Positions 1-24,000 of a stretch of 24,000 nucleotides of DNA are shown one piece after another. Every line of letters starts with the position of its first letter. Position 1 is the first letter of the stretch. Both the position numbers and the translations under genes were made by a program. The notes below the pieces were generated by a model. That model worked only from the letters and a program-made list of their open reading frames with translations, did not search any database and was not told where the DNA came from. Origin of the DNA: Legionella genomosp. 1 (GTDB lineage: Bacteria > Pseudomonadota > Gammaproteobacteria > UBA6186 > Azoamicaceae); the NCBI GenBank assembly GCA_945878715.1, contig CAMCTX010000006.1, positions 5,384 to 29,383 on the forward strand, in the 5' to 3' direction.

Positions 1-515
1 AGCGTGCCGAAATAGCGACGGCTATTAAAGAACAAATGGTTGAAACCCTTAAAAATTACCACACAGGGATTTGGGTTTTAGGGGTGGTTATGCAGTTTGC
101 CAAAGCGCCAGACGAAGTACGCGCTGCTTTCGATGAAGTGATCAAGGCCTCTGCCGATGAAGAACGTTTAGTGAATCAGGCCAGAGCCTATGAAAACGAG
201 GTTCTCCCCAAAGCACGTGGAACGGCCGAGCGCTTAAAGAGCGAGGCTTTGGCAGATAAAGAAGAAAGCATTTTAATAGCAGAAGGTAATGTGAAACGCT
301 TTAATCTAGTGCTGCCCCAGTATTTGCTCGCACCCAAGGTCACGCAAGCACGTTTGTATATCGAAACCATCGAAGCCGTCTTGTCTAAAGCTTCCAAGGT
401 AATGGTCGATCTGCCACAAGGTAATAACGTGGTGTATCTGCCCATAGAACCCTTAAAAAGTGCAGTACCTATCACAGAGAGTGAATTACCACAACCACAG
501 GGGAAAACACCATGA
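1..515 (+). CDS. hflK: HflK (FtsH modulator, SPFH/band-7 family), C-terminal part; the 5' end lies outside the window
   Basis: The frame of the ATG at 36 stays open back to the window edge (..RAEIATAIKEQ-MVETL..). The translation has HflK-type C-terminal motifs (PDEVRAAFDEVI, AYENEVLPKARG, ARLYIETIEAVL). Its stop overlaps the hflC start (ATGA at 512-515), the usual hflKC arrangement. Confidence 0.85.
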   Translation, partial: RAEIATAIKEQMVETLKNYHTGIWVLGVVMQFAKAPDEVRAAFDEVIKASADEERLVNQARAYENEVLPKARGTAERLKSEALADKEESILIAEGNVKRFNLVLPQYLLAPKVTQARLYIETIEAVLSKASKVMVDLPQGNNVVYLPIEPLKSAVPITESELPQPQGKTP

Positions 516-1429
516 CACGTTCTGGGATGTTCATGGTTGCGCTCATCACCCTATCCGTCGCGGTGGTCTCTTCCTTATTTACGGTGTATGAATCTTCCCG
601 TGTCATTATTGCGCGCTTAGGGGCTTTGCAAAGTGATGCACAGGGGGAAGTCTGTATTTATGGGCCAGGGTTACACTGGAAGCTACCCTTGCTGGATACC
701 GTCCACAGTTTTGATACGCGTTTACACATGACAGAAGTGCCTTCCGAACGCATTGTTACCAAAGAAAAAGAAGTACTCTTGGTCGATCTCTTTGTGCAGT
801 GGCGTATTAAAGATTATGCGCTCTATTATAATGCGACCCAGGGTCAGGGTTTGGGCGATGGCTTATCGGGTTTAGATCGTGCACAGCAGTTATTGCGCCA
901 AAATGTAAAGGGTGTGCTGCATGCAGAGTTTGGGCTTCGCACTTTACAAGAGGTAGTCTCGGGCGAGCGTAAAGAGCTCACCGAAAAGCTTGCCAAACGC
1001 AGCAACGACAATGTACGGGCCTATGGGATGGAAGTCGTCGATCTACGCGTGAATCGCGTGGAATATCCACCTGAAGTCAATGAAAAAGTTTTTGCGCGTA
1101 TGAGTTCTGAGCGCAAAAGAGTGGCTGTAGGTTATCGGGCCAGCGGTGAATCCAAGGCAGCGATTATCCATGCAGATGCCGATAGAAAAGCCAAGATTAT
1201 GATTGCCGAAGCACAAAAAGAAGCCGAACAATTGCGGGGTGAAGGCGATGCCAAAGCCTCTCAGATCTACGCCAGCAGTTTTAATCAGGCACCAGAATTT
1301 TATCAATTTTATAGAAGCTTAGAGGCCTATCGCACTATCTTTAACAGCAAAGAGGATCGATTAATTCTCAAACCCGATAGCGAGTTCTTTAAGTATTTTC
1401 GCAGTGGCCAATATAAAAATAAAGAGTGA
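512..1429 (+). CDS. hflC: HflC (FtsH modulator, SPFH/band-7 family)
   Basis: 305-aa ORF with an N-terminal membrane anchor (MFMVALITLSVAVVSSLF) and a band-7 core (VLLVDLFVQWRIKD, GMEVVDLRVNRVEYPPEV, AEQLRGEGDA). It is translationally coupled to hflK. Confidence 0.9.
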   Translation: MTRSGMFMVALITLSVAVVSSLFTVYESSRVIIARLGALQSDAQGEVCIYGPGLHWKLPLLDTVHSFDTRLHMTEVPSERIVTKEKEVLLVDLFVQWRIKDYALYYNATQGQGLGDGLSGLDRAQQLLRQNVKGVLHAEFGLRTLQEVVSGERKELTEKLAKRSNDNVRAYGMEVVDLRVNRVEYPPEVNEKVFARMSSERKRVAVGYRASGESKAAIIHADADRKAKIMIAEAQKEAEQLRGEGDAKASQIYASSFNQAPEFYQFYRSLEAYRTIFNSKEDRLILKPDSEFFKYFRSGQYKNKE

Positions 1430-1452
1430 AGAAGGCATGTTAGAAGATTGCA

Positions 1453-1539
1453 TGGTGCCGAGGAGAGGACTTGAACCCCCACGGAGTTTCCCCCACAAGC
1501 ACCTGAAGCTTGCGTGTCTACCAATTTCACCACCTCGGC
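1453..1539 (-). tRNA. tRNA-Leu, anticodon CAG (type II, long variable arm), with encoded CCA
   Basis: The reverse complement reads GCCGAGGTGGTGAAATTGGTAGACACGCAAGCTTCAGGTGCTTGTGGGGGAAACTCCGTGGGGGTTCAAGTCCTCTCCTCGGCACCA. It has a 7-bp acceptor stem (GCCGAGG/CCTCGGC), anticodon loop TTCAGGT, a TTCAAGT T-loop, and is 87 nt long. It aligns closely with my recollection of E. coli tRNA-Leu(CAG). The T-stem contains two G-U pairs. Confidence 0.93.
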
Positions 1540-1548
1540 CAGAGGCAA

Positions 1549-1577
1549 ACTGTAGCGATCCTTCGGATCAAAGTCAA
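1549..1577 (-). promoter_or_regulatory. Candidate sigma70 promoter for tRNA-Leu
   Basis: On the minus strand: TTGACT (plus 1572-1577), a 17-nt spacer, then TACAGT (plus 1549-1554). The -10 ends 9 nt upstream of the mature tRNA 5' end. The spacer contains the small hairpin GATCCTTCGGATC. Confidence 0.45.
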
Positions 1578-1606
1578 TGGTAAACTGGTATGCTTATCAA
1601 GAACGA

Positions 1607-1698
1607 ATTTTAGGTGTTCCCGAAGCGAGGAACCGTTTTCCCGAAGCCCCCTTTCAGGGGGCGAGTTGGGTACCGCAGCGCAGGGAAGCACCTAAAAT
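1607..1698. repeat. 92-nt imperfect palindrome (long hairpin element) in the tRNA-Leu / rnr spacer
   Basis: The outer arm ATTTTAGGTGTTCCC (1607-1621) pairs with GGGAAGCACCTAAAAT (1683-1698) with one bulge. The inner hairpin is GCCCCC-TTTCA-GGGGGC (1646-1662). TTCCCGAAGC is repeated directly at 1617-1626 and 1638-1647. Confidence 0.5.
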
Positions 1699-1718
1699 GA
1701 GATTGCAACGAGTATATA

Positions 1719-4037
1719 ATGTCTAAAAAACCCCCTAAAGATCCCCATGCCTCTCGTGAAGCCACGCGCTATGAGAATCCTATTCCCAGCCGGGAATTTA
1801 TTCTCGAGCACTTAGAGCATCGGGGGGAGCCTGCCTTGTACGATGAGTTGCTTCAGGAACTCGATCTTGTGGAAGAAGATAGGCAAGAAGCCTTGCATCG
1901 CAGAATCAAAGCCATGTTAAGAGATGGTCAGCTCGACAGGCTTAAAGGCGGTTATTTTTGTATTGCGCCCCAACGCATTGTGGTAGAAGGTACCATCTTG
2001 GTGGAAAAGGGCAAGCAGCGCAGAGTGTGGATCCTCCCTAAAGATGGTACGGCGCGCCTAAGCTTAGCCTGGGAAGGCACAGAGCCTGTGTATACGGGTA
2101 ATAAAGTATTGGTTGCCACCACGGAGCCCGATAGCACACAAGTGCGCAGTGCCAAACTGCTGGAAATTCTCGAACAGCAGCGCGTTTTAATAACCGGGCG
2201 TTTTATACAAGAAGCGGGTTTTTCTCATGTGATACCCCATGGCAAAGAAAAAGAAGTGGTGCGTGATATTTTAATCCCACAAGGCAAAGAACACGCTGCG
2301 ATGGATGGCCAAATGGTGGTGGTCGAGCTGCTCAAGCAGTCTTCACGTTGGTCCGATCCCCTAGGCCAAGTGGTAGAAATATTAGGCTCTGAAGAGACAC
2401 CTGGTATTGAAATAGAAGCCGCCATGCGTGCCTATGAATTACCCCATCTGTGGTCTGAAGCCGCGCTTTTAGAAGCCGAAGCCTTTGGTACTGTGGTTCC
2501 CGCGGCTGCAGCCAAAGATCGACTCGATTTACGCGATTTGCCTTTGGTCACGATCGATGGCGAAGATGCCAAAGATTTTGATGATGCGGTGTATTGCGAG
2601 GCCAAAAAAGACGGTGGTTTTACGCTAACTGTGGCCATTGCCGATGTTAGCTATTATGTGCGTGAAGCCACTATGCTCGATAGTGAGTCCGAACTGCGGG
2701 GTACGTCTGTTTATTTTCCAGGCAAAGTCATCCCCATGTTGCCCGAACAGCTTTCCAATGAATTATGTTCTTTAAAGCCCCAGGTCGATCGCTTGTGTAT
2801 GGCCTGTGTCATGTCCATTAATGCCGAAGGTAAAATAACGCACTATGCCTTTCACGAAGCCATTATCTGTTCCAAAGCTAGGCTTACCTATACCATCGTT
2901 GCCGATCTGCTTCGCAGTCCTCAGGATCTGCCTGCAGACTCACCCTATGCGCCCCTTTTACCCGCATTGCAGCGCTTAGAAGCCCTGTATAAAGTATTAA
3001 AAACAGCCCGGGATCTGCGAGGGGCTGTGGAATTTGAAAGTGCCGAAACACGTATTATTTTTGGAGAAAATCGAAAGATTGAGCGTATCGAACCCGTGCA
3101 TCGTAACGATGCCCATCGTATTATCGAAGAATGTATGTTATGTGCCAATGTGGCCTGTGCCAGCTTTTTGAAAAAGCATCAATTACCCGGGCTTTATCGC
3201 AATCATCAGGGGCCTTCCAAAGAAAAACTGGCCGATTTGCGTACTTTCTTAAGTGAATTAGCGCTATCCTTGGGTGGTGGAGACGATCCCGAACCCTTAG
3301 ATTATGCCAGGCTCTTACACTCGGTACAAAAACGCGCGGATGCGACTATTATTCAAACCGTTTTATTACGATCCTTATCGCAGGCCGTTTATGCGAAAGA
3401 TAATCTAGGCCATTTTGGTTTGGCCTATCCTATGTATGCGCATTTTACGTCGCCTATTCGACGCTATCCCGATCTCTTAGTGCACCGACAAATCCGCTTG
3501 TTTTTACGCAATCAATGGACCGATAAAAAACAAGCGCAGGCGAAGAGCGAAGAGGCGCAACAAAGGCTCGCACGGGTGGGTGAGCATGTGTCGATGACCG
3601 AAAGACGTGCCGATGATGCGGTGCGCGATGTTACGCGTTGGCTGAAGTGTCAATATATTCAGCAACATGTGGGCGAGGTCTTTACGGCGCTTATTTCAGG
3701 GGTCACACGCTTTGGTTTTTTTGCAGAATTAAAAGAGCTGTATATCGATGGCTTAGTGCATGTCACCAGTCTTCGCAACGATTATTATTATTTCGATGCC
3801 ATTCATCATCGCTTAGTGGGTGAACGCAGTGGTGTGAGCTATAAGCTGGGCGATAGCGTGCAGGTAAAGGTTGTCAAGGTGGATGTGGATGATCGTAAAA
3901 TCGATTTTGAATTAGTCGGAGAGCCGCAACACACGCTTCGCCCCGATCAAAAACCCCGCAAAAAGAAAGCCTATAGAAGCAATCCTTCACGCAAGGGGCC
4001 CACCACCGGTGCAGGTCGCAAAAAGGCTGCGAAATAA
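1719..4037 (+). CDS. rnr: Ribonuclease R (RNB-family 3'-5' exoribonuclease)
   Basis: 772-aa ORF with an N-terminal winged-helix region, an RNB catalytic core (TIDGEDAKDFDDAV, HFGL..YAHFTSPIRRYPDLLVHR), an S1 domain (GEVFTALISGVTRFGFF..VKVVKVDVDDRKIDFEL) and a Lys/Arg-rich tail. The rnr-rlmB pairing is conserved synteny. Confidence 0.95.
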   Translation: MSKKPPKDPHASREATRYENPIPSREFILEHLEHRGEPALYDELLQELDLVEEDRQEALHRRIKAMLRDGQLDRLKGGYFCIAPQRIVVEGTILVEKGKQRRVWILPKDGTARLSLAWEGTEPVYTGNKVLVATTEPDSTQVRSAKLLEILEQQRVLITGRFIQEAGFSHVIPHGKEKEVVRDILIPQGKEHAAMDGQMVVVELLKQSSRWSDPLGQVVEILGSEETPGIEIEAAMRAYELPHLWSEAALLEAEAFGTVVPAAAAKDRLDLRDLPLVTIDGEDAKDFDDAVYCEAKKDGGFTLTVAIADVSYYVREATMLDSESELRGTSVYFPGKVIPMLPEQLSNELCSLKPQVDRLCMACVMSINAEGKITHYAFHEAIICSKARLTYTIVADLLRSPQDLPADSPYAPLLPALQRLEALYKVLKTARDLRGAVEFESAETRIIFGENRKIERIEPVHRNDAHRIIEECMLCANVACASFLKKHQLPGLYRNHQGPSKEKLADLRTFLSELALSLGGGDDPEPLDYARLLHSVQKRADATIIQTVLLRSLSQAVYAKDNLGHFGLAYPMYAHFTSPIRRYPDLLVHRQIRLFLRNQWTDKKQAQAKSEEAQQRLARVGEHVSMTERRADDAVRDVTRWLKCQYIQQHVGEVFTALISGVTRFGFFAELKELYIDGLVHVTSLRNDYYYFDAIHHRLVGERSGVSYKLGDSVQVKVVKVDVDDRKIDFELVGEPQHTLRPDQKPRKKKAYRSNPSRKGPTTGAGRKKAAK

Positions 4038-4774
4038 TGGCCGATCATTGGTTATACGGGATCCATCCCATTCAAACATTATTGCGTACAGCGCCCGAAC
4101 GTATTTTAGAACTCAGTGTGGCAGACAATGCCGAGCCTGCACGTCTTGACCCCATTGTATCCGAAGCACGTGCGGCCGGTATTTCTGTACAATCCTACCC
4201 CAGAAAAACCCTCGATCAATGGGCAGGGACCGATAAACATCAAGGTCTGGTGGCACGGGTGCGTGCCCAAGCAGCCTTAGGCGAACACGATCTGGACGAT
4301 TTAATCAAACGTCATCCAAAACCCTTTTTATTAATTCTAGATGGTGTACAAGATCCCCATAATTTAGGCGCTTGTCTGCGTACCGCCGATGCCGCTGGGG
4401 TGCATGCCGTGATTATTCCTAAGCATCAAGCCGCCCATTTAAGTCCTGTGGTGCATAAGGTTGCCTGTGGCGCGGCCGAAACAATCCCCCTTATACAGGT
4501 TCAAAATTTAGCACGTTGTATGCGTGATTTAAAGACGCAAGGCATTTGGATGGTGGGCGCAAGCCTAGGTGCACCGAAGACCCTGTATGAAGTCGATTTG
4601 AATAGCCCCCTCTGTATCGTGCTCGGTGCAGAAGGCACAGGCTTACGACATCTCACCGAGGAACAATGCGATTGGTTGGTCGAAATCCCCATGCGGGGTG
4701 CCGTATCAAGTCTCAATGTCTCGGTCGCAACCGGTGTCTGTTTGTACGAAGCGCTGCGTCAGCGAAAGTCTTGA
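4037..4774 (+). CDS. rlmB: 23S rRNA (guanosine-2'-O)-methyltransferase RlmB (SpoU/TrmH family)
   Basis: 245-aa ORF with SpoU motifs (LDGVQDPHNLGACLRTADAAGV, IVLGAEGTGLR, IPMRGAVSSLNVSVATG). Its start overlaps the rnr stop (TAATG at 4035-4039). Confidence 0.9.
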   Translation: MADHWLYGIHPIQTLLRTAPERILELSVADNAEPARLDPIVSEARAAGISVQSYPRKTLDQWAGTDKHQGLVARVRAQAALGEHDLDDLIKRHPKPFLLILDGVQDPHNLGACLRTADAAGVHAVIIPKHQAAHLSPVVHKVACGAAETIPLIQVQNLARCMRDLKTQGIWMVGASLGAPKTLYEVDLNSPLCIVLGAEGTGLRHLTEEQCDWLVEIPMRGAVSSLNVSVATGVCLYEALRQRKS

Positions 4775-4844
4775 ATTCAAGCAGGTCTTCGGTATACGAT
4801 CAGAATTGTGCTATTGAGTGCACGGCATGTCAAAGGATTGATCC

Positions 4845-6554
4845 ATGCTCACACCCACAGTCTACCAAGCTCGCTTAGAACAAGAAGAAAAGCTGATCCA
4901 AAGATACCAAGCAGTAATCGACCAACAAAACGCCACGATCGATTCAATACGTGCAGACTTTGACATTAAAATCGCAGGCATTAACCAACAACAATTAGCA
5001 TTCGATCAAAAACAAAAATTGCTAACAGTGTACATGGAATGTTTAAGAAATTATTTACACCTTTGGGAGTCTTATACACCCACCAATCTGGATGCGCCAC
5101 TCGAGGCTGAGCATGGTAAAACCAGACTATCCAGAGATGGTACAGAAGTGACTTTCAGAACATTGATTGATAGACAGCACAAAGCCTATCAGGATCGTAT
5201 TGTGCAGTGTGCACAGGGTATTATCGAAGATTATAAAGCCTTTTTAAACAATCGCATGACGGTTTTTGTAGAAGATACCTTTCTCATCAATCCTCAGAGT
5301 CAAGCCTTAATCGATCAAGAACTAGCACGTTTTAGCGCTGCCTTGTACAACCCAGTGGTTGCACACTATGCATCATTTGTTTTTCCACAGACAGAGGCTT
5401 TGGTGCGTGATTGTCTTTGTGAAACACAGGCAGATTTTCTTGAAATCCAAAATCAGTATGTTCGTTGTTTGGATGCACAACCTGTGGTTGTAGAACAAAG
5501 CGATGTTTTTCAAGGCGACACACGAGAAAAAATTGAAATATTAAGGTCTCAGTATTTGGAAATCCTTCCGAGTGATGTGAGCAGTATGATTTATACCTGG
5601 TGTGGCAGTGGCGATCTACAGGCTTTGGCCCAACATCTTCAAGATAGTACTGAATCACCTTTTCATGTCAGTGCTTATCTGAAGCATCATGCACCAGAGG
5701 CCCTGCATAGGGCTTGTGGTGCTAATCAATTAATGCTTGTCAAACAATTGCTGGATGAAGGTGTGAAACCCATGCCCGATCGCTATGCTTATCCACCCGT
5801 TCATTATGCCGCTTTATATTCACATCACGATACCATCCCTATTTTGGAGGCACTTTATCAACACGATCATCAGACCATGATGCATACAGGACCCAGAAGG
5901 CAAATGCCTTTGCATACAGCTGCAGCCTCTGGTAATGTCTATGCAGTGATGTGGTTGCTTCACAGAGCGGCTCCGATCAATGCACACGATGCCGACGGCA
6001 ATACGCCCCTACATTGTGCAGTCTTGTACGATCAGGCGGTGATTGTGCGGTTATTATGTTCACAAGGGGCTCTATTTCTGTACAACCATCATCAATTGAC
6101 ACCGCTTGCTTTGGCCATACGTTGGGAAAAACAGGAAGCCCTGAAGGCTTTTGATGAAATACAGTTGTCGATGGTCGAGCGTATAGCCTTAGCCAGTTCC
6201 TATGTTTCACACCGATTATCGCTCGGGAGTAGACGACGTATAGAAAGCGTGGCTGCGGCATTATCCCCCCCAGGACAAGTATTACCAGACAGTACCGATG
6301 ACATCATGCAAGCGATGCGAAGAGGTGCCCTAACAGCGTTTGAAGATCCACCTGTGGCCTCAATACGATGCACAGTCAAAGCACCCTCACCTCAAGCGAA
6401 AGCTATAGCCTCTAAAAAATTTCCTGTGTTATTCCATTTTCCTCGGTTAAGGCAGAAGAAACTAGGCGTGGAAGAAATAAGTCATTCAACTACAGAATCA
6501 GGATACACAGCCATAGAATTAGAACCTATTAAATCAAGTCAGATAACACTTTAG
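4845..6554 (+). CDS. Ankyrin-repeat protein with an N-terminal coiled coil and an acidic, Ser/Thr-rich C-terminus; candidate secreted effector
   Basis: 569-aa ORF. About 4-5 ANK repeats lie at roughly aa 250-438 (nt ~5592-6158), for example PLHTAAASGNVYAVMWLLHRAAPINAHDADGNTPLHCAVLYDQAVIVRLLCSQGA. The N-terminal ~70 aa are Gln/Lys/Ile-rich with heptad character. No signal peptide is present. The AAGGA motif 6 nt upstream of the ATG is a plausible RBS. Confidence 0.8.
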   Translation: MLTPTVYQARLEQEEKLIQRYQAVIDQQNATIDSIRADFDIKIAGINQQQLAFDQKQKLLTVYMECLRNYLHLWESYTPTNLDAPLEAEHGKTRLSRDGTEVTFRTLIDRQHKAYQDRIVQCAQGIIEDYKAFLNNRMTVFVEDTFLINPQSQALIDQELARFSAALYNPVVAHYASFVFPQTEALVRDCLCETQADFLEIQNQYVRCLDAQPVVVEQSDVFQGDTREKIEILRSQYLEILPSDVSSMIYTWCGSGDLQALAQHLQDSTESPFHVSAYLKHHAPEALHRACGANQLMLVKQLLDEGVKPMPDRYAYPPVHYAALYSHHDTIPILEALYQHDHQTMMHTGPRRQMPLHTAAASGNVYAVMWLLHRAAPINAHDADGNTPLHCAVLYDQAVIVRLLCSQGALFLYNHHQLTPLALAIRWEKQEALKAFDEIQLSMVERIALASSYVSHRLSLGSRRRIESVAAALSPPGQVLPDSTDDIMQAMRRGALTAFEDPPVASIRCTVKAPSPQAKAIASKKFPVLFHFPRLRQKKLGVEEISHSTTESGYTAIELEPIKSSQITL

Positions 6555-6563
6555 GCTAAGTAG

Positions 6564-6591
6564 TTCACAGAACATTCGCCAAGACTATCTA
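6564..6591 (+). promoter_or_regulatory. Candidate glyA promoter
   Basis: TTCACA (6564-6569), a 16-nt spacer, then TATCTA (6586-6591), about 64 nt upstream of the glyA ATG. This is a motif match only. Confidence 0.25.
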
Positions 6592-6654
6592 AGTCAGGTA
6601 AGATAGCATCTGTAGGGGCAGGTCTGAAGTGCCGGCCCTATCTAGGAGACCTGA

Positions 6655-7914
6655 ATGGCCCATTTTTATTCCGATCAGACTCTCGCCGATTTCGACCCAC
6701 CCCTGTGGGCGGCTATTAGGGGCGAGCAGCAGCGTCAGGAAGATCATATCGAACTCATTGCTTCTGAAAATTATGTGAGCCCTAGGGTTTTAGCCGCACA
6801 AGGCTCCGTTTTAACCAATAAATACGCCGAAGGTTACCCGGGTAAGCGCTACTATGGGGGCTGTGAATATGTCGATCAAGCCGAACTACTAGCTATCGCG
6901 CGTGCCAAAGAACTCTTTGGGGCCGCCTATGCCAATGTGCAGCCCCATTCAGGATCACAGGCCAATGCGGTGGCCTATATGGCTTTGCTTTCGCCTGGCG
7001 ATACTATTTTAGGGATGAGCCTAACCCATGGGGGGCATTTAACCCACGGGGCGAGTTTTAATTTCTCAGGTCGTTGTTATAAAGCTATTCAATATGGGGT
7101 AAAGCCTGAAACGGGTTTAATTGATTACGATCAGGTGCGTGCCCTTGCTTTGGAACATAAACCTAAACTCATTGTCGCAGGCTTTTCAGCCTATTCTAGA
7201 ATTGTTGATTGGCAGCAGTTTAGAGAAATAGCCGACAGCATTGGGGCTTATTTAATGGTAGACATGGCCCATGTGGCGGGTTTAGTGGCCACCGGTTTAT
7301 ACCCTTCACCCATCAATATTGCCGATGTTACAACCACGACCACGCATAAAACCTTAAGAGGTCCGCGTGGGGGCTTGGTGTTGGCGCGTGCCAATCCCGT
7401 GATTGAAAAAAAGCTCAATGCCGCGCTTTTCCCCGGTTTACAAGGAGGCCCTCTCATGCACGTCATCGCTGCCAAAGCGGTGGCTTTTAAAGAAGCACTG
7501 GATCCAGCCTTTAAAAATTATCAACAGCAAATTTTAAATAATGCACGTTTTTTTGCAGAGGGTCTTAGCAAGCAAGGCTTTAAGATTATTTCCGGGGGTA
7601 CGGATAATCATTTATTTTTAGTGGATCTCTCAGGCCAAGGCATTACCGGTCAGCAAGCCGAAGCGCTTTTAGAACAGGCCAATATTACCTTGAATAAAAA
7701 TACCATTCCCAATGATCCTTTAGGTCCTGTAGTAACCAGTGGATTACGCATAGGCACCCCCGCTATTACGACGCGCGGCTTTAAAGAACCCGAAGTACAG
7801 TGCCTGGTAGATTGGATCTCGGCCATTCTGAAACAGCCTTCTGATAGGGCGCTTTTACAAGGTATACGCTCGGAAGTTTTAGCCCTGTGTCATCGTTTTC
7901 CGGTGTATGCCTAA
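6655..7914 (+). CDS. glyA: Serine hydroxymethyltransferase
   Basis: 419-aa ORF with hallmark SHMT motifs: [39 protein letters not shown], and the PLP-lysine context [15 protein letters not shown]. Confidence 0.97.
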
Positions 7915-8384
7915 TGCGCTGTCCTTTTTGTGCCACGGCCGATACAAAAGTGGTAGACTCTCGTCTGGTAGGGGAAGGTGACCAAGTAAGACGTCGTCGA
8001 GAGTGCGTAGGGTGTAATGCACGCTTTACCACCTATGAGACCACCGAGCTCTATGTGCCAAGGCTCCTAAAGCGGGATGGTCGTTGCGAGCAGTTTAGAG
8101 AAGAAAAATTACGGGCAGGCCTTCTGCGTGCTTTAGAAAAACGACCCGTGCGTATCGAAGAGGTTGATGCAGCCTTAAACCGGATTGTCGATAAATTAAG
8201 AGCATCGAGTGAACGAGAAGTAGAAACAAAAATAGTAGGTGAGTGGGTGATGGAAGAATTAAAAGCTTTGGATGAGATTGCCTATGTGCGTTTTGCATCG
8301 GTCTATCGTCGTTTTCAAGATGTGAGTGAATTTACCGAAGAGATTGCACGTTTAGAAAAGCCGGTAGAAGCCCATGATGAGTGA
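7914..8384 (+). CDS. nrdR: NrdR transcriptional repressor (zinc ribbon + ATP-cone)
   Basis: The start is reassigned to [17 protein letters not shown] (a canonical NrdR N-terminal zinc ribbon; second Cys pair in [12 protein letters not shown]), followed by an ATP-cone. This ATG overlaps the glyA stop (TAATG at 7912-7916). The track start at 7887 would add 9 non-conserved residues inside glyA. Confidence 0.93.
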
Positions 8385-8811
8385 TCCCAAACCCTCTTTT
8401 TCAGGCAGACGCAGAGCCCGTCGCTATGCACTACAAGCCCTCTATGGTTGGGGCCTCAGTCAAAACCCTTTGGCGGATGTCGAAACCTATACGCTGTCTG
8501 AGCATCAACACGGCGAGGTTGATAGCGCCTATTTTCAAATTCTTTTACATAGTATTCCCACCCAATTAAGTATTTTAGACAAACTGTTCGAACCTTATTT
8601 AAGCCGCAATCTGCGTGATTTGGGTTTAATTGAGCTTACGATTTTGCGTATTGCCGTCTACGAACTCAAAGAGCACACGGAAATCCCTTATCGTGTGGTG
8701 ATCAATGAAGCCTTAGAGCTCGCCAAAACCTTTGCTGCGCCCGATAGCCATAAATTTGTAAATGGTATTTTGGATAAGGTTAGAAAAGATCTCAGACCCT
8801 TAGAAAATTAG
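8374..8811 (+). CDS. nusB: Transcription antitermination factor NusB
   Basis: 145-aa ORF with the NusB signature ([15 protein letters not shown] .. [29 protein letters not shown]). It overlaps the nrdR 3' end by 11 nt, or 8 nt if the second ATG at 8377 is the start. Confidence 0.9.
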
Positions 8812-8829
8812 CAACTGCTCGCCCTCACC

Positions 8830-9906
8830 CTAGCCCTCCCTCGAAAGAGGGAATTCATGGATGATTTTTTGTGCCAATCCCTCTACCCAAATTGGATCGG
8901 TATTAATACAGGGCACAAATACAAATGTTTCTCCCCCCAGACTATGCCATTGTTCGCGGGCGCGCATATTGATTTCTTCTAAGGTTTCTAGACAATCGCT
9001 TACAAAAGAGGGGCAGACAACGGCAATATTGCGTACCCCTTGCTTGCTTAAATCAATCAGTACTTGATCGGTATAGGGCTTTATCCAGGGTGTACGCCCC
9101 AGGCGTGATTGAAAACAGACTTGATACTGATCCGCCCCTAATCCCAGTTTTTCTGCGATCAGACGTGTTGTTTCATAGCATTGGGCCCTGTAACAATCGC
9201 TGTTGCTGCTATCCATGCGCTTGCAAGGATTCGAAGTGTTAGAAGGACTTGAAGCGTTAGATAGTACACAGCTTGCTTCACAGCGTGTTTTTTTAATTTG
9301 TCGTTCGGGTAAGCCATGATAGCTAAACAGTATGCGATCAATGGATTCAAAGGATTTATCTGGAATATGTTGCTGGATTAAATCGGCATAGGCATCAATA
9401 TAACCAGGCATATTGTAAAAATCTCGGATTACACGAATATTTGGAACAGTATTTTGTTTTGCTAGTATTTTAAGGATGGCTTCAAGGGCCGAGCCTGATG
9501 ATGCAGAAGCATATTGAGGAAACAAAGGCACTATCGTGATCTGATCAACCTTTTGACGTATTAGTTCTAACACAGCATCCTGAATAGAAGGTTTTCCATA
9601 ACGCATCCCCAAGCTAACAACACAATCCTTATCCATACTTTCTAATGTTTTAGAGAGAGCCTTTTGCAAAGCGATACTATTTACCAATAAAGGCGATCCG
9701 GCTTCGGTCCATATAGCCTGATAGGCTGCTGCTGATTTTTTCGAACGCAAAGGTCCAATCACACCATAAACCAACACAAAGCGTGCAAGCCAGGGAATAT
9801 CAATCACCCGTGGATCCATGAGGAATTCTTGCAAATAATGGCGTACTGCGGATGTGCTTGGATGATCAGGTGTGCCGAGATTAATCAGCAAGATACCTTG
9901 TTTCAT
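8830..9906 (-). CDS. hemH: Ferrochelatase with an internal Cys-rich insertion
   Basis: 358-aa ORF with ferrochelatase motifs (ILLINLGTPD, IVPLFPQYASASSGS, LFSYHGLPER, QSRLGRTPWIKPYTD, VVCPSFVSDCLETLEEI). It is about 30 aa longer than the ~320-aa E. coli-type enzyme as I recall it, because of an insert at aa ~205-238. Confidence 0.92.
   Translation of the reverse strand: MKQGILLINLGTPDHPSTSAVRHYLQEFLMDPRVIDIPWLARFVLVYGVIGPLRSKKSAAAYQAIWTEAGSPLLVNSIALQKALSKTLESMDKDCVVSLGMRYGKPSIQDAVLELIRQKVDQITIVPLFPQYASASSGSALEAILKILAKQNTVPNIRVIRDFYNMPGYIDAYADLIQQHIPDKSFESIDRILFSYHGLPERQIKKTRCEASCVLSNASSPSNTSNPCKRMDSSNSDCYRAQCYETTRLIAEKLGLGADQYQVCFQSRLGRTPWIKPYTDQVLIDLSKQGVRNIAVVCPSFVSDCLETLEEINMRAREQWHSLGGETFVFVPCINTDPIWVEGLAQKIIHEFPLSREG
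8837..8852. terminator. GAAA-tetraloop hairpin at the convergent nusB / hemH junction (REP-like; weak terminator candidate)
   Basis: TCCCTC-GAAA-GAGGGA forms a 6-bp stem and is preceded by the CT-rich GCCCTCACCCTAGCCC. There is no U-tract on either strand. It overlaps the last codons of hemH (..PLSREG*). Confidence 0.25.
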
Positions 9907-11039
9907 AGGCTCGATTTTTTGGGAATAATCAGAATAGCATCCCCAATCGGTCTAAAGCTTGTCCAGGCAGCACTGTCTTCATCTTCTGCCTCGTCTTCAT
10001 CGGGATGGTTCAGGATTTTATGATTCATATAGAGTGTGGATGAGCTGCCCCCATCTAAATTAAGCGCATACTCGCAATCTTGCGCTTTCATAAAGCTTGC
10101 AAGTTCGGGGATGGTCATGCCAGCGCTATTACTCAGCGCACTTTGTTCAACCACTACCAAGACCCAATCGCCATTTTTACGGATCCCTACAGCGGTTCGG
10201 GCATAGCGTTCTTTAATAAAACCACTCAGCACTTTTTCGCCCGAATAATCTTTAATCACACGTCCACGTGTAATGAGTAAAGGTGCGCCGCCTAGAATAT
10301 TCTCCACCCCTTGCCAGGCCAGATGATTTTCTTTTAGAAAATGAGGCATCACTTCTATGCCGACGGTTGCAGGATGGCCAACTTCTACAGGATGCTTAGG
10401 CACTTTGTTTTTGGGGAGCAAGTAGCGATAAGTATTTTTTTTGTTTTGCATGGGGCCTGCCGATTGAATACTGATTAATCGCTGGTCCTGTATGCTTAAA
10501 CCATAGGTGTCTGCTGTTACATCAACATTTCCAGGATAAGCATCCGTATAAAGAATAGCCTTGGTTTTAAGGGGTGGTTGATTCAGCAATTGTACGGGCG
10601 ATAGCTGGTGATTTAAATAAACACGCGTTTTGGTTTGCACTCTATCCATAAGGGTGATCGGGCTGTGGGTAGACCAACCCAGCGCCGCTCTATCACGGTA
10701 AGCAAGACCATACCATTGTCCTTGTATTTTCAGAATGCCGGCAGGTAATCCATCAATCTTCGCCCCTATTTTAAAGAAACCGCCATTAATGGCTGCGGTT
10801 GCACGGTGCTTTTTTGCCAGATCACTCAGGGTTGATCGGCCAAGGGCCGTATCTTGCGCATGGGCAAGCTTTATCTCAAAGCGCTTGGGATCCACAATTA
10901 AAACATGCACTGTTTGTTTTGCAGCGGTTTTAAAGGTCTGGTAAGGGAGTCGATCAGAAGTTTTGCTAAGGCTTGCATGGCAGACACCTGCCCATACAAG
11001 TAGAACAACTAAAGAACACATTTTTTTCTGTATAAGCAT
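9903..11039 (-). CDS. Secreted phosphodiester glycosidase family protein (NAGPA / DUF2233-like)
   Basis: 378-aa ORF with a signal peptide (MLIQKKMCSLVVLLVWAGVCHA|SL). Family-typical motifs are AAINGGFF, LPAGILKIQGQWY, GGAPLLITRG, RTAVGIRKNGDWVLVVV and ALNLDGGSSSTLYM. Its stop overlaps the hemH start (ATGA on the minus strand, 9903-9906). Confidence 0.75.
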   Translation of the reverse strand: MLIQKKMCSLVVLLVWAGVCHASLSKTSDRLPYQTFKTAAKQTVHVLIVDPKRFEIKLAHAQDTALGRSTLSDLAKKHRATAAINGGFFKIGAKIDGLPAGILKIQGQWYGLAYRDRAALGWSTHSPITLMDRVQTKTRVYLNHQLSPVQLLNQPPLKTKAILYTDAYPGNVDVTADTYGLSIQDQRLISIQSAGPMQNKKNTYRYLLPKNKVPKHPVEVGHPATVGIEVMPHFLKENHLAWQGVENILGGAPLLITRGRVIKDYSGEKVLSGFIKERYARTAVGIRKNGDWVLVVVEQSALSNSAGMTIPELASFMKAQDCEYALNLDGGSSSTLYMNHKILNHPDEDEAEDEDSAAWTSFRPIGDAILIIPKKSSL

Positions 11040-11055
11040 AGGTCAACCTCAGTCA

Positions 11056-11083
11056 TTGATTCTAGGCTGTCACAGTGTACACT
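11056..11083 (+). promoter_or_regulatory. Candidate promoter for the small secreted-protein gene, overlapping a 10-bp perfect palindrome
   Basis: TTGATT (11056-11061), a 16-nt spacer, then TACACT (11078-11083). AGTGTACACT (11074-11083) is its own reverse complement. Motif-level evidence only. Confidence 0.25.
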
Positions 11084-11107
11084 AGTTGTAAGGAAGGAGG
11101 GACTCTG

Positions 11108-11443
11108 ATGAAACGATCAAGCTTAAGAACTCAATGTATAGCGATATTTTTATTACTCTTCAGTTCTACCCTGGCCTGGGGTTTAAGTCCCGAAGCCACA
11201 GCCATGGCAGCCGAGGCCCGTGCCAAAGCCGAAGCAGGCGATCGGGGTGCGGCAGCGGTTATCTACCGTCGTGCCTTAGCTGTCGATGATTCCGATCCCA
11301 GTCTACATGCAGCGCTCACAGCCCTTGTCATGCAAGAAGCCCAATTGGAGCCAGAGCACGAATCAGAGATTTTGCAGGCGCTAGAACAGGAACGCACAGC
11401 CTCTGCGAGTGCATCTGCGAATGCAGAAGTCATAAACGAGTAG
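11108..11443 (+). CDS. Small secreted Ala/Glu-rich protein with one TPR-like helical hairpin; function unknown
   Basis: The start is reassigned to MKRSSLRTQCIAIFLLLFSSTLAWG|LS because AGGAGG lies 7-8 nt upstream of the ATG at 11108. It has a typical signal peptide. The mature part (AEARAKAEAGDRGAAAVIYRRALAVDDSDPSLHAAL) resembles a single TPR-like unit, followed by an acidic tail. Confidence 0.55.
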   Translation: MKRSSLRTQCIAIFLLLFSSTLAWGLSPEATAMAAEARAKAEAGDRGAAAVIYRRALAVDDSDPSLHAALTALVMQEAQLEPEHESEILQALEQERTASASASANAEVINE

Positions 11444-11474
11444 CGTGTAGATTCCCTTATTCAGCTGAGCGGGC

Positions 11475-11505
11475 ATCCTAAGGTAGTTGCCTTAGGATTT
11501 TCCTT
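11475..11505 (+). terminator. Rho-independent terminator candidate after the small secreted-protein gene
   Basis: A perfect 9-bp stem ATCCTAAGG / CCTTAGGAT (11475-11483 / 11490-11498) with a 6-nt loop, followed by TTTCCTT. Confidence 0.5.
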
Positions 11506-11577
11506 GGCACCATTCATTCCACATGTTAATCTTAGCGCCATGTCTCCTAACAAGGCTCTAGTGAGTCAGGTGGATTA

Positions 11578-12978
11578 ATGATTCTAATAAAAAAACTATT
11601 AAGCTGCTTTCAGCCTTCTGAACATCTACCAGAGATAGAAGATTCTGAGGTGTTGCAGCAGCAGTATCGCCGTTGGCGCTTGCGCACCTTTTATTCCATG
11701 TATATAGGGTATGCGCTCTATTATTTCACCCGGAAGAACCTAACCTTTATTACACCCTATCTCTGTGCCGATTTAGGCCTTAGCAAAACCAATATTGGGT
11801 GGTTAATCACTATTTTGTCTATCAGTTATGGGATTAGCAAGTTCGCCAGCGGTGTTTTATCTGATCGTGCAAATACCCGTTATCTTATGGCCTTTGGTTT
11901 ACTCATTACAGGGCTTTGTAGCCTATGTTTTGGTCTTTCCTCTTCCTTAATGTGGTTGGGTATTTTCTGGGGCATCAATGGATGGTTTCAAGGCTGGGGC
12001 TGGCCTGCCTGTACCAAACAATTAACGCATTGGTTTAGTCGCAAAGAACGTGGTAAATGGTGGGGCGTTTTTTCAACTTCCCATACCGTTGGTGGTTGTT
12101 TAATTGCCTATGTGGCTGGGTCTGCTGCGATGGCTTATGGGTGGCGTGTTGCCATGTTTATCACAGGTACGATGGGTGTGGTCGCAGGTCTATGGTTGGT
12201 GAATCGCTTAAGAGATATGCCTCAAGCCTTGGGATTACCGGGTGTTGAAAGTTATAGACAGCGTTTTAGGGGTGAAGCCTTAGAAGAGGGTGAAGCGCTA
12301 GAAAATACAGAACATTTATCCGTCAAACAGATCCTGATGGAGCAAGTTTTATCCAATCGTTATATTTGGCTTTTGGCTATCAGTTACTTTTTTGTCTATG
12401 TGGTGCGTACGGCGGTCAATGATTGGGGGCCTTTGTATTTGGTTCAAGTCAAAGGCTACAGTCCTGTAGCCGCCGGGGCCTGCATTTCTTTTTTTGAAGT
12501 CGGTGGTTTTCTAGGCATGTTATTTGCCGGTTGGGGATCCGATTATTGGTTTGGGGGACGGCGTATACCCTTTGTGATCTTCAATTCTGTAGCCATGATT
12601 TTTAGTATTCTGGGTCTTTGGTTTTTAGGATCTGATCAGCCTATTTTAATGGCCTTATTGGTCGGTGTGATTGGCTTTTTAGTTTTTGGACCACAGATGT
12701 TGGTGGGTTTAGCCGCTGCAGAATGGGTTAACAAAGGTGCTGCCAGTACGTCTAATGGATTTGTGGGGGCCTTTGCGTGTTTTGGGGCCGCTGCTGCAGG
12801 TTATCCGCTGGGTCGTATGACCGATCTTTGGGGTTGGTACTATGGCTTTATCTTAAGCTTAGTGATTTGCTCTATGATCTGTGTGCTTGTTTTATTGCCA
12901 CTATGGTCTGTGAAGAAGGGAAGACCGCCTGTGCATGAAGCAGATGCAGGTGTTGAAGGTGTAGCTACCTCGGCTTAA
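11578..12978 (+). CDS. MFS organophosphate:phosphate antiporter (UhpC/UhpT/GlpT family)
   Basis: 466-aa, 12-TM-type ORF. The N-terminal block RRWRLRTFYSMYIGYALYYFTRKNLTFITPYL..GISKFASGVLSDRANTRYLMAFGL matches the conserved OPA-family motifs (Y.FYF.RKN; SKF..G..SDR.N.R) as I recall them from E. coli UhpC/GlpT. AGGTGG lies 5 nt upstream of the ATG. The substrate (hexose-6-P versus glycerol-3-P) cannot be decided by eye. Confidence 0.85.
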   Translation: MILIKKLLSCFQPSEHLPEIEDSEVLQQQYRRWRLRTFYSMYIGYALYYFTRKNLTFITPYLCADLGLSKTNIGWLITILSISYGISKFASGVLSDRANTRYLMAFGLLITGLCSLCFGLSSSLMWLGIFWGINGWFQGWGWPACTKQLTHWFSRKERGKWWGVFSTSHTVGGCLIAYVAGSAAMAYGWRVAMFITGTMGVVAGLWLVNRLRDMPQALGLPGVESYRQRFRGEALEEGEALENTEHLSVKQILMEQVLSNRYIWLLAISYFFVYVVRTAVNDWGPLYLVQVKGYSPVAAGACISFFEVGGFLGMLFAGWGSDYWFGGRRIPFVIFNSVAMIFSILGLWFLGSDQPILMALLVGVIGFLVFGPQMLVGLAAAEWVNKGAASTSNGFVGAFACFGAAAAGYPLGRMTDLWGWYYGFILSLVICSMICVLVLLPLWSVKKGRPPVHEADAGVEGVATSA

Positions 12979-12999
12979 TCAGCCTGCAAGCTCAACTAA

Positions 13000-13076
13000 T
13001 TAGTATAAGCTTTCATCGAAGTTAGTCCTTCTCCCGATTGCGGGAGAAGGTGGCCCGAAGGGCCGGATGAGGGTTG
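13000..13076. repeat. Left inverted-repeat arm (two stacked hairpins)
   Basis: 13010-13076 is the exact reverse complement of 13413-13479. 13000-13009 pairs with 13480-13489 with 2 mismatches. Internal hairpins: CCTTCTCCC-GATTGC-GGGAGAAGG (13027-13050) and GGCCC-GAA-GGGCC (13052-13064). Confidence 0.95.
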
Positions 13077-13404
13077 CGTTTCGATTTAAAACATCGTAAA
13101 TGGTATTTAAAACACTATTCCATGAATGGGTAACTTCATTGTTCCAAAAACGTAATACTTTGAACCCCAATGATTCCAAAAATTCGGTGCGATTTTGATC
13201 GTAGGTTTGATTGTCTAGATGTTGGCTACCGTCTAACTCAATAATTATTTTCTTTCTTAAACATACAAAATCTACAATATAGGTGCCTATTATTCTTTGT
13301 CGACGAAATTTGTACCCAGAAAATCGACGTCCTTGCAGTGCAAACCATAACTGACCTTCTGTGGTTGTCTGAAATCTTCTTAAATCTCTAGCGCGATCTT
13401 TCAT
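13000..13404 (-). CDS. DUF559 domain protein (Vsr-like / PD-(D/E)xK endonuclease fold)
   Basis: The translation shows the DUF559 pattern ARDLRR..T..E..LW..L..RRFSGYKFRRQ..IG.YIVDFVC...K.IIELDG.QH......D..R...L...GF.VLRFWNNEV. The start is taken at MKDRARDL (ATG 13402-13404), just inside the right arm; the upstream ATG at 13420-13422 lies within the repeat. The last 25 codons (ATLIRPFGPPSPAIGRRTNFDESLY) are encoded by the left arm. Confidence 0.8.
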   Translation of the reverse strand: MKDRARDLRRFQTTTEGQLWFALQGRRFSGYKFRRQRIIGTYIVDFVCLRKKIIIELDGSQHLDNQTYDQNRTEFLESLGFKVLRFWNNEVTHSWNSVLNTIYDVLNRNATLIRPFGPPSPAIGRRTNFDESLY

Positions 13405-13412
13405 AACGCATT

Positions 13413-13489
13413 CAACCCTCATCCGGCCCTTCGGGCCACCTTCTCCCGCAATCGGGAGAAGGACTAACTTCGATGAAAGTTTATGCTAA
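13413..13489. repeat. Right inverted-repeat arm (two stacked hairpins)
   Basis: Mirror image of the left arm. Hairpins: GGCCC-TTC-GGGCC (13425-13437) and CCTTCTCCC-GCAATC-GGGAGAAGG (13439-13462). Confidence 0.95.
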
Positions 13490-13525
13490 AAGCGCGCTGC
13501 GTCTATCCGATAAATAGCTGAGTTT

Positions 13526-14818
13526 TTAGAGGCGTTTATCCAACCCCACAAAATCACGCTCCAAAGGCCCTGTATAGCGCTGACGGGGTCTGCCTATCTT
13601 CAGTTCAGGATCGCCTAGCATTTCATTCCAGTGTGCAATCCAGCCAATGGTTCTGGCAATCGCGAAAATCACGGTAAACATATTGCTGGGGATCCCAATG
13701 GCTTTAAGAATCATCCCCGAATAAAAATCCACATTGGGGTATAGTTTTTTCTCGACAAAATAGGGATCTTCAAGCGCAATACTTTCAAGCTTCATCGCTA
13801 ATGCAAAGAGGGGATCGTCTTTGATCTTTAGGGCTTCCATCACTTCATGATAACTTTCGCGTATCACCTTGGCACGGGGATCAAAAGACTTATACACACG
13901 GTGTCCAAAACCCATCAGCCTAAAGGGATCATTTTTATCTTTGGCTTTGGCAATATATTTAGGGATCTGTGTTACATCCCCAATCTCATGCAGCATATTC
14001 AACACGGCCTCGTTCGCGCCGCCATGCGCAGGGCCCCAGAGGGCTGCAATACCCGCCGAGATACAGGCAAAAGGATTAGCCCCCGAAGAGCCGGCTAGAC
14101 GCACGGTAGAAGTCGAAGCATTTTGTTCATGATCTGCATGTAAGATAAAGATCCGATCCATGGCCCGCGTAATGACAGGGTTTAAGTGTTCAGGTTCTGT
14201 GGGGACTGAAAACATCATATGTAAAAAGTTCTGGGCATAATCCAAATCATTTCTGGGAAAGACAAAGGGTTGCCCCAGTGAGTATTTGTAGGCCATGGCG
14301 GCGATGGTGGGCATCTTTGCCACCAAACGTAAGGCGGCAAGCTTGCGATGCTCAGGATTTTTAATTTCCAAGGAATCATGGTAGAAGGCCGACAAAGCAC
14401 CCACCACCCCACACATAATCGCCATGGGATGTGCATTTCTTGGAAAACCCTGAAAAAAGTTACCCAGCTGTTCGTGGATCATCGTGTGGTGACGCACCTC
14501 ATCCACAAAAGCATCTTTTTCAGCACGTGTGGGGAGTTCGCCATTCAAGAGTAAATAACAAACTTCCAGGTGGTCCGATTGTTCGGCTAATTGCGCAATC
14601 GGATAACCTCGATAGAGCAGAATGCTCTTATCCCCATCGATATAGGTAATCGCAGAGCTGCAGGATGCTGTGGATTGGAAACCCGGATCATAGGTGAAAA
14701 CCCCATGGTTTTGTAAATGGCCTATAGCTACAAGCGGGGGGCCTGCAGTGCCTACTAAGAGGGGTAACTCGATGGGTTCTCGATTGGGAAGATGGAGGCT
14801 AGCCTTAGCATCGTTCAT
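13526..14818 (-). CDS. gltA: Citrate synthase (type II)
   Basis: 430-aa ORF with diagnostic motifs ([38 protein letters not shown]) and an N-terminus similar to E. coli GltA. Confidence 0.97.
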
Positions 14819-14946
14819 ACTATCATCCTTGCAAGTAGTCTTGTTTCAGTTCTTCAGTATAAGAGCAAATACAGAAGATTGAACCCCCTATTCTGTACTA
14901 GACTAAACGGGTGTCGGCGTTTATGCGATCAGGGGAGGATCAAGCG

Positions 14947-15375
14947 ATGTTAGATAGTGGATTAACAAAAATTTTAAGTGGATGCTTTCTAAGCATGCTA
15001 CTAAGTTTTGCGGTCTATGCAGATTCATTTACTGTCCCCCAAGCCCAAGCAGCACAGAACACACAAGCAGCACAAACAACGCAACAAGGAGGCCAAACAA
15101 CACAACCTCCAGTTGCAGTACCCAGTCCTGCTTCGATAGCTTACCAGACCCAAATGCTCGCGCTATCTAATGCGATGAGCGCGAAAATTGCACAGATCCA
15201 AGCCATACAAAAGCAAATCGATGCAGAGATTTATCCAGCGTCTCTCCCACCCTTACAAGCGCAAAAGGCACAGCTGCAAAAAGAATTGGATGCCCTTAAT
15301 CTGAGTCAGCAGCAATTTGTTGCACAGAAAACAGCAGCTGATATAACCACATCGTTACAACAGGCTAAACCTTAA
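14947..15375 (+). CDS. Signal-peptide coiled-coil protein, paralog 1 (Gln/Thr-rich linker plus one repeat unit); function unknown
   Basis: The start is reassigned to the ATG at 14947 because GGAGGA lies 7 nt upstream; the track start at 14911 is a GTG. Signal peptide: MLDSGLTKILSGCFLSMLLSFAVYA|DS. It shares the N-terminal SP.SIAYQ.Q block, a P.LQAQK..L.KELDAL unit and the C-terminal SLQQ(A/T)KP* with the next gene. Confidence 0.65.
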   Translation: MLDSGLTKILSGCFLSMLLSFAVYADSFTVPQAQAAQNTQAAQTTQQGGQTTQPPVAVPSPASIAYQTQMLALSNAMSAKIAQIQAIQKQIDAEIYPASLPPLQAQKAQLQKELDALNLSQQQFVAQKTAADITTSLQQAKP

Positions 15376-15417
15376 AACAAATACGAAGCATGCGTACAAT
15401 CATGGAGGTATGAAGGG

Positions 15418-16122
15418 ATGTTACATAGATTTTTGAGAAAAATGGCGGGTGTATTTTTAGTCGGTATTCTAGGGAGTGGCTCGATAACGGCTGAACCTCA
15501 AGCAGTAGCCTCAAGCCCAGAAGCCATTGCCTATCAGGCTCAAATATCAGAACTGTTCAAATCGAGGTTTCAGAAAGCCGAACAGATTATGGCTGTAGAA
15601 CAGAAAATCCGTCAAGCGACGGAACCGACTTTACAAGCACAGAAGGACCTTCTAAATAAAGAATTAGACGCAGCACTAGAGAAAGAAGGAGCTTTACCTA
15701 ATAAGGTAGATGAGGAAAAAGTGGCACAGCTTCTGGCTGTACAAAAGCAAATCGATAGGGCGACGGATCCAGCCTTACAGGCTCAAAGAGAACAGCTGAA
15801 AAAAGAACTAGACGCACTGGATGTGCAGGCAAAGGTGCTGCAGGCCAGTGATATAGGTCAAGCGGTAGCCAAAGAGATGTGGGCCAAGATGAGTCCCGAA
15901 GAGCAAGCTGTTTCTGATCAGATAAATGAAAAAGTGGCACAGCTTCTGGTTATACAAAAGCAAATTGAAATGGCGACTGATCCAGCGGTTATTGAACCTT
16001 TAAGGGCAAAGGCAGTGTTGCTAATAAATGAATTAAAGCCGCTTATGAACAAAATGGTACCGCTTATGAACAAAGAACTAAACTCTAGTATGGGTCAGTC
16101 CTTACAACAGACTAAACCTTAA
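15418..16122 (+). CDS. Signal-peptide coiled-coil protein, paralog 2 (three repeat units); function unknown
   Basis: 234-aa ORF with signal peptide MLHRFLRKMAGVFLVGILGSGSITA|EP. The unit (K/E)..QL(L/M)..(V/E)QKI....T(D/E)P.LQAQ(K/R)..L.KELDA recurs three times. The stop lies 10 nt before the sdhC ATG, with no terminator between them. Confidence 0.7.
   Translation: MLHRFLRKMAGVFLVGILGSGSITAEPQAVASSPEAIAYQAQISELFKSRFQKAEQIMAVEQKIRQATEPTLQAQKDLLNKELDAALEKEGALPNKVDEEKVAQLLAVQKQIDRATDPALQAQREQLKKELDALDVQAKVLQASDIGQAVAKEMWAKMSPEEQAVSDQINEKVAQLLVIQKQIEMATDPAVIEPLRAKAVLLINELKPLMNKMVPLMNKELNSSMGQSLQQTKP
15715..15987 (+). repeat. Intragenic direct repeat, 213-nt (71-codon) period
   Basis: GAAAAAGTGGCACAGCTTCTGGCTGTACAAAAGCAAATCGATAGGGCGACGGATCCAGCC (15715-15774) recurs as GAAAAAGTGGCACAGCTTCTGGTTATACAAAAGCAAATTGAAATGGCGACTGATCCAGCG (15928-15987). 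The first 22 nt are identical. Confidence 0.85.
16039..16080 (+). repeat. 21-nt (one heptad) tandem duplication
   Basis: CCGCTTATGAACAAAATGGTA followed directly by CCGCTTATGAACAAAGAACTA. The first 15 nt are identical. The encoded peptides are PLMNKMV / PLMNKEL. Confidence 0.85.
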
Positions 16123-16132
16123 GTTGGAACTT

Positions 16133-16516
16133 ATGAAAAAAAAACCCACAAGACCTATACATTTAAATTTCGTGACCATACGTTTTCCCTTAACGGCCTG
16201 GGTGTCGATTGCACATCGTTTATCGGGCCTATGGCTTTTTCTTTTGATTCCTTATGTATTATGGGCTTTAGAGCGATCGCTTTTTTCAGTTCACACCTTT
16301 AGGCGATTGAAAGCTTTTCTGGATCAGCCTCTTTGTAAAATCATTCTTTTAAGCTTTTTGGCCGCGCTTTGCTATCACACTGTTGCAGGGTTTCGGCATT
16401 TATTGATGGACAAAGGCATCGCTGTTACAAAAACAAAGAGCACAGCAAGTGCAGCCCTAACACTGATCATTGCCTTATTACTTTTCGTAGGATTAGCTTA
16501 TAGGTTCGTAGGATGA
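16133..16516 (+). CDS. sdhC: Succinate dehydrogenase cytochrome b556 subunit
   Basis: The start is reassigned to the ATG at 16133 (MKKKPTRPIHLNFVTIRFPLTAWVSIAHRLSG), which aligns with the E. coli SdhC N-terminus (..RPVNLDLQTIRFPITAIASILHRVSG). The track start at 16124 is a TTG. Confidence 0.87.
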   Translation: MKKKPTRPIHLNFVTIRFPLTAWVSIAHRLSGLWLFLLIPYVLWALERSLFSVHTFRRLKAFLDQPLCKIILLSFLAALCYHTVAGFRHLLMDKGIAVTKTKSTASAALTLIIALLLFVGLAYRFVG

Positions 16517-16860
16517 AATCAGCGACCATTTTTTCAACACCAGGGTTGCAGGATTGGATGCTGCAGCGCATCAGCGCCCTCATCTTGGGGTTATATAGCC
16601 TTTTTTTATTGGGCTATCTTTTAATGCATCATCCCCTTCATTATCATACTTGGCACGCATTGTTTTTACATGAATGGATGCGTATTTTTAGTTTGTTTGC
16701 GCTTTTGAGTTTGCTACTGCATGCGTGGATAGGCTTATGGACGATTACGACCGATTATCTGAAGGCTGGATGGTTAAGGCGTTTTGCGCAGATCAGTATT
16801 CTGGCCATGCTGGTGAATAACTTTTTATGGGGCATTGCTATTTTGTGGGGTGTGCGTTAA
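16513..16860 (+). CDS. sdhD: Succinate dehydrogenase hydrophobic membrane anchor subunit
   Basis: 115 aa with the conserved [18 protein letters not shown] block. ATGA overlap with sdhC. Confidence 0.87.
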
Positions 16861-18626
16861 TGGCCATACCCGAGCAAGCAGTTGGTACCTTGATTATTGG
16901 CGCAGGGGGCGCAGGATTAAGGGCTGCCTTACAGATCGCACAACAGGGAAAACCGGTTGCGGTATTGTCTAAAGTCTTTCCAACGCGATCGCATACCGTA
17001 TCAGCCCAAGGCGGTATTAATGCAGCCTTAGGGAATGTGACAGAAGATCACTGGCATTGGCATATGTTCGACACGATTAAAGGATCGGATTATTTAGGCG
17101 ATCAGCATTGCATTGAGTATATGTGTAAAGAAGGCCCACAGGCTGTGTATGAATTAGAACATATGGGTATGCCTTTTTCGCGTTTAGACAGTGGTCGTAT
17201 TTATCAACGTCCTTTTGGTGCCCAATCACAGAATTTTGGCAAAGGTGGGCAGGCTATACGTACCTCAGCGGTGGCCGATAGAACAGGTCATGCATTATTG
17301 CATACTTTGTATCAGCAAAATCTTAAGGCCAAAACGCTTTTTTTTAGCGAATGGTATGCGGTTGATCTTATCAAAGATGCAAAAGGTCATGTAGCAGGTG
17401 CTTTGGCTATATGTATTGAAACCGGTGAATTGCGTGTGCTACGTGCAGAGGCGATTGTTTTAGCCACGGGGGGCGCCGGTCGCGTCTATCAATCCACCAC
17501 CAATGCCCTTATTAATACCGGTGATGGTTTAGGCATGATCATCCGTGCGGGGTTGCCGCTGCAAGATATGGAGATGTGGCAGTTTCATCCTACCGGTTTA
17601 GCCTATGTGGGTGTTTTAATCTCTGAAGGGTGTCGGGGCGAAGGGGGGTATTTGGTGAATGCAGAGGGTGAGCGTTTTATGGAACGCTATGCACCACATG
17701 CCAAAGATTTGGCCTCAAGAGATGTGGTATCAAGGGCCATAGCCCTTGAGATTCAGGCAGGCAGGGGCTGTGGGCCCAACCGTGATTATGTGCTATTAAA
17801 AATGGAGCATTTAGGTGCCGATCTCATTCAAAAACGGCTACCCGGTATTCGATCCCTATGCAAGACTTTCGCCAGTATCGATCCGATTAAAGATCCCATT
17901 CCCGTGGTACCCACCTCACATTATATGATGGGTGGTATTCCGACCAATCAACATGGCCAAGTTTTAACCTTAGATAAGCAGGGCATTGAAACGGCCGTTC
18001 AGGGGCTCTATGCCGTGGGTGAGTGTGCCTGTGTATCCGTGCATGGTGCGAATCGTCTAGGGGGCAATTCTTTACTCGATTTGGTGGTGTTTGGACGATC
18101 GGCGGGCAATCATATTTTAGAAGCGGCTAATCAGCAACCAGCAGCAGCACAGACACAAAAAGCCTTAGATCCCAGTGTGTCGGTTGCGCGATTGGATCGT
18201 TGGAATAAGGCCAAGAAAGGAGAAAGCGTTCACAGTGTGCGTCTTGCTTTACAACAAGTGATGCAAAATCATTTTGGGGTTTTTAGAGAAGCAAAAAGCA
18301 TGCGAGCAGGCATTGAAAAGCTTAAAAGTATTCATCAACGTTTAGAAAAAGCCTGTTTAGGCGATCATAGCCAAGTCTTTAATACGGCCCGTATCGAGGC
18401 CTTAGAATTAGATAATTTAATGGTGGTGGCATTGGCAACGGCGGTGTCTGCCGAGGCCCGACAAGAAAGTCGCGGGGCCCATGCCCGAGAAGATTTCCCC
18501 CATCGTGATGATCAAGCATGGTTAAAGCACACACTTTATTTTTCAGAGCATAAACTGGGGTTTAGACCTGTGAATTTAAAACCCCTATCCATGGAAGGTT
18601 TTATACCGAAAGAGAGGTCCTACTAA
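16860..18626 (+). CDS. sdhA: Succinate dehydrogenase flavoprotein subunit
   Basis: The start is reassigned to [24 protein letters not shown] (an FAD-binding GxGxxG close to the N-terminus). This ATG overlaps the sdhD stop (TAATG at 16858-16862). Other motifs: the covalent-FAD His context [11 protein letters not shown], and [27 protein letters not shown]. Confidence 0.97.
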
Positions 18627-19318
18627 TGCAATTTTCTATCTATCGTTATAATCCGGAGGTTGATAAGAAACCTTATATGCAGGATTATACCTTGGATGTG
18701 GAACGTTATAAACCAGCGATGGTTCTAGATGCATTACGCTATTTAAAAGAACAAGATGAAACGCTCGCCTTTAGGCGATCCTGCGGGGAAGGTGTATGTG
18801 GATCAGATGGTATGAGCATCAATGGACGTAATAGTCTGGCTTGCATTACACCCTTAGCCTCTTTAAAAGGCCCCATTGTTTTAAGGCCTCTACCAGGTAT
18901 GCCGGTGATCCGCGATCTCATTGTGGATCTCACACAATTTTTTGAACAATACAATAAAACAAAACCCTATCTGCAAAACACAGAAGCACCACCCGAGAAA
19001 GAACGCTTACAATCACCTGCCGATCGTGCCAAATTGGATGGTCTTTATGAATGTATTTTATGTGGTTGCTGTTCGAGCAGTTGTCCTTCCTATTGGTGGA
19101 ATCCGGATAAATTTTTAGGCCCGGCAGCCTCTCTGCAGGCAGCACGTTTTATTGTCGATAGTCGTGACAATGCCACGCCCGAACGTTTAGAACAACTAGA
19201 AGATGCCTATAGTGTCTTTCGTTGTCGTAGTATTATGAGTTGCGTGCAGTCTTGTCCCAAAGATTTAAATCCCAATCAAGCGATTGCAGAGATTCGTGAC
19301 AAAATTATTAAAAAATGA
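18626..19318 (+). CDS. sdhB: Succinate dehydrogenase iron-sulfur subunit
   Basis: 230 aa with three Fe-S cysteine clusters (SCGEGVCGSDGMSINGRNSLAC; CILCGCCSSSCP; CRSIMSCVQSCP). TAATG overlap with sdhA. Confidence 0.97.
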   Translation: MQFSIYRYNPEVDKKPYMQDYTLDVERYKPAMVLDALRYLKEQDETLAFRRSCGEGVCGSDGMSINGRNSLACITPLASLKGPIVLRPLPGMPVIRDLIVDLTQFFEQYNKTKPYLQNTEAPPEKERLQSPADRAKLDGLYECILCGCCSSSCPSYWWNPDKFLGPAASLQAARFIVDSRDNATPERLEQLEDAYSVFRCRSIMSCVQSCPKDLNPNQAIAEIRDKIIKK

Positions 19319-19327
19319 GTATGGCGT

Positions 19328-22033
19328 ATGCCTTCGACGTACATAGAATCTTTATATAACGATTTTCTGAAAGATCCGGAATCGGTTTCGGTCAGCTTTC
19401 GTGTTTATTTTGAACAATTGGCACTAATATCCCCTGCGGCTACAGCCCCCGTGTCTTCCGATCAGATAGATAGAGGCTACAACGAAAAACAAGCCAAGGT
19501 TTTAGCGCTTATAGAGGATTATCGTGCGAAGTCGCATTTACAAGCACAGATAAACCCTTTGTTGGCGAAGGTTGCCGATACCATCAGTGCGCTTACACTC
19601 GAAAGTTATGGTTTATCCCTGCGCGATCTTCCAACACTTTTTAAGGCAGGTACTTTAGCGGGTGTCCAAACCCGTTCTTTGGAACAAATTTTGTCCGATT
19701 TAAAGCGCCTATACGGTGGTACGATGGCCTATGAATATATGCATATCAGTGATGCGACGGAACGGCATTGGGTGCAGGCCCATTTAGAATCGATGAATGG
19801 CGATTCAGTACTCAGTCCTGAAATCAAAAAAGATCTGTTACAAAACTTGGTACGGGCCGAGGGCTTAGAAAAATATATAGGATCTCAATATCCAGGCGCA
19901 AAACGCTTTTCTTTAGAAGGTAATGATAGTTTAATTGTAGCCTTAGATACTTTAATTCAAAGTTCCACGGCCATGGGCACACAAGAAATTATTATGTGCA
20001 TGTCTCATCGGGGCCGTTTGAATGTGCTGGTTAATCTTCTAGGTAAAAGACACCGTCAATTATTCGATGAATTTGAGGGAAAACATGAAGCCAGCTTAGA
20101 GGCTGGCGATGTGAAGTATCACCAGGGATTTTCTTCGAATATTATCACACCCCATGGACAGGTGCATTTATCCTTAGCCTTTAATCCTTCACACTTAGAA
20201 ATTGTAGGTCCCGTGCTGTGTGGCTCTGTAAAAGCCAGACAACAACGCCGTATCGATAGCGATTATCAACAGGTTCTGCCTATTGCTATCCATGGGGATG
20301 CCGCTATTTGTGGACAGGGTGTTGTGATGGAAACCTTTCATATGTCACAAACCCATGGTTTTAAAGTGGGGGGTACCATTCATATTATTGTGAACAACCA
20401 AATTGGTTTTACAACCTCCGACCCACAAGATGCGCGTTCGACGCGTTATTGTTCGGATATTGGTAAAATGTTTGAGCTGCCGATTATACATGTGAATGCC
20501 AACGATCCAGAGGCTGTGTATCGTGCCATGCTTTTTGCCTTGCAATACCGCTTACAATATCATAAAGATAGTATTATCGATTTAATAGGCTATAGACGAC
20601 ATGGTCATAATGAAGCGGATGAACCCTTGGTCACCCAACCCTTGCTTTATCAGCAGATCCGTAAAACACCCACAGCCCTGCGCTTTTATGCCGATCGCTT
20701 GATTGCAGAAAATCTTTTGACAGATCTTGAGCTCAGAACCTTACAAAAACAATACCAATCTTTTTTAGATGACAAGCAAAACCCTTTGTTACATCATGTT
20801 GTGGAAGATCCCAATCGCGCCTTTGCCAGCGATTGGACATCCTATACAGCCAAAGATTGGCGCACCCATACAGACACGGGGGTTCATCTGCCACGCTTAG
20901 GGCAATTGGCCCTTAAGCAGCTTGAGTTGCCAGAGGGGTTTAGTCTGCATCCTATCGTACAAAAAACTTTAGAGAATCGGCGTGCTATGGCAACAGGAAA
21001 AACACCCTGCGATTGGGGTTTTGTCGAAAATCTAGCCTATGCAAGCCTTTTGGCTGAAAAAACAATTGTACGATTATCAGGACAGGATGTTTGTCGTGGC
21101 ACTTTTTTTCATCGACATGCGGTCTTATACGATCAAAATAATGGACAATCCTATACACCCTTAGCGCATATCAGCGACGATCCAAAAGCCTTTTCGGTGG
21201 TAAACTCTTTATTATCCGAAGAAGCTGTGTTGGCTTTTGAATATGGTTTTTCAAGAACAGAGCCCAAGAGCTTGGTTATTTGGGAGGCCCAATATGGCGA
21301 TTTTGCCAATGGTGCGCAGGTGGTGATTGATCAGTTTATCAGCGCTGCCGAGCAAAAATGGGGCATTCAAAGTGGCCTAACCTTATTTTTACCCCATGGT
21401 TATGAGGGGCAGGGTGCAGAGCATTCTTCCGCACGCATCGAACGCTATCTGCAATTATGTGCCAAAAAGAATATGCAAGTGTGTATCCCTACAACACCGG
21501 CACAAATGTTTCACCTACTAAGACGTCAAGTCCTACGTCCCTTAAGAAAGCCTTTAATGATTATGACTCCTAAAAATATGTTAAGGCATAAATGGGCGGT
21601 TTCTACGCTAGAGGATTTAGCCTTTGGCTCCTTCAGACCAGTTCTAGAAGAGGTAGACACCTTATCGCAAAAAAACTTCGAAAAAATCATTTTATGCAGT
21701 GGAAAAATTTATTATGAATTGTTGGAGAAAAGACGTTTGGAAAAACGTGAAGATATTGTGATACTTCGCATAGAGCAGCTTTATCCTTTTCCTGATCAAG
21801 AGCTAAGCGCAGCGCTTTTACCTTATGCCAAAGTTTCAAGCATTGTATGGTGTCAGGAAGAACCTAAAAACCAGGGTGCTTGGCATAGCCTTGAAAGTCG
21901 CTTAAAAGCCTGTTTGCTTGCGCATCAAAAATTGTCGGTGATTGGCAGGCCTATTGCTGCAGCCCCAGCCCCGGGCTATCTTTATTTGTACCGTGATCAA
22001 CAAGCCATTTTGCTAGAAGAGGCCTTTCGTTAA
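19328..22033 (+). CDS. sucA: 2-oxoglutarate dehydrogenase E1 component
   Basis: 901-aa ORF with E1o motifs (YIESLYNDFLKDPESV, GMSHRGRLNVL-like MCMSHRGRLNVLVNL, HGDAA..GQGVV, GYRRHGHNEADEP, WEAQYGDFANGAQ). Confidence 0.97.
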   Translation: MPSTYIESLYNDFLKDPESVSVSFRVYFEQLALISPAATAPVSSDQIDRGYNEKQAKVLALIEDYRAKSHLQAQINPLLAKVADTISALTLESYGLSLRDLPTLFKAGTLAGVQTRSLEQILSDLKRLYGGTMAYEYMHISDATERHWVQAHLESMNGDSVLSPEIKKDLLQNLVRAEGLEKYIGSQYPGAKRFSLEGNDSLIVALDTLIQSSTAMGTQEIIMCMSHRGRLNVLVNLLGKRHRQLFDEFEGKHEASLEAGDVKYHQGFSSNIITPHGQVHLSLAFNPSHLEIVGPVLCGSVKARQQRRIDSDYQQVLPIAIHGDAAICGQGVVMETFHMSQTHGFKVGGTIHIIVNNQIGFTTSDPQDARSTRYCSDIGKMFELPIIHVNANDPEAVYRAMLFALQYRLQYHKDSIIDLIGYRRHGHNEADEPLVTQPLLYQQIRKTPTALRFYADRLIAENLLTDLELRTLQKQYQSFLDDKQNPLLHHVVEDPNRAFASDWTSYTAKDWRTHTDTGVHLPRLGQLALKQLELPEGFSLHPIVQKTLENRRAMATGKTPCDWGFVENLAYASLLAEKTIVRLSGQDVCRGTFFHRHAVLYDQNNGQSYTPLAHISDDPKAFSVVNSLLSEEAVLAFEYGFSRTEPKSLVIWEAQYGDFANGAQVVIDQFISAAEQKWGIQSGLTLFLPHGYEGQGAEHSSARIERYLQLCAKKNMQVCIPTTPAQMFHLLRRQVLRPLRKPLMIMTPKNMLRHKWAVSTLEDLAFGSFRPVLEEVDTLSQKNFEKIILCSGKIYYELLEKRRLEKREDIVILRIEQLYPFPDQELSAALLPYAKVSSIVWCQEEPKNQGAWHSLESRLKACLLAHQKLSVIGRPIAAAPAPGYLYLYRDQQAILLEEAFR

Positions 22034-22045
22034 AGGATATTTACT

Positions 22046-23239
22046 ATGAGCATTCAAATTAAAACGCCGGTATTACCAGAGTCTATCTCAGAGGCTAAAA
22101 TTATAACCTGGTATAAGAAGGTGGGTGAGGCAATTCAAAGAGATGAACATTTGGTCGATTTTGAAACCGATAAAATTGTATTAGAAGTGGTGGCACCCTG
22201 TGATGGCACCCTGGTTGAAATTATCAAAGAATCGGGCGCTTTGGTAAAATCTGAAGAAATCATTGGTTCTTTTGAAGAAGCCACGCTCAATAAGACCGTT
22301 GAACAGCCCAAAGCACTTGTACCTGCAAAGCCTGTTGCGGAGCCAAGTGTCCAAGAACAGGTAGAACCCTCTCCTTCACCCACGGTGAGACGTTTGGCCG
22401 CTGAAAAAAATATCGATTGGCACGATCTACAGGGTACAGGCAAAAAAGGTCGGCTTACCAAAGACGATGTCTTAAAGGCATCCATGCCCACTATCAACAC
22501 AGCACAAGATGCAGCGCCAGGCCTTATACAGCCTGCATCCCGTTCTGAAAAACGTGTTGCGATGAGTCGCTTACGCACACGTATTGCAGAACGTTTGGTG
22601 GAAGTCCAAAAAACGGCGGCCATTCTTACAACCTTTAATGAAATCAATATGCAACCCATCATGGATCTACGCACAAAATACCAGGAGATTTTTCAAAAAG
22701 ATCATGGTGTGCGCCTGGGTTTCATGTCTTTTTTTACACAGGCCGTGGTCGAAGCGCTTAAGCGATTTCCCATCCTTAATGCTTCGGTAGAAGGACAAGA
22801 CATTGTTTATCATGATTATTATGATATCAGTGTGGCGGTTGCTTCTGAACGCGGTTTGGTGGTGCCCGTTATTCGCGATGCCGATAAACTGCATATGGCC
22901 GATATCGAGAAAAAAATTGTCGAATTTTCAGAGAAGGCAAAAAATAATCAATTAAGCTTAGAAGAAATACAAGGTGGAACCTTTACACTGTCCAATGGCG
23001 GTGTTTTTGGTTCCTTAATGTCCACACCTATTTTAAATCCACCCCAAAGTGCTATTTTGGGTATGCATAAAATTATGCCAAGACCCATCGTCGAAGAGGG
23101 GGTTATTGTGATAAGACCGATGATGTATGTGGCTTTATCCTATGATCATCGTATTATTGATGGCATGGATGCGGCCAAATTTTTGGTAGCCGTTAAAGTT
23201 TCATTAGAAGAGCCAGCACGTTTATGGTTGGAAATATAA
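22046..23239 (+). CDS. sucB: Dihydrolipoyllysine-residue succinyltransferase (E2o), with a single lipoyl domain
   Basis: Lipoyl-lysine context [15 protein letters not shown], a Pro/Ala-rich linker, an E3-binding domain ([32 protein letters not shown]), and a catalytic domain ending in [10 protein letters not shown]. Confidence 0.97.
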
Positions 23240-23260
23240 AAATGCCAGGGAGAATTGCGT

Positions 23261-24000
23261 ATGCATTTACATGAGTATCAAGCTAAGAAAATATTGGCTG
23301 AATATGGTCTTCCTGTGCCAAAAGGTGTGATGGCAAATAGTGTCGATCAGGCCTTGTTAGCGCTTAATTTCTTAAATACCGAGCACTGGGTCGTGAAGGC
23401 ACAAATTCATGCCGGGGGGCGTGGAAAAGCCGGTGGCGTAAAACGGGTGGGTAGCAAAGAGCAACTGGAAGAGGTCGCCCGCCAACTCTTGCATACACGA
23501 TTGGTCACCCATCAAACCGATGCAAAAGGTCAGCTGGTGAATGAATTATTGGTGGAAGAAACCTGTGATATTCAACAAGAATTTTATTTGGCTATGCTGG
23601 TAGACCGATCGACCAAACAAGTCCTTTTTGTGGCCTCTGCTTCGGGTGGGGTTGATATTGAAGCGGTCGCCAGAGACCATCCAGAAGCCATTTTAAAGCT
23701 AGGGGTCGATCCTTTACTGGGTGTGATGCCTTATAAATGTAGAGATTTGGCGATTAAGTTAAAACTGAATAGTCTGCAAAGTCGACAGCTTACCCGTATC
23801 ATGACCGATCTGTATAAGGTTTTTATTGAGAACGATTTAAGTTTGTTGGAAATCAATCCCTTAGTGGTCACCAAACGTGGCGATATGATGTGCTTAGATG
23901 CCAAAATGAATGTGGATGATAATGCGCTATATCGTCAACCAGCCTTGCGAGCCATGCTAGATACTTCTCAGGAAGATGCACAGGCGCTCTTAGCCCGCGA
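23261..24000 (+). CDS. sucC: Succinyl-CoA synthetase beta subunit, N-terminal part (continues past the window end)
   Basis: Absent from the ORF track because the frame has no stop. My hand translation from the ATG at 23261 gives MHLHEYQAKKILAEYGLPVPKG..VVKAQIHAGGRGKAGGVK..EFYLAMLVDR..LLEINPLV, the canonical SucC ATP-grasp N-terminus. GGGAGA lies upstream. Confidence 0.93.
   Translation, partial: MHLHEYQAKKILAEYGLPVPKGVMANSVDQALLALNFLNTEHWVVKAQIHAGGRGKAGGVKRVGSKEQLEEVARQLLHTRLVTHQTDAKGQLVNELLVEETCDIQQEFYLAMLVDRSTKQVLFVASASGGVDIEAVARDHPEAILKLGVDPLLGVMPYKCRDLAIKLKLNSLQSRQLTRIMTDLYKVFIENDLSLLEINPLVVTKRGDMMCLDAKMNVDDNALYRQPALRAMLDTSQEDAQALLAR

Follow-up and report, generated by a model that had tools for sequence, protein, structure and literature searches.

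A DUF559 nuclease gene enclosed by inverted BoxC/PIT/TM triplex motifs as a candidate portable cassette

The window (the whole stretch of 24,000 nt analysed here, from contig CAMCTX010000006.1 of Legionella genomosp. 1) contains a compact unit of one nuclease gene and two inverted repeats, located between two convergent genes. These end at 12978 and 13526, leaving the 547-bp gap between conserved genes that a preliminary description of this DNA had reported. The features of the locus are as follows:

11578-12978, plus strand: MFS transporter gene, flanking the unit and outside it (Pfam MFS_1, E 1e-50)
13000-13489, no strand assigned: the portable unit as a whole, 490 bp (DUF559 gene between two inverted arms), delimited by an inverted-repeat search and by the limits of homology
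13000-13404, minus strand: ORF for a DUF559 nuclease (Vsr fold, PD-(D/E)xK) of 134 aa; Pfam E 6e-43, domain encoded by about 13087-13401
13413-13489, minus strand: arm on the upstream side of the gene, 77 nt; inner part a gene-pointing TM, outer 27 nt sub-family-specific
13416-13462, minus strand: TM of the upstream arm, CCTTCTCCC / GATTGC / GGGAGAAGG / T-GGCCCGAAGGGCC / GGATGAGGG
13000-13076, plus strand: gene-downstream arm, 77 nt, reverse complement of the upstream arm
13027-13073, plus strand: TM of the downstream arm; pyrimidine block 13027-13035, loop 13036-13041, purine block 13042-13050, GAA mini-hairpin 13052-13064, third block 13065-13073
13526-14818, minus strand: citrate synthase gene gltA, outside the unit, upstream of the DUF559 gene and on the same strand (Pfam Citrate_synt, E 1e-140)

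The repeat search places the arms 336 nt apart, with 97% complementarity over 77 nt: a core of 67 nt is perfectly paired and the two mismatches both fall within the outer 10 nt. This reproduces the exact 67-nt inverted repeat described earlier, with its outward pairing to 13000/13489, as well as the claim that the conserved core of a DUF559 gene fills the space between the arms. The sharp partition in base composition, first counted by hand, likewise holds (GC 0.617 at 13020-13079 in the arm against 0.283 at 13080-13139 in the interior). A 48-nt core of the arm has two exact copies in the window, one per strand, where none is expected (100 shuffles).

Scanning the interval between gltA and the DUF559 gene yielded no sigma-70-like promoter and no intrinsic terminator; the sole promoter-like site of the promoter and terminator scan is located inside the DUF559 ORF. 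The 37 nt that separate the gltA stop codon from the arm are conserved in three lineages carrying the unit and absent from units elsewhere, and no canonical promoter was found in them. An Rfam scan of 12900-13600 (E up to 10) returned chance matches only, and the PADLOC defence models gave no meaningful match.

DUF559 (COG2852) is a very common family of small nucleases with a crystal structure and, to our knowledge, no known substrate. Including an upstream in-frame ATG at 13422, the ORF spans 13000-13422 on the minus strand, and its only Pfam matches are DUF559 (aa 8-112, E 6e-43) and MTES_1575. The start codon is likely the ATG at 13404 (MKDRA...), where homologs begin. At the other end, the downstream arm takes in the last 28 codons or so together with the stop codon (13000-13002). 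This read-through into the left arm gives residues from about 113 to 140, which the AlphaFold model places at a pLDDT of about 50 (mean of the model 82).

The catalytic motif D45...E56-x-D58-x-x-x-H62 is intact and invariant in 30 homologs. PDB entry 3HRL matches the protein by sequence (E 3e-28), by profile (E 2e-42) and, with Foldseek on the predicted model, by fold (TMt 0.93). The closest characterised fold relative of the modelled protein is the homing endonuclease I-Bth0305I (3R3P; Foldseek E 2e-4, TMt 0.79; profile E 0.0075), and Vsr itself is matched by the model with a probability of 0.99 (1VSR, E 0.045). The structure check proposed in the preliminary description therefore agrees with its assignment of a Vsr-like rather than an HUH fold. 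With dN/dS values of 0.09-0.32, the gene is under purifying selection.

By its design the arm core is the known BoxC/PIT/"TM" intrastrand-triplex motif and not a new repeat. In this design a pyrimidine block is followed by a complementary purine block and then by a mirror image of the latter, the third block, again rich in purines. In both arms CCTTCTCCC and GGGAGAAGG form a Watson-Crick hairpin of 9 bp (10 counting the closing C-G), and the third block, GGATGAGGG, fits the purine block at 9/9 positions in mirror orientation (T allowed for A) against 7/9 in direct orientation. The mirror rule is common to about 35 sequence variants, with the mirror fit better in 234 cases and the direct fit in 6, and 439 TM motifs are observed against 50 when the downstream sequence is shuffled. 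The arms are intergenic and are the only TMs in the 24-kb window. Their outer 27 nt occur exclusively with the DUF559 gene among 223 loci. Folded as single-stranded DNA, each arm gives two hairpins at -18.3 kcal/mol (z -3.9).

BoxC/PIT/TM repeats have been known since 1992, and for the E. coli motif the triplex has been demonstrated in vitro by CD and NMR (PMC4666352); the arms described here are predicted triplex formers, the structure having been shown for the E. coli sequence only. TMs have been reported from more than 260 genomes and linked to local genome instability, with no function, associated gene or dispersal mechanism found; their loci are mostly stable and without mobile-element association according to Holder et al. 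(PMC4666352). In E. coli, 23 TM repeats (TMECO sites) are mapped. The one adjoining ycjD, TMECO no. 9, belongs to the region upstream of fabI (envM); the repeats were first noticed beside this gene, and the reference given for BoxC is the paper that reported its sequence.

The loops set the present arms apart from the short-loop form of the motif: loop 1 has 6 nt, while loop 2 has 14 nt and folds into a hairpin of its own, with 5 bp and a GAA loop. The ITxF search for TMs allowed loops of 1-6 nt (PMC4666352). In our sampled loci the long-loop class is common, and its second loops are mini-hairpins in 58 stem/loop variants, mostly with GNA triloops (74 of 105 second-loop hairpins). The PIT search of Hoyne et al. 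reportedly accepted loops of 0-10 nt (the earlier BoxC/PIT papers are said to be Bergler 1992 and Hoyne & Maher 2000 and 2002), and with limits such as these the long-loop class would be overlooked by published searches.

The purine-motif triplex and the GNA mini-hairpins both point to DNA rather than mRNA as the relevant molecule, and RNA reportedly does not adopt purine-motif triplexes (PMC4666352). A single-stranded DNA state of the TM is consequently favoured over one in mRNA. The third block of the upstream arm (13416-13424) ends 11 nt ahead of the ATG at 13404, and this purine block could act as a ribosome-binding site.

The arrangement is not confined to this locus. A flanking inverted repeat scores above all 129 displaced controls at 49 of 76 DUF559 genes. 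At 72 metagenomic DUF559 loci a gene-pointing TM is found upstream in 46 and a mirrored one downstream in 39 (both in 30, at least one side in 55); against a TM background of 0.10 per kb this amounts to a roughly 65-fold enrichment beside DUF559. The pattern is replicated in IMG/VR, where both TM arms are present at 14 of 23 DUF559 loci, and TM flanks also accompany DUF559 in PCC 7002 pAQ6, Deinococcus and Neisseria. Those of E. coli ycjD are degenerate and relic-like; TMs are kept in all 5426 E. coli genomes, and ycjD is missing from 38%. Judging from these surveys, the order TM, DUF559, mirrored TM is shown to be the rule for this DUF559 clade. We conclude that the association between DUF559 and TMs is real and apparently undescribed, and since the pairing recurs across bacteria, DUF559 is the first concrete candidate partner for BoxC/PIT/TM repeats. 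A literature search found no paper tying DUF559 to TM repeats or to any repeat-related role, in keeping with the earlier remark that no such role, or mobility, had been described. The suspicion that the locus holds something undescribed was thus apparently right as to the association, but not as to the arms, which are a known motif.

Searching for the arm beyond the window, as had been suggested, yielded solo copies of the arm core, gene-less inverted doublets and further DUF559 copies with the same arms in other genomes. The arm core is far commoner without a DUF559 gene than with one: among the matches listed, solo copies of the 48-nt core turn up widely across other genomes, and a genome-wide scan with the hairpin pattern gave at least 120 loci. 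Gene-less convergent TM doublets are common, with spacers of 15-162 nt and the polarity of the arms. The gaps of convergent pairs measure either 15-162 nt or 337-464 nt and no intermediate value occurs, a bimodality that comes partly from locus sampling. One gene-less short derivative has 112-nt arms around a 103-nt spacer (locus L020). A tblastn search for DUF559 remnants in doublet spacers gave weak matches (best E 0.003 over 31 aa, at L008), which do not constitute evidence for deletion derivatives.

Comparison of the gltA/MFS junction among relatives, also proposed beforehand, revealed both occupied and empty alleles. The unit is present in the window and in two further lineages (L203 and L206), in identical orientation relative to gltA. 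In two relatives whose gltA is 90-91% identical (L208 and L222) the two genes stand tail to tail with spacers of 13 nt and 1 nt, and there is no TM. Because these empty alleles carry no TM doublet, the arms and the gene must have arrived together: the unit was inserted at this junction as one piece in an ancestor of the three sampled lineages. The related genome GCA_020050275.1 carries two units on one contig, the second (L001) 13 kb away, and another (L002) was found in a different organism in an unrelated genomic context. The window unit is 79-90% identical to these two inside and 20-33% in the flanks, with homology stopping at the outer arm ends, which are hence the ends of the unit. The arms are homologous across five units. 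The description of the gap as a landing site for selfish DNA is borne out to the extent that a discrete portable unit lies here between convergent genes, with empty sites in relatives.

Three independent insertions show no direct repeat at their ends that would indicate a target-site duplication, and no defined target was recognised. Near-identical copies of the unit at different loci were not seen and paralogs differ by a dS of about 0.3, so that there is no sign of recent movement; likewise, all 18 contigs carrying P0116 share one context. Plasmids and viruses were considered as vehicles and rejected, as relatives occur in only 36 of 72,556 plasmid records (several of them mislabelled chromosomes) and number only 49 in IMG/VR.

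Across units, 14 of the 77 inter-arm pairs have changed on both sides, a number reached by 0 of 500 shuffles, and complementarity within a unit is 92-99% against an arm identity of 79-97% between units. The alignments thereby show concerted evolution of the arms within each unit. Covariation within the local hairpin of five close units comprises 3 compensatory pairs, which is weak on its own.

Taken together, we propose that the unit is a portable cassette in which a Vsr-fold DUF559 gene lies between inverted TMs, and in which the nuclease would act on the folded repeat and so spread gene and arms; we hold the chances of this reading to be evenly balanced. The nuclease would recognise the TM in a folded single-stranded form (a hairpin, or a triplex plus mini-hairpin) and nick there. 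Replication forks, cruciforms or transferred DNA may provide such a form for a short time, and repair or strand transfer from a gene-bearing copy would then propagate the gene with its arms. Gene-less doublets and solo repeats would be non-autonomous derivatives or targets of the nuclease. Action on the folded repeat might be RAYT/REPIN-like or homing-like, and the case for DUF559 as a processor or mobiliser of TMs is one of association. Weighing against this mechanism are the lack of any sign of recent movement or of a target-site duplication, the difference in type between most distant TMs and the arms, the presence of TMs in E. coli genomes that have no ycjD, the mostly stable TM loci of Holder et al. 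(PMC4666352) and the repair-like behaviour of a DUF559 protein of Caulobacter. More tentative, and to our mind somewhat doubtful, is the extension of this reading to the family as a whole: DUF559 proteins may be structure-specific nucleases whose natural substrate is the folded TM, forming with TMs an unrecognised class of selfish elements, with gene-less doublets and singlets as the non-autonomous members.

It might be argued instead that DUF559 is a solitary Vsr-type repair nuclease (acting, for example, on T:G mismatches from 5-methylcytosine) that is useful to the host and spreads by ordinary horizontal transfer, the TMs being not its substrate but expression or insulation elements, or marks of recombination-prone DNA. 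The predicted similarity to Vsr, the purifying selection and the retention of the unit at one site in three lineages agree with this. So does Caulobacter VsrA, a DUF559 protein that turns toxic when a cytosine methyltransferase with an unlinked gene is lost, and that behaves like a methylation-linked mismatch nuclease (PMC12907096). A role of the arms in expression would fit the position of the third block just upstream of the start codon, and a full-length transcript of the unit would fold into a 77-bp stem (z -14) that may limit translation. However, the window holds no methyltransferase gene among its ORFs of at least 110 aa (some assigned by synteny with Pfam-annotated contigs), and the triplex and mini-hairpin features point away from mRNA. 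The oriented bracketing of a single gene family at roughly 65-fold enrichment, the co-evolution of the arms and the reported absence of promoter and terminator activity in TMs (PMC4666352) are left unexplained. We regard this explanation as unlikely.

A rather improbable alternative in our judgement takes the TMs as primary, spreading or generated independently, with DUF559 as a free-standing homing-endonuclease gene inserting itself into the middle of existing doublets; the arms would then be target halves. Gene-less convergent doublets of arm-like polarity with short spacers are indeed common, and E. coli K-12 has five inverted TM doublets of which, by the coordinates in Table 1 of the source, four are convergent with spacers of 16-27 nt (PMC4666352). 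The two discrete gap classes, the nearest characterised fold relative and the lack of a detectable target duplication all go along with an invasion of this kind. On the other hand, the empty alleles have no doublet to invade, the outer 27 nt of the arm are seen only with the gene (223 loci), and no orthologous pair of an empty and an occupied doublet was found.

Very improbable is a third possibility, in which the inverted arms delimit an invertible segment subject to programmed inversion or switching. Among predicted targets of programmed inversion, DUF559 proteins show a 14-fold enrichment (PMC9881135), which is attributable to the inverted-repeat layout itself, and recombination between the arms would homogenise them; yet the orientation relative to gltA is identical at three orthologous loci and no invertase or recombinase gene lies nearby. 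A last view, which the preliminary description had allowed for, sees in the unit a relic that has become fixed, or else a palindrome terminating transcription in both directions, with its ORF in decay. The position between convergent genes and the degenerate flanks of ycjD might point to it, but it is scarcely credible given the intact ORF, a dN/dS well below 1, a scan in which no terminator-like site was found, presence/absence polymorphism at the site and copies elsewhere.

The association connects two orphans of long standing, the BoxC/PIT/TM repeats and the DUF559 nuclease family. The link between them is apparently new, the triplex repeats themselves being already known, and its strength, orientation and cross-phylum nature give each orphan a concrete hypothesis. 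YcjD of E. coli or NGO0050 of N. gonorrhoeae would allow a direct test of it in model organisms. Should DUF559 act on the folded TM, intragenomic selfish DNA would gain a novel combination of enzyme and repeat, and DUF559 would be one of few proteins to recognise a DNA triplex or mini-hairpin in vivo. A folded TM as the substrate of DUF559 would moreover explain the origin of TMs, their spread across phyla and the genome instability reported in their vicinity.

Among known systems, IS200/IS605 elements and MITEs share with the unit a small size, structured ends, the lack of target duplication and gene-less short derivatives bearing the same ends, and the ends of IS200/IS605 function as folded single strands. 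Of the usual hallmarks of IS elements and MITEs the unit has terminal inverted repeats, without a target-site duplication or a recognised transposase; its inverted repeats are long, in contrast to asymmetric subterminal hairpins.

Vsr-like repair nucleases, including Caulobacter VsrA, resemble the DUF559 protein in fold, in catalytic constellation and in being single small nucleases without nearby partners. They differ in that no cytosine methyltransferase gene accompanies the unit in the window (among ORFs of at least 110 aa), even if unlinked pairs such as that of VsrA exist, and oriented triplex repeats to either side of the gene are not what a role in repair would lead one to expect. With I-Bth0305I and the other EDxHD (Vsr-like) homing endonucleases the unit has the fold and the presence/absence polymorphism at a conserved site in common. 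I-Bth0305I, however, is encoded in a group I intron of a phage and possesses a further DNA-binding region, whereas the unit is free-standing with inverted repeats of its own; and homing inserts the gene alone between target halves, while here the arms entered too, at a site without TMs.

The likeness to RAYT/REPIN systems, drawn in the preliminary description, is apt as regards layout because the arm core is far commoner as solo copies and doublets than with the gene: in both, the gene of a small DNA-processing enzyme lies between inverted hairpin repeats that abound elsewhere, and target duplication is lacking. Membership in the RAYT/REPIN family must nonetheless be rejected. DUF559 has a PD-(D/E)xK Vsr fold in place of the HUH Y1 fold, the triplex motif that forms its repeat lacks the GTAG head of REP sequences, and RAYT genes are single-copy and vertically inherited whereas the DUF559 gene is multi-copy (at least 2 in the related genome GCA_020050275.1) and insertion-polymorphic. 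Furthermore, of 21 distant TMs on DUF559 contigs only 3 are of the arm type, which leaves a co-evolution of enzyme and repeat type unsupported.

The closest relatives of the arms are the BoxC/PIT/TM repeats, with which they share the three-block design (T opposite one A), the intergenic location and the occurrence as solo copies and inverted pairs. The present unit departs from these by the 14-nt second loop with its GAA mini-hairpin and by the additional outer 27 nt of the arm. Above all, published work describes the repeats without an associated gene or mobile element (PMC4666352), whereas here they bracket a nuclease gene.

The unit at window positions 13000-13489 (490 bp) consists of a DUF559 gene between two inverted arms, in a narrow space between conserved genes. 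The relevant features are:

13000-13076 and 13413-13489: inverted-repeat arms found by a repeat search of the window, 77 nt, 97% complementary, 336 nt apart
13000-13422, minus strand: DUF559 ORF (Pfam E 6e-43, aa 8-112)
11578-12978: MFS transporter gene, flank of the unit, convergent with gltA
13526-14818: gltA, other flank, convergent with the MFS gene

The preliminary description, which had reported the inverted repeat around the ORF, the sharp partition in GC and the 547-bp gap between convergent genes, is confirmed on all three. Both arm mismatches fall within the outer 10 nt, and the inner 48 nt are found at exactly two places in the 24 kb, once per strand (0 in 100 shuffles). GC content is 0.62 in the arm and falls to 0.28 immediately interior to it, and the unit takes up most of the gap between the MFS gene and gltA. 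Elsewhere in the window, a 569-aa ankyrin-repeat protein is encoded between rlmB and glyA (4845-6554); the contig of GCA_020050275.1, syntenic in other respects, lacks this gene and carries instead an ORF of 852 aa located between nusB and the ferrochelatase gene. The presence of ankyrin proteins suggests a gammaproteobacterium that lives in association with a host (Legionellales/Berkiella-like). Between gltA and sdhC (14911-16122), two neighbouring ORFs of 154 and 234 aa, rich in repeats and with QAQK...ELDA motifs, gave no Pfam match.

We traced DUF559 homologs of 80-90% identity to their contigs. The gltA/MFS junction is occupied in GCA_020050275.1 (L203) and in a JGI metagenome (L206), where the gltA protein is 96-97% identical to that of the window. 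In two slightly more distant relatives (gltA 90-91% identical) the junction is empty: gltA and the MFS gene lie tail to tail with a spacer of 13 nt (L208, GCA_964974325.1) or 1 nt (L222, GCA_029981675.1) and no repeat between them. The simplest reading is that arms and gene were inserted together, once, in the ancestor of the occupied clade. A second unit (L001) is found on the GCA_020050275.1 contig, about 13 kb away and adjoining miaA, and a further one (L002) in an unrelated context in another organism. An alignment of five units gives 79-92% similarity across arms and gene; for units in different contexts this drops to 20-33% directly beyond the arm tips, and therefore the mobile entity is exactly the 490 bp bounded by the inverted repeat. 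No target duplication is visible at three independent insertions. With its ends located and both empty sites and further copies at hand, the suspected selfish insertion proves to be a discrete, portable unit. The stretch of ~37 nt that separates the arm from the gltA stop (13490-13525; CTCAGCTATTTATCGGATAGACGCAGCGCGCTTT) is conserved in all three lineages with an occupied junction (window, L203, L206); it is absent at the empty sites and not common to units at other loci.

The DUF559 gene likely starts at the ATG at 13404, because homologs begin at MK.RAR. Its last ~28 codons and stop codon fall in the left arm, and the resulting read-through tail is modelled at a pLDDT of only ~50; in many annotated homologs the C-terminal peptide, for example PSPQPSPRGERE, is likewise a translated arm. 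The protein matches the crystal structure 3HRL (N. gonorrhoeae NGO0050; E 3e-28 by sequence, 2e-42 by profile), followed in the PDB by 3R3P, the catalytic domain of homing endonuclease I-Bth0305I (profile E 0.0075). Its AlphaFold model (mean pLDDT 82) matches 3HRL (TMt 0.93), 3R3P (E 2e-4) and E. coli Vsr (prob 0.99), in agreement with the Vsr-like fold proposed earlier. The catalytic residues, whose loss would have pointed to a relic, are intact: D45, E56, D58 and H62, as well as D69, R72 and R85-x-W87-N88 (RFWN), are (nearly) invariant in 30 homologs and all present here. Judged from sequence and model, the window thus carries an intact Vsr-fold nuclease gene. Among five close units dN/dS is 0.09-0.32, and the protein is therefore under purifying selection. 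The dS of DUF559 orthologs (13087-13404), a noisy estimate from a small sample with ~62 synonymous sites, is 0.18-0.26, roughly half the values of the neighbouring genes when the same genomes are paired (gltA 0.41-0.52, MFS 0.37-0.39); the unit may have been exchanged later, or its composition may be constrained. A fold search with the model also matched a domain of several mitoribosomal proteins of Toxoplasma and Tetrahymena (E 5e-4 to 7e-3).

That the arm is a new repeat is not supported: its core is the known BoxC/PIT/TM element. Scanning species-representative genomes with the first hairpin alone returned at least 120 loci. Among the matches listed are Alpha-, Beta- and Gammaproteobacteria, Planctomycetes and Chloroflexi, with the inner ~48 nt nearly verbatim as solo intergenic copies and a DUF559 gene alongside in 3 of 120. 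The variants follow one rule: after a pyrimidine/purine hairpin, a third purine block mirrors the purine arm, with T opposite one A. This block is the mirror image of the purine arm, neither its repeat nor its complement, as in GGGAGAAGG with GGATGAGGG, GGGAGAGGG with GGGTGAGGG, GGGGAGG with GGAGGGG and GGGGGAAGG with GGATGGGGG. For asymmetric purine blocks the mirror match is better than the direct one in 234 motifs and worse in 6, and 439 of 821 hairpins have a third mirror block (50 once the downstream sequence is shuffled). An antiparallel purine-motif triplex needs just such a mirror repeat.

The element was described in E. coli as BoxC (Bergler 1992), then as 'potential intrastrand triplex' (PIT; Hoyne & Maher 2000, 2002) and as TM/TMECO (Holder et al. 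2015) (PMC4666352). According to the latter study, the E. coli sequence folds in vitro, as a single strand, into a stable triplex, RNA does not form triplexes of the purine motif, and TMs occur in >260 genomes, always intergenic and at times as inverted pairs, without promoter or terminator activity, with a link to local genomic variability and with no association with mobile elements or any flanking-gene class (PMC4666352). The words endonuclease and ycjD (the K-12 DUF559 gene) are absent from it (PMC4666352). The window arms are a long-loop variant, a class common in the sample analysed, in which a 14-nt second loop folds as GGCCC-GAA-GGGCC. Hairpins inserted in the second loop show 58 stem/loop combinations, with GNA triloops in 74 of 105. 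C-GNA-G mini-hairpins are unusually stable in DNA which, together with the failure of RNA to form such triplexes, suggests that the state that matters is folded single-stranded DNA. In a Legionellales MAG (JBIODT010000022.1; L020, 3683-4009) we observed a gene-less, MITE-like inverted pair with 112-nt arms (97% complementary, 103-nt AT-rich spacer), each containing one TM in the polarity of the DUF559 units.

Arm identity between units is 79-97%, a divergence similar to that of third codon positions (82-90%); the two arms of any one unit remain 92-99% complementary. Changes on both sides affect 14 of 77 inter-arm pairs, a number reached in 0 of 500 shuffles (slid controls 0-2); examples are GAAGTTAGT, GGAGTGATT and GGAGTTATT, each of which appears in mirrored form in the two arms of its unit. 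The small second hairpin also shows compensatory changes inside single arms (GGCCCGAAGGGCC to GGGGCGAAGCCCC or GGCGCGCAGCGCC). Either the arms exchange information, by gene conversion or by repair within a fold-back intermediate, or their complementarity is selected.

The association of DUF559 with TMs is strong, oriented and cross-phylum. Counts by sample are as follows:

Metagenomic relatives (43-57% identical), 76 evaluable loci: flanking inverted repeat above all 129 displaced controls in 49
Metagenomic set, TM finder, 72 loci: TM upstream and directed towards the gene 46 (opposite strand 14), mirrored TM downstream 39 (opposite 11), both flanks 30, at least one flank 55
IMG/VR relatives, 23 evaluable loci: TM upstream 18, downstream 17, both 14

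Given a TM density of 0.10 per kb at >400 nt from the gene (~0.01 expected per flank), the enrichment is ~65-fold. TM-type flanks also surround DUF559 genes in Picosynechococcus PCC 7002 pAQ6 and, with opposite polarity, in Deinococcus, and occur near N. gonorrhoeae NGO0050. Convergent TM pairs are spaced 15-162 nt (gene-less) or 337-464 nt (with DUF559) with none between, a pattern to which sampling contributes; in 882 kb sampled regardless of DUF559, it is the sole gene in a tight TM sandwich. On one IMG/VR contig (L241, 1-170) four tandem TMs of AAAGGGGGG type immediately precede a DUF559 gene, and at L121 (3922-4714) a DUF559 gene is bracketed by two complete inverted doublets (~185 bp each) in place of single arms.

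In E. coli K-12 (L209, NC_000913.3 1345000-1356000; region 6200-6830), ycjD terminates as '...SPSP*' in a degenerate TM; a ~50-nt fragment of its 3' end is duplicated downstream (~6310-6360), and a perfect 17-bp hairpin lies just upstream. TMECO no. 9 (6204-6239) is located 168 bp downstream of ycjD in non-canonical orientation; it belongs to the upstream region of fabI (envM), the gene with the sequencing paper that is cited for BoxC. The motif is present in 5426/5426 complete E. coli genomes (median 19 places) and ycjD in 3378/5426; in genomes without ycjD, that fabI-sapF site is taken by the eefRABCD efflux operon (PMC12817139). Chromosomes carry 1-7 TMs in genomes that look like phylogroup B2 (UTI89, Nissle) and 15-32 in most others, with 15 in O157:H7, which lacks ycjD. 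A link between ycjD and TM number is possible, but the pattern is only suggestive and confounded by phylogeny.

Overall, the unit is a discrete cassette in which TM-type inverted repeats form the ends around an intact Vsr-fold nuclease gene under selection, with insertion polymorphism, multiple copies and co-evolving arms. We regard it as a candidate selfish nuclease gene with cognate structured repeats. The nuclease might recognise the folded repeat and nick there, after which repair or strand transfer would spread gene and arms; doublets and singlets that lack the gene would then represent derivatives or targets. Several observations count against this mechanism: there is no sign of recent movement of the unit (paralog dS ~0.3), solo TMs neighbouring DUF559 genes are often of another type, E. 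coli retains TMs in genomes without ycjD, and a Caulobacter DUF559 protein acts like a methylation-linked mismatch nuclease (PMC12907096).

Both the DUF559 family and the BoxC/PIT/TM repeats were already known separately. In the available literature we found no description of the two as a portable cassette, nor of their general association, in keeping with the undescribed status supposed at the outset. The nearest hint is a 14-fold enrichment of DUF559 proteins among predicted programmed-inversion targets (PMC9881135), which arises from the inverted-repeat layout. The cassette has real potential to account for a 30-year-old orphan repeat. The proposed mechanism would work like RAYT/REPIN, the analogy drawn in the preliminary description, or like a homing endonuclease, but by the tests for membership the unit belongs to neither class.
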